Assembly (NCBI GenBank): GCA_038874185.1
Contig: JAVZCX010000003.1
Span: 1 to 43,109 of the forward strand
From: Candidatus Micrarchaeia archaeon
Lineage (GTDB): Archaea > Micrarchaeota > Micrarchaeia > CABMEP01
DNA: 43,109 nucleotides
Direction of reading: 5' to 3'
Numbering within the stretch: position 1 is the stretch's first letter; each line of letters opens with the position of its first letter. The position numbers and the translations under genes were made by a program. Below the pieces are notes generated by a model, which had not been told where the DNA came from, did no database searches, and was given only the letters and a program-made list of their open reading frames with translations. Positions 1 through 43,109 of this stretch are shown here, piece by piece.

Positions 1-2
1 TA

Positions 3-908
3 AATGCAGACGAGTATGCAAAAGACCAAGTTTTTGATTTTGCATTATGGAAGGCTTGGACTCCTGAAGATGGAGAGGTTTATTGGGATACTGAAATCGG
101 AAGAGGAAGGCCTGGCTGGCACATAGAGTGTTCAGCAATGTCAATGAAGTACCTAGGAGAATCTTTTGACATTCATTGTGGAGGTATAGACCTCATATTT
201 CCTCATCATGAAAACGAAATAGCACAGGCAGAGGGAGCATCAGGAAAGCCGTTTGTAAAATATTGGCTACATAATGCACATATTCTAATAAACGGCCAAA
301 AGATGTCAAAGTCGTTAGGCAATTTCTGGACTCTTAAAGACGTTCTTGAAAAAGGAGTAAAGCCAGAAGCAGTTAGATACCTATTTATTTCATCCCACTA
401 TAGAGAGCAATTAAATCTTTCAATGGAAGCGCTTGAAGCTGCACAGAATTCAGTCAATAGGATTTTTGAATTCATGCGAAACCTTGATTTGGTAAAGAAT
501 GAATATAATAATCCGGATGTAAAGCAAATTATAGAAGAAGCAAAGAATAAATTTGATATGGCATTGGAGAATGATTTCAATACCCCTCAAGCCATCGCAA
601 TAGTATTTGATTTTATAAAAGAAATAAATATTCTTATGAATGAAAAATTATTGGGCATAGATAATGCAAGAGAAGTAAAGAAGGCAATGTTTTATTTTGA
701 CGATGTTCTAGGCATCCTTGACTATATGAAGAAAAAAGAAGAGCAGCTCCCGATTCCAAAGGAAGAGATTGAAAGATTAATACAAGAAAGAAATGAGGCA
801 AGAAAGCGAAAAGATTTTGCTAAGGCAGATGAAATAAGGAATAAGCTTAAAGAAAAGGGAATCCTGCTTGATGATACCAAAGAAGGAACAATTTGGAAAC
901 TTGCTTAA
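3..908 (+). CDS. cysS: Cysteine--tRNA ligase, 5'-truncated by the window edge
   Basis: Frame is open from position 3: DFALWK, GRPGWHIECSAMS, DIHCGGIDLIFPHHENE, KMSKS, C-terminal ARKRKDFAKADEIR. Confidence 0.98.
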   Translation, partial: NADEYAKDQVFDFALWKAWTPEDGEVYWDTEIGRGRPGWHIECSAMSMKYLGESFDIHCGGIDLIFPHHENEIAQAEGASGKPFVKYWLHNAHILINGQKMSKSLGNFWTLKDVLEKGVKPEAVRYLFISSHYREQLNLSMEALEAAQNSVNRIFEFMRNLDLVKNEYNNPDVKQIIEEAKNKFDMALENDFNTPQAIAIVFDFIKEINILMNEKLLGIDNAREVKKAMFYFDDVLGILDYMKKKEEQLPIPKEEIERLIQERNEARKRKDFAKADEIRNKLKEKGILLDDTKEGTIWKLA

Positions 909-984
909 TCACATATTTTCATTTTTTCGTTAGTTGCCGAATAGAGATAGAAATCTTTATATATATCATTTGTTTGGTTTAATC

Positions 985-2172
985 ATGGGAATGTGGGAGT
1001 TCTTCAGAAAGAAGGACAATGAGCAAAAAAATGCGGAAAAAAATTCATTTAATGAAAAAACCTCTGACTCCGCTAATTTTAATTCCGCAACTCACAATAA
1101 ATTCGGTGAGCCAAAAGAAGAAAAAAATCCATATTTTCAAGACAATATTCCAACACCAGAGCAAATTGACGCATCCATTCTTAACATTCCCATTGACATA
1201 TCAAAATTAGTTGTTACATCTTCTGTTCCTGATCATAAAATTGCCTCTATGATACTCTCAAACATCTTTTTAATTCCAAGAAATATGAAAAGAGCTGAAG
1301 ATTCATGGCCTTACTATCATGAAAATATAGAAACAAATAAGAAGATTCAAATTGAACTTATGGAGAGAAAAGCAAAAGAAGATTTAATCGAATTAAAAGG
1401 AAAAGGAAAGAAAGCAAAAATTAGATTTTATGAGCTGCTAAGAGAAAAAAGAGAAACCATGCAGAACTATTATGACGAGTACGAAAAATCAATAGGACTG
1501 AGTATACAAAAAATAAGGGTTGAAATAATACCTATTGAGAAAGAAATTTCAGAATCTAAGTATAAACTTAATGATGTAAAGCAAAAATTAAATGCAAACA
1601 GGTTAATGCAGCTGGAAAAGATCAAGGAATACAACCAGCTTTTAGATTCCAACGTTAAATCGCTTACAAAAATCAAAGATGCTGTTAAAAATATTCTTTC
1701 TTTGAAGAAACTATGGCAGGCAGCGCATATAGTTGCATCATACATAGTTGCATTTTTCGGAGCGACAGAATTGGTTAGGACAGAGCAATTTAAGTTATTT
1801 ATCAAGGACAAATTAGCAAAGTTTTCAGCAATAGGCGACTTCATATCCTCTAACTTTACTATTGTTCAGGGAATAGCAGCAGGATTAATATTCTTGATAA
1901 CAATAGGCATGTATGATAAATTTGTAATCGATTACCTAAAGAGAAGGGCAATTAAAAAGGAAATAAATGAATTAGTTAAGCGAGAGAAAGAATACGCGCA
2001 AGAGCTCGAAACAGTTGAACAGAAAATATCAACACTAAAGGAGGAAAGAAACAATAAAGTAAAGTCAGAGATTCAAAAAACAGAACAGGATATTGAATTC
2101 ATGTATGAAGATTACAAATTAAAAATTTCAGAGATAAACAAAGAAATGAGTTTATTGTTTAAAGAAGAGTGA
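985..2172 (+). CDS. Hypothetical membrane protein with long coiled coils
   Basis: About 395-aa ORF (ATG 985 preferred over TTG 934); two hydrophobic segments (AHIVASYIVAFFGA; IVQGIAAGLIFLITIGMY) between K/E-rich heptad regions. Confidence 0.7.
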   Translation: MGMWEFFRKKDNEQKNAEKNSFNEKTSDSANFNSATHNKFGEPKEEKNPYFQDNIPTPEQIDASILNIPIDISKLVVTSSVPDHKIASMILSNIFLIPRNMKRAEDSWPYYHENIETNKKIQIELMERKAKEDLIELKGKGKKAKIRFYELLREKRETMQNYYDEYEKSIGLSIQKIRVEIIPIEKEISESKYKLNDVKQKLNANRLMQLEKIKEYNQLLDSNVKSLTKIKDAVKNILSLKKLWQAAHIVASYIVAFFGATELVRTEQFKLFIKDKLAKFSAIGDFISSNFTIVQGIAAGLIFLITIGMYDKFVIDYLKRRAIKKEINELVKREKEYAQELETVEQKISTLKEERNNKVKSEIQKTEQDIEFMYEDYKLKISEINKEMSLLFKEE

Positions 2173-2278
2173 TTTGAGTAGCCCGATATTGATTATTCAA
2201 TGATACGATTTATTTGATATGTGATGTATAATTTTTCACGTGCTATTTTTATCTTAATTCTAATGTCAATTCATCAAC

Positions 2279-3364
2279 TTATATGTAATCACTTATTCTT
2301 GCACTCTCATCATATTTCCCATTTTTCTTTTTTAGGTTGGATATTTTTAATCCTATAAGTCTGATTTTTTTCTCAAAAGGGTAAAAACTAGAAATAAGAT
2401 ACAACCCCTCTTTCTTTATGTCTTCTTTTCTTTTTGAATAGCTCTCCAATGTGGTGCTTCTCGTGTGCGTTTCAAAACCTTCAAACCTCAATTTCAGTGT
2501 TAGCGTTTTGAATTCCACATCCTCCTTTTTGCATTCTGCTTCCAATTCATCAGAAATGACATCGATAACCTCAATGATCTTATCCATGTCATCAGTGTCT
2601 TTCTCAAATGTATGTTCTCTACTGAATGATTTAGGAGAATATTCGGTTATAATTTCAGAATCATCCATGCCTCTTGCATAACCATACACGTCTTCTCCAA
2701 ATTTGCCTAACCATTCCTGTAATGTTGTTTTGCTGACTTTTATTAAATCAGATATTGTTTCTATTTTTTTGTCTTTGAGGAATTCACTTGTCTTTGGGCC
2801 GATCCCTGGGATGACGCGTACATTTAGTGGATTTAAGAATTCATGGACTTCTTCAGGCGTTACCATAGTTAGTCCGTCAGGCTTTTTATAATCGGATGCT
2901 ATCTTTGCAATTAATTTATTAGGCCCTATTCCTATCGAACAGCTTAGGCCCATTTTTCTTACTTCATTTTTTATATCTTCTGCCTTTTCTTTAGCATTTT
3001 CATAATTATTCAAGCTACTCAGATCTAAATACGCCTCATCTATGCTAGCGATTTCAATCTTATCGCTGTATTTTCTTAGCATTTTCATTATCTTTTCTGA
3101 GACCTGTAAATAGTAATCGAAATCAACAGGAAGGAATATGCAATCTGGGCATTTTCTGTAAGCGACGGATATGGGCATGCCTGATCTTATTCCAAATTTT
3201 CTTGCTTCGTACGAAGCTGTGCTTACAACTCCTCTCCCTTTGCCTCCCTTGGGGTCAGCGCCTACAACTACAGGTTTTCCTTTTAATTCGGGTCTTCTTA
3301 ATTCTTCGCACGAGGTAAAAAAGCTATCCATATCTACATGCGCTATTATTCTTCTTTTTTCCAT
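2279..3364 (-). CDS. dinB: Y-family DNA polymerase IV (DinB/Dpo4)
   Basis: AHVDMDSFF, STASYEARKFG, SIDEAYLD, AKIASDYKKPDG, IPGIG, C-terminal IRLIGL. Confidence 0.97.
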   Translation of the reverse strand: MEKRRIIAHVDMDSFFTSCEELRRPELKGKPVVVGADPKGGKGRGVVSTASYEARKFGIRSGMPISVAYRKCPDCIFLPVDFDYYLQVSEKIMKMLRKYSDKIEIASIDEAYLDLSSLNNYENAKEKAEDIKNEVRKMGLSCSIGIGPNKLIAKIASDYKKPDGLTMVTPEEVHEFLNPLNVRVIPGIGPKTSEFLKDKKIETISDLIKVSKTTLQEWLGKFGEDVYGYARGMDDSEIITEYSPKSFSREHTFEKDTDDMDKIIEVIDVISDELEAECKKEDVEFKTLTLKLRFEGFETHTRSTTLESYSKRKEDIKKEGLYLISSFYPFEKKIRLIGLKISNLKKKNGKYDESARISDYI

Positions 3365-3377
3365 CTCTACCCCCAGT

Positions 3378-3968
3378 TCAGTAAATTATTTTCATTATTC
3401 TCTGTATCGCACTTATGTTTGAAAGAACAGCAAGAATTATTATTATGTATTGGAAGGCAGCAAGATTGAATTCTGCAATTATAAGTCCTATTGTGTATAT
3501 TCCAACTCTTTCAGCTCTTTCTAGTATGCCACCCCTCAGATCTTTTTTCAATTCCTTTTCAGCTGCAGCTGCCTTTACATAAGTAGTTATCATAGCGCCG
3601 AACAAGAATAAAAATATCCATGCATGGAACTCAAACATAATAGGCTGCCATTGGATAAATACGAGAGGGAATATGAAAAGAAATTCGTTGTATCTGTCAA
3701 TTACAGTATCTAAAAATGCACCAAATTTTGTAACTTTTTTAGTTTTCCTTGCAACTGCACCGTCAATCAAGTCCATCAAGCCAGAGATAATTATCAGGAT
3801 TGCACCAAATAAAAAGTATCTATTGATTATAGACAGGAATGCCGCTATTGCAACCGCTAGAGATGCAATAGTCCAAGTGTTTGGAGATATGTTAAACTGT
3901 GAAAAATTCTTTCCTATCCATTCTCGAATGTTTTTAAGTGCTTTATTCTCAGATTTTTCAAAAAGCAT
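3378..3968 (-). CDS. CDP-alcohol phosphatidyltransferase (archaetidylinositol-phosphate synthase-like)
   Basis: SPN motif, signature DxxDGxxAR...GxxxDxxxD (DLIDGAVARK...GAFLDTVID), ERAER, multiple TM helices. Confidence 0.92.
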   Translation of the reverse strand: MLFEKSENKALKNIREWIGKNFSQFNISPNTWTIASLAVAIAAFLSIINRYFLFGAILIIISGLMDLIDGAVARKTKKVTKFGAFLDTVIDRYNEFLFIFPLVFIQWQPIMFEFHAWIFLFLFGAMITTYVKAAAAEKELKKDLRGGILERAERVGIYTIGLIIAEFNLAAFQYIIIILAVLSNISAIQRIMKIIY

Positions 3969-3978
3969 TTCATCACTT

Positions 3979-4007
3979 CATCTATAGCTCAATACATCTA
4001 TAGCTCA
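3979..4007. repeat. 13-bp direct repeat CATCTATAGCTCA x2
   Basis: Exact copies at 3979-3991 and 3995-4007. Confidence 0.85.
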
Positions 4008-4048
4008 CTAATCTTTCACTAGCTTGTATTCACTAGAAATGAAGTTAG

Positions 4049-4063
4049 AAAAGAAATATAAAC
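4049..4063 (+). promoter_or_regulatory. Putative BRE/TATA promoter for the C/D sRNA and priL
   Basis: Purine run followed by ATATAAA, about 25 bp upstream of box C. Confidence 0.55.
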
Positions 4064-4084
4064 TATTTCCTGTAAGAATTAATC

Positions 4085-4153
4085 TAGTGATGATACGAGG
4101 TATTGCTGAGCTGCAATTTTTGCAAGCCGTGAAGATAAGAGGATAAGCTGATC
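4085..4153 (+). ncRNA. Box C/D 2'-O-methylation guide sRNA
   Basis: Box C GTGATGA 4087-4093, 12-nt guide, D' CTGA 4106-4109, small hairpin, C' GTGAAGA 4129-4135, 12-nt guide, D CTGA 4148-4151. Confidence 0.85.
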
Positions 4154-4189
4154 TCTTAAGTTCCTCGCTAATATATTATGTGTGGGAAA

Positions 4190-5212
4190 ATGACTAGTCT
4201 AAATAACCTGGAGCAGCTAAGATTCGCTGCTAGATATCCGTTCTCAAAGACGGCTAGAAGTCTTCTTTCACAAAGCAGCTTCAAGATTGATTATGAAAAG
4301 ATTCAGTTTGCAAAGAAACGAATAATGGAAGCTCTTTTTGAGGAGAAGGTTTCGGTTTTGGTAATCGGAGACGAATCGCTCTACGAAAAATATCTAGTTT
4401 CATATCCATTATCAAGAATGATAATCTCACTCTTTGATTCGCAAGTAAGGAATAAGTTTGTGAACAACGAGGTCAAACGCGCATTAGCAAATATCACTGC
4501 AGATAATTTCGAGTACATCGATGAAGCGAAAAGAGTTGCCAAGGAAATGGATATTGAATTAGATGGATTAAAGATATCTGTAGAGAAATATCTTCTTTAC
4601 GTTCCAAAAACAGAAGAAGGAAGACTGGTTTTTCAAAATCTTAAAGACGGAATGATATTACTGAATGAAGCTACCTTCATGTCTTTTATTTCAGAAGTTA
4701 TAAGACAAAACATAGAGTCAGGCATTCCAATTCCAAAGGAAAACTTTCCTGAAGAGCTACTTGGCGATATAGAACAGGTAGCAAAGGAGATAGAAATGGA
4801 GGTTAACAGAAGAAGAGAGGCAAAGGAAAAAGTAGCAGTTATGTTTGCTAAATCCACAGGAGAGATGGCTCCTTGCATGGCAAAGATTTTAGAAAGAGCG
4901 AGAAATGGAGAAAATCTTCCACATTTTGCAAGAGTTGCAATTGCATCTTATTTACTTAAGAGAGGAAAATCTATTGATGAGGTAGTTGAGGTATTTGCCA
5001 ATACTCCGAACTTTGATGAGAAGATAGCAAGATATCAGGTTGAGTTCATAGCAAAGAAGGGATACAATCCGCCTTCATGCCAGATGATGGAGTCGTACGG
5101 TTTGAGGCTTCCAGAATGCGGTTGCCTTGGCGAAAAAGGACATAAGAATCCTTTGCAATACGGCACAAGGTCGATCAAAAGGAGCAGATTACGAAGCAGC
5201 AAGAGATCTTAG
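4190..5212 (+). CDS. priL: DNA primase large subunit PriL
   Basis: RYPF, SYPLSR, Fe-S domain APCM...LPHFARVAIASYL...YNPPSC...C...NPLQY. Confidence 0.93.
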   Translation: MTSLNNLEQLRFAARYPFSKTARSLLSQSSFKIDYEKIQFAKKRIMEALFEEKVSVLVIGDESLYEKYLVSYPLSRMIISLFDSQVRNKFVNNEVKRALANITADNFEYIDEAKRVAKEMDIELDGLKISVEKYLLYVPKTEEGRLVFQNLKDGMILLNEATFMSFISEVIRQNIESGIPIPKENFPEELLGDIEQVAKEIEMEVNRRREAKEKVAVMFAKSTGEMAPCMAKILERARNGENLPHFARVAIASYLLKRGKSIDEVVEVFANTPNFDEKIARYQVEFIAKKGYNPPSCQMMESYGLRLPECGCLGEKGHKNPLQYGTRSIKRSRLRSSKRS

Positions 5213-5220
5213 GTGTTTTT

Positions 5221-6366
5221 ATGGACGAAGAGACGTTTGTAACAGAAAAGTTTAGACATTACTATTCTAATCATTGGACAAAAGCACCGAAGAAAGTGCA
5301 CACAAGAGAGTTTGGTTTTGGCGGATGGTCGAAAAAAATAGAATCCAGGCACTACTCGTTTTCAAGCGAGAAGGAGCTGAACGCATATTTGGGAAGGAAC
5401 GCTCCGTTGTTTATTTCGTATTCAGAAGCGCATTACAAATACCCTGCAGCTAGGCCTATTGAAAAGAAGGAGTGGATTCAAGGCGATTTGGTCTTTGACA
5501 TAGATGCAAATGAATTGGGAATGCCGTGCACCGAGAAGCATGGAAAAGAATGGGTTTGCGAGAAATGTATGGATAGGGCCAAGGAATGCGCATTAAGATT
5601 GATTGATGATTTTCTTGTAAAAGATTTCAACATACCAAAAGAAGAGATAGAGGTTAATTTTAGCGGGAATAGAGGTTACCACATTCATGTATCAACCAAG
5701 TTCCATTCATTAAAAACATATGGAAGGAAAGAGATCGCAGATTACGTGAATGCCAATGGATTGGATTATGAGCATTTCTTTTATCAGGATCCAATCCATA
5801 AAAGAATCATAGGTCCTAAAACAAACGATGGCGGTTGGAAAGGAAGAATTGCAAACTTTGTTGTCAAACATATAAAAGAAAGATCGCTTGAACAAATCGG
5901 AATTCATAAAAAAACAGCTGAGAGATTCTATTCAAGGATTGACGCAGCAGAACAGATTTCAAATGGAAATTGGGAAGCGGTTTATGTATCGGATAAGAAG
6001 AGGTTCTTTTCTCAGATTGTTGAGGCAATAAAGAAAGATCAGGCTGCATTTGTAGATGAGGGAGTGACATTTGATACAAGCAAGCTTATAAGAATGCCGG
6101 ATAGCATTCATGGAGAAACAGGCTTACTCGCACAGAGGTTTGATATAAACAGTTTCGACAAGTATGATTGGACATCAAGGCCAATCATATTTTCAGAAGA
6201 CCCTATGAAGATTTATGTAGATTCATGTGCAGAATTCATTCTTAAGAGCCAAACATTTGGCCCATACAAGAACCAGATTGTAGAACTGCCAGAATATGCA
6301 GCAATTTATTTGCTATGCAAGAAAGTTGCTGTTCTTCCAGAAAATAAAGACAGACCAATTAATTAG
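5221..6366 (+). CDS. priS: DNA primase small (catalytic) subunit PriS
   Basis: REFGFG, DLVFDID, FSGNRGYHIHV, DEGVTFDTSKLIRMPDSIHGETGL. Confidence 0.96.
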   Translation: MDEETFVTEKFRHYYSNHWTKAPKKVHTREFGFGGWSKKIESRHYSFSSEKELNAYLGRNAPLFISYSEAHYKYPAARPIEKKEWIQGDLVFDIDANELGMPCTEKHGKEWVCEKCMDRAKECALRLIDDFLVKDFNIPKEEIEVNFSGNRGYHIHVSTKFHSLKTYGRKEIADYVNANGLDYEHFFYQDPIHKRIIGPKTNDGGWKGRIANFVVKHIKERSLEQIGIHKKTAERFYSRIDAAEQISNGNWEAVYVSDKKRFFSQIVEAIKKDQAAFVDEGVTFDTSKLIRMPDSIHGETGLLAQRFDINSFDKYDWTSRPIIFSEDPMKIYVDSCAEFILKSQTFGPYKNQIVELPEYAAIYLLCKKVAVLPENKDRPIN

Positions 6367-6434
6367 TTAATCTAAATTCAAAATTTAAACCGTAAGCTTT
6401 ATTTACTTCAAATGCTTCTTATTTTTGTGGTGAA

Positions 6435-7067
6435 ATGATTTTCGAAGAGAAAAATAATTCAAAGCAATCCGATAGCAAAGAAGGAATGAGTTTCGAGGCA
6501 GCTAATTTCATAAATAATGAAGAAATAATGAAGCCATATGATAAAAGGCAATACAACGATTCTCTTGCACAATATTCAAAGAAAGGGATTATTTCTGAAG
6601 ATCAAATCATTATAGTAAGGAATCTGTTAAAGAAGAAGGATCCAGAATTGATAAAGAAGTTAAAATGGCAAACTTTGTCATATCTGATAAAAGATTCTAA
6701 TCTTGGAGTTAGAAGAATTATTTCGTATTCGCTTAGATTAAATCCAAATCCTGAAAAAGCAAGCGCCTTGCTCATACAAGCGCTAGAAAAGGAAAGAGAT
6801 TGGATTGTGAAGGAAGAGATGATTAATTCTTTAGCTGAGATAGGTATGAAATTTGATAAAGGAAATCAAATAAGGGAGGAAATCGAACTTTCTATACTTC
6901 CATTTCTTTCAGACAAGCGCCACGTTATTAGAATGGCATCCCTAAAGGCAGTAGCAAAGTTAAAAATATCTGAAGCAAAGTCTGAATTAAATTCGATGTC
7001 GATTTTAGATCCGGTATTAAATGTGAGAGTAAAGGCAGCACAGATTTTACAGGATCTTACAGAATAG
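6435..7067 (+). CDS. HEAT/PBS-lyase repeat protein
   Basis: Repeated L-x-D-x-x-x-x-V-R type units (LIKDSNLGVRR, LEKERDWIVKE, LSDKRHVIRMAS, LDPVLNVRVKAA). Confidence 0.75.
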   Translation: MIFEEKNNSKQSDSKEGMSFEAANFINNEEIMKPYDKRQYNDSLAQYSKKGIISEDQIIIVRNLLKKKDPELIKKLKWQTLSYLIKDSNLGVRRIISYSLRLNPNPEKASALLIQALEKERDWIVKEEMINSLAEIGMKFDKGNQIREEIELSILPFLSDKRHVIRMASLKAVAKLKISEAKSELNSMSILDPVLNVRVKAAQILQDLTE

Positions 7068-7181
7068 AATGGTTTTTAAAACGATATCGGAATTTTACTT
7101 GAACAGACGAATGTAATAATTAATATATATTTCTGTTAAATCAATACTGTTTCTATAACCCTTCACTTTTAAGATGATTAT

Positions 7182-7736
7182 ATGGAAGAGATTACATACG
7201 ATGAACTTATGAGGATACATGCAAGAGAAAAAGGTTCAAGACTTTCAGCAATACCTTCAAACTTTTATCAGCTTGCAGGTAGACTTCTCGCATCATATGA
7301 TAAATCAGACCCAAGTGGAATGAGAGAATACAATAATGCATTGAAAATGATAAAATTCATATATCAAAGAAGGTTGGAGAAGGTTTTCAATTATATTCTT
7401 AGCTATGATAAGGAAATAGAACTTCCTCCAGAAATGTTGGATAAAGAAAGAGAGATATACAATCAGATAGTCCCAATTGTTCAGAAATTCAATAATGAAA
7501 CTGACCACGAATTAGTGTGTCAAAAGGTCGAATGTGATAAAACAGAAGAACAAATCACTTCTGTCCTTAAAACGAAGCGAGACAAATTAAAAATAATTCT
7601 CTTAAAAGACGTTGATGAATTTGTTGGGGCTAATGGTTCTGTGATTGGGCCTTTCAAACAGCAATCGGAAATTGAGCTGATTGCAGAAGATGCAGAGATA
7701 TTAATCCAGATTGGAGCAGCCAAGAGACTAGAGTAA
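7182..7736 (+). CDS. gins51: DNA replication complex GINS subunit (Gins51/Gins15 type)
   Basis: ITYDEL...REK...LSAIPSNFY, RRLEK, C-terminal B domain EFVGANGSVIGPF; conserved position upstream of L44e. Confidence 0.88.
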   Translation: MEEITYDELMRIHAREKGSRLSAIPSNFYQLAGRLLASYDKSDPSGMREYNNALKMIKFIYQRRLEKVFNYILSYDKEIELPPEMLDKEREIYNQIVPIVQKFNNETDHELVCQKVECDKTEEQITSVLKTKRDKLKIILLKDVDEFVGANGSVIGPFKQQSEIELIAEDAEILIQIGAAKRLE

Positions 7737-7899
7737 TTTTAGTTTTTTATTATATTTGGTAAAAAGAGTATTGAATTGTATTTCAGACATATATACTAAT
7801 ATTTTTATATTTATATGTAAATATTAATATAACAATCTCCTAATTGTGATTATTTCACTATGGAATTGTGTGTTTTTGCTATTTAAAGGAGCTGATGAT

Positions 7900-8187
7900 A
7901 TGAAAATGGTTGATACGATTAGAACATATTGTCCAAATTGCAATAAGCATACCACTCAAAAGGTTAAGCTTTATAAGAAAGGAAAGCAATCACCTTTTTC
8001 AGTTGGTCAAGCAAGATATGACAGAAAACTTACAGGTTATGTAGGTAAGGTCAAGGGTAAGAAATCTGTCAAGAAAATGGGCAAGCATCAAAAAGTAATT
8101 CTTGAATGCACTGAATGTAAAAAGAAGCAAGAAAGAATAATTGGGACAAGAACAAGGAAAGTTCTTGAAATAACTAAGAAAGAATGA
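7900..8187 (+). CDS. rpl44e: 50S ribosomal protein L44e (eL42)
   Basis: RTYCPNCNKHT...LECTECKK zinc ribbon; synteny. Confidence 0.93.
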   Translation: MKMVDTIRTYCPNCNKHTTQKVKLYKKGKQSPFSVGQARYDRKLTGYVGKVKGKKSVKKMGKHQKVILECTECKKKQERIIGTRTRKVLEITKKE

Positions 8188-8226
8188 GCAAAGATATTCA
8201 TTCTTGAAATATCATAAGGTGATACG

Positions 8227-8400
8227 ATGAAGACTAATTCAGAATCAAAATTCTTGTTAGTAAAGCATGAATGCGGAAATGAGCAATACGTATTTAACAC
8301 AGCGAAGAGAACTGTTATGTGCAGCTTATGTAAGAAACCACTTGCAAAACCTACAGGTGGTTATGCAAAAATACTTGGTAAGATAACAAAGGTTGTTTAG
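8227..8400 (+). CDS. rps27e: 30S ribosomal protein S27e (not in the ORF track; 57 aa)
   Basis: Hand translation MKTNSESKFLLVKHECGNEQYVFNTAKRTVMCSLCKKPLAKPTGGYAKILGKITKVV; SD AGGTGA; lies between L44e and aIF2alpha. Confidence 0.93.
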   Translation: MKTNSESKFLLVKHECGNEQYVFNTAKRTVMCSLCKKPLAKPTGGYAKILGKITKVV

Positions 8401-8424
8401 TATCATATCAATAAAGGTAATTAA

Positions 8425-9207
8425 ATGGAAAAAAAGAAAAATGTCCCGGAATTAGATGAGCTAGTCGTTGTAACTGTCAATAAGGTATTTCCATATGGGG
8501 CATTTTGTAAAATGGAAGACTACGATATGGATGCATTTCTCCATGTCTCAGAGGTTTCATCTGGGTGGGTAAAGAACATAAGAAACTTTCTCAAGGAAGG
8601 TCAGAGGCTTGTAGTCAGAGTTCATAGAGTAGTTCCAGAAAAGAACATGGTGGACGTTTCTCTTAAGAGAGTTACAGAAGCTGAACAGCAAAGAAAGCTG
8701 GAACAGATAAAAAGAGACAAGAGAGTATTAAAGCTCCTTGAAGTTGCAAGAGAAAAGATAAAGAGTTCTAATAAAACAACCAAACTTTCAATTGAAGAGG
8801 TCAAGTCTATCCTCGAGTCTAATTTCGACGATTCTTTTTCTGCATTTGAAGAAGTAGTTAGGGAAGATGTTTCGGTCCTGAAAAAGACAAAACTTCCACA
8901 GGAATGGATTGATGCAATAGTTGAAACTGCAAACGAAAACATAAAGAAGCAGGTAAGAAGCATAAAAGGCAAGATGTCCATAAAGTGCACAAAAGAAGGC
9001 GGAATAGATATAATAAAGGATTTACTTTCAGTAGAAGAAGGATCCGGCATATCTGTGCATTATCTGGGAGCTCCGTACTACCAAATAAGCGTTCAGGATG
9101 ACGATTTCAAAAAATGTGAGAAAAAACTAAAGCAGTTTGTAGAGAATGTTACAAAATCAGCTTCGAAAAACGAGTGCGAAGTAAAATTCGAGAGAGAAGA
9201 AGAGTAG
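8425..9207 (+). CDS. eif2a: Translation initiation factor aIF2 alpha subunit
   Basis: S1 domain PELDELVV...FLHVSEVSSGWVKNIR...DVSLKRV; YLGAPYY. Confidence 0.96.
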   Translation: MEKKKNVPELDELVVVTVNKVFPYGAFCKMEDYDMDAFLHVSEVSSGWVKNIRNFLKEGQRLVVRVHRVVPEKNMVDVSLKRVTEAEQQRKLEQIKRDKRVLKLLEVAREKIKSSNKTTKLSIEEVKSILESNFDDSFSAFEEVVREDVSVLKKTKLPQEWIDAIVETANENIKKQVRSIKGKMSIKCTKEGGIDIIKDLLSVEEGSGISVHYLGAPYYQISVQDDDFKKCEKKLKQFVENVTKSASKNECEVKFEREEE

Positions 9208-9261
9208 ACTTCTTGTATCAATTTAATTAAATCTTTGTAAAGATCATCTGCAAGGGAGAAG

Positions 9262-9459
9262 ATGAAAAAACTAAAGAAATGTCAAGTCTGCAAAAAATAT
9301 ACTTTGTTGAGCATACATTGCAATAAAGATACGATTTCACCGCATCCGATTGCGAGCGGGGTTGAGAAGAACATTAGGGAGAGAATAAAATCAAGGCTTA
9401 GTATTCTTGAGGAGAATGAAATGCAAGGAACGCAGGAAAAAGAAAAGATTCCATATTGA
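9262..9459 (+). CDS. nop10: H/ACA RNP protein Nop10
   Basis: KKCQVCKKYTL...C...T..PHP; synteny after aIF2alpha. Confidence 0.85.
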   Translation: MKKLKKCQVCKKYTLLSIHCNKDTISPHPIASGVEKNIRERIKSRLSILEENEMQGTQEKEKIPY

Positions 9460-9517
9460 ATTTCAGAATCCTCTCTATATGAATGAATCATTCTATTCAC
9501 ATTTTAACGGTGATTTT

Positions 9518-10393
9518 ATGGTTAAGCAATCAAAGGGACCAGTTAAAACAACTTCAAATAAAAAAAACACTCAGAAGGCAAATCATATATTAGAAAAGGC
9601 GTTTCTTTCTACTAGAAGCGGCATAAAAACAAATATAGAGGTTCATGAAAAGGTTTCAGGATTAGTAAATCCGACGTTGATAGAAGGTCTTCCCGGAATT
9701 GGTTTTGTAGGCAAGCTTGCTGCTGAGCACTTGGTTTCCGAGCTTAAAGCAAAGAAAATAGCAACTCTATATTCTTACCATTTTCCACATCAAGTTTTGA
9801 TAAACAAGGATGGAACAATAAAGATGCTCGTTAATGAATTTTATCTCTATAAAGATCCAAAAAAGAAGAATGATCTTATAATCTTAATAGGGGATGTCCA
9901 ACCGGTTAGTTCAAGAGCCCAATTCGAAGTGATGAACATAATTCTTGAGTATTTCTCTTTATTGGGCGGCAAGAGAATAATAACTCTTGGTGGATACGGA
10001 ATGGGGAAGCTTGTAGAGAAGCCGAGAGTTTTTGGCGCTGTGATAAATAAGGAAGATGTTGAGTTTTATAAGAAGTTTGGCGTTACTTTTGGAGAAGTTG
10101 AGGGATCTATAATCGGAGCTGCAGGTGTCTTGCTTGGCCTTGGAAAACTAAAGGGAATGGATGGCATATGTTTAATGGGAGAGACACATGGTACATACAT
10201 AGACCATAAATCAGCCCAAAGAGTTATAGAAGTACTTTCTGACATAACTGGAATAAAAGTTGATGTTTCTAAACTTACAGAAAAAGCGAAAGAAAGCGAG
10301 GGAATAATAAAGAAATTAGAGGAGGAATTGACTCGTGGCCAGATGCCTGTTGAACTTCCAAAGAAACAGGATGAACTTTCTTATATAAGATGA
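9518..10393 (+). CDS. Proteasome assembly chaperone PAC2 family protein
   Basis: IEGLPGIGFVGKLAAEHL, GDVQP, ITLGGY, IIGAAGVLLG, CLMGET; SD GGTGA before ATG 9518. Confidence 0.92.
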   Translation: MVKQSKGPVKTTSNKKNTQKANHILEKAFLSTRSGIKTNIEVHEKVSGLVNPTLIEGLPGIGFVGKLAAEHLVSELKAKKIATLYSYHFPHQVLINKDGTIKMLVNEFYLYKDPKKKNDLIILIGDVQPVSSRAQFEVMNIILEYFSLLGGKRIITLGGYGMGKLVEKPRVFGAVINKEDVEFYKKFGVTFGEVEGSIIGAAGVLLGLGKLKGMDGICLMGETHGTYIDHKSAQRVIEVLSDITGIKVDVSKLTEKAKESEGIIKKLEEELTRGQMPVELPKKQDELSYIR

Positions 10394-10423
10394 ACTGATC
10401 ATCAGCTTTAGTAACAGATTACC

Positions 10424-10447
10424 AGATTTGGTCGCTAGATTTGGTCG
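10424..10447. repeat. 11-bp direct repeat AGATTTGGTCG x2
   Basis: Copies at 10424-10434 and 10437-10447. Confidence 0.75.
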
Positions 10448-10488
10448 ATATCGCATAACATTAATCTCGGGTTTCAAAGGTTTTTGAG

Positions 10489-11220
10489 ATGCAAAAGAGC
10501 AATAAATTCAAATGTATAAACTGCGGATACTGCTGTAAGGACATGCAAAACCTCGCATTATTTGAATGGGAAAAAAATCTTCTTTTTTCATTCGATCAAT
10601 CAATAAAGATAGTTCCTGGAAACAAAATAAAATACAAAAATACAGAAATAATCCTTTATTGGGGGTTACAGCCTATAAATTCGAATCTTAGATTTAAAGA
10701 AGAGCAATATGCTCAGAATTGCAAGCAGAAAAGTGAGACAAAAAATAAAATCTCAGCCAAAAGTAGTCAATGTCCGTTTCTTTCATTTGACTATGGGGTT
10801 TCAAAGTGCAAAATATATGAAAATAGGCCGCTTGTCTGCCGTGCATTCCCTATCTTTCATCTTGGATTTAAATCTATGGAAGGAATGATATCTGTAGATT
10901 GTCCAGAACATATAATTCCATTTGATAAAGAGAAGACGATTAATAGAGAAGAATTCTATTCGCGACTTTATGATGTATATGGTAATACATACTTAGACGC
11001 ATTCAGACTTGAGCTTGCAAGGGTTTGGATATCAGATGTCGCAGAGCTAGTCCTCAATTACTTAGAAGAAAATGAAATTGAAATTTTAGATAAGGAAATA
11101 GGTCTTCTTGAACTTGCAGTCAAAATCGGTGTTCTTACCGAGGATGAGATAGATGAGGAGATAAGCTTCATTTATTCAGAAGAAATTAGAACGATATTCA
11201 ATCGAAATCCGAATCCTTAA
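10489..11220 (+). CDS. YkgJ-family cysteine-cluster protein
   Basis: FKCINCGYCC...CPFL...CKIYENRPLVCRAFP. Confidence 0.9.
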   Translation: MQKSNKFKCINCGYCCKDMQNLALFEWEKNLLFSFDQSIKIVPGNKIKYKNTEIILYWGLQPINSNLRFKEEQYAQNCKQKSETKNKISAKSSQCPFLSFDYGVSKCKIYENRPLVCRAFPIFHLGFKSMEGMISVDCPEHIIPFDKEKTINREEFYSRLYDVYGNTYLDAFRLELARVWISDVAELVLNYLEENEIEILDKEIGLLELAVKIGVLTEDEIDEEISFIYSEEIRTIFNRNPNP

Positions 11221-11307
11221 TCACTTATTTGAGTTTTAATCATTTATTTAAGATACAAAAAAACAAAAAAGATATAAAAAAAACAAAAGAGAAAAAATAC
11301 TGCGAAA

Positions 11308-11922
11308 TCAATTTTTTCTCATTGCCTCATCCATTATCTTATCCAGATTCTCTCTAGTTCTTATGTATTTGTTTAGTAATTCTATTTTTTTAGAATATAA
11401 ATTCAGTCCAAGAACGATTATAACAGTGAGTTCAAAAATTGCAAGCCGTGGATTATCTTCTTTCCAGTCTGGAATAAATGTTTTCAGTTTGTTGTTCAAC
11501 GAAACAATTACTTCCTCGTCTACTTCTTTAATCATTTTGAATGTTTCAATATCGAGATTATGTGCAAATATATTTCTGATCTTCTTTATCGGTTCGATTC
11601 CATTAACTATCTTTCCAGGTATTAATTTCAGAGCCTTTGCAAGGTTTATTTTGGATGAGAAATCAAATCCTTTCTCCTCCATCAATATTTTATAAGTAGG
11701 TATCCATGCCTTCAATACTTCGTCAAGTTCGTTTTCTATAGCAAGAGCGCATACGAGTGCAAGAGCCCTGTCATCAGAAGTTTTCTTATATCTTTCAAGT
11801 GTTTTTTCCAGTTTTTTCCTTATCATTTTAATCTCTTCAGAATCGGCCTTAACTATACTTAGGTCTACAGAGTCAAAAAGAGAACCGCCTTCTCCCATGT
11901 ACATCTCTTCTATTTTTTTCAT
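11308..11922 (-). CDS. MtlR-like / HEPN-domain protein
   Basis: SDDRALALV, FSSKINLA.ALKLI, and Rx4H motif RNIFAH. Confidence 0.65.
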   Translation of the reverse strand: MKKIEEMYMGEGGSLFDSVDLSIVKADSEEIKMIRKKLEKTLERYKKTSDDRALALVCALAIENELDEVLKAWIPTYKILMEEKGFDFSSKINLAKALKLIPGKIVNGIEPIKKIRNIFAHNLDIETFKMIKEVDEEVIVSLNNKLKTFIPDWKEDNPRLAIFELTVIIVLGLNLYSKKIELLNKYIRTRENLDKIMDEAMRKN

Positions 11923-11947
11923 ACAAACACCAAATCATAATCCCTTA

Positions 11948-12235
11948 CTATCTTTTTATCTTGCTCATCAATCCTGTAAAGTCTTTTCCGCTCTTTCCCT
12001 TTGGAAATGCATTTCCATTTGGGGTAAATACAGGTATCTGAAGTTCTTCCGCAAGCCTGACTGCTTCTTTCATGTCTATTATCCTATCTGTAAATAGAAC
12101 TGGATATTCACCATATGGTTCTTTTATTATTTTTATAGTGAACACTATCCGTTGGAACATGCCTTTTCTATGCACTCTGTATTCTCCCTTTCCATTTCTT
12201 AGAACCTCTTCAAGGTTTGGTTCTCCTTTTTCCAT
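11948..12235 (-). CDS. Small hypothetical protein
   Basis: 95-aa ORF preceded by SD-like GGTGGA; globular composition; divergent from dxr. Confidence 0.7.
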   Translation of the reverse strand: MEKGEPNLEEVLRNGKGEYRVHRKGMFQRIVFTIKIIKEPYGEYPVLFTDRIIDMKEAVRLAEELQIPVFTPNGNAFPKGKSGKDFTGLMSKIKR

Positions 12236-12308
12236 TATTCCACCGCTAACTCTATGTTTCAATGGAAAAGTATTTATATTTAAACTGTTCTCTAAATTTG
12301 TGATTTTT

Positions 12309-13535
12309 ATGAAGAATATCTCTATATTAGGTTCTACTGGAAGTATCGGAACACAAACCCTTGACGTGATAAGAAATCACAAGGATAAGTTTCGTGTCGT
12401 TGGACTTGCCACATATGGTACATCAAATGATATTAAATTGCTTATAGAACAAATAAAAGAATTCAAACCTAAAGTAGTGGGGGTATATAAAAAGAGAGAA
12501 GCAGGTTTAATTGCTGGTTTTTGTCATTCTCAAAATATAAAAACCAAAGTATTTTGTGAAGAAGCAGCTTTGAATTCTGTCGCCACAACAAAAGAAGCAG
12601 ACACAGTTGTAACTGCAGTAGTGGGAAGTGTCGGTTTAGTTCCAACGTTGGAAGCAATAAAGTTAAGAAAGAATATCGCTCTCGCAAACAAAGAAACATT
12701 GGTTTGCGCAGGAAGCATTGTAATGGATCATGTTGCAAAGTATAAAGTTTCTTTAATGCCTATCGATAGCGAACATTCCGCAATATTCCAATCATTACAA
12801 GGAAATAGAAAGAAAGATGTTAAGCGAATAATCTTAACTTGTTCCGGCGGCCCATTTAGAGATGAAAAATTATGGCCCCTTGAAAAAATTATGGAAGCAA
12901 CTAGAGAGCAAGCATTAAAACATCCGACATGGAATATGGGAGGAAAGATAACTGTAGATAGTGCAACTCTTATGAATAAAGGATTAGAGGTAATCGAGGC
13001 GCATTGGTTATATAACATTCCTTACCGAGATATTTCAGTTGTCATTCATCCTCAATCAATAATTCATTCTATGGTCGAGTATATTGATGGATCTATAATG
13101 GCACAGATCGGAGTACACGATATGAGAGTTCCAATTCAATATGCCTTGTCCTATCCAAAAAGAATTCAATCTGGAGATTATGCATTTCTAGATTTAATTA
13201 AAGTAGGGCAATTTACATTTTTCCAACCAGATACAATCCGTTTTCCTGCGTTAATGTATGCTTATGAGGCAGGTAGATTAGGGGGTACAATGCCTGCAGT
13301 TATGAATGCAGCTAATGAAGTAGCGGTTGTAGAATACTTTTTACAAGGAAAAATAAAATTCGGAGATATAATAAAAGTAGTAAGACATACTATGAATATA
13401 CATAAGACAAGCATGATTGTAAACCCTACTCTTGAAGATATAATGCAAGCTGATAGATGGGCAAGAGAACATACTCGTTCTGTATTAGATGTAGTACTAA
13501 TAGATGGTTGGGAAAGAGTAAGCAATTCTCTTTAA
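12309..13535 (+). CDS. dxr: 1-deoxy-D-xylulose-5-phosphate reductoisomerase (MEP pathway)
   Basis: ILGSTGSIG, ALANKE, PIDSEH, SGGPF, HPTWNMGGKITVDSATLMNKGLE, HPQSIIHSMV, NAANE; true start MKNISILG at 12309. Confidence 0.98.
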   Translation: MKNISILGSTGSIGTQTLDVIRNHKDKFRVVGLATYGTSNDIKLLIEQIKEFKPKVVGVYKKREAGLIAGFCHSQNIKTKVFCEEAALNSVATTKEADTVVTAVVGSVGLVPTLEAIKLRKNIALANKETLVCAGSIVMDHVAKYKVSLMPIDSEHSAIFQSLQGNRKKDVKRIILTCSGGPFRDEKLWPLEKIMEATREQALKHPTWNMGGKITVDSATLMNKGLEVIEAHWLYNIPYRDISVVIHPQSIIHSMVEYIDGSIMAQIGVHDMRVPIQYALSYPKRIQSGDYAFLDLIKVGQFTFFQPDTIRFPALMYAYEAGRLGGTMPAVMNAANEVAVVEYFLQGKIKFGDIIKVVRHTMNIHKTSMIVNPTLEDIMQADRWAREHTRSVLDVVLIDGWERVSNSL

Positions 13536-13658
13536 CACTCTATACATGCATTCTTCTATAAACAGAATAAAAGATATTAAAGAGTAAATAAAATAAAGAA
13601 ATTAGGAAAAATACAAAAGAAAACAAATAACGCGAGTTTGCATACGTTCAATATTGGA

Positions 13659-14039
13659 TTACTGTTCTTTCTTCCAAAGTCCATGAATATTACAATATTC
13701 TCTTGCTGTTATTTTCTTTGCATTTATCTTGAATTCTGCTTCCGGCGCGTCTCCCGGCTTTAGGTGCTTTCTATAGATTCTATCGTCTGCAAGCAATTCG
13801 ATAAATTCGATATAATGCTCAGGTTCCATTGGGTGTGGAATGGAACCAATTTTAACTTTGAATCCACCCCTAATTTTTTCTATTACTGGCACATGTTTTT
13901 CATATCCCTGGTCCTCTGTTTTTTCTACCAATAACTCCATTGGCTTGTTACAGCAAACTAATGTTCCCATGCTTGCATGAGTTATCTCTACAATATTGCC
14001 ACATACTGAACATTTATAGATCTGATTTAGTTCAACCAT
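13659..14039 (-). CDS. dfx: Desulfoferrodoxin (two-iron superoxide reductase)
   Basis: [10 protein letters not shown]...[26 protein letters not shown]. Confidence 0.97.
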
Positions 14040-14080
14040 TTAACCACCATTTCCTTATTACTTTTATCGTCCTTAGTTTT

Positions 14081-14683
14081 TTAGTATTCTTCGCATTTCA
14101 ACTGATAGAACGCCTTTGAATGATCGCATGAAGGACATTTCTCGGGAGGGAATTTTCCAAAATGGACATATCCGCATTCTCTGCATACCCACCAGACATT
14201 CTCTCCTTTCTTAAAGAAGGTGCCATTCTCAAGTTGCTCAAGTATTTTCTTGTATCTCTCCTCGTGATGTTGCTCTGCCTTTGCTATCGCTCTAATTCTT
14301 TGTGCAATTTCCTTTAAACCTTCTTTTTCAGCAATGTCTGCAAATTCAGGATACATTTTAGTATATTCGTAGTTTTCTCCTGCGATTGCAGCCTTAAGAT
14401 TATCGATAGTATTTCCGAATACGGTTGGAGCTGATGCTTCAACTTTTATTTCATCATATTTCTCTATTTTTTCTCCTCTCTCAGCAGCTTTTTTCTTCAA
14501 TTCATTGATAAGCTTAAACAGCCAGCTTGCATGCTCCCTCTCGTTATCTGCAGTTATCAGGAATATTTCTGCAATTTGCTCATATCCTTCGTTTCTTGCC
14601 ACTTTCGCATAGAAAGTGTATCTATTCCTTGCCTGACTTTCACCTATAAATGCCTTTGCCAAATTTTCAATTGTCTTCTCCAT
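14081..14683 (-). CDS. rbr: Rubrerythrin
   Basis: [12 protein letters not shown], ExxH motifs (EREH, EQHH), rubredoxin domain CRECG...CPSC. Confidence 0.97.
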
Positions 14684-14800
14684 CCCAACACCTCCAAAAT
14701 TAGACATATATATTTGATTGTAAACGTTCATAAATATATCTGAACTTGTTTTCCTGTGATATTTTTGGTGTAAAAAGATAAGTTAAGTGAGGCATAGTAA

Positions 14801-14810
14801 TATTTATAAA
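14801..14810 (+). promoter_or_regulatory. Putative TATA box of the ribosomal protein operon
   Basis: TTTATAAA about 22-25 bp upstream of the first leader hairpin. Confidence 0.55.
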
Positions 14811-14831
14811 TCTAATATAATATTATATATT

Positions 14832-14946
14832 AACGATTTTTAGATCGTTTCCCGGCAAAGCGGTCTCTGCGATCGATTAACGCGAGAGACTCACGTATCT
14901 CTTGATGCGTGACAGGTATACTGCATATCAATGCACTACCGCGCTG
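14832..14946 (+). ncRNA. Putative structured RNA (5' leader of the rpl3 operon, or independent ncRNA)
   Basis: GC-rich island with four hairpins and a closing stem, paired by hand (see findings). Confidence 0.65.
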
Positions 14947-15021
14947 TAAATATGTAAGTAATTTCATAACATACAGTGTTTATATTCACAATCATATTCA
15001 TAATTCACAAAGTGATGGTAA

Positions 15022-16002
15022 ATGGGAAAAGTTATTAAGCCAAGAGCAGGTTCTCTTGCATTCAAACCAAGAAAACGTTCGAGAGACATTACTCCAAGAA
15101 TGCGAACTTGGAGAATTACTGACAAGGTTCAGTTGTTGGGATATCCTGTGTACAAAGTTGGAATGAGACAGGCAGGAATGATAGATGATTCCAAATCTGC
15201 AACAAAAGGAATGGAATTGACCGTGCCAGTTACAGTACTCGAAGCACCAAAGATAACTATATTCGGTGCAAGACTTTATCAAAAAACATTGACTGGAACT
15301 AATTGCTTGGGTGATGCTCTTTCAGTTACACCAAAATTAGCATCAATGCTTGGTATGTCAAAGAAAGAAAAGAAAAGAAATGATATAAAATGGCTAGAAG
15401 AAAAAATATCCTCATTTAAAGACGAAGATAAAAACGATCTTTATCTTTCAGTTTTGGCAGTAACCAATGCGCAAGAAGCAGGAATTCCAAAGAAGAAAGG
15501 AGACATTGTTGAAATAGCTATCGGCGGAAAAGATGTAAAATCACAATTAGATTATGTTAAATCCATACTTGGAAAAGAGATGACTCCGAAGGACGTTTTT
15601 GAAGAAGGAGAATATGTCGATGCAGTTGCAGTTACAAGAGGACATGGTTGGCAAGGAGTTATCAAGAGATTCGGAATCCACAAACAAAGACCACACAATA
15701 CGGGAAGAGTAAGACACAGAGGTACATTAGGTCCATGGCATCCAGCATATGTCATGTATACCACTCCTCAGGCAGGTCAGCAAGGATTCCATAGAAGAAC
15801 ACAATACAACAATAGAATATTAATCATTGGAAGCGATTCATCCAACGCAAATGTACCTGGAGGTTATCCCCATTATGGAGAGGTTAAATCACAATACATA
15901 TGCGTCAAGGGTTCGATTCCAGGAACTCAAAAGAGATTTGTATTCCTTAGGAAATCTATAAGGAATGACGCTGTACAGAAGCCACAGATTTTATGGTTCT
16001 GA
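15022..16002 (+). CDS. rpl3: 50S ribosomal protein L3
   Basis: PRAGSLAFKPRKR, YKVGM, GHGWQGVIKRFG, GQQGFHRRT. Confidence 0.98.
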   Translation: MGKVIKPRAGSLAFKPRKRSRDITPRMRTWRITDKVQLLGYPVYKVGMRQAGMIDDSKSATKGMELTVPVTVLEAPKITIFGARLYQKTLTGTNCLGDALSVTPKLASMLGMSKKEKKRNDIKWLEEKISSFKDEDKNDLYLSVLAVTNAQEAGIPKKKGDIVEIAIGGKDVKSQLDYVKSILGKEMTPKDVFEEGEYVDAVAVTRGHGWQGVIKRFGIHKQRPHNTGRVRHRGTLGPWHPAYVMYTTPQAGQQGFHRRTQYNNRILIIGSDSSNANVPGGYPHYGEVKSQYICVKGSIPGTQKRFVFLRKSIRNDAVQKPQILWF

Positions 16003-16028
16003 TATTCAAAAGACAATAGGTTGATTAT

Positions 16029-16808
16029 ATGGCAAGTATTTCATTATATTCTCAAAATGGTTCATCAACTGGAAAAATCGAGCTTCCAGAGATATTCAAA
16101 ACAGAGGTTAGGGAAGACCTTATAAGAAGAGCAGTTTTATCTGAGGAATCAGAAAAACTCCAGCCAAAAGGAACTTTTCCAAGAGCAGGTTTGCAGACAA
16201 CTGCAAGGTATGTCGGTAGGAAAGAGGCTTACCACTCTCTCAAGAATAGAGGAGGTGCAAAGCTTCCAAGAGAACTCTATCCAAAAGGAAGGATTGGAAG
16301 AGTAAGAGTGGTTCCATGGGCAGTAAAAGGTAGAAGAGCTCACCCTCCAAAAGTAGAAAAAGTTCTTGTTGAGAGAATAAACAAGAGAGAGAAGAAAAAG
16401 GCTTTATACTCTGCAATTGCAGCCACTGCAAACAAAGACATTGTTGGCAAGAAGCATGCATTGCCAAAGATAGAAATACCTATAGTGCTTGACGATTCAT
16501 GCGAATCTTTAGCAAAAACAAAAGAGGTCATATCTTTATTCAAGAATCTTGATCTTGCAAAGGACATAGAAAGAGCTGAAGAAAGAAGAAAAAGGAACAA
16601 TGGAAGAAAAGGCGGAGTAAAGACGCCAAAATCAATTCTTTTAGTTGCAGGCAAGAATTCAAAACTCCTTAAAGCAGCAAAGAACCTTCCCGGAGTTACA
16701 GCTACAACTGTAGATTCTTTGAAGGTTTCTGATCTTGCGCCCGGTGGGGTTCCGGGAAGATTGACAGTTTGGACAAAATCAGCAATTGAAAATTTAAGCA
16801 AGATATGA
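16029..16808 (+). CDS. rpl4: 50S ribosomal protein L4
   Basis: VREDLIRRAV, VPWAVKGRRAHPPK, LAPGGVPGRLTVWT. Confidence 0.98.
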   Translation: MASISLYSQNGSSTGKIELPEIFKTEVREDLIRRAVLSEESEKLQPKGTFPRAGLQTTARYVGRKEAYHSLKNRGGAKLPRELYPKGRIGRVRVVPWAVKGRRAHPPKVEKVLVERINKREKKKALYSAIAATANKDIVGKKHALPKIEIPIVLDDSCESLAKTKEVISLFKNLDLAKDIERAEERRKRNNGRKGGVKTPKSILLVAGKNSKLLKAAKNLPGVTATTVDSLKVSDLAPGGVPGRLTVWTKSAIENLSKI

Positions 16809-16846
16809 TCGATGATGTTCAATAAATGATTGTATTGGGTGGAATT

Positions 16847-17092
16847 ATGATTATATATCCTGTAACAACTGAAAAGGCAATAAATCAAATATCGAAGAAC
16901 AACACATTAGTATTCAATGTTGATTCTGAACAAACAAAGAAATCAATAAAAGAATACATTGAGAAAGAATACGGCGTGAAGGTTGCTTCTGTTAATATAC
17001 TGAACAACTTCTCAAACAAAAAGGTTGCATACGTTAAGCTGAAAAAGGAATCTTCAGCAATGGATCTTGCATCAAAACTTAAAATATTGTAA
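16847..17092 (+). CDS. rpl23: 50S ribosomal protein L23
   Basis: YPVTTEKA, NTLVFNVD, KKVAYVKL. Confidence 0.96.
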   Translation: MIIYPVTTEKAINQISKNNTLVFNVDSEQTKKSIKEYIEKEYGVKVASVNILNNFSNKKVAYVKLKKESSAMDLASKLKIL

Positions 17093-17122
17093 TGATAATT
17101 TAATGATTAAATAGGTGTGTTT

Positions 17123-17860
17123 ATGGGTAAAATGCTAAATCAACAAAGAAGAGGAAAGGGAAGCCCGGCATTCTCTGCTCCATCTCATAAATTCAATGCG
17201 GAAGTTTCATTTAGATCTTATGATGAAAAAGAAAAGAACTCTGTGGTAAAGGCAAAGGTTCTTGAATTCATACATAATCCTGTTCACAGCGGTTTGATAA
17301 TGAATGTAAAAACAGAGGATGGAAAAATAATTTCACTGCTTGCACCTGAAGGAATTGCAATAGGAGATGAAATAGAATTCGGAGCAAATGCAGGAATCAA
17401 ATTAGGAAACGTCCTTCCTTTAGCAAGGATTCCAGATGGAATGTATGTTTATAATATAGAGTTGGTTCCAGGTGACGGAGGAAAATTAATAAGGGCTGCA
17501 GGAACATCAGGAACAATAATCTCTCACACAGACAAGGAGGTATATGTTGCGCTTCCTTCAAAGAAAGTTAAGACATTCAATGCTAACTGCAGAGCGCAAA
17601 TCGGATTAATTTCAATGGGTGGACGATTAGTAAGGCCTGTATTCAAAGCAGGCAAAAAATATCACATGGTGTCTTCAACAGCAAGATACTGGCCGAAGGT
17701 CAGAGGAGTTGCAATGTCTGCATACGACCATCCATTCGGTGGAAAGCAGCACCACTCAGGTCGTTCAACAATTGTTGCAAGGAACGCACCTCCAGGAAGA
17801 AAGGTTGGTCTTTTGGCAGCCGCTTCAGTAGGAAGAGGAAAGAAGAGAAAGAAAGTTTGA
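17123..17860 (+). CDS. rpl2: 50S ribosomal protein L2
   Basis: QQRRGKGSP, GDGGKLIRAAG, WPKVRGVAM..DHPFGG, PPGRKVG. Confidence 0.98.
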   Translation: MGKMLNQQRRGKGSPAFSAPSHKFNAEVSFRSYDEKEKNSVVKAKVLEFIHNPVHSGLIMNVKTEDGKIISLLAPEGIAIGDEIEFGANAGIKLGNVLPLARIPDGMYVYNIELVPGDGGKLIRAAGTSGTIISHTDKEVYVALPSKKVKTFNANCRAQIGLISMGGRLVRPVFKAGKKYHMVSSTARYWPKVRGVAMSAYDHPFGGKQHHSGRSTIVARNAPPGRKVGLLAAASVGRGKKRKKV

Positions 17861-17889
17861 TTTTGAAGATATTCATAAGGAGTGATTAA

Positions 17890-18273
17890 ATGGCAAGAAA
17901 ATTTATATTTCGTGGAAAATCTCTTGAAGAGCTTCAGGCAATGTCTCTTGATGAATTTGCAAATTTAATAGAATCAAGAGCAAGAAGATACATCAAGAAA
18001 ATGCCAATAGAATACAAAAAACTTCTAATAAAAGCAGAGAAATTCGGCGCTTCAAAGCCGATCAAAACACATATAAGAGAAGCAGTAATAATTCCGAAAT
18101 GGGTTGGTATGAAATTCATGGTTCACAGCGGAAAGGAATTCAAGCAAGTGAACATACAACCGGAAATGGTCGGCTTCAGGCTTGGAGATTTCGTGCATAC
18201 AACAGGAAGAGTTCTCCACAGCGGTCCAGGTATCGGAGCTACAAGAGGTTCAAAGGCGGTCGCTCTGAAATAA
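17890..18273 (+). CDS. rps19: 30S ribosomal protein S19
   Basis: FRGKSLEEL, IKTHIR, EMVGFRLGDF, GIGATRGS. Confidence 0.97.
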   Translation: MARKFIFRGKSLEELQAMSLDEFANLIESRARRYIKKMPIEYKKLLIKAEKFGASKPIKTHIREAVIIPKWVGMKFMVHSGKEFKQVNIQPEMVGFRLGDFVHTTGRVLHSGPGIGATRGSKAVALK

Positions 18274-18316
18274 TTGGACTTCAGCTATGTAGTTGAATGT
18301 TTGAAACGGTGTTTAT

Positions 18317-19027
18317 ATGGTTCATTACGAATATGGTTTCAATAAGAAATCACAATACAGCGAAAAGCAGATTGCAAAGGCACAACAGTACAACATAGAT
18401 GCATCATACAAGGACCTTTGTGCGGTTTGTGACAATATAAGAGGAATGTCTGCAGAAGATGGAACAAAATATCTAACTGCAGTTCTTGAAGGCTTCCCAG
18501 TACTTTATAGGAGATGGAATAAGAAGCTTGGTCACAGAAGAGAGCTTGGAGGAAAGAAAGGCAGGTATCCAGTTAAGGCTGCCAAGTATGTTCTTGGAGT
18601 TCTGAGCAATGCAATCGCAAACGCAACTTCAAAAGGCCTTGATCAGTTAATTATAGTTCATGCTTCTGCAAACAAGCAGGCCATATATCCTCGTCTTCAA
18701 TCTAAGGGGAGACAGATGAGATCAAACTATGAGACGGCAAGAGTGGAGATAATTCTTGCAGGAAAAGAGAATGAAGAGCTCCTCAAGCAACAGAAGCAGA
18801 AGATAGAGCAGAGAGCAAAGGCAAAGGCAGAGGCTGCAGAGATGGAAAAGAAAATTGAGAAAACAGTTGATGAAAAAACAGATGAAGTGGTTTCAGAAGT
18901 GAAAGAAAAACAGAAAGAAACAACAGAAAAACCAGAGCAAAAGCAGCAAAAATCTGCTGAAAAATCAGAGAAGAAATCAAAGGAAACAAAGAAACCAAAG
19001 GCTGAGAAAACCGAAGGCAAGGAATAA
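18317..19027 (+). CDS. rpl22: 50S ribosomal protein L22 with long Lys/Glu-rich C-terminal tail
   Basis: GRYPVKAAKYVL.VL.NA.ANA..KGL core plus about 85-aa low-complexity tail. Confidence 0.95.
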   Translation: MVHYEYGFNKKSQYSEKQIAKAQQYNIDASYKDLCAVCDNIRGMSAEDGTKYLTAVLEGFPVLYRRWNKKLGHRRELGGKKGRYPVKAAKYVLGVLSNAIANATSKGLDQLIIVHASANKQAIYPRLQSKGRQMRSNYETARVEIILAGKENEELLKQQKQKIEQRAKAKAEAAEMEKKIEKTVDEKTDEVVSEVKEKQKETTEKPEQKQQKSAEKSEKKSKETKKPKAEKTEGKE

Positions 19028-19066
19028 TATTTTAGATAGTGTTATGCTTAATTAAGGAGTGATTTA

Positions 19067-19795
19067 ATGGCAATTGAAAGAAAATTCATAGATGATTCCG
19101 TTACGAGATATCAGATAGCAAATTTCCTTAGGGAAAAATTAGAGAGAGTTGGGTTTAGCAATGTTACAATACAAAGAACTCCGATGGTTACAAGAATAAC
19201 TGTAGAGGTTGCAAACCCTGGGAGACTGATTGGAAAGAAAGGAAAATCAATAAAGACATTAGCGGATACGATACAAAGAGAATTTGGAGTCAGCGATCCT
19301 CAGATTGCAGTTGTTCCAGTCGAGAAAATTGAACTTGAACCAAGACTAATTGCATACTCAATTGCAAAGAACATTGAGTCAGGAAAGCCGTTAAGGGCAT
19401 TGATACATTCATCTCTCAAGAAAATAATCGATGCTGGCGCCCTCGGCGCTGAGATCGTGGTTGGCGGAAAGATTGCAGCAAAAGGAGCGAAGGCAAGAAG
19501 CATGCGTGTAGCATGGGGTTACTTGCCAAAAGCAGGAGAAGTTGTTAAGCAGATAAAGAAGGCGCAAGTGACGGCAAGACCGAAATACGGTGCAATCAAT
19601 GTAAGAGTTTCAATCGCTCCACCTACTGCAGTATTTCCAGACAAGGTTGCAAAGGTTGAAGTTCCTAATATAATCAAGTATTCTGAAGAAAACGAAAGCA
19701 AAGAACAGCTGGAGTCAAAAAAGGAGCAGAAGAAAGAAGTAAAGATGGAGCAGCTCCAGCAGAAAAAGCAGTCAGCGCACAGAAGAAAGAAGTGA
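19067..19795 (+). CDS. rps3: 30S ribosomal protein S3
   Basis: PGRLIGKKG KH motif, GALGAEIVVGGK; charged C-terminal tail. Confidence 0.97.
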   Translation: MAIERKFIDDSVTRYQIANFLREKLERVGFSNVTIQRTPMVTRITVEVANPGRLIGKKGKSIKTLADTIQREFGVSDPQIAVVPVEKIELEPRLIAYSIAKNIESGKPLRALIHSSLKKIIDAGALGAEIVVGGKIAAKGAKARSMRVAWGYLPKAGEVVKQIKKAQVTARPKYGAINVRVSIAPPTAVFPDKVAKVEVPNIIKYSEENESKEQLESKKEQKKEVKMEQLQQKKQSAHRRKK

Positions 19796-19833
19796 TTTCC
19801 GCAGGTTTTAATCCGCGGTTGTGATGTGATCAT

Positions 19834-20082
19834 ATGAAGGTAAAAGACATAAAAGGCATGAATGCTGATGAGATGAAATCAAAGATATCGGATCTTGAAA
19901 AAGAATTAAGCATAGAGTACGGAACAAGGTCTTCAGCAGCAGGAAAGTCTAGAAACTATGGAAAGATAAAAACCATCAAGAGAACAATTGCAAGAATGAA
20001 GACCTACATGAGGGCAAGGGAATTGGGCATCCTTGGCAAAGAAGAGAAGAAGGAAAAAAGCGAAGCCCAGAAGAAAAATTAA
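19834..20082 (+). CDS. rpl29: 50S ribosomal protein L29
   Basis: KIKTIKRTIARMKT; synteny. Confidence 0.93.
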   Translation: MKVKDIKGMNADEMKSKISDLEKELSIEYGTRSSAAGKSRNYGKIKTIKRTIARMKTYMRARELGILGKEEKKEKSEAQKKN

Positions 20083-20148
20083 TTGAATGAGATAAGAATT
20101 ACGTTATATTAAATCAAGTTAAATCATATATTGTGTGAGGTGAAGAAA

Positions 20149-20502
20149 ACGGCTGAAAACATATGCCCCACATGTGGGGTGCACAAACTGATAGGAGACA
20201 TATGTTCTGGATGTGGACTTCCTAAAGACATATGTTCCTGCGCTGCAATTGAGAAAGAAACAGCGCAAAAGATAAAAGTAACAATAACAAAGGCAAAATT
20301 CAGGAAACTGGTCACGATCGTAGCTGGCGTGGACAAGAATTCAATTGAGCGTGTTGCAAAGCAGCTCAAGCAATCGCTTGCTTGCGGTGGAACAGTGAAG
20401 AATGATGAAATAATCCTTCAAGGAGATCATGGAGCAAAGATAAAACAATTGCTAACGAAGGTAGGTTATCCTGAAGAGAACATTTCAATAATCCGAAAAT
20501 AA
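20149..20502 (+). CDS. sui1: Translation initiation factor aIF1 (SUI1); start codon non-AUG, ACG proposed
   Basis: CxxCGLPKDIC.C, KLVTIV.G, LKQSLACGGTVK, LQGDH; no in-frame ATG anywhere in the ORF; exact start uncertain. Confidence 0.93.
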   Translation, partial: TAENICPTCGVHKLIGDICSGCGLPKDICSCAAIEKETAQKIKVTITKAKFRKLVTIVAGVDKNSIERVAKQLKQSLACGGTVKNDEIILQGDHGAKIKQLLTKVGYPEENISIIRK

Positions 20503-20528
20503 TCAGTTGATATGTTAATGATGATTTG

Positions 20529-20846
20529 ATGTCAGACCAAAAAAAATCAAAAACAAATGTTCAAATGAATTCAAAATTAAAAAACCTGAAATATCTAATA
20601 GAATACATAGGTCTGAAGGTTGAAGTAATCAACAGCGCTTCCCCAGAACAGATAGGGATAAAGGGAATTGTTGTTGATGAAACAAAAAATACATTTAAGA
20701 TAGAGAAAGAAGATGGAAAGGAGGTTTTGATCCCAAAGAAAGGATCTTTATTCCTCTTTCAAAAAAGGGGAGAGGTCTTCAGTGTTGAGGGATCAAAAAT
20801 ATTATATTCTCCTGAAGAAAGGTTGAAGAAGATAAAATTCGAATGA
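20529..20846 (+). CDS. rnp1: Ribonuclease P protein Rpp29
   Basis: EYIGLKVEV, GIKGIVVDETKNTF, IPK, PEERLKK. Confidence 0.95.
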   Translation: MSDQKKSKTNVQMNSKLKNLKYLIEYIGLKVEVINSASPEQIGIKGIVVDETKNTFKIEKEDGKEVLIPKKGSLFLFQKRGEVFSVEGSKILYSPEERLKKIKFE

Positions 20847-20891
20847 TGTTTCAAATGTTTCGTATTAACAAGTTAATTAATGGTTGATTAT

Positions 20892-21206
20892 ATGGTAGGA
20901 AAAGAAGAAAACTGTGGAGATCCAAAATGCTTCATTCATGGTGATGTAAAAGTAAGGGGCCAGGTACTGGTAGGTACAGTAGTAAGCACAAAGGCAAAGA
21001 AGACTGCAATCGTAGAGAGACAGCGAATGGTTTACATACCCAAGTACAAGAGATATGCAAGAACCCGTTCAAGATATGCTGCGCACAATCCACCTTGCAT
21101 AAATGCAAAAGTAGGAGACAAGGTAAAGATAGGAGAATGCAGGAAGCTCAGCAGGACAAAAACATGGACAATAACAGAGATAATGGGAAAAGATGAAAAG
21201 TCATAA
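20892..21206 (+). CDS. rps17: 30S ribosomal protein S17
   Basis: CGDPKCFIHG..VRG, PKYKRY, AHNPPC, ECRKLSRTK. Confidence 0.97.
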   Translation: MVGKEENCGDPKCFIHGDVKVRGQVLVGTVVSTKAKKTAIVERQRMVYIPKYKRYARTRSRYAAHNPPCINAKVGDKVKIGECRKLSRTKTWTITEIMGKDEKS

Positions 21207-21262
21207 TCATGTAATTATGTACACAAAATTTCATGAAAATTTGATAATTATAGGGTGAAATT

Positions 21263-21661
21263 ATGAAAGCACTGCAATCAAAAGTTCCGAGATCATTGCC
21301 TGTAGGCGCGATCATAAATTGTGATGATAACAGCGGGGCAAAAGTAGTTCAGATAATAGGTATGTTGAAAGCTCCAACAAAAAGAAGAAGAAAGCCAAGC
21401 GTAGGAATTGGCGATGTGGCAATAGTAGCAGTAAAGAAGGGCTCTCCGCAGATGATCAAGAAAGTGGAGAAGGCATTGATAATAAGGCAAAGAAAGCCTT
21501 TCAGGAGAGCAAACGGAGTAAGAATAATGTTTGAGGACAACGCATGCGCATTGATAGACGATGCAGGATTGCCAAAAGGGACTGAGATCAAGGGCGTTGT
21601 TGCAAGAGAAATAGTAGACAGATATCCAAAGGTCGCTGGAATCGCATGGTCAATTATATAA
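21263..21661 (+). CDS. rpl14: 50S ribosomal protein L14
   Basis: DNSGAK, FEDNA, PKGTEIKGVVARE. Confidence 0.98.
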   Translation: MKALQSKVPRSLPVGAIINCDDNSGAKVVQIIGMLKAPTKRRRKPSVGIGDVAIVAVKKGSPQMIKKVEKALIIRQRKPFRRANGVRIMFEDNACALIDDAGLPKGTEIKGVVAREIVDRYPKVAGIAWSII

Positions 21662-21679
21662 TCTTTGTAGGGTGTATTT

Positions 21680-22006
21680 ATGATAAGCTCAAGAAAACCG
21701 AGAACACAAAGGAAATTCAGATATACTGCTCCACTCCATTTAAGAAAGAACTTTGTCCATGTTCATCTAAGCAAGGATCTGAGAGCAAAGGTGAAGAAAA
21801 GAGCAATTCAAGTAAAGAAGGGAGACAAGGTAAAAATACTGAGAGGCAAATTCAAGGGCAAAGAAGGAAAAGTAGCGAAGGTGATCCTTTCTGATGCAAA
21901 GATATTTGTTGAAGGAATCACACTTAAGAAAGCAAATGGAAAGGAATCATTTTATCCAATAGACCCTTCAAATGCAATGATAATTGAAATGGTTGAAAGA
22001 AAGTGA
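21680..22006 (+). CDS. rpl24: 50S ribosomal protein L24
   Basis: SRKPRTQRK...APLHLR, KOW motif KGDKVKILRGKFKG. Confidence 0.97.
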   Translation: MISSRKPRTQRKFRYTAPLHLRKNFVHVHLSKDLRAKVKKRAIQVKKGDKVKILRGKFKGKEGKVAKVILSDAKIFVEGITLKKANGKESFYPIDPSNAMIIEMVERK

Positions 22007-22049
22007 TGAGAAGGAGTTGTAGAAAATAGTTAGAAATAAAGTGATATTT

Positions 22050-22229
22050 ATGTTGACACAGTTGAGAACAAATATACTGGACAGTAAGAACAAAAGGATT
22101 CAGTCCGGCAATTTCCTTATTGAAACAAGATTAGTGAGGAGTTTCGGTCTTGAATCTAGGGTTGAGAATATAATAGTTTCAACAGAGCGTTCAAGATCCA
22201 ATATAAAAAAGAAAAGGAGATTTAGATAA
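22050..22229 (+). CDS. Possible small basic protein inserted between L24 and S4e
   Basis: 59-aa ORF preceded by AAGTGATATTT, similar to the L5 ribosome-binding site; no recognisable family. Confidence 0.35.
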   Translation: MLTQLRTNILDSKNKRIQSGNFLIETRLVRSFGLESRVENIIVSTERSRSNIKKKRRFR

Positions 22230-22266
22230 AATCAAAATAATGTTTATCAATTAAGGTGTGATTTTT

Positions 22267-22953
22267 ATGGCGAAAAAAAGTGGTACAAAACATTTGAAGA
22301 GAATCGCAATGCCAAAGTCTTTTGGTTTGCCTAGAAAACAACTTACATGGTCTTTGAATCCATTACCTGGAAGGCATCAGAAGGAACTTTCGCTTCCATT
22401 ATCCCATGCAATAATTGCATTAGGATTTGCAAAGACAGCAAGAGAAGCAAAAAATGTATTGAATACAAGACAGGTAAAAATTGACGGAGTGGTAAGAACA
22501 GAGCCAAAAGAAACAGTGGGGTTAATGGATGTAATAACAATAGGAGAGAACAGCTGGAGAGTACTTGTTGATACAAAAGGAAAGATAAAATTTGAAAAAA
22601 CTTCTAATCCATCAGTTAAACTCTGCCAAGTAAGGAACAAGACAAAGGTAAAAGGAGGAAAGATACAGCTTACGCTTCATGACGGAAGAAACATCATGGA
22701 TTTTGATGCAAATATAGGAGACACTGTAGAGATATCAATTCCAGATGGAAAACCCATTGGAAAACTTGAGCTAAAGAAGTCTTCTTTATGTTTTATAACT
22801 GGTGGAAAGAAAATAGGCAACCTTATCAAAATAAAAGAGATTTCATTAGGATCTGCAACAAGAAACAGTGAAATCCAAGGAGAACTTCAAGACGGTTCTT
22901 CTGCAATCACACTTGCGAAATATGCATTTCCTGTAAAAGAAAAATTCATTTGA
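22267..22953 (+). CDS. rps4e: 30S ribosomal protein S4e
   Basis: KHLKRIAMP, PGRH, VGLMDVI, QLTLHDGRN, FITGG. Confidence 0.97.
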   Translation: MAKKSGTKHLKRIAMPKSFGLPRKQLTWSLNPLPGRHQKELSLPLSHAIIALGFAKTAREAKNVLNTRQVKIDGVVRTEPKETVGLMDVITIGENSWRVLVDTKGKIKFEKTSNPSVKLCQVRNKTKVKGGKIQLTLHDGRNIMDFDANIGDTVEISIPDGKPIGKLELKKSSLCFITGGKKIGNLIKIKEISLGSATRNSEIQGELQDGSSAITLAKYAFPVKEKFI

Positions 22954-22997
22954 ATTGATCCAATTTAGTAATCTTTCATGTATTAAGAAGTGATATT

Positions 22998-23504
22998 ATG
23001 GATATGCGCGAAGTAAAACTCGAAAAAGTGACTGTAAACATAGGTGCTGGAGAAACTGGAGAAAAGCTAAAGAAAGCAAAAACAATCATTGAAAGAATCA
23101 CTGGAAGAAAGGCATCTTATACAAAAGCAAGAAAGAGAGTTCAAACATTTGGGATAAGGAAAGGAGACACTATTGGAGTAAAGGTAACATTAAGAGGAAA
23201 GGAAGCAGAAAATTTCCTTAGAAATGCGTTTGATGCAGTGGATTTCAAACTCAACAAGAGATCGATAGACAAATACGGCAATTTTGCATTCGGAATAAAA
23301 GAGTACATAGATTTTCCAGGTGCAAAATATGATCCAACAATCGGTATAATTGGTTTTGATGTATGCGGAACTATGACTAGACCTGGAAAAAGAGTAGAAC
23401 TTAGGAGAAGATCCAAATCAAAGGTAAGACATACTCATGAAGTTACTCCTGAAGAAACTGAGAAGTTTCTACAAGAAAAGTTTAAGGTGAATATATATGA
23501 ATAA
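22998..23504 (+). CDS. rpl5: 50S ribosomal protein L5
   Basis: [39 protein letters not shown]. Confidence 0.98.
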
Positions 23505-23667
23505 GAAGAGTACAAGACCGATCGAAGTCAGATACAGGGGAAAGGGATTAAGAAAGTGCAGAATATGCGGCACTTCGAGAGGCATAATTAGAAAGTATAA
23601 TCTTAACATCTGCAGAAGATGTTTCAGAGAGATTGGAGATTCAATAGGATTCAAGAAATTCGGATGA
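23497..23667 (+). CDS. rps14: 30S ribosomal protein S14 (not in the ORF track; 56 aa)
   Basis: Hand translation ...[31 protein letters not shown]...GFKKFG; overlaps the L5 stop. Confidence 0.97.
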
Positions 23668-23722
23668 ATTTCTAGATTTGTTGCCGATATTGATGTTTAT
23701 AGTTGGTATAGAGTGTGATTAT

Positions 23723-24103
23723 ATGGACATACTTGCAAATGCTTTGAATGTAATTCGCGTTCATAAAAATGCAGGAAAAAATGAATGCAAGGTACTGGCA
23801 TCTAACTTCACTGGAGAAGTCCTAAAGATACTCCAGAAGGAAGGATACATAGATGAATTTACGGAAGTCAGCGAAGGCCCAACAAGATATTTCATAATAA
23901 AAGGAATCGGGCCAATAAACTACTGTGGAGTTATAAAGCCAAGATTCCCCGTTAAATATTCCGAGATCGGAAAGGTTGAAGAACAATATCTTCCAAGCAA
24001 GGACTTTGGAATAATCATAATAACAACTCCGAAAGGAATAGTCACAAATAAAGAGATAAGGTCTCTGAAGACTGGAGGAAGACTTGTAGCATACGTTTAC
24101 TAA
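23723..24103 (+). CDS. rps8: 30S ribosomal protein S8
   Basis: MDILANAL, CGVIKPRF, TTPKG, GGRLVAYVY. Confidence 0.97.
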   Translation: MDILANALNVIRVHKNAGKNECKVLASNFTGEVLKILQKEGYIDEFTEVSEGPTRYFIIKGIGPINYCGVIKPRFPVKYSEIGKVEEQYLPSKDFGIIIITTPKGIVTNKEIRSLKTGGRLVAYVY

Positions 24104-24152
24104 GTTGTATTAATTTCATAATTGATCGCAGTTTGTAACTATAGGTGTTAAT

Positions 24153-24647
24153 ATGGTGGAAGCAATTATAGATATTCCCTCTGGATTGAGCGTCGAAATA
24201 GGAAAGGATTCATTCACAGTATCTGGTCCTAAGGGAAAAGTGTCATATAAATTTAGAGATGTTACTGTTTCAAACGATGCTGGAAAGGTAAAGATATCTG
24301 GAGATTCAAAGGCTATTGTAAATACGACAGAGGCGCTTTTCAAATCAGCATTGAAAGGAGTCACAGAAGGTTATACATTAAAGCTTCAGATGGTATACGC
24401 ACACTTTCCATTCACTCTTGAGCAGAAGGGTTCCCAGATCCTCATAAAGAATTTCCTTGGAGAGAAGAATCCAAGAAAAGCGAATATTGTGGGGGACACG
24501 AAGATGAAAGTTGAAAAAGAATTCATAATCCTGACTGGCCCAGACAAGCACGCAGTAGGGCAAACCGCAGCAAATCTCAAGAATGCAACATACATTAAAG
24601 AAAAGGATCCTAGAGTGTTCCAAGATGGGATATATGACCCATTATAG
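24153..24647 (+). CDS. rpl6: 50S ribosomal protein L6
   Basis: GPKG, YAHFP, KNFLGEK, VGQTAAN, KDPRVFQDGIY. Confidence 0.97.
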   Translation: MVEAIIDIPSGLSVEIGKDSFTVSGPKGKVSYKFRDVTVSNDAGKVKISGDSKAIVNTTEALFKSALKGVTEGYTLKLQMVYAHFPFTLEQKGSQILIKNFLGEKNPRKANIVGDTKMKVEKEFIILTGPDKHAVGQTAANLKNATYIKEKDPRVFQDGIYDPL

Positions 24648-24700
24648 AGTGCATTTGTTTATGTTTAAATGCTAATAAATTATAATCAAGGTGTTATATT

Positions 24701-25057
24701 ATGAGAAAACATCCAAAATTCCTACCACCTAACTATGGAAGAAAGAAAAGAGTTAAGATGAGGTGGAGAAAACCAAGGGGAATAGACAACAAGAAAAGAG
24801 TGGGCAAGAAGATAATGGGAGCATCTCCTAAGATAGGATGGAGAAGCGCAAGAAATGATAGAGATTTTCATCCTTCTGGCGTTAAAGAGATTCTTGTGCG
24901 CTCATTAAAGGACATGGATGGAATTCCTGAGAAAGGATTTGCGATAAGAATCGCAGCCGCAGTCGGCGCTAAGAAGAGAGAATTGATCATAAAGAAAGCA
25001 AAAGAGATGAAGATCGAGGTTCTCAATCCCATAAGCGCAAAGCACCAAAAGCAGTGA
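24701..25057 (+). CDS. rpl32e: 50S ribosomal protein L32e
   Basis: WRKPRGIDNKKR, HPSG, VGAKKR, VLNP. Confidence 0.97.
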   Translation: MRKHPKFLPPNYGRKKRVKMRWRKPRGIDNKKRVGKKIMGASPKIGWRSARNDRDFHPSGVKEILVRSLKDMDGIPEKGFAIRIAAAVGAKKRELIIKKAKEMKIEVLNPISAKHQKQ

Positions 25058-25080
25058 TTGTATATTCGTAGGTGAAATTT

Positions 25081-25554
25081 ATGTCAATGTCATCAATAAA
25101 AAGAATGGCATCCCAAATAACGGGTGCAGGAATAAGCAGGATAAAGTTCGATTCATCTAGATTATCTGAAATAGAGAAAGCAGTCACAAAAGACGATGTT
25201 CGAGCTCTCATAAAGCAGAAAGCAATATTGGTTGAAAAGAAGAAAGGAGTATCTAGAGCAATAGGTAGAATCCATGATGAAGAAAGAAGGCTAGGAAGAG
25301 CTCACAAAACTGCAAGAAGAAGAGGAACCCATTCTGCAAGAGCTGGAGGAAAAGAGGTTTGGGTTAATAGAATAAGAGCACAAAGAGAGCTGATCAAGTC
25401 ATTCAAGAAGAGAGGTTTGTTCGTGAGCAATGCAGCATATAGAGAAACTTATCTGAAGATTAAAGGAGGAGCGTTCCCTGACAGATCAAGAGTTCTTCTC
25501 TATCTGACAGAGAAAGGATACCTCAAACCAAAGCCGACAAAGGAGAAGAAATAA
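25081..25554 (+). CDS. rpl19e: 50S ribosomal protein L19e
   Basis: TKDDVRALI, KGVSR, WVNRIRAQR, YLKIKGGAF. Confidence 0.96.
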   Translation: MSMSSIKRMASQITGAGISRIKFDSSRLSEIEKAVTKDDVRALIKQKAILVEKKKGVSRAIGRIHDEERRLGRAHKTARRRGTHSARAGGKEVWVNRIRAQRELIKSFKKRGLFVSNAAYRETYLKIKGGAFPDRSRVLLYLTEKGYLKPKPTKEKK

Positions 25555-25621
25555 CTGATGCAAATTTAGTATTATTACGAGTATATAATATTAGATTATA
25601 TTGAAAATAGAAGTGATAATT

Positions 25622-26239
25622 ATGGCAAAGGCAACAGGACCGACATACAAATTGGCGTTCAAGAGAAGAAGGCTTAATCTCACCAATTACAGAAAGAGAT
25701 TGGCATTACTTAAGTCTGGTCTTCCAAGATTTGTTGTAAGGAAGACAAACAGAAACATATTAGTGCAGTGCATAGGTTTCACACCTAATCATGATGAAGT
25801 GATTGCAAGAGCAGATGCAAGCGAGCTTGCAAAATATGGATGGAAGCAATCCGCGAATCTGCCTTCTGCATACTTAGTCGGCTTCATGTGCGCAAAGAGG
25901 GCATTGGCTGCAGGCAAGAAGTCAGTTGTTCTTGATTCCGGTCTGCACACACCTTCAAAAGGTTCATTCCTTTTTGCATGCGTGAAGGGAGCAATTGATG
26001 CAGGATTAGAGATTCCAGTTGGAGAGATAGAATTTGATGAGGAGAGAATAAGCGGAAAGCACATATCTGATTACGCAAAGCAAATTTCAGGAACTGAAAA
26101 GTACAACAAACTCTTCTCACAATATCTGAAGAAAGGAATAAAACCAGAAGAGATTAATTCAGTATTTGAAAAGGTTAAGGAGCAGATCTCAAAAGAGAAC
26201 TTTGGAGAAACCACTGGAAAGAAAAGCAAGAAGGCATAA
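25622..26239 (+). CDS. rpl18: 50S ribosomal protein L18
   Basis: MAKATGPTY..FKRRR..TNYRKRLALLKS, NLPSAYLVG. Confidence 0.97.
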   Translation: MAKATGPTYKLAFKRRRLNLTNYRKRLALLKSGLPRFVVRKTNRNILVQCIGFTPNHDEVIARADASELAKYGWKQSANLPSAYLVGFMCAKRALAAGKKSVVLDSGLHTPSKGSFLFACVKGAIDAGLEIPVGEIEFDEERISGKHISDYAKQISGTEKYNKLFSQYLKKGIKPEEINSVFEKVKEQISKENFGETTGKKSKKA

Positions 26240-26302
26240 GATATGGACTTCTTGATGCATCATGGTGTTAATTGAAGTTTGATATTGTATGAGGTTGATT
26301 TG

Positions 26303-26965
26303 ATGAAACTTAGGAAAGGAAAACAAAAAAGAGCTTCGGCAGTTGAGCAGTCTTTATTAGATTCATGGAATCCTAAGACAGAACTTGGAAGAAAAGTAAA
26401 GGCAAAGGAAATAGTTAACCTTTCTGACATTCTTAAATCAGGAAAGCCGATATTGGAATCAGAGATAGTTGATGTTTTATTGCCAAATCTTATGCAGGAA
26501 ACAATTGAATTGTCCTCCACCCAGCGTATGACTGACTCTGGCAGAAAGGCAAAATACAGGGCAGTTGTAGTGGTTGGAGACGGACAGGAATACATAGGCA
26601 TTGGTCAAGGAAAGGCTGACGAGGTAAGGCCTGCAATAGAGGCAGCAGTAAGAGATGCAAAATACAACATAGTTCATATAAACCTTGGTTGCGGTTCATC
26701 ACAGTGCGACTGCGGGTCAAAGCATTCGCTTCCAATTCAGATCACAGGAAAGCATGGTGGAGTTAAGATCACATTAAGACCTGCGCCAAGAGGAACTGGA
26801 ATAGTAGCAAACAGGATTGTCAAGAAGGTTCTTCAGCTTGCAGGAGTCAAGGACATCTGGACAAAGGCAGAGGGAAGAACAAAGAACAGGTTCAACACCT
26901 CTATGGCTGTAGTAGATGCTCTTGATCAGCTAAACAGAATAAGGGTTAAGAAAGAATTCAGTTAG
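26303..26965 (+). CDS. rps5: 30S ribosomal protein S5
   Basis: WNPKTELGR, QRMTDSGR, PAPRGTG, AGVKDIWT. Confidence 0.98.
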   Translation: MKLRKGKQKRASAVEQSLLDSWNPKTELGRKVKAKEIVNLSDILKSGKPILESEIVDVLLPNLMQETIELSSTQRMTDSGRKAKYRAVVVVGDGQEYIGIGQGKADEVRPAIEAAVRDAKYNIVHINLGCGSSQCDCGSKHSLPIQITGKHGGVKITLRPAPRGTGIVANRIVKKVLQLAGVKDIWTKAEGRTKNRFNTSMAVVDALDQLNRIRVKKEFS

Positions 26966-27041
26966 ATTTATGTATATCTGAAATATTTGAGATCTGAAAA
27001 AAAAAATGAAAAATTATGTTTAAACATATGAAGTGGTTGAT

Positions 27042-27464
27042 ATGGTTATAGCAATAGTTCGTGTTCGTGGTGTTGCAGGCATAAAGCCTGACATCAGAAA
27101 GACAATGGAACTTCTTAGATTGAACAAGAAGCATCACTGTGTTGTTTATCCGAAAATGACAAAGCAGTTAGAGGGAATGCTAAAGGTAGCTAAGGATTAC
27201 ATCACTTGGGGAGAGATAAGCCAAGAAACCCTCAAAGAGCTGGTTTCAAAGAGAGGAAGACTCCCTGGAGACAAGAGAGTGGATGGAAAGGATGTTGATG
27301 CAATAGCGAAGTCAATTGAAAAAGGAGAGGAAGTAAAGATAAAGCCTGTTTTTAGGCTTCACTCTCCAAGAAAAGGATGGGAAAACATAAAGCTTAGATA
27401 CCCTGAAGGCGCTCTCGGCCCAAGAGGAAAAGAGATGGATGAATTAATATTAAGAATGGTGTGA
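27042..27464 (+). CDS. rpl30: 50S ribosomal protein L30
   Basis: AIVRVRG, KDYITWGE, FRLHSPRKG. Confidence 0.97.
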   Translation: MVIAIVRVRGVAGIKPDIRKTMELLRLNKKHHCVVYPKMTKQLEGMLKVAKDYITWGEISQETLKELVSKRGRLPGDKRVDGKDVDAIAKSIEKGEEVKIKPVFRLHSPRKGWENIKLRYPEGALGPRGKEMDELILRMV

Positions 27465-27507
27465 TAATCCATTACGGAATTGAATTTTGATTAAATTGGT
27501 GATACTT

Positions 27508-27945
27508 ATGGTAAGAAGAGTTAAGAGCAAATACAAGAAATATCTCGCAGGAAGGACGTTTGGAGCAGGAAATACAAAGAATAGAAGAGGAAAAGGAAGC
27601 AGAGGAGGAAAAGGATATGCGGGAGCGCACAAGCACAGATGGGCATGGATACTCAAGCACGAGCCAGATCACTTTGGAAAGCACGGTTTCGTAAACAGGA
27701 ACGCATCTCCAAAACTAGAATGCATTAATGTAAGAGAAATAAACGACAAGGCAACTGCAGGAAAGCTTGAGAAATCAGGTTCAATGTTTGTTTTCAATTT
27801 CCCTGGGAAGATACTTGGTTCAGGTTCAATATCTGTTCCAGTAAATGTCAAGGCAGTAGCAGCAACAGAATCTGCAAAGAAAAAGATAGAAGCAGCTGGA
27901 GGCAAATTGGAAGCAAAGATAGTGGGTGCAGAAGAAAACCAATGA
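27508..27945 (+). CDS. rpl15: 50S ribosomal protein L15
   Basis: RGKGSRGGKGYAG, FGKHGF, KILGSG, AKKKIEAAGG. Confidence 0.97.
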   Translation: MVRRVKSKYKKYLAGRTFGAGNTKNRRGKGSRGGKGYAGAHKHRWAWILKHEPDHFGKHGFVNRNASPKLECINVREINDKATAGKLEKSGSMFVFNFPGKILGSGSISVPVNVKAVAATESAKKKIEAAGGKLEAKIVGAEENQ

Positions 27946-27991
27946 TTTCTCTGATAAACCATGTAGATCTATAATTTCATTGATATAATTA

Positions 27992-28027
27992 ATTTGATTA
28001 TCAGATTTGATTATCAAATTTGATTAT
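27992..28027. repeat. Tandem repeat ATTTGATTATCA(G/A), about 2.8 copies, 13-bp period
   Basis: Copies start at 27992, 28005 and 28018. Confidence 0.85.
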
Positions 28028-28090
28028 TGGTGAATCATATAATTATAATAAGATCACAATCAAAAAAGAAACAATGGAGAGGTGTATTAG

Positions 28091-29533
28091 TTGAAATTAA
28101 ATTTTATTGAACCAATAATTCCATTTCTTCCAGAAGTTAAAAATCCAGACAGGCCTTTAGGCTTAAATCAAAAGATATTCTGGACCCTTCTTGTACTTAT
28201 TCTGTATTTCACTATGTATCACATTGTTCCTTTTGCAGGTGAGCTTAAAGGAGGAACTTTTCTTGAATTCATTCAAACTGTTCTTGCAAGCAAAACAGGA
28301 ACGTTATTGACAATCGGTATTGGTCCAATAATTCTTGCATCAATCTTTTTGCAGCTTTTTGCAGGAGCAAAGCTTATTGAGTTTGATCCGCATGATCCTG
28401 CTGACAAGAGAAGATTCAGCGCAACCCAGAAGGTTCTTGCGATAGCGCTTTCAATAGTGGAGGCAGCATTGTTTGTAATCCCTGGAGTTTACGTTGGCCC
28501 AGATCCAAACTTTCCATCCGCATCCCTTGCAATGGGATTGATAGTAGCGCAGATCGCATTTACATCCATACTTTTGATATTCCTAGATGAAGTAGTTTCA
28601 AGATATGGAATTGGCTCTGGAATTTCATTATTCATCGCAGCAGGAGTTTCATTGGCAGTTGTGCAAGGTAGCATCTCATTAATATTCGGAGGCCATGGAA
28701 TAGATCCTGCACAGACGGTTCTTGGAAGATTAGCTGTAGGAGGTTCAGGTGCAATCCCATCTGCGCTCATAGCATTGTTGCCGATTGTATTTATGTTTGT
28801 CATAATAGGTCTTTCAGTATATGCAGAGGGAGTTAAAGTTGAAATTCCTTTGACATTCAGAGGATTTGGAACACGCTTCCCAGTGAAGCTTCTTTACGTT
28901 TCAGTTCTTCCAGTTATTCTTACATCAGCATTGCTAATGAATATCCAGCTTTTGTCAAGAGCTTTGCTTTACAACCACAGCTTTATGATAGGTGAGACAG
29001 ACATAATACCTTACATCGGATTGGTAGACGCAAATGGACAGTTGAGAGATGGAATTCTTTACATGATTTCACCTATAACAAACCCATTGTATGTTGGTTC
29101 TTATGAAGGTTATATAGCTACAATTTCAGGTTCAACTCCTTTGTTTGGAATACCAGAGATCGTACACATCTTGATCTATCTTATTGTTTATGTTACATTG
29201 TGTGTTATTTTTGGAAGGTTCTGGATGGAGGCATCAAATATGTCTGCATCTGCTGTCGCAGAGCAGATAACACAGACAGGCCTTTCTATCCCTGGCTTCA
29301 GGTCTGATCCAAGAATTATCGAGCAGCTTCTTGATAAGTATATAACAACTATTGCAATACTTGGAAGCATGTTCGTAGGTTTCCTTGCAGTGCTTGCAGA
29401 CCTTACTGGTGCAATAGGAACTGGAACAGGAATTCTTCTTACAGTTGGAATAATATCCAAGTTCTATGAAGATTTCAAGCAACAGAACCTTCTTGAAATG
29501 TATCCAGGAATTACAAAATTCTTGAAAGGTTAA
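28091..29533 (+). CDS. secY: Preprotein translocase subunit SecY
   Basis: LPEV, GIGPIILASI, GIGSGISLFIAAG, IPGFR, GTGILLTV; TTG start after GAGGTG. Confidence 0.98.
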   Translation: MKLNFIEPIIPFLPEVKNPDRPLGLNQKIFWTLLVLILYFTMYHIVPFAGELKGGTFLEFIQTVLASKTGTLLTIGIGPIILASIFLQLFAGAKLIEFDPHDPADKRRFSATQKVLAIALSIVEAALFVIPGVYVGPDPNFPSASLAMGLIVAQIAFTSILLIFLDEVVSRYGIGSGISLFIAAGVSLAVVQGSISLIFGGHGIDPAQTVLGRLAVGGSGAIPSALIALLPIVFMFVIIGLSVYAEGVKVEIPLTFRGFGTRFPVKLLYVSVLPVILTSALLMNIQLLSRALLYNHSFMIGETDIIPYIGLVDANGQLRDGILYMISPITNPLYVGSYEGYIATISGSTPLFGIPEIVHILIYLIVYVTLCVIFGRFWMEASNMSASAVAEQITQTGLSIPGFRSDPRIIEQLLDKYITTIAILGSMFVGFLAVLADLTGAIGTGTGILLTVGIISKFYEDFKQQNLLEMYPGITKFLKG

Positions 29534-29579
29534 TCGCTTTAATATATTGAAAATCTTCTCTTTATAGGCGGTGCGATAA

Positions 29580-30170
29580 ATGATTGTTATAATGGGACTT
29601 CCTGGAGTCGGGAAGTCTACAATTCTCAGAGAGCTAATAAAGAAAAATAAAAAAATTTCAGTACTAAATTATGGAGACATTGTTTTAAGGTTTGCAAAAA
29701 ATCAATTTAATGTAACAAATAGAGACGAAATCAACAATCTGCCAGAATCACAGCATAAAAAAATTCAGAATTTAGCAATATCTGAAATAAATTCTATAGA
29801 AAAAAAAGAATCAAAAATTGGACGTATACTTTTTCTTGACACCCATGCTGCTCTAAAAAAGCCCTCGGGCTATATGCCTGGATTGTCATACGAACTTCTT
29901 TCTTCAGTGCCTATCGATGCGTTTATTTTTATAGACGCCCCAACCAATGAGATTCTTGAAAGAAGGGAATCGGATGTTAGCAGAAAACGCCCAACTTTCA
30001 CTGCCAATGACATCAATGCTCTTCGCGAGGTTTCTCTTTCGATGATAAATGTTTATTCTGCAGCAACCGGAAAACCTTATTACATTATTATAAATAAAAA
30101 AGGAAAGCTAAAGGAAAGCGTGATGGAATTGGATAGAATTATATCTAAAATTTATTCATGGAAAATATAG
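29580..30170 (+). CDS. adkA: Archaeal adenylate kinase
   Basis: GLPGVGKST, NYGD, LDTH, GYMPGL, RRESDVSRKR; follows secY. Confidence 0.93.
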   Translation: MIVIMGLPGVGKSTILRELIKKNKKISVLNYGDIVLRFAKNQFNVTNRDEINNLPESQHKKIQNLAISEINSIEKKESKIGRILFLDTHAALKKPSGYMPGLSYELLSSVPIDAFIFIDAPTNEILERRESDVSRKRPTFTANDINALREVSLSMINVYSAATGKPYYIIINKKGKLKESVMELDRIISKIYSWKI

Positions 30171-30209
30171 AGATATCTATAAAAGACATATGTATCTTTA
30201 TTTTTACTC

Positions 30210-30326
30210 ATTTCAAAATATTTTTATATTTCAAAAGATTTTTATATTCTGTTTGCATTTATATTATGTCATGCTTTATATTATGTCATGCTTATACATC
30301 TATATTCAAGTACATCTACATTCAAG
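30210..30326. repeat. Three consecutive short tandem doublets (18-, 17- and 16-bp periods)
   Basis: ATTTCAAAA(T/G)ATTTTTAT x2; TTTATATTATGTCATGC x2; TACATCTA(T/C)ATTCAAG x2. Confidence 0.8.
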
Positions 30327-30384
30327 TTGTTCGATGGTTTAATTATGATAAATCTTAAAAATCTGAGGTAAAAGGTGGATTTAT

Positions 30385-30870
30385 ATGGATACGTCAGTTA
30401 TGATAATAATTTCAGTTACTGCTGTAATATCATCGTTTGCAATAACATATGTTCTTAAAAAATTGAACATTTCGACAAGGATGCAGGAAATACAAAAATT
30501 TAACAACGAATTGAATAAGGAATATTTCAAGGCATTGGCAAAGAAAGATATGAAAAAGCTCGATGAACTTGAGCCTAAGCTGAAGGAGTCCCAGAAAAAT
30601 TCCTTTGAGCTTCTCAAGCTTCAATTCATGTCTTTAGCAATTCTTCTTCCATTTGCAATGCTAGTTCCCCCCTTTATCCAATCTTCGTTCTCTAATTTCA
30701 CAATAACGCTTCCATTTCAGATCCCAGTTCCATTTAGGCCCACCTTATTTAGTGTTACATTTAGAGATACATTCGGTGCATACGGTTGGTTCTGGCTTTC
30801 ATTTATTTTCCTAGGAGGTTTCGCCCAGCTTTTAGTAGGTAAAATTAAAGGTAAAGAAAAGAAGAATTGA
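30385..30870 (+). CDS. DUF106 / EMC3-TMCO1 (Oxa1 superfamily) membrane protein
   Basis: TM, coiled coil, TM, then GAYGWF TM; conserved position after adk. Confidence 0.85.
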   Translation: MDTSVMIIISVTAVISSFAITYVLKKLNISTRMQEIQKFNNELNKEYFKALAKKDMKKLDELEPKLKESQKNSFELLKLQFMSLAILLPFAMLVPPFIQSSFSNFTITLPFQIPVPFRPTLFSVTFRDTFGAYGWFWLSFIFLGGFAQLLVGKIKGKEKKN

Positions 30871-30920
30871 CATCATTTTAAATCCAATTTTCTAAATGTT
30901 TTCCAAAGAGAGGAGATTGT

Positions 30921-31445
30921 ATGGTTGAAATAATCTGTATAAGCGGATTGGTTGGATCAGGAAAGGATACAGTAGCAGATCTTGTTGCGAAAAAACTAGG
31001 TTTCAATAGAGTAAAGCTTTCATTCAAGGATGCAGCAAAGCAGATGGGCATATCTCTTATGGAGTACCATGCTTATGTTGAGAAAGACCTTACTATCGAC
31101 AGAGAATTTGACAAGATGGTTTCAAAGGAGGCAAGGAAAACAGACTCAGTAATCTCGACTTGGTTAGGCCCATGGCTTCTGCCAGAGGCAAAATTAAGAG
31201 TCTGGTTGTCTGCTTCTCAAAAGGTAAGAGCTGAAAGGATTTCTATAAGGGATGGAATGGGACTAAGACAGGCAATGAAGCACGTTCAAGAGAGAGACAA
31301 TCATAATAGAGGAAGATACCTTGCATTGTATGGAATAGATATTTTCGTACATTCAAATTTCGATCTTGAGATAAATACAGAGAAATTTACACCCGAGCAG
31401 ATCGCAGAGATCGTTGTAGCAGCATACAAGTCAAGGAAAAAATAA
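30921..31445 (+). CDS. cmk: Cytidylate kinase, archaeal type
   Basis: ISGLVGSGKDT, IDREFD, VRAERI..R, RYLALYGID, FDLEINT. Confidence 0.92.
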   Translation: MVEIICISGLVGSGKDTVADLVAKKLGFNRVKLSFKDAAKQMGISLMEYHAYVEKDLTIDREFDKMVSKEARKTDSVISTWLGPWLLPEAKLRVWLSASQKVRAERISIRDGMGLRQAMKHVQERDNHNRGRYLALYGIDIFVHSNFDLEINTEKFTPEQIAEIVVAAYKSRKK

Positions 31446-31539
31446 TATAATAATCGAGAGGTCAAATACTAATCTTTTTAAATTTAAACAGTCAATAATT
31501 GTTAGTATTTTTAATGCAGTTATACAATATATATCTCAT

Positions 31540-31688
31540 GGGCCCATAGCTCAGCCTGGATAGAGCGGCAGCCTTCTAAGAAACTCTTTTAAGAAAAGAG
31601 TTTCATCAGAGGGTTTTTGATGAAACTTTCTTAAAGGGAAAGTTTCGAAGCAAGCTGAAGGTCGAGGGTTCGAATCCCTCTGGGCCCG
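31540..31688 (+). tRNA. tRNA-Arg(UCU) with 74-nt canonical 37/38 intron (31579-31652)
   Basis: Acceptor GGGCCCA/TGGGCCC, D arm GCTC/GAGC, anticodon TCT 31575-31577, T arm GAGGG-TTCGAAT-CCCTC; BHB with CTTC/GAAG helix and bulges TA^A and CA^A; CCA not encoded. Confidence 0.96.
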
Positions 31689-31722
31689 CTTAGTCAATCT
31701 GAATGGCATCCGAGGTGGTTTT

Positions 31723-31986
31723 ATGCCTAAGAACGATAAAGAACAGAAAATTTCCCAGATAATATCACTTATTGATCTTATGCTCGAAGACATGAGCGTC
31801 CCAAGAAATGTAAAGAAAGCAATTGAGGATGCAAAAAAGAGATTGACGGAGAAAGGAGACCCGACAATCAGAGCAGGAGCAGCTATTTATTACATTCAAG
31901 AAATAAGCGAAGATATAAACCTTCCTCAGCATGCAAGAACCCAGGTATGGCAGATTCTTTCTGCATTAGAATCTATTTCTAATTAG
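31723..31986 (+). CDS. UPF0147 family protein
   Basis: DMSVPRNVK, EISEDINLPQHARTQVWQILSALE. Confidence 0.92.
   Translation: MPKNDKEQKISQIISLIDLMLEDMSVPRNVKKAIEDAKKRLTEKGDPTIRAGAAIYYIQEISEDINLPQHARTQVWQILSALESISN
31886..31982. repeat. Repeat A copy 1 (97 bp, 3' end of the UPF0147 gene)
   Basis: Matches 33597-33693 with one mismatch (C31957/T33668). Confidence 0.97.
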
Positions 31987-32068
31987 TTTTATTTTCTAAC
32001 TAGATTATTCCTATAATTTATAATTTATAATTTTTTTAATCTTGACCTTATTCTCTCCATCCTTTATT

Positions 32069-33409
32069 CTATTTTTTGATTCCAAATTCCATTGTCTGTA
32101 CTGTTCCTTTTTCACGATAATAAGCTACTGTTATTCTTTCTTCCGCTATTTTTTTGCCTGTTTTTTTCTTTTTTCCTTTATTTTCTTCTTCAATATTCAG
32201 GCTATACTTTGTAAAACTGTCTTCTGGTGCATAAACATAAGGTACACTTGCTGCAGATGCCATTATATTTGCCAGAGATCTTGTGCTTTGCTCATTTCCA
32301 GTTGAACAGGAGATGAGCGCAATAAAGCTGTTTTTATCTTCTTTATCAATCATGCTTCCTATCTTAGACATAATGTCATAGTCGCTGACATCAAAAAGAG
32401 AGTAAGGCTTATCTTCCTTTCCTAATTTTACTCTTGTTGGCTCTCCATGCCCTGCGATAAAAATCCCATTGAAAGAGCCATGTTTCTTGTACATTTTTTC
32501 AATCATTAGCATGAGTTCAACATCACTACTTGCCTCTACTGCGATGGTCTTTCCATATTTGCTTAATGCATCGTTATGCTTTGAGTCGCCGTAGAATGCA
32601 CCGTTGTGGTCAGAATAAGAATAAGCGAATATAAAAATTCTCTCCTTTTTCTTTTCCTTTTTACTATTTTCACTTCCCTCTTTTTCAGTTTCACTGCCCA
32701 TAGTGCTTTTTGCATAGTTATATAGCTGCAAAATGAATCCTGAGGAATGCCTTCCGAAATGTGTTATATTGTATTCTTCTTTTATTGCGGGCACCATTTC
32801 AACAATATTCTTTCTTAATTCTATGAAATCCTTAATTTCTGAATTGGATATCAAGTGAATGACTTCTCCTGCAGCAATTGCTTTCTGTTCAGCATCTTTA
32901 TATTTTTCAGTTAGTTTCTTTACCGCATCCACAGTTTCTTTCTCATTAAAAATCTTCATTATCTCTTTCATTTCCCTCCTATTCTTTCTTATCCCAAGCC
33001 TTCCTATTCTAAAAACAATTTCATCCAACCCACATATACTTTCATAATTGGGAATTATTTTTTTCATCTCTTCAGTTTGGATGTAATGAACAGCTGCATT
33101 AATCTCACTTTTAATTTTATCATCAGAAAGATTTGCAATTCCACTCAATAGCTGTGCTTTAATTTTTGAATCGGTCTCTAATTTGTCAATAGTGTCAATA
33201 ACCTTCAAAAGCAGTTCTTTATCCTTAGTATTCAATAAAATTTTTGTTAGATTTATTTGTGATGAAACCCATCTTTCACTTTTTTTCAGAAATTCCTGTA
33301 TCTTTCTAATTTCATTTTCATTTGCTTTTATGTTTGCTGATTCAAATACTTTCTTTGCTTGTTCTAAATAAATATCTTGTTTTATTGGTTCTATTGCCAG
33401 CTGAGCCAT
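32069..33409 (-). CDS. Helical N-terminus plus caspase-fold (DUF4347/CHAT-like) His-Cys domain, paralogue 1
   Basis: EYNITHFGR, YSYSDHNGAFY, FIAGHG, IALISCSTG. Confidence 0.7.
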   Translation of the reverse strand: MAQLAIEPIKQDIYLEQAKKVFESANIKANENEIRKIQEFLKKSERWVSSQINLTKILLNTKDKELLLKVIDTIDKLETDSKIKAQLLSGIANLSDDKIKSEINAAVHYIQTEEMKKIIPNYESICGLDEIVFRIGRLGIRKNRREMKEIMKIFNEKETVDAVKKLTEKYKDAEQKAIAAGEVIHLISNSEIKDFIELRKNIVEMVPAIKEEYNITHFGRHSSGFILQLYNYAKSTMGSETEKEGSENSKKEKKKERIFIFAYSYSDHNGAFYGDSKHNDALSKYGKTIAVEASSDVELMLMIEKMYKKHGSFNGIFIAGHGEPTRVKLGKEDKPYSLFDVSDYDIMSKIGSMIDKEDKNSFIALISCSTGNEQSTRSLANIMASAASVPYVYAPEDSFTKYSLNIEEENKGKKKKTGKKIAEERITVAYYREKGTVQTMEFGIKK

Positions 33410-33483
33410 AATATTCTTTATTGTTAAGAGTATTTAATCTTTCTTTTTTCTGAACCTAACCGCTAGCTATTTTTCTAAAACAT

Positions 33484-33601
33484 AATCACTAGAAGCGAAC
33501 TTAGACAAGATATAAAAATACATAGCTGCAATAACATAATATTCTTTTGTGACACTGCGTCTTATGCGCGTGTTTTGATGCGTAAGCATCAGTGATTTTA
33601 T
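33484..33601. repeat. Repeat B copy 1 (118 bp, extra copy of the DP1 promoter/leader)
   Basis: Matches 35158-35275 with one mismatch (A33539/G35213). Confidence 0.97.
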
Positions 33602-33693
33602 TACATTCAAGAAATAAGCGAAGATATAAACCTTCCTCAGCATGCAAGAACCCAGGTATGGCAGATTTTTTCTGCATTAGAATCTATTTCTAA
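33597..33693 (+). pseudogene. Repeat A copy 2: start-less 3' fragment of the UPF0147 gene
   Basis: Near-identical to 31886-31982; fused to repeat B through a shared TTTAT. Confidence 0.9.
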
Positions 33694-33701
33694 CTGATTT
33701 T

Positions 33702-35078
33702 TCACTCAGATTTTTCTTTTGATTGATTGGATGGATTTTTTTTAATCAGATCTATGTTATGTATATCATCTACTGTTATTTTTATCCCTTCTTTATCTTT
33801 GTGTATTTCTTTTATTTCCGTTCTTTGGTAATTTTCATTTATGATTTTAGGCTGAACTTGCACTAGTCCACGTATGTAGTTGATAGAGATTTGCTTTTTT
33901 CCTTCGCATTCGACAATTTTGACAGTGTAATCGCTAATAATTGCTGGAGGAGCTATTACTTTTACTCCTGTAAATTTAGCTAGAAAGTTTGCCATTGAAA
34001 GCACTAGTAGATTACCCTTCTTTAGTTTAATTTCTTCTTCCTTTCCACTTTCACAGGCAATTAATATTATGCTCCTTTCTGGATTCTCTTCATTCATTGA
34101 ATCTCCAATATTTTTCATTATGTCCACATCACTTACATTTAGGAGGGATGATAGGGAAAAGTCATCTTCTAGTTTAAGACCCAGTGGGCTTCCATGAGCA
34201 ACTATAAATAAATGATCGATTTTTCCAAATTTTTGACTCGTTTTCTTAATCATTTCTTCTAATTCATAGTCGTGTTTTGCCTCGATGGCTATAACAGTTC
34301 CATGATTCAGAAGTTCATCTATTTGCTTTGAAAGCTTATAGAATGCATTATTGGAATCACTATAAGAATATACATAAACATAGAGAGGAATTTTTTCTTT
34401 TTCCATAGATGAAGAGATAGAAGATAGATGAAGATATTCTAGAAATTTGGCTGAAAATCTTCCGAAATGAGTTATATTATATTCATTTTTAATGGTTTTT
34501 AATATCTCGGGCAGCTTAGTCCTTATTTTATCAAAATCTTCTTCTTTAGAATTATCAATAAGCCAAACGATCTCTTTTATGAGCTCTGGAATCTCTTCTA
34601 TATTTTTTTCTTTTAGAATTGTTCTAATCATTGTTATTGTTTCTTTTTCACTCAATTTGTCGATTATCCTGTAGCTATTTTGAGTATTAGTTACGATTGC
34701 ATACTCAAAAATAGCACCTATGAGAGCATTAGCTGTAACTATTATTCTTTTTTCTGACTGCATGAAATAATCTGTAGCCTCTCCACTTGCAGAAGTTATT
34801 TCTTCTTTAGTACAATTCATCACTACTTCAATTATTTTTGTCAGGAAAATTTTATCCTGGGTTAAATCCTTCATATTTTTAGAAATTGCTATCAAGCAGA
34901 AAAGGTCAGAAAGTAGTTCCAATTCTTTATCTGACTTTGAGGTGTTTAAAAAAGATGAGATGTTAGTATATCTTTCACCAACGCTTGCTTGATTAAGTAT
35001 TTCTTCTTTGACTCCTCCCATCCTTCTCCAACTATCCAATCTCTTATTTTCCTTTTCTTTTTTTATTTCTTTGTACAT
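33702..35078 (-). CDS. Helical N-terminus plus caspase-fold (DUF4347/CHAT-like) His-Cys domain, paralogue 2
   Basis: EYNITHFGR, YSYSDSNNAFY, FIVAHG, IILIACESG; start uncertain (first ATG at 35078). Confidence 0.7.
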   Translation of the reverse strand: MYKEIKKEKENKRLDSWRRMGGVKEEILNQASVGERYTNISSFLNTSKSDKELELLSDLFCLIAISKNMKDLTQDKIFLTKIIEVVMNCTKEEITSASGEATDYFMQSEKRIIVTANALIGAIFEYAIVTNTQNSYRIIDKLSEKETITMIRTILKEKNIEEIPELIKEIVWLIDNSKEEDFDKIRTKLPEILKTIKNEYNITHFGRFSAKFLEYLHLSSISSSMEKEKIPLYVYVYSYSDSNNAFYKLSKQIDELLNHGTVIAIEAKHDYELEEMIKKTSQKFGKIDHLFIVAHGSPLGLKLEDDFSLSSLLNVSDVDIMKNIGDSMNEENPERSIILIACESGKEEEIKLKKGNLLVLSMANFLAKFTGVKVIAPPAIISDYTVKIVECEGKKQISINYIRGLVQVQPKIINENYQRTEIKEIHKDKEGIKITVDDIHNIDLIKKNPSNQSKEKSE

Positions 35079-35157
35079 ATATTTTAGACTTTTTTGGAGT
35101 TTAAAAACATTTCCTTTTAACAAAGATAAAGGTTTTTTCTTTTTTCTATTAGATAAA

Positions 35158-35275
35158 AATCACTAGAAGCGAACTTAGACAAGATATAAAAATACATAGC
35201 TGCAATAACATAGTATTCTTTTGTGACACTGCGTCTTATGCGCGTGTTTTGATGCGTAAGCATCAGTGATTTTAT
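35158..35275 (+). promoter_or_regulatory. Repeat B copy 2: PolD promoter and structured 5' leader
   Basis: TATA-like ATATAAAA near 35184-35191; hairpins at 35225-35268 abutting AGTGA and ATG 35274. Confidence 0.75.
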
Positions 35276-36761
35276 GGATATTCAAGAAATCAATCGCCTA
35301 GTCAGGCAGAAGAACAAGCTTCTGAAGCCTGGTGCGGCAGAGGCATTAAAAGAGCTTAAAGACGAACAAATAATAGAGATAATAGAGAAAATAGCAGCAC
35401 TTCCTTCTCCTTTTATTTCAGAAACAGACATAAGAGAACTGACCAACCAGATCAAAAAGCCAGATTTTGTTGAAGTAAAGCGCTCTTCAGATTTTCATCC
35501 TACTGCAAAGGAATATGGCCATGAATTCAGAATTTACGAAGATCATGATATCACGGGAAAATCAAAGTGCAAGGGAGAGCTTGATGATTTTGTAAAATAT
35601 TTCAATGACAGGTACAGGAAAATAAGGGATCTATTTGTATCTAGAACAAATGTGAAATTTCCATTGATTGATATAGAGAAGTTTGGAGATGTGAAGGTTG
35701 GAGACACAGTGAGGGTTATAGGGATAGTTTCTGCAAAAACAATTACAAAGAACAAGCACATAATGCTTCAGATAGAAGATCCAACTGGCCCATTAGCTGT
35801 TCTTGTCCTTAACAACCAGGATAACAAGCAGGTTTTTGAAAAAAGCAACAGGATAGTTAATGACGAGATTCTGGCATTCGACATTAAGAAAGGAACCAAC
35901 CTCAATATTCTTGCAGATGTTACCTGGCCTGATCTTCCATTCAAAGAAAAGAAAAAGATAGAAAAGGAGATGGCTATTGCATTCATATCTGATATACATG
36001 TAGGAAGCTCTCATTTCATGGCAAAGAATTTTGAGAATATGATCAAATGGCTTAACGGTTCAGGCCCGCATAAAGAATTGGCAGAAAAAGTGGGATACTT
36101 GCTTTTAGGCGGTGATTTAGTAGATGGGATAGGCATCTATCCGAATCAGGACAAAGAGCTTACTATAAAAGATGTTTACGAGCAATATAAAGTTCTCAAT
36201 CAGTTCCTAGAGCTTGTGCCAGACCATATAAAGATAATTGCAATTCCAGGAAATCATGATGCAGTAAGGCATGCAGAGCCTCAGCCCTCTTTGGGAGAAG
36301 ACATGCTTGCAAAAGACGGAAGAACATATTCAGTTGGAAATCCTGCATTCATGAATATTGAAGGATTGAAGGTACAGATGTATCATGGTTATACAATGGA
36401 ATCCTTGGTTCAGGATGTTCAAGGATTGTCACTTGCAAGACCTGAAGAGATTGCAATAGAGCTTTTAAAGACAAGAAGCATGTCTCCAATATTCGATAAG
36501 AGTATGATTGTCCCCGAACATCAGGATTATATGTTCATAGAAGAGATAGACATGTTTCTTACCGGTCACATTCATAAGATAGGATATGGGGAGTACAGGG
36601 GTTGTGTGATAATGAATGGAGGAACATGGATTGACAAGACAACTGCATGGCAGTTAAGAAGAGGTTTCAGCCCAACCCCTGCAATAATGGGAATTTACGA
36701 CATGCATAATGCAAGAGTTTCGCATGTTGATTTCTCAACAAGTGAAGTTGCATTTGAGTGA
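35274..36761 (+). CDS. polD1: DNA polymerase D small (proofreading) subunit DP1
   Basis: OB fold plus Mre11-like motifs SDIHVGS, GDLVDGIGIYPNQ, PGNHD, YHG, GHIH. Confidence 0.97.
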   Translation: MDIQEINRLVRQKNKLLKPGAAEALKELKDEQIIEIIEKIAALPSPFISETDIRELTNQIKKPDFVEVKRSSDFHPTAKEYGHEFRIYEDHDITGKSKCKGELDDFVKYFNDRYRKIRDLFVSRTNVKFPLIDIEKFGDVKVGDTVRVIGIVSAKTITKNKHIMLQIEDPTGPLAVLVLNNQDNKQVFEKSNRIVNDEILAFDIKKGTNLNILADVTWPDLPFKEKKKIEKEMAIAFISDIHVGSSHFMAKNFENMIKWLNGSGPHKELAEKVGYLLLGGDLVDGIGIYPNQDKELTIKDVYEQYKVLNQFLELVPDHIKIIAIPGNHDAVRHAEPQPSLGEDMLAKDGRTYSVGNPAFMNIEGLKVQMYHGYTMESLVQDVQGLSLARPEEIAIELLKTRSMSPIFDKSMIVPEHQDYMFIEEIDMFLTGHIHKIGYGEYRGCVIMNGGTWIDKTTAWQLRRGFSPTPAIMGIYDMHNARVSHVDFSTSEVAFE

Positions 36762-36765
36762 TAAT

Positions 36766-39700
36766 ATGATTAACTCTGCAGACGAATACATGAAGTCGCA
36801 AATTTCAAAGATATACGAGATTGCAACAGAGGCAAGGAAGAAAGGCATAGATCCTTCAGATTCAGTTGAAATAGTGCCTGCTCCAGATCTTGCAGCCAGA
36901 GTGGAGGGAATTGTAGGGCCAAAAGGAATCGCAGAATACATACGTTCATTGCCGCATGACAAATCAAGAACACAGATTGCATTTATGGCAGCTGAGGCAG
37001 TCATAGAAGGAAAGTTCGGAGATTTCGGTGGGAAAGAGAAGCTTATAGAGCAGGCATTAAGAACAGGGACAGCAGTTCTTACAGAAGGAGTTCTGGTTGC
37101 TCCTACTGAAGGAATTTCAAGTGTTAAAATTCATCAGAATCAGGATGGCACAGAGTATCTTGCTGTTTATTATTCAGGTCCAATAAGATCTGCAGGAGGA
37201 ACCGCAGCAGCGCTTAGCGTTCTCTTGGCAGATTTTCTTAGAAGAAAGATTGGCCTTGCAGAATGGAGACCTACAGACACCGCTGTTGAACGATATCTTG
37301 AGGAAATGGAACTTTATGATGCAAGAGCAGCAAGATTGCAATACAAGCCTTCAGATGATGAGTTTAGGCACATAGTGAGAAATTGTCCTGTATGTGTGAC
37401 AGGAGATCCAACAGAAGAGTTTGAAGTGGGTGCATATAGAAATGTGCCAGGGATAGAGACGAACAGGATAAGGGGAGGAATGGCCCTTGTCCTTTGTGAA
37501 GGAATTGCACAGAAGGCAGCAAAGGTTCTTGGCCAGGCAAAGAAGCTTGGAATTGATTGGAGCTGGCTTGAATCAGTTATAAAAGCACCAAAGGCAAAGG
37601 AAGCAAAGGTTACAAAGATTGAGCCAAATCCAAAATACATAGAAGAGGTTGTAGCAGGTAGGCCAGTAATTGCATATCCATCTAGATTTGGAGGATTCAG
37701 GTTAAGATACGGAAGAACAAGGCTTAGCGGGTTTATGGCGAAGGGAATACATCCTGCTACAATGATAATACTTGATTCATTTCCAGCGATAGGAACTCAA
37801 TTCAAGCTTGAAAGACCTGGAAAGGGATGCGTTCTCACTCCTTGCGAGACAATTGAACCATCAGTTGTTAGACTTAAGGATGGTTCAGTTGTTAGGGTGG
37901 AATCCAGAGAGCATGCAGAAAAGCTAAAGGACAATGTACATACAGTTCTTTTCATTGGAGACATTCTTGTTTCATACGGCGATTTCCTTAAATCAAATTC
38001 ACCTCTGCTCCCGGCAGGATATAATGAGGAATGGTGGCTTGAGGAATTGAGAGATGCAATCGAATTGAAACAAGAACTGAAGAATATTTATTCTAATATA
38101 GATCCTTATAAGGTTGATTTTGATACTGCACTAAAGATCTCAAAGGAGACAGGCATTCCTTTGCATCCAAAATTTACGTTCTTCTGGTCTAACATATCGA
38201 ATGATGAAGTTAAGGAATTGATACACTGGCTTTCTTCAGGCGAATGGAAATCAGACTTATTAAATCCTCTGAATCCAAAAGAGCTTAGAGTAGTATACGA
38301 CCCTGCAAAAAGTATCCTTGAAAAACTTCTAGTTCCTCATAGGGTAGAAAGAGATCAGATAATAATAGAAGGAGAAAATGCAAAATCAATATTCATTTCT
38401 TTAGGCTTGCAGCCAGGACAACCAGATAAATCATTAGTAAATTCTCTTATGAAAAAAATAGATGATTACACCTCAAAACTTCAGTCAGACGAAGAAAAAA
38501 GAAGGTCTGTTGATCTAGTTTCAATTCTTTCTGGAATAAAAATCAGAGACAAAGCAGGTACTTGGATAGGGAGCAGAATGGGAAGGCCTGAAAAATCAAG
38601 AGAGCGACATATGAAACCTGCTGTCCATTCTTTGTTTCCAATTGGAAATGCAGGCGGCAAAACTCGCAACATAATTAAAGCATATAAAGATGCAAAGGCA
38701 AGGAAGCTAAAATATGATGTCACAGTAGAAATAGCAAGGATGCGCTGTCCATTCTGTGGCGGTTTGTCATTCTCAAGAAAATGTCAAAGATGCGGAAAGC
38801 AGACAAAGCCTGAAAGAATATGCAGCAAATGCGGCAAACCATCAGCAACAGAATTTCACATCTGCTCTACTGTGCAGTCAAAACCAGGAAAAGAGATAAA
38901 ATCCAAGACAGTTTTCTATGATTCAAGACCTATAAATATAGTTGAGATCGTAGAAGAGGCAGCAGCGAAAACAAAAATACTTCCAGAAGAAGTGAAATGC
39001 GTCAACGGGTTGGTAAGCGAATTGAAGATTCCAGAGCCTTTAGAAAAAGGAATATTAAGAGCAGTCCATGATGTTTCTGTTTTCAAGGATGGAACCTGTA
39101 GGTTTGATGCAACAAACGTTCCAATTACATACTTTTACCCACGCGAAATAGGAACTCCAGTTTCAAAGCTGAAAGAGCTCGGCTATATGAAAGATGCATA
39201 TGGAAATGAATTAAAGAGTGAGGATCAACTTGTTGAGCTTCTTCCGCATGACATGATAATATCTGAGCGCAGTCTTAAATATATGGCAAGGGTTGCAAGA
39301 TTTGTAGATGATGAACTGGTCAAGATCTACGGCCTTCCTCCGTATTATAATTTGAAGGAAGACAGAGACATAATAGGTCATTTGGTTATAGAGCTTTCTC
39401 CGCACACCTCTTGTGGTATTGCCAGCAGAATAATAGGAACAACAAAAGCACACGTATGTTATGCGCATCCATATTTATTTGCAGCAAGTCGTCGAGATGC
39501 GGATGGAGATGAGAATGCAATAATGCTTCTTATGGATGGATTGCTAAACTTTTCAAAGCATTACCTCCCAGTAACAAGAGGAGGACAGATGGATGCACCG
39601 ATTGTTATGATGACCCATATTGATCCTTCAGAGGTTGACGACCAGGTACATGCATTGGAAGTAGTACAGAGATTCCCATCTTCATTTTATGAAGCAAGCT

Positions 39701-40245
39701 GGAGATTTGCACATCCTTCTGAATGCAAGATTGAGATTGTTTCAGATCGATTAGGAAAGGAGAATGAAAAGTATAATTTATGGTTCACCCATCATACTCC
39801 AGATATGAATAACGGTGCACTTACAACTCAATATGTATATCTTAAATCAATGAAAGACAAAATAAGTGCACAATTAGGTTTGGCAAAGAAAATTGCTGCA
39901 GTAGATGCAAGAGATGCTGCCGAGCGTCTTATAATGAGCCACTTTCTTCCAGATCTCTATGGCAATCTGCGTTCCTTTAGCACACAGCAAGTTAGATGTG
40001 TGGATTGCAATATGAAATATAGAAGAGTTCCATTATCAGGAAAATGTACAAAATGCGGAGGCAAGCTTCTATTGACTGTGAATAGAGGCGGAATAGAAAA
40101 GTATCTGAAGATAACTAAGAATTTGATAGATGAATATAATCTTCCAAATTATCTAAGGCAAAGGATCCAGCTTCTTGAAAGAGACATACAATCTATATTC
40201 GAAGATGAAACAAGCAAGCAGTTCAATCTTGCAGAGTTCATGTAG
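36766..40245 (+). CDS. polD2: DNA polymerase D large subunit DP2 (no intein seen)
   Basis: GPIRSAGGT, GGFRLRYGR, RMGRPEK, FKDGTCRFD, PHTS, catalytic DGDE, GNLRSF..Q..RC..C. Confidence 0.98.
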   Translation: MINSADEYMKSQISKIYEIATEARKKGIDPSDSVEIVPAPDLAARVEGIVGPKGIAEYIRSLPHDKSRTQIAFMAAEAVIEGKFGDFGGKEKLIEQALRTGTAVLTEGVLVAPTEGISSVKIHQNQDGTEYLAVYYSGPIRSAGGTAAALSVLLADFLRRKIGLAEWRPTDTAVERYLEEMELYDARAARLQYKPSDDEFRHIVRNCPVCVTGDPTEEFEVGAYRNVPGIETNRIRGGMALVLCEGIAQKAAKVLGQAKKLGIDWSWLESVIKAPKAKEAKVTKIEPNPKYIEEVVAGRPVIAYPSRFGGFRLRYGRTRLSGFMAKGIHPATMIILDSFPAIGTQFKLERPGKGCVLTPCETIEPSVVRLKDGSVVRVESREHAEKLKDNVHTVLFIGDILVSYGDFLKSNSPLLPAGYNEEWWLEELRDAIELKQELKNIYSNIDPYKVDFDTALKISKETGIPLHPKFTFFWSNISNDEVKELIHWLSSGEWKSDLLNPLNPKELRVVYDPAKSILEKLLVPHRVERDQIIIEGENAKSIFISLGLQPGQPDKSLVNSLMKKIDDYTSKLQSDEEKRRSVDLVSILSGIKIRDKAGTWIGSRMGRPEKSRERHMKPAVHSLFPIGNAGGKTRNIIKAYKDAKARKLKYDVTVEIARMRCPFCGGLSFSRKCQRCGKQTKPERICSKCGKPSATEFHICSTVQSKPGKEIKSKTVFYDSRPINIVEIVEEAAAKTKILPEEVKCVNGLVSELKIPEPLEKGILRAVHDVSVFKDGTCRFDATNVPITYFYPREIGTPVSKLKELGYMKDAYGNELKSEDQLVELLPHDMIISERSLKYMARVARFVDDELVKIYGLPPYYNLKEDRDIIGHLVIELSPHTSCGIASRIIGTTKAHVCYAHPYLFAASRRDADGDENAIMLLMDGLLNFSKHYLPVTRGGQMDAPIVMMTHIDPSEVDDQVHALEVVQRFPSSFYEASWRFAHPSECKIEIVSDRLGKENEKYNLWFTHHTPDMNNGALTTQYVYLKSMKDKISAQLGLAKKIAAVDARDAAERLIMSHFLPDLYGNLRSFSTQQVRCVDCNMKYRRVPLSGKCTKCGGKLLLTVNRGGIEKYLKITKNLIDEYNLPNYLRQRIQLLERDIQSIFEDETSKQFNLAEFM

Positions 40246-40264
40246 TTTTTGGTAAGGTGAAAAG

Positions 40265-41512
40265 TTGGTTTCTATAATCGCTATTCCTATAGTTATCTTG
40301 ATAATTGTTTTATTTTTAATTACTCTTAGGCAACTACTCAACCTTAATATTGAGATATGGCAGATAATGCTTTTAGGCGCAATTTCGGTTATAGCTTTAA
40401 ATGAGATCTCTTTATCTTCAGCAATAGAAAGTATAGATATAGATGTAATGTTATTCTTATTTTCTATTTTTATAATTGGTAAAGCCCTTGAGGAAAGCGG
40501 ATACCTCTCCTATCTCTCATATTCTTTTTTGAAGAATTCAAGAAATGCAGAAGATCTTTTGCTTTTTCTAATATTGCTTGCAGGTTTTGGTTCTGCAATA
40601 CTTATGAATGATACTCTTGCAATTATAGGAACACCTTTCGTTCTGCATCTTGCAGAAAAACATAATTTACCTAAAAAGATGATGCTACTTGCACTTGCAT
40701 TTTCAATCACAATAGGAAGTATAATGAGTCCGATCGGAAATCCACAAAATCTTTTAATAGCAACTAAGGCTAATCTTTCTAATCCGTTTATTACTTTCCT
40801 CTATTATCTTTTTATTCCAACTTTAATCAATCTTTTTGTTTTATTCTTTCTTCTTAAATACTTTTATGGTTCAAATATAAAATATAAACGAATTGACCAT
40901 TACAAAGAGCCAATAAGAGACAGTTCTCTTTCAGTTTTATCTTTTCTTTCTCTAGTCTTACTTTTTATATTGATTATCATTTATACCTTATCATTCATTT
41001 TCCATTTTCAATTTCTCTCTTTAAGCCAGATATCTTTTATTTCAGCCTCTATATTAATAGTTTTTAGCAATAAAAGGTTTGAAATAATTAAAGGAATAGA
41101 TTGGGGGACTATAGTATTTTTTGCATCTATGTTCATTTTAATGCAAGCAGTCTGGGATACAGGTACTATTCAAGAAGAACTCCAACATGTATCTCTTGAT
41201 CTGTCATTTATTCCAGTGATTATATTCATAGGAATAGCAATAAGTCAGCTTATATCCAATGTCCCATTCGTTGCTCTTTATCTTCCAATCCTGCTATCTA
41301 ATTCTTCTTCTGAATCTTCTTTGATGGCATTGGCTGCAGGAAGTACAATAGCAGGTAATTTCATGATATTGGGTGCAGCAAGTAATGTAATAATAATTCA
41401 GAATGCAGAAAAAAGAGGAGCTACTCTTACAGCAAAAGATTTCTTAAAAGTCGGGGTACCTTTAACTTTGTTTAATGCGCTTATATATGCTATTTATCTT
41501 ATGATCATTTAA
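40265..41512 (+). CDS. ArsB/NhaD (ion transporter superfamily) permease
   Basis: SAILMNDT, SPIGNPQN, IDWGTIVFF, QLISNVP, GSTIAGN..ILGAASN; many TM helices. Confidence 0.9.
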   Translation: MVSIIAIPIVILIIVLFLITLRQLLNLNIEIWQIMLLGAISVIALNEISLSSAIESIDIDVMLFLFSIFIIGKALEESGYLSYLSYSFLKNSRNAEDLLLFLILLAGFGSAILMNDTLAIIGTPFVLHLAEKHNLPKKMMLLALAFSITIGSIMSPIGNPQNLLIATKANLSNPFITFLYYLFIPTLINLFVLFFLLKYFYGSNIKYKRIDHYKEPIRDSSLSVLSFLSLVLLFILIIIYTLSFIFHFQFLSLSQISFISASILIVFSNKRFEIIKGIDWGTIVFFASMFILMQAVWDTGTIQEELQHVSLDLSFIPVIIFIGIAISQLISNVPFVALYLPILLSNSSSESSLMALAAGSTIAGNFMILGAASNVIIIQNAEKRGATLTAKDFLKVGVPLTLFNALIYAIYLMII

Positions 41513-41669
41513 TAGCGATCTTATATAGTGCATCATTACAAGTTTGCACAAGTGCAAGTTCGTCAATAAGCGATATATTTATAATATCTAATGTTTCATT
41601 AAATATTATATTTGATTAATCTATGTATCATCTATGTGATTTGTTTTATATGTATCTAAAGGTGGATTG

Positions 41670-42356
41670 ATGGAAAAGTTAGCAAGAATGATAGCTGGAG
41701 AAATATTGATGTCTGATGATCCTGGCTCTGCAATGAAGAAATGGAGAGAGATATTTGAAATAAGCCAGACAGATCTTGCCGCAGCTATGGATATAACTCC
41801 ATCCACAATTAGCGATTATGAGTCGAATAGAAGAGAGTCCCCAGGAATAAAGGTAGTGAAAAGATTCATAGAAACAATTATCAGAATAGACAAGGAAAGG
41901 GGCTCAAAAGTGATTCAAAAGCTCGCAATAGAGGAAAAGCCTTCTGACGCATTTGAAGTGAAGAATTTCTCATCTATACTTACAGGCATTGACTTTCAGA
42001 AGATGCTTGAAGCAGTTCCTCTTGCAAACGCAGAGCTTTTAGAAAAGAAAAGAGTTTATGGTTATACGCTTCTAGACAGCCACAAAATAATTTTGGACTT
42101 TCAATACAATGATTTCCAGAAACTTTACGGCTCAATAAGCGAGAGAGCCTTCATATTCACGAATGTTTCGAGCGGTAGAAGTCCGATGATTGCAGTTAAG
42201 CTAGCACCAATCAAGCCATCGCTAATCGCAATTCATGGATTAAAGAAAAAAGATGTTGACCCATTAGCAGTCAAGATAGCTGAAAAGGAAGGTCTTCCAT
42301 TGCTGCTTTTAGAAGGAGATTTGAATAAAATAAAAGAAACTTTGCAGAAATATTAA
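41670..42356 (+). CDS. Archaeal XRE-type HTH transcriptional regulator (COG1709-like)
   Basis: IAGEI..SDDPG.AMKKWRE.F..SQTDLA...ISDYE.NRRESPG, FTNVSSGRSPMIAVK. Confidence 0.9.
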   Translation: MEKLARMIAGEILMSDDPGSAMKKWREIFEISQTDLAAAMDITPSTISDYESNRRESPGIKVVKRFIETIIRIDKERGSKVIQKLAIEEKPSDAFEVKNFSSILTGIDFQKMLEAVPLANAELLEKKRVYGYTLLDSHKIILDFQYNDFQKLYGSISERAFIFTNVSSGRSPMIAVKLAPIKPSLIAIHGLKKKDVDPLAVKIAEKEGLPLLLLEGDLNKIKETLQKY

Positions 42357-42408
42357 ACAAGCTAATTGAAGCGAAAAGTTTAAATCATATTTATGTGTCT
42401 TATTTTTT

Positions 42409-43109
42409 ATGCAAAATCTTAACCATCATCAAGATTTCAAGAATCAAAACAATGGGAATTTCTCCTTTGTGAGAGAATGCAAGTTTTCAAGATTATTGCC
42501 ATCAAAAGAAGAGTTAAAACATTCACTTTTAGAAGCAGGAGTAACCTCAATAATAGAATATAAAGATTTTATAAAAATGAATTTTAAGATTAAAAATGAT
42601 TCTATCTCTGCTCAAACATTGCTAAGAAGATTTGGTGATGGAACCCGCTCTTCAAAAAACCTTGCACATCTTTTTAGCTGGATCGGTCTCATATCTAAGT
42701 ATAACACTAACATCTATGATTATTCAGAACCAGCTATAATTAAGGCAATACTTCTTAATTCAAAGATAAACCTTCAAACAATAAAATTTAAGGAATTCAT
42801 AAAGAAGGGGATTTGCACAGATAAGTTTATCGGAACAGGAAGAGAACTAATTATAAAATTTCAAAATTCTGTTATAAACAAAGTAAAGAAAAATGAAGAA
42901 ATTCCTGCAGAAATTTCTAGATATGTTAAAAAATTAAGATCAAATCAAGGGAGCTATGTACCGCTAAGATCAAGTTTTGAAACAATGCTTGAAATAAGTG
43001 GAATTATAAATCATAACTATAGTTCAATAAGATATAAACCTGCTCTCTTAAGAAAGATCTTAGAGTCTTCAGGTGTTGATTTTGACAACTGGTTTGTTTC
43101 CATTGTCGA
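42409..43109 (+). CDS. Hypothetical protein, 3'-truncated by the window edge
   Basis: Hand translation from ATG 42409 (MQNLNHHQDF...) stays open to the end of the window. Confidence 0.75.
   Translation, partial: MQNLNHHQDFKNQNNGNFSFVRECKFSRLLPSKEELKHSLLEAGVTSIIEYKDFIKMNFKIKNDSISAQTLLRRFGDGTRSSKNLAHLFSWIGLISKYNTNIYDYSEPAIIKAILLNSKINLQTIKFKEFIKKGICTDKFIGTGRELIIKFQNSVINKVKKNEEIPAEISRYVKKLRSNQGSYVPLRSSFETMLEISGIINHNYSSIRYKPALLRKILESSGVDFDNWFVSIV

What the first reader, a model, noticed from the sequence alone, without database searches (positions are those of the whole stretch)
20131..20200. aIF1 (SUI1) appears to start at a non-AUG codon: candidate autoregulation of start-codon fidelity
Seen: the aIF1 frame contains no ATG. 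A strong SD, GAGGTGA (20137-20143), is followed 5 nt later by in-frame ACG (20149), giving M-AENICPTCG. That spacing matches the ATG starts of L19e and L15 here. A second SD-like GGGGTG (20176-20181) is similarly placed before in-frame CTG (20188), giving M-IGDICSGCGLPK. The track's TTG 20131 has no SD, and the two in-frame GTGs lie inside the SD motifs. Known: eIF1 autoregulates through a poor start context, and bacterial IF3, its functional analogue, through an AUU start. Inference: an archaeal version of that feedback loop, possibly with two isoforms. I know of no description of this, but cannot check.
Basis: partly seen in the sequence, partly recalled or inferred. Interest (0 to 1): 0.82.

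Follow-up and report, generated by a model that had tools for sequence, protein, structure and literature searches.

The report
aIF1 gene starting at ACG
In this small archaeon the gene for aIF1, the factor that checks start codons, most likely begins at ACG instead of AUG, and several other essential genes in the group also begin at near-AUG codons.

Summary
The aIF1/SUI1 frame (20131-20502) has no in-frame ATG. A perfect 7-nt Shine-Dalgarno (SD), GAGGTGA (20137-20143), lies 5 nt before in-frame ACG 20149. The genome's 16S tail is complementary to it, and 4-5 nt is this genome's normal SD-to-start spacing.

Comparison favours ACG as the start (about 0.65):
- ACG is invariant in 20 of 20 distinct orthologues, and is the only 4-fold-degenerate codon that never varies.
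- It aligns with the ATG or TTG start of aIF1 in sister families.
- One orthologue type, seen in three assemblies, has no other in-frame start before the conserved zinc knuckle.
- The same genome starts three other genes at SD+4 on near-cognate codons: PCNA (ATC), IDI2 (ACG, replaced by ATG in two congeners) and an AbrB-like gene (ATT).

The main rival is GTG 20140, inside the SD (about 0.2). An in-frame GTG or ATG sits just upstream in 19 of 20 orthologues.

TTG 20131 is not conserved. The proposed second isoform (GGGGTG plus CTG 20188) has no comparative support.

Autoregulation remains an inference. Weak starts (TTG) for aIF1 are common across Micrarchaeia. Near-cognate starts are not unique to aIF1.

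The parts
19834..20082 (+). Ribosomal protein L29 gene, upstream neighbour. It is followed by a 54-nt AT-rich spacer.
   Evidence: In most other Micrarchaeia L29 ends within 10 nt or less of the aIF1 start.
20131..20133 (+). TTG, the first canonical start of the open frame (the 'track' start). Rejected as the start.
   Evidence: No SD precedes it. At the same in-frame position the family orthologues carry AGT, TTA, ATA or other codons, or a stop lies downstream of it.
20137..20143 (+). Shine-Dalgarno sequence GAGGTGA.
   Evidence: It is complementary to the 16S 3' tail GATCACCTCC. The motif is kept in orthologues even where it lies out of frame and contains an in-frame TGA stop (type b), so it is conserved as nucleotides, not as codons.
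20140..20142 (+). In-frame GTG inside the SD. This is the main rival start.
   Evidence: It is in frame because the spacer is 5 nt. The same geometry occurs at L19e (GTG 25072 before ATG 25081) and L15.
20149..20151 (+). ACG, the proposed initiation codon, 5 nt after the SD.
   Evidence: Invariant in 20 of 20 distinct orthologues, while the other Thr columns vary. It aligns with the ATG/TTG starts of sister families.
20149..20502 (+). aIF1 (SUI1) coding sequence as proposed: 117 codons plus the TAA stop at 20500-20502.
20164..20175 (+). First CxxC (CPTC), homologous to the CxxC of the canonical aIF1 zinc knuckle.
   Evidence: C, P, C and G are invariant with synonymous codon changes, so the segment is translated. 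It aligns with M-x-[DE]-I-C-P-K-C-G of sister families.
20179..20217 (+). Family-specific 13-codon internal duplication (VHKLIGDICSGCG) that carries a second CxxC.
   Evidence: Present in all 8 genome loci of family f1 (L001-L008) and in the 12 metagenome loci L032-L044 that reach this end; not seen in any other family examined.
20176..20190 (+). No support.
   Evidence: The codons vary synonymously or conservatively across orthologues.
20263..20472 (+). SUI1 domain.
   Evidence: Pfam PF01253, residues 45-114 of the 123-aa frame.

Best explanation
The aIF1 gene is translated from ACG 20149. The 30S subunit pairs its 16S tail with GAGGTGA (20137-20143), which places the codon 5 nt downstream in the P site. 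Initiator Met-tRNA (anticodon CAU) reads ACG with a mismatch at the second codon position, giving M-AENICPTCG... The in-frame GTG 20140 is part of the SD and is in frame only because the spacer is 5 nt. ACG occupies the position of the ancestral ATG/TTG start. What looks like an N-terminal extension is an internal duplication of the first half of the zinc knuckle. Shown here: the SD, its spacing, the conservation pattern, the positional homology, and the use of near-cognate starts by other genes of this genome and class. Inferred: that ACG is the codon used. Further inferred, with lower confidence (about 0.3): because aIF1 is the factor that rejects non-AUG codons, a near-cognate start makes its own synthesis fall when aIF1 is abundant and rise when it is scarce, which would be a negative feedback on start-codon stringency.
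For: 1) SD and spacing. The 16S tail is complementary. In this genome GGTGA-to-start spacing is 4 nt (74) or 5 nt (23). Window genes L19e and L15 use 5 nt.
2) Codon conservation. ACG is found in 20 of 20 distinct family sequences. Of 40 amino-acid-invariant degenerate columns only ACG and one TGT keep a single codon. Of the 20 such columns with 4-fold or higher degeneracy, only ACG does. ACG is the rarest Thr codon here, 11 of 177 in 15 window genes.
3) Positional homology. T-x-[DE]-N-(I)-C-P-T-C-G aligns with M/L-x-[DE]-I-C-P-K-C-G of other families, whose ATG or TTG follows an SD.
4) An orthologue with no alternative. In L034 (GAAGGTGG AAAA ACG) the GTG is out of frame and a TGA stop lies 5 codons before ACG. 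There is no ATG/GTG/TTG before the conserved CPTC. The same indel state is present in contigs of two further runs, with 0 gaps.
5) Precedent in the same genome.
- PCNA starts at ATC at AGGTGAT+4. Full-length models align residue 2 to profile position 2. The orthologous codon is ATC or ATT in 8 family loci, and the orthologues of four other families start at ATG or TTG there or next to it.
- IDI2 starts at ACG at SD+4 in 5 genomes, and the orthologous codon is ATG at the same spacing in 2 congeners.
- An AbrB-like gene starts at ATT or ATC at SD+4, and its first canonical codon is 58 codons downstream.
6) Precedent in another family. Genome G047 has ATA at SD+4 for PheRS-beta (TIGR00471, residues 3-543 to profile 3-550 of 551) and two other genes.
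7) A parallel case. Micrarchaeota loci L203, L207 and L208 have AGGTGA ATG xxx TTG. There the TTG at SD+6, not the ATG abutting the SD, aligns with the start of their relatives.
Against: 1) 19 of 20 distinct orthologues keep an in-frame canonical codon 1-3 codons upstream of ACG. It is the GTG within the SD in types a and d, and an ATG directly abutting the SD in type b (7 sequences).
2) Type d differs from type a by exactly 3 nt, which is what a coding region would show. That change puts ACG only 2 nt after GAGGTGA, shorter than the usual 4-5 nt.
3) There is no direct evidence here: no RNA, ribosome or peptide data.
4) From memory, ACG initiates very poorly in tested bacterial systems, and I know of no experimentally shown ACG start in archaea. 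The papers I opened contain none.
5) The orthologues form only about four independent lineages, so the conservation statistics are weaker than the raw counts suggest.
6) In the GC-rich genome G008 (58% GC) ACG would not be a rare codon.
7) Against the feedback step: near-cognate starts also occur in unrelated genes, so the feature is not specific to aIF1.
Confidence: 0.65

Rival explanations
1. Translation starts at GTG 20140 (product MKKTAENICPTCG...). Initiation would be SD-independent or would use a very short leader. ACG would be an ordinary Thr codon whose conservation has another cause.
For: GTG is a standard archaeal start. An in-frame GTG (types a and d) or ATG (type b) occupies this place in 19 of 20 distinct orthologues. 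The a/d difference is one codon. In type b a 1-nt insertion that breaks the GTG frame also creates an in-frame ATG. By eye, AT-rich TATA-like sequences lie 27-36 nt upstream in the window and centre near -27 in L008. Gene callers give MKKT... for relatives (P0002, P0003).
Against: The GTG lies inside a 7-nt SD that cannot pair with the 16S tail and sit in the P site at the same time, and no SD lies upstream of it. The SD is retained even where it is non-coding (type b). It would have no role if the start were the GTG. The in-frame GTG is automatic at 5-nt spacing, as at L19e and L15. L034 and two further runs have the GTG out of frame. This reading does not explain why ACG alone among the 4-fold codons never varies. 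The type b intergenic region is short and GC-rich, with no TATA-like element that I could see.
Confidence: 0.22
2. Translation starts downstream at GTG 20179, CTG 20188 or ATA 20191, giving a canonical-length aIF1 (MHKLIGDICSGCG or MGDICSGCG). The upstream CPTC segment would be untranslated leader. This is how some public annotations treat relatives.
For: The NCBIfam full-length model aligns from residue 23, at profile position 3. Database entries for relatives start MGDICSG (P0005, P0011), MHKLIGD (P0010) and MIGDICSG (P0012, P0016). In the window GGGGTG lies 6 nt before CTG.
Against: The upstream segment evolves like protein. C, P, C, G and H are invariant with frequent synonymous changes: TGC 9 / TGT 11; CCC 7 / CCT 3 / CCA 8 / CCG 2; CAC 10 / CAT 10. 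The candidate start codons are not conserved: GTG in only 4 of 20, and CTG/TTG/ATG in 13 of 20. The internal SD-like GGTG is present in only 4 of 20.
Confidence: 0.05
3. Translation starts at TTG 20131, the first canonical codon of the open frame.
For: It is the longest ORF under table 11.
Against: No SD precedes it. The codon is not conserved even among genomes 94-99% identical in protein: AGT in L002, TTA in L003, ATA in L005. In L006 and L007 a stop lies downstream of the equivalent position.
Confidence: 0.03

Closest known systems
Bacterial infC (IF3) with an AUU start codon and IF3-dependent autorepression
   Same: The gene for the factor that rejects non-canonical start codons itself begins with a non-canonical codon behind an SD, and the arrangement is conserved. 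The logic of the proposed feedback is the same. The infC facts are recalled and come from no call. The Asano review (PMC4705826, passages read) describes IF3 as the bacterial fidelity factor.
   Different: aIF1 is unrelated in fold to IF3. The codon here is ACG, a mismatch at the second codon position, not AUU. No regulation has been tested. In this lineage other genes also use near-cognate starts.
Eukaryotic eIF1 autoregulation through a poor AUG context (Ivanov et al. 2010, PNAS; seen only as a reference, paper not read)
   Same: eIF1 is the homologue of aIF1 (SUI1 family). A conserved suboptimal initiation site is used for negative feedback on stringency.
   Different: eIF1 uses AUG with a weak Kozak context in a scanning system. 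Here the signal would be a near-cognate codon at normal SD spacing.
Canonical archaeal aIF1 with an N-terminal zinc knuckle (M. jannaschii and P. abyssi; PMC6237735, passages read)
   Same: SUI1 fold domain, a CxxC...CxC knuckle at the N-terminus, and a gene placed between L29 and the RNase P protein gene in the ribosomal protein cluster.
   Different: Family f1 carries a 13-residue internal duplication that adds a second CxxC (six Cys in all), and it lacks an ATG/TTG at the ancestral start position.
Rare AUU/AUC/AUA/CUG starts allowed by NCBI table 11
   Same: The PCNA, AbrB-like and PheRS-beta starts found here use AUC, AUU or AUA behind strong SDs.
   Different: ACG is not among the table 11 start codons that the tool text lists by example; that it is absent from the table is recalled. 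The frequency here is high for a prokaryote, by recall of E. coli: 3 homology-supported cases plus aIF1, against 94 canonical starts behind SDs of 6 nt or more.

Membership tests
aIF1 / SUI1 translation initiation factor | SUI1 domain detectable by a curated profile above its cut-off | tested here: met
   PF01253 scores 65.4 bits against a cut-off of 25.5. NF002096 scores 113.8 bits against a cut-off of 98.
aIF1 / SUI1 translation initiation factor | Archaeal N-terminal zinc knuckle CxxC...CxC | tested here: met
   C25-x2-C28 ... C35-x-C37, plus an extra C12-x2-C15, all invariant in the family. That the knuckle occurs in more than 60% of archaeal aIF1 comes from PMC6237735.
aIF1 / SUI1 translation initiation factor | Single-copy gene in the ribosomal protein cluster after L29 | tested here: met
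   One match in G000 and in 40 of 41 related genomes. L29 lies upstream and an RNase P protein-like ORF downstream (ORF names assigned by eye).
Fidelity-factor gene autoregulated through its own weak start (infC / eIF1 type) | The start codon or its context is suboptimal and evolutionarily conserved | tested here: inconclusive
   ACG is conserved in 20 of 20, but a canonical in-frame codon lies just upstream in 19 of 20. Class-wide, 13 of 42 aIF1 loci use TTG or GTG, against 4 of 37, 1 of 19 and 1 of 35 for S3, L29 and L14. These loci are not phylogenetically independent.
Fidelity-factor gene autoregulated through its own weak start (infC / eIF1 type) | The product discriminates against the codon or context used by its own mRNA | not testable with these tools
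   There is literature only for other archaea: aIF1 rejects AUU in S. solfataricus (PMC4705826; PMC6237735).
Fidelity-factor gene autoregulated through its own weak start (infC / eIF1 type) | Expression falls when the factor is in excess | not testable with these tools
   This needs reporters or in vitro translation.
SD-directed initiation site | A motif complementary to the organism's 16S 3' tail at the organism's usual distance from the start | tested here: met
   7-nt complement. The 5-nt spacer falls within the genome mode of 4-5 nt.

The most novel reading that the evidence does not exclude
In Micrarchaeia the level of aIF1 is set by a deliberately weak start on its own mRNA: ACG in this family, UUG in many others, AUA in at least one lineage. 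This would form a homeostatic loop on start-codon stringency. The same loop would co-regulate a small set of essential genes that also start at near-cognate codons behind strong SDs (PCNA, PheRS-beta, IDI2 and others). The family-specific duplicated zinc knuckle of aIF1 could be part of an altered stringency setting.
Probability: 0.2. Interest if true: 0.9.

Novelty: new variant of a known kind. Interest (0 to 1): 0.74.

Why it matters
Three points follow if ACG is the start.

First, an archaeal fidelity factor gene would carry the kind of self-sensing start known for bacterial IF3 (AUU) and eukaryotic eIF1 (poor context). That would be a third, independent version of one regulatory idea, found in the domain where it has not been described. 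My four paper searches found no such description.

Second, near-cognate starts (ACG, AUC, AUU, AUA) behind strong SDs appear to be in routine use for essential genes in Micrarchaeia. Gene callers restricted to ATG/GTG/TTG therefore truncate or mis-start these proteins. Public entries for this one protein already show six different N-termini.

Third, the question becomes testable, because precise peptides and reporter constructs can be named.

Tried and rejected
- RNA evidence: no RNA holder was listed for the stretch searched. Nothing can be said on transcript ends or expression.
- RNA structure: folding 20110-20210 gives z = 0.65, with 149 of 200 shuffles folding at least as well. No hairpin explains the ACG conservation.
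- Promoter reading: TATA-like runs upstream of the gene were judged by eye only. In AT-rich spacers they are uninformative, so the leaderless option is neither shown nor excluded.
- Bulk codon counts at SD+4/5 against SD+10/11 showed no enrichment of near-cognates. The control positions are codons 2-3 of real genes, so I dropped that test in favour of gene-by-gene checks. Of 18 near-cognate candidates listed, I count 3 besides aIF1 as supported by homology. ATA at C12:4100 and ATT at C9:4358 are undecided. The rest have a canonical start nearby or look non-coding.
- The same scan on 206 kb of G008 (58% GC) gave mostly spurious frames: 35 isolated non-near-cognate hits. It was not used.
- tRNA scan: only 26 tRNAs without introns. 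The initiator-like tRNA has anticodon CAU, A1:U72 and three G:C pairs in the anticodon stem, judged by eye. No tRNA-Thr(CGU) was found in this 85%-complete genome. Nothing unusual explains near-cognate decoding.
- The 9-nt SD-to-ATG spacing of aIF1 in other families (17 of 18 ATG-type loci with an SD of 5 nt or more, against 4-6 nt for neighbours) first looked like a conserved poor context. In G047 the SD-like AGGTGC lies in the last codons of L29 (N-E-R-G-A), and L29 stops 2 nt before the ATG. The spacing may therefore be fixed by L29 coding or by translational coupling. I do not use it as evidence.
- DNA of the protein clade that starts MEV(R/S/E/G)xTA(D/E)IC (P0019-P0024) has the same Thr in place of Met. 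It was not found in 401 class genomes or in genome contigs (best 67% identity). Its codons remain unknown. The same holds for P0017 and P0018 (MRKTADIC and MNEIADVC).
- Automated start calls for Rpp29 and S17 were noisy, with offsets up to 25 codons. I cite them only as noisy. The L026 aIF1 call (GTG) was wrong by eye and was counted as ATG. The 8 f1 loci were removed before the count of 42.
- Supplements of papers were not opened.
Full report
WHAT IS IN THE WINDOW. The + strand frame 20131-20502 encodes a 123-codon open frame with no ATG. It is aIF1/SUI1: Pfam PF01253 covers residues 45-114, and NCBIfam NF002096 scores 113.8 bits, above its cut-off of 98. The gene sits after the L29 gene (19834-20082) in a ribosomal protein cluster. 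Source names in the protein database and record titles place the organism's relatives in Candidatus Micrarchaeota / Micrarchaeia. The genome held (G000) has 824 kb, 34% GC and 85% completeness.

IS THE SD REAL, AND IS THE SPACING RIGHT? The 16S gene ends ...GATCACCTCCAATTT, so GAGGTGA pairs over 7 nt. Genome-wide, GGTGA is followed by an ATG/GTG/TTG that opens at least 80 codons at 4 nt (74 sites), 5 nt (23) or 6 nt (8), with scattered background elsewhere. Among the 39 GAGGTGA sites in the genome, the intergenic ones with a long downstream frame carry ATG, GTG or TTG at 3-6 nt. By my reading, the aIF1 site is the only exception.

ORTHOLOGUES. Forty of 41 related genomes hold one aIF1. The eight genomes of the window's family (f1, three genera) and 13 metagenome contigs share the extra N-terminal segment, giving 20 distinct sequences. 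Four arrangements occur:
- Type a: GAGGTGA or AAGGTG(G/A), then 5 nt, then ACG, with the GTG in frame. This is the window's type (L001-L006, L032, L033, L035, L036).
- Type b: (A/G)GGTGA ATG AAR ACG. A 1-nt insertion puts the GTG out of frame, makes the TGA of the SD an in-frame stop, and creates an in-frame ATG that directly abuts the SD. ACG is then 6 nt from the SD (L007, L037-L041, L044).
- Type c: GAAGGTGG AAAA ACG. The GTG is out of frame, a TGA stop lies five codons before ACG, and there is no ATG/GTG/TTG before the conserved CPTC (L034).
- Type d: GAGGTGA GA ACG ATC. The GTG is in frame, ACG is 2 nt from the SD, and ATC is 5 nt from it (L008, L042, L043).
TTG 20131 is not conserved.

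The SD is conserved as nucleotides whatever the frame, so it is a signal and not codons. The segment after ACG is translated: C, P, C, G and H are invariant while their third positions vary freely.

EVIDENCE THAT FAVOURS ACG.
- (i) ACG is found in 20 of 20 sequences. Of 40 amino-acid-invariant degenerate columns only ACG and one TGT keep a single codon. Of the 20 such columns with 4-fold or higher degeneracy, only ACG does. Other invariant Thr columns mix ACA, ACC, ACG and ACT. ACG makes up 11 of 177 Thr codons in 15 window genes.
- (ii) In other families of the class aIF1 begins M/L-x-[DE]-I-C-P-K-C-G, with ATG or TTG behind an SD. The family sequence T-x-[DE]-N-(I)-C-P-T-C-G aligns to this, without a gap in type b. 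ACG therefore sits where the ancestral start was. The 'extension' is an internal 13-residue duplication (VHKLIGDICSGCG, 20179-20217).
- (iii) Type c is not an assembly slip. Contigs of two other runs span the site (L034 469-723 and 486-687) with 0 gaps and one substitution at 607, which turns the next codon ACT into GCT. Depths are low, 3.5 and 2.5. The other two runs laid do not cover the site.
- (iv) The in-frame GTG follows automatically from a 5-nt spacer. The L19e and L15 sites show the same in-frame GTG inside their SDs, and the ORF listing even reports GTG 25072 as the L19e ORF start.

NEAR-COGNATE STARTS ELSEWHERE IN THIS GENOME AND CLASS. I scanned G000 for SDs of at least 6 nt followed at 3-6 nt by a non-canonical codon. 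I required at least 100 open codons downstream and no canonical codon upstream or within 8 codons downstream. The scan returned six positions at five genes, three of them near-cognate.
- PCNA (G000 C8:7827): AGGTGAT tttt ATC. Full-length PCNA models align protein residue 2 to profile position 2 (NF002219 2-250 to 2-246 of 247; TIGR00590; PF00705). The first canonical codon is 10 codons in. The orthologous codon is ATC in five and ATT in three family loci. The four other families show ATG at this position, ATG one codon either side of it, or TTG.
- Type 2 IPP isomerase, IDI2 (C19:11264): AGGTGAT tttt ACG. TIGR02151 aligns from residue 5. The first ATG is 14 codons in, after the conserved RKxxH. 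ACG is kept in five genomes of the genus, and the orthologous codon is ATG behind an SD-like motif (4 and 5 nt) in two others, G002 and G005. This is a direct ACG-to-ATG exchange at a start position.
- An AbrB/MazE-like gene (C46:3155, minus strand): AGGTGA ggtt ATT. The codon is ATT or ATC in seven family loci. The first canonical codon is 58 codons in.

A control genome of another family was also scanned: G047, 800 kb read, 39% GC, SD spacing 4-6 nt. It shows ATA at SD+4 for PheRS-beta (TIGR00471, residues 3-543 to profile 3-550 of 551), for a sugar-1-phosphate nucleotidyltransferase (model starts at residue 5; the first ATG lies inside the GxGTR motif, a motif named from recall) and for the AbrB-like orthologue. 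Near-cognate initiation behind strong SDs therefore looks like a property of the class, not of this family alone. The initiator-like tRNA has a normal CAU anticodon.

EVIDENCE THAT FAVOURS GTG 20140. An in-frame canonical codon lies 1-3 codons before ACG in 19 of 20 sequences. Type d differs from type a by exactly one codon. Type b gained an ATG with the same mutation that broke the GTG frame. ACG at 2 nt in type d is closer than usual. The orthologues form only about four independent lineages, so both the ACG statistic and the frame statistic rest on few events. No experiment bears on the question. From memory, ACG is a very weak initiator in tested systems.

Two points reduce the weight of these arguments. 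In G008, a type b genome, GGTGA-to-start spacing is again 4-5 nt (10 and 11 sites). Zero spacing occurs three times, one of them aIF1 itself. Three unrelated Micrarchaeota loci show AGGTGA ATG xxx TTG, where the TTG at SD+6, not the abutting ATG, aligns with the relatives' start.

I put ACG at about 0.65, GTG 20140 at about 0.22, an internal start at 0.05 and TTG 20131 at 0.03. Use of both ACG and the upstream codon cannot be excluded.

THE SECOND ISOFORM. GGG GTG and CTG behave as ordinary Gly-Val and Leu codons. Val is GTG 4, GTA 4, GTC 6, GTT 3, ATG 1, AGA 2. Leu is CTG 5, TTG 5, CTC 3, ATG 3, ATC 4. Nothing conserves an internal SD or start. Low-level internal initiation in this one genome cannot be excluded, but it has no support.

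AUTOREGULATION. This step is inferred, not tested. Across the class, aIF1 uses weak starts often. In 42 non-f1 loci I count ATG 29, TTG 12 and GTG 1. In the same loci S3 has 4 of 37 non-ATG, L29 has 1 of 19 and L14 has 1 of 35. These are automated calls checked by eye. L026 was corrected, the S17 and Rpp29 calls were too noisy to use, and the loci are not independent. In a second sample from genome contigs, the 30 loci that are neither Bathyarchaeia-like nor f1 give ATG 13, TTG 16 and ATA 1 (L185). Two further loci could not be read. The 46 Bathyarchaeia-like loci are all ATG, behind a TATA-like box (read by eye). TTG is common in these genomes generally: 13 of 91 canonical starts at GGTGA+4/5 in G000 and 18 of 71 starts within 15 nt of GGTGA in G047. 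The enrichment is therefore moderate. Near-cognate starts in PCNA, IDI2 and PheRS-beta show that the device is not unique to aIF1. It could equally reflect a generally relaxed or SD-dominated start selection in the class.

The literature I could search holds no description of aIF1 autoregulation or of near-cognate starts in Micrarchaeota (listings read). The aIF1 paper PMC6237735 and the review PMC4705826 (passages read) state that aIF1 destabilises complexes on non-AUG or AUU codons. That property is what the feedback would need.

VERDICT. The ACG start is the best-supported reading but is unproven. The second isoform is rejected. Autoregulation is open. The broader and unexpected result is that several essential genes of this class begin at ACG, AUC, AUU or AUA behind strong SDs.

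Noticed in passing
G000 C8:7827-8582 (L077:128-883 +): PCNA appears to start at ATC, 4 nt after AGGTGAT. The codon is ATC or ATT in 8 family loci, and the orthologues of four other families start at ATG or TTG there or next to it.
   Followed up: yes
G000 C19:11264-12274 (L076:165-1175 +): Type 2 IPP isomerase appears to start at ACG, 4 nt after AGGTGAT. The orthologous codon is ATG in two genomes of the same genus.
   Followed up: yes
G000 C46:2322-3155 minus strand (L078:123-956 -): An AbrB/MazE-like gene of 278 codons starts at ATT at AGGTGA+4. The codon is ATT or ATC across the family and ATA in G047. The first canonical codon is 58 codons downstream.
   Followed up: yes
G047 C1: L175:59-1693 (-), L173:103-855 (+), L174:126-1016 (+): A genome of another family shows ATA at SD+4 for PheRS-beta, a sugar-1-phosphate nucleotidyltransferase and the AbrB-like orthologue.
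   Followed up: partly
L185 (genome contigs), about 48 nt before its CPKC: A Micrarchaeota aIF1 has ATA where its close relatives have ATG (GTG AAT GCT ATA ATA GAC AAA TGT). As in the window, the SD's GTG is in frame.
   Followed up: no
L180, L188, L189, L191, L193 (genome contigs): In several Micrarchaeota, AGGTGA is followed directly by a two-codon mini-ORF (ATG NNN TAA) whose stop overlaps the aIF1 ATG (TAATG). This looks like a termination-reinitiation arrangement.
   Followed up: no
proteins P0001-P0016: Public entries for orthologues of this one protein carry six different N-termini (MHHVVEVKKT, MKKT, MLINSIFNEVKRT, MGDICSG, MHKLIGD, MIGDICSG). One annotation appears to use ATA as the start.
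   Followed up: partly
G000 C4:43-2280 minus strand (L031): The 16S rRNA match spans 2238 nt for a model of 1478 positions, so the gene carries large insertions or introns.
   Followed up: no
G000 C4:19485-19592 and C38:3315-3422: There are two near-identical initiator-like tRNA-Met(CAU) genes, each called with a 32-nt intron at an unusual position. No tRNA-Thr(CGU) was found.
   Followed up: no
G008 sample L116-L132 versus G000: GC content differs greatly within one family: 58% in G008 against 34% in G000.
   Followed up: no
window 28079-28093: The 480-codon ORF (SecY by position, not checked) starts at TTG 28091, 5 nt after GAGGTG(T), with an in-frame TAG immediately upstream.
   Followed up: no
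window 20164-20241: The family's aIF1 has six conserved Cys (CPTC, CSGC, CSC) because of the duplicated half-knuckle. Whether it binds one or two metals, or alters fidelity, is unknown.
   Followed up: no
loci L009-L030, L046-L075, and G047 (L176): ATG-type aIF1 genes of other families have the SD-like AGGTG(A/C/T) exactly 9 nt before ATG (17 of 18), against 4-6 nt for neighbouring genes. In G047 the motif lies in the last codons of L29.
   Followed up: partly

Follow-up and report, generated by a model that had tools for sequence, protein, structure and literature searches.

The interval between UPF0147 and DP1, the small subunit of DNA polymerase D, holds in this genome two intact genes of the same family, placed in tandem and framed by short repeats that are 99% identical, whereas the genes themselves match at 32% as proteins. 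We propose, at about even confidence, that the second of these genes (gene2) is an allele from a near-identical strain, added beside the resident gene1 by means of a homologous anchor and a microhomology joint and with no integrase, and that the locus is a recent and metastable "allele stack".

The tandem layout is known here from the assembled contig JAVZCX010000003.1 alone, of which positions 1 to 43,109 form the whole stretch analysed (hereafter the window), and on which the order reads UPF0147, gene1, B, A2 (a 97-105-bp remnant of the UPF0147 3' end), gene2, B and DP1 (Table 1). The first-pass annotation had described this arrangement, and its layout, coordinates and mismatch counts for both repeats hold on recomputation: A1 (31886-31982) and A2 (33597-33693) differ over 97 bp at one position (31957 C, 33668 T), and B1 (33484-33601) and B2 (35158-35275) over 118 bp at one as well (33539 A, 35213 G). 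Stretching A to 105 bp brings three further mismatches (31983, 31985 and 31986), which fall in the final sense codon and the stop codon. The two units run head to tail with the same end points (31886-33601 and 33597-35275), and their similarity is uneven, with flanks 99% identical and interiors alignable only as proteins. Full-length UPF0147 is single-copy in the genome, and B is found there only at the UPF0147-DP1 locus. The host is a tiny hot-spring archaeon, and both cargo genes lie between two essential genes. ARAGORN made no call for the tRNA gene at 31540..31688, upstream of UPF0147.

Table 1. Features of the UPF0147-DP1 interval and its neighbours (positions in the window)
Feature	Position	Strand	Basis or remark
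tRNA gene with long intron	31540..31688	+	Rfam tRNA, 51.4 bits, model positions 1-71 over 149 nt; upstream neighbour of UPF0147
UPF0147, intact, 87 aa	31723..31986	+	Pfam PF03685, E 1.6e-25; last 97-105 bp form repeat A1
Repeat A1	31886..31990	+	Repeat comparison
gene1, 446 aa, resident cargo	32069..33409	-	Same-slot orthologs and family alignment
Repeat B1, copy of DP1 upstream element	33484..33601	+	Now precedes A2, not the DP1 start codon
TTTAT, B1/A2 joint (microhomology)	33597..33601	+	Overlap of B1 and A2
Repeat A2, UPF0147 3' remnant, 32 codons and stop	33597..33701	+	Promoterless, startless; in-frame TGA just upstream
Second microhomology ATTCAAGAAAT	33605..33615	+	Also at 31894-31904 (UPF0147) and 35280-35290 (DP1)
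gene2, 458 aa, extra divergent cargo	33702..35078	-	ATG (most likely start) at 35078; open frame reaches TTG at 35123
Repeat B2, DP1 upstream element in normal place	35158..35275	+	Abuts DP1 ATG
DP1, small subunit of DNA polymerase D	35274..36761	+	Pfam Metallophos; followed by DP2
DP2	36709-40245		Downstream of DP1; PolC_DP2 domains

Both elements claimed for the B/A joint at first pass, the shared TTTAT (33597-33601) and a second homology common to UPF0147 and the DP1 start, are present, and the DP1 ATG is lost at the joint. The second homology is the 11-mer ATTCAAGAAAT, which starts 3 nt past TTTAT in UPF0147/A2 and 4 nt past it in DP1; the window contains it five times, where 0.25 occurrences would be expected, and 0 of 100 shuffles reach that count of five. 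Apart from TTTAT and this 11-mer 3-4 nt away, there is no homology to the left of the joint.

The content of the slot varies across the genus. Among six congeners and the JGI contigs compared, it is empty in G005, holds gene1 alone in G001, G003, G004, G006 and JGI contig L028, and holds both genes only in this genome; relatives do not all carry one fixed two-gene arrangement, an outcome that the first-pass annotation had named as refuting its reading. One A and one B are present in each of the four gene1-bearing congeners and in L028, and the B-element pattern recovered one contig in the JGI set, with a single G004-type arrangement. The slot had been called hypervariable; it does vary, with three states (empty, gene1, gene1 with gene2), but "hypervariable" overstates this, since gene1 orthologs are syntenic in four of the five congeners with an assembled locus (98% amino acid identity in G001, 91% in G006, 90% in G003 and 71% in G004) and their divergence is close to that of the region as a whole. 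Most 200-bp bins over 28.2-43.1 kb are 97-100% identical to G001, and the sole structural difference from that genome at the locus is a 1674-bp insert, and between 35200 and 35599 the single mismatch is the B2 site at 35213. A long donor tract downstream of B2 was considered and rejected, DP1 there being of G001 type.

The two cargo genes align over 414 positions (32% identity, E 2e-47) and have in common the whole conserved C-terminal domain, which corrects the earlier statement that they share only short protein motifs. All invariant family residues are retained in gene2, whose start is most likely the ATG at 35078, as in its database copy P0001 and its relative P0002. In the cargo tree both genes fall within one subfamily clade (support 100/99), and gene2 lies outside the gene1 clade of the genus (99/99), on a stem of 1.61. 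An AU test rejects (p-AU 0.025) a grouping of gene2 with those gene1 sequences that split off later than G004; the group was chosen after the tree had been seen, and gene2 sits on a long branch. In a set of 5.8 billion proteins the only relatives of gene2 are itself and P0002 (79% identity, from another assembly). P0002 is encoded on a contig of 1434 bp, roughly the size that a k=31 assembly would give if A-like and B-like shared sequence bounded the gene on either side, as may be the case. The identity to gene1, the position outside the gene1 clade and the existence of P0002 bear out the earlier view that gene2 did not arise by recent copying and divergence of gene1, and gene2 is old. Relatives of gene2 were absent from JGI metagenome contigs (351 pattern matches, none a relative) and from viral contigs (51 matches, none a relative); 400 other genomes of the class yielded gene1 orthologs only, and a profile search of genome contigs with the subfamily alignment returned the known congeners and one distant match only.

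The flanks bear on the age of the arrangement in unequal measure. A2 is untranslatable, lacking a start codon and preceded by an in-frame TGA, yet it departs from A1 at just 1 of 97 bases; because it has barely decayed, the joint and the stacking would both be recent. A2 ends in AAC TGA, like G004 and G005, and A1 ends in AAT TAG, like G001, G003 and G006, a stop-to-stop change which suggests that A2 evolved within a working UPF0147 gene elsewhere. B, on the other hand, is nearly free of timing information, because its conservation across species clearly exceeds that of the surrounding DNA: it is 99-100% identical in three sister species, where adjacent DNA is about 92-95% identical, and B1 matches the B element of G001 and G003 at 100%. 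To judge from this conservation, B is a conserved DP1 upstream element, which we leave described as a putative promoter/leader. An RNA gene was considered for B and rejected, with no Rfam family found and single-sequence folds no better than shuffles (z of 0.38 for the plus and -0.90 for the minus strand). The near-identity of the flanks, presented at first pass as a paradox, is real, but it is less paradoxical than it seemed, B being conserved across species beyond the neighbouring DNA; with a conserved B, a recent stacking and an old gene2, most of the paradox of identical flanks and divergent cargo dissolves.

In the sequence of events that we propose, the starting state would be the one common to the sister species (UPF0147, gene1, B, DP1), and the donor a nearly identical strain whose slot held gene2, a very different member of the gene1 family. 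Donor DNA would have been added, not exchanged for the resident gene1. One end would have entered by homologous recombination in B/DP1, and the other, lying in the UPF0147 3' region of the donor, by an illegitimate join to the recipient DP1 start at TTTAT, aided by the 11-mer. Unequal crossover between two chromosomes, or a circle bearing the B/A joint and integrating by crossover in B, would be equivalent routes, and the net outcome would be the 1674-bp insert, made up of the A2 remnant, gene2 and the second B. UPF0147, gene1, gene2 and DP1 are all intact, and each cargo gene retains its own upstream region. We infer the donor, the direction and the recombination route, gain being preferred to loss on parsimony and the freshness of A2 only; a two-step route, in which self-duplication is followed by homologous replacement of one copy, would be indistinguishable from the proposed addition. 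No integrase, transposase or recombinase family was detected among the 48 ORFs scanned in the 43-kb window, in agreement with the earlier suggestion of stacking without an integrase, and the A and B repeats could, as also suggested, collapse the locus to either single gene. The gene2-alone haplotype required by the allele model was nonetheless found in none of the six congeners, the 400 class genomes, the JGI contigs or the viral contigs. Overall, the locus looks like an ordinary recombination accident.

An artefact of assembly or binning is the first alternative to be weighed, and we regard it as unlikely, if still a substantial concern. Close strains, or a chromosome and a small circle, would each carry gene1 or gene2, a tandem path would have been threaded through A and B, and the joint would trace to a few chimeric molecules or to a minor form. 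The contigs of this bin are a kilobase-scale patchwork of two lineages, one G001-like (95-99%) and one related to G004 (82-88% identical to G001), and this contig also switches type, near 24.6-28.2 kb. Mixed populations are present, chimeric assembly is a real risk, and any structural variant in this two-lineage bin needs read support. Sequencing run X1 holds 0.98 of the sampled words and is probably the source run; in run X2, which comes from a different sample within that study, the share is 0.91, and gene1 and gene2 co-occur there, a word content that fits co-occurring strains as well as it fits linkage. Against an artefact, two single-gene haplotypes have just 5 and 11 bases in common at this point, too few for a k-mer assembler to build the B-to-A joint from them, so that some reads must carry the joint sequence. 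No N interrupts the contig at the joint, a joint at a microhomology is what genuine illegitimate recombination leaves, and the bin has no alternative single-gene contig, gene1, gene2, B, DP1 and UPF0147 being on this contig only. An exact look-up of three small joint-spanning ORFs found none in the protein collection, a result silent either way on independent assembly. That gene2 might be the native allele of the G004-related lineage of the bin was considered and rejected, the first 97 bp of A2 being one base off A1 and those of G004 about 10.

We find it improbable that the two genes descend from an old tandem duplication within the genus, having diverged in place as gene conversion and selection on B kept the flanks alike, with relatives losing gene2 through the B repeats. 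Their common, well-supported subfamily clade (100/99) speaks for such a history, as does the ancestral AAC TGA at the end of A2, expected if the edge of a repeat escapes conversion, and deletion between 118-bp repeats is easy and leaves exactly the state of G001. This history would nevertheless require four or more separate losses in place of a single gain, and it would have the non-coding A2 undergo continual conversion up to a joint where homology stops on one side. Moreover, gene2 does not branch with the gene1 of this lineage, the four gene1-bearing congener loci searched hold no second A or B remnant, and the insert is absent from the closely similar G001. A site-specific recombinase cassette (integron-like or island-like) with A and B as attachment sites is largely refuted and barely credible: although direct repeats enclose the unit and one congener has an empty slot, 0 of the 48 ORFs of the window carry an integrase, transposase or recombinase family, and the repeats are not dedicated attachment sites, being a core-gene piece and a DP1 upstream element found once in every relative, with B confined to this locus in the genome and gene2 relatives absent from the viral contigs searched.

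Several known arrangements resemble the proposed addition in part. Simple tandem duplication, by unequal crossover or replication slippage at microhomology, also gives head-to-tail units with identical boundaries, and the joint here lies at 5 and 11 shared bases; because the genes are 32% and the flanks 99% identical, plain self-duplication would not suffice unless a second event or a heterologous partner were involved. Replacement-type variable loci between core genes, such as surface-polysaccharide or mating-type-like dimorphic loci, likewise occupy a fixed core-gene slot, have sharp identity boundaries at a flanking gene end and regulatory element and vary in content among close relatives, whereas here three states are seen, gene2 alone never, and the divergence of the resident gene1 follows that of the region. 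Homology-facilitated illegitimate recombination (HFIR), to our knowledge, has had no demonstration in DPANN archaea, the group of the present host. As described in PMC5361080 and PMC3240628, it integrates DNA without a recipient homologue through one homologous anchor and one illegitimate end, and orphan effector/immunity, Rhs and CDI arrays are there attributed to it, with the old allele kept beside the new, polymorphic cargo and no integrase. The locus shares with these arrays a homologous anchor (B common to both units, and B2 with DP1 one mismatch from G001) and an illegitimate joint at short microhomology on the other side. It differs from them in that both genes are full length, the incoming gene would be downstream of the resident, the route being our reconstruction, and what has been duplicated is the 3' end of a core gene together with a promoter region, with no immunity gene.

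The products of both cargo genes are predicted to be caspase-like (DUF4347-like) His-Cys proteins, and the gene1 product has a helical N-terminal part ahead of its caspase-like His-Cys domain at the C-terminus. H310-G311 and C357 (473-aa numbering) do not vary across 15 sequences and follow successive strands, a placement after consecutive beta strands which we take to mark the clan CD dyad. By VIA-align, the predicted C-terminal domain (241-427) matches the Tce1 T6SS effector (9qpe_G, Z 10.5), SAVED-CHAT (8tl0_D, Z 10.4), C11 peptidase (Z 9.0) and caspases and legumain (Z about 8); with Foldseek alone, no match reached E <= 0.001. Pfam assigned no family at cut-off to gene1 or gene2, PF14252 (DUF4347) included, and the PF14252 gathering score (24.6) was reached by 3 of 16 more distant family members scanned (25.8-27.3 bits). 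Atlas neighbours, to be read as leads only, include DUF4347, PAAR and YD-shell proteins. The likeness to clan CD caspase-like and DUF4347 proteins thus lies in the invariant His-Gly and Cys and a matching predicted fold; the present proteins differ in their helical N-terminal part and in having no secretion-system or immunity neighbours, and a protease role is putative. A DUF4347 protein, PA0256, is mentioned in PMC8262886 as a putative T6SS toxin.

A broader reading, speculative and in our estimation rather unlikely, would make the UPF0147-DP1 interval a natural cassette-exchange site, with the core-gene end and the DP1 upstream element as portable homology arms through which co-occurring lineages swap, stack and collapse divergent caspase-like genes without a recombinase; the two-gene state would then be an intermediate of allele turnover caught in the act, in a symbiont under pressure to diversify its set of proteases. 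Cargo of this kind is used in bacteria as polymorphic toxin domains. More generally, the signal of identical flanks around divergent cargo partly reflects a strongly conserved regulatory element, and a large, unnamed caspase-like family, with 3777 cluster representatives, is flagged here as variable cargo. If reads confirm the proposed allele stack, the locus would provide a clean natural example in a DPANN archaeon of gene gain by a homologous anchor and a microhomology joint, with the intermediate still visible, both alleles intact and short repeats ready to collapse it to either, and it would show that accessory genes in these reduced genomes are shuffled by recombination between strains and not by mobile elements.

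Comparison of the UPF0147-DP1 interval across congeners, the check called for in the first-pass annotation, reveals gene1 alone in four of them. G001, G003, G004 and G006 have UPF0147, one gene1 ortholog (98%, 90%, 71% and 91% amino acid identity, respectively), B and DP1, the small subunit of DNA polymerase D, and in each of them A and B are present as single copies; the single arrangement of the G004 type is also present on one JGI contig. In G005, the most divergent congener (UPF0147 77% and DP1 72% amino acid identity), the slot is empty and a gap of ~180 bp, containing a B-like element, separates UPF0147 from DP1. The genome of G002 (54% complete) yielded no match to B better than E 0.015, and its locus is taken as unassembled. 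Given these contents, and a rate of gene1 divergence close to that of DP1 and its partner DP2, the slot is variable, and not hypervariable as had been proposed.

Contig C3, which makes up the window, belongs to a bin of 824 kb in 74 contigs (completeness 84.7%, contamination 3.1%), and the sequencing runs containing its DNA are hot-spring metagenomes. The surroundings of the slot are core genes, from a ribosomal-protein operon onward.

Gene order and features around the slot (window positions)
Feature	Position	Strand	Remarks
Ribosomal-protein operon
SecY
Adenylate-kinase-like
Site of extra DNA in G001	30225-30232		~4.8 kb in G001 (G001:C4 16484-21299)
EMC3/TMCO1-like membrane protein
Cytidylate-kinase-like
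Long-intron tRNA gene	31540-31688		149 nt; intron of ~75 nt implied; Rfam 51.4 bits; no ARAGORN call
UPF0147
A1	31886-31982		UPF0147 3'-end repeat
gene1	32069-33409	-	cargo gene
B1	33484-33601		DP1 upstream element copy
A2	33597-33693		UPF0147 3'-end repeat
gene2	33702-35078	-	cargo gene
B2	35158-35275		DP1 upstream element copy
DP1
DP2
Insert site in DP2	39497-39502		near residue 930

On re-examination, the repeat layout first described holds in its lengths, single mismatches and joint. A1 and A2 differ at one of 97 bp, and three further differences affect the final sense codon and the stop; for B1 and B2 the difference is one in 118 bp, and B1 passes into A2 through a common TTTAT. Downstream of this motif, 3 nt away in UPF0147 and A2 and 4 nt away in DP1, lies the 11-mer ATTCAAGAAAT, which has five occurrences in the window where 0.25 would be expected. 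A2 lacks a start codon and is directly preceded by an in-frame TGA; it is a dead remnant of UPF0147, into which B1 is now directed, and oligo-T runs follow it. UPF0147, gene1, gene2 and DP1 are all intact, and B is confined to the slot locus within the whole genome.

Near-identical flanks around divergent cargo had been presented as a paradox, most of which dissolves. B is identical in G001 and G003 and 99% identical in G006, with adjoining DNA at ~92-95% in G003 and G006, and it retains 92% identity in G004, where DP1 stands at 81-84%. Across the genus, B is thus more conserved than the surrounding DNA, and hence the near-identity of B1 and B2 says little about age. The element is bounded by 7-nt inverted termini (AATCACT...AGTGATT) and contains a TATA-like box and a GATGC-GTAA-GCATC hairpin; its counterpart in G005 retains the TATA-like box, a GC-rich segment and the GATGC/GCATC hairpin with a changed, shorter loop. 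B matches no Rfam family and folds no better than shuffled sequence. It is presumably the promoter and leader of DP1, and could act as a structured leader or operator. A2, on the other hand, is free of coding constraint and differs from A1 at a single base in 97, which argues for a young joint, with an age that would be about equal to, or below, the 1-2% divergence of the region from G001.

Gene2, the cargo beside this young joint, is itself old. Gene1 and gene2 share 32% identity, and the only relative of gene2 in a set of 5.8 billion proteins is P0002 (79% identity, 431 aa), encoded by a 1434-bp contig from a different assembly; a search of the six congeners, 400 further genomes from the class, and JGI and viral contigs recovered no gene2 ortholog. 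Among 20 family members placed in a tree, gene2 and P0002 share a stem of 1.61 within a 100/99 clade that also holds gene1 and three metagenomic representatives, and fall outside the 99/99 gene1 clade. Constraining them to group with the five post-G004 gene1 sequences costs 16.4 log-likelihood units (p-AU 0.025), for a group picked after seeing the tree and with a long gene2 branch. Gene2 is thus old and probably came from elsewhere. A2 ends in AAC TGA, as in G004 and G005, and A1, G001, G003 and G006 in AAT TAG. Since one stop has been exchanged for another beside a synonymous change, this suggests that the A2 end evolved within a functional UPF0147 gene that was linked to gene2. The remainder of A2 and the DP1 sequence directly after B2 are of the G001-like type, so, slot aside, the donor would have matched the recipient almost completely.

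The slot differs from that of G001 by a 1674-bp insert comprising A2, gene2 with 79 bp upstream of it, and a further copy of B. Exactly this insert would result from any of three routes: a linear donor fragment could find a homologous anchor in B/DP1 and be joined illegitimately at the TTTAT/11-mer microhomology, in the manner of homology-facilitated illegitimate recombination; two chromosomes with different alleles could undergo unequal crossover at the same microhomology; or a circle carrying the B/A joint could integrate by crossover in the part of B that lies to the right of position 45 out of 118. A further possibility is that a self-duplication came first and one copy was then replaced homologously. 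In keeping with the stacking without an integrase envisaged in the first-pass annotation, a scan of 48 ORFs detected no member of any integrase, transposase or recombinase family. The G001 state would return if B1 recombined with B2, and only gene2 would be left if A1 recombined with A2.

The chief caveat to this reading lies in the wider bin. In the part of the window left of ~24.6 kb, identity over 12.3-24.5 kb is 82-83% to G001, G003 and G006, which share 90-96% among themselves over 18.6-24.6 kb, and 88-89% to G004; from 28.2 kb onward, identity to G001 is mostly 97-100%, and that to G003 and G006 ~93%. Four other pieces of the bin (L054-L057) are of either lineage type or switch within a few kilobases, with identities to G001 of 95%, of 82%, or alternating between 86% and 96-98% within 12 kb. 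By these identities, two congeneric lineages alternate through the bin as a patchwork on the kilobase scale. This may reflect either very frequent recombination between lineages, which would fit the stacking of alleles, or chimeric assembly and binning. A k-mer assembler could not have invented the B/A joint out of haplotypes with one gene each, and no second contig for the slot locus occurs in the bin, but a minority or chimeric molecule could still have contributed the joint.

Other differences from G001 occur nearby. Conservation within the right-hand block is lowest in the 200 bp around 30200, and G001 has its extra DNA between the adenylate-kinase-like and EMC3-like genes. In DP2, an in-frame insert of ~1.5 kb is present in G001 and G006 but absent from G003 and the window genome, the latter having Ala at the +1 position; in G001 it begins with Cys, ends with His-Asn and is followed by Cys, and thus looks intein-like. 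Identity to G001 falls to 90-95% over the 1 kb upstream of this site.

Both cargo products combine a helical N-terminal part with a C-terminal domain of ~200 aa, in which an alignment of 15 sequences shows invariant Arg, Asp, Glu, His-Gly, Cys and Ala-Pro. The profile of this alignment matches 3777 cluster representatives at E <= 0.001, chiefly through the C-terminal domain, with varied N-termini. In an AlphaFold model (mean pLDDT 70.8, C-terminal domain mostly >80), residues 241-427 resemble Tce1 (Z 10.5), SAVED-CHAT (Z 10.4) and C11 peptidase (Z 9.0), as well as caspases and legumain (Z ~8). We read the cargo as putative caspase-like proteases of the cytoplasm in which the recognition part varies. 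The DUF4347 cut-off was reached by 3 of 16 family members, whereas gene1 and gene2 matched no Pfam family; Atlas neighbours of the family, as leads only, include DUF4347, PAAR and YD-shell proteins, and a DUF4347 protein of P. aeruginosa is described as a putative T6SS toxin (PMC8262886). Neither unit contains an immunity-like ORF. In another genome of the class (G019:C5), two genes of the same family, L008 and L015, lie ~4.3 kb apart with nearly identical C-terminal domains and N-terminal parts of different length, which hints that the family has been duplicated and reshuffled elsewhere too.

The closest known process is homology-facilitated illegitimate recombination, which has been put forward for orphan immunity arrays in the T6SS clusters of V. 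cholerae as well as for strings of Rhs and CDI orphans (PMC5361080; PMC3240628). The slot likewise combines an anchor, a microhomology joint and a retained old allele without an integrase. Unlike in those arrays, neither gene is truncated, an immunity partner is missing, the duplications consist of core-gene and promoter DNA, and the organism is a DPANN archaeon. If reads confirm it, the arrangement would be of interest as a caught intermediate; if they do not, it would be ordinary.
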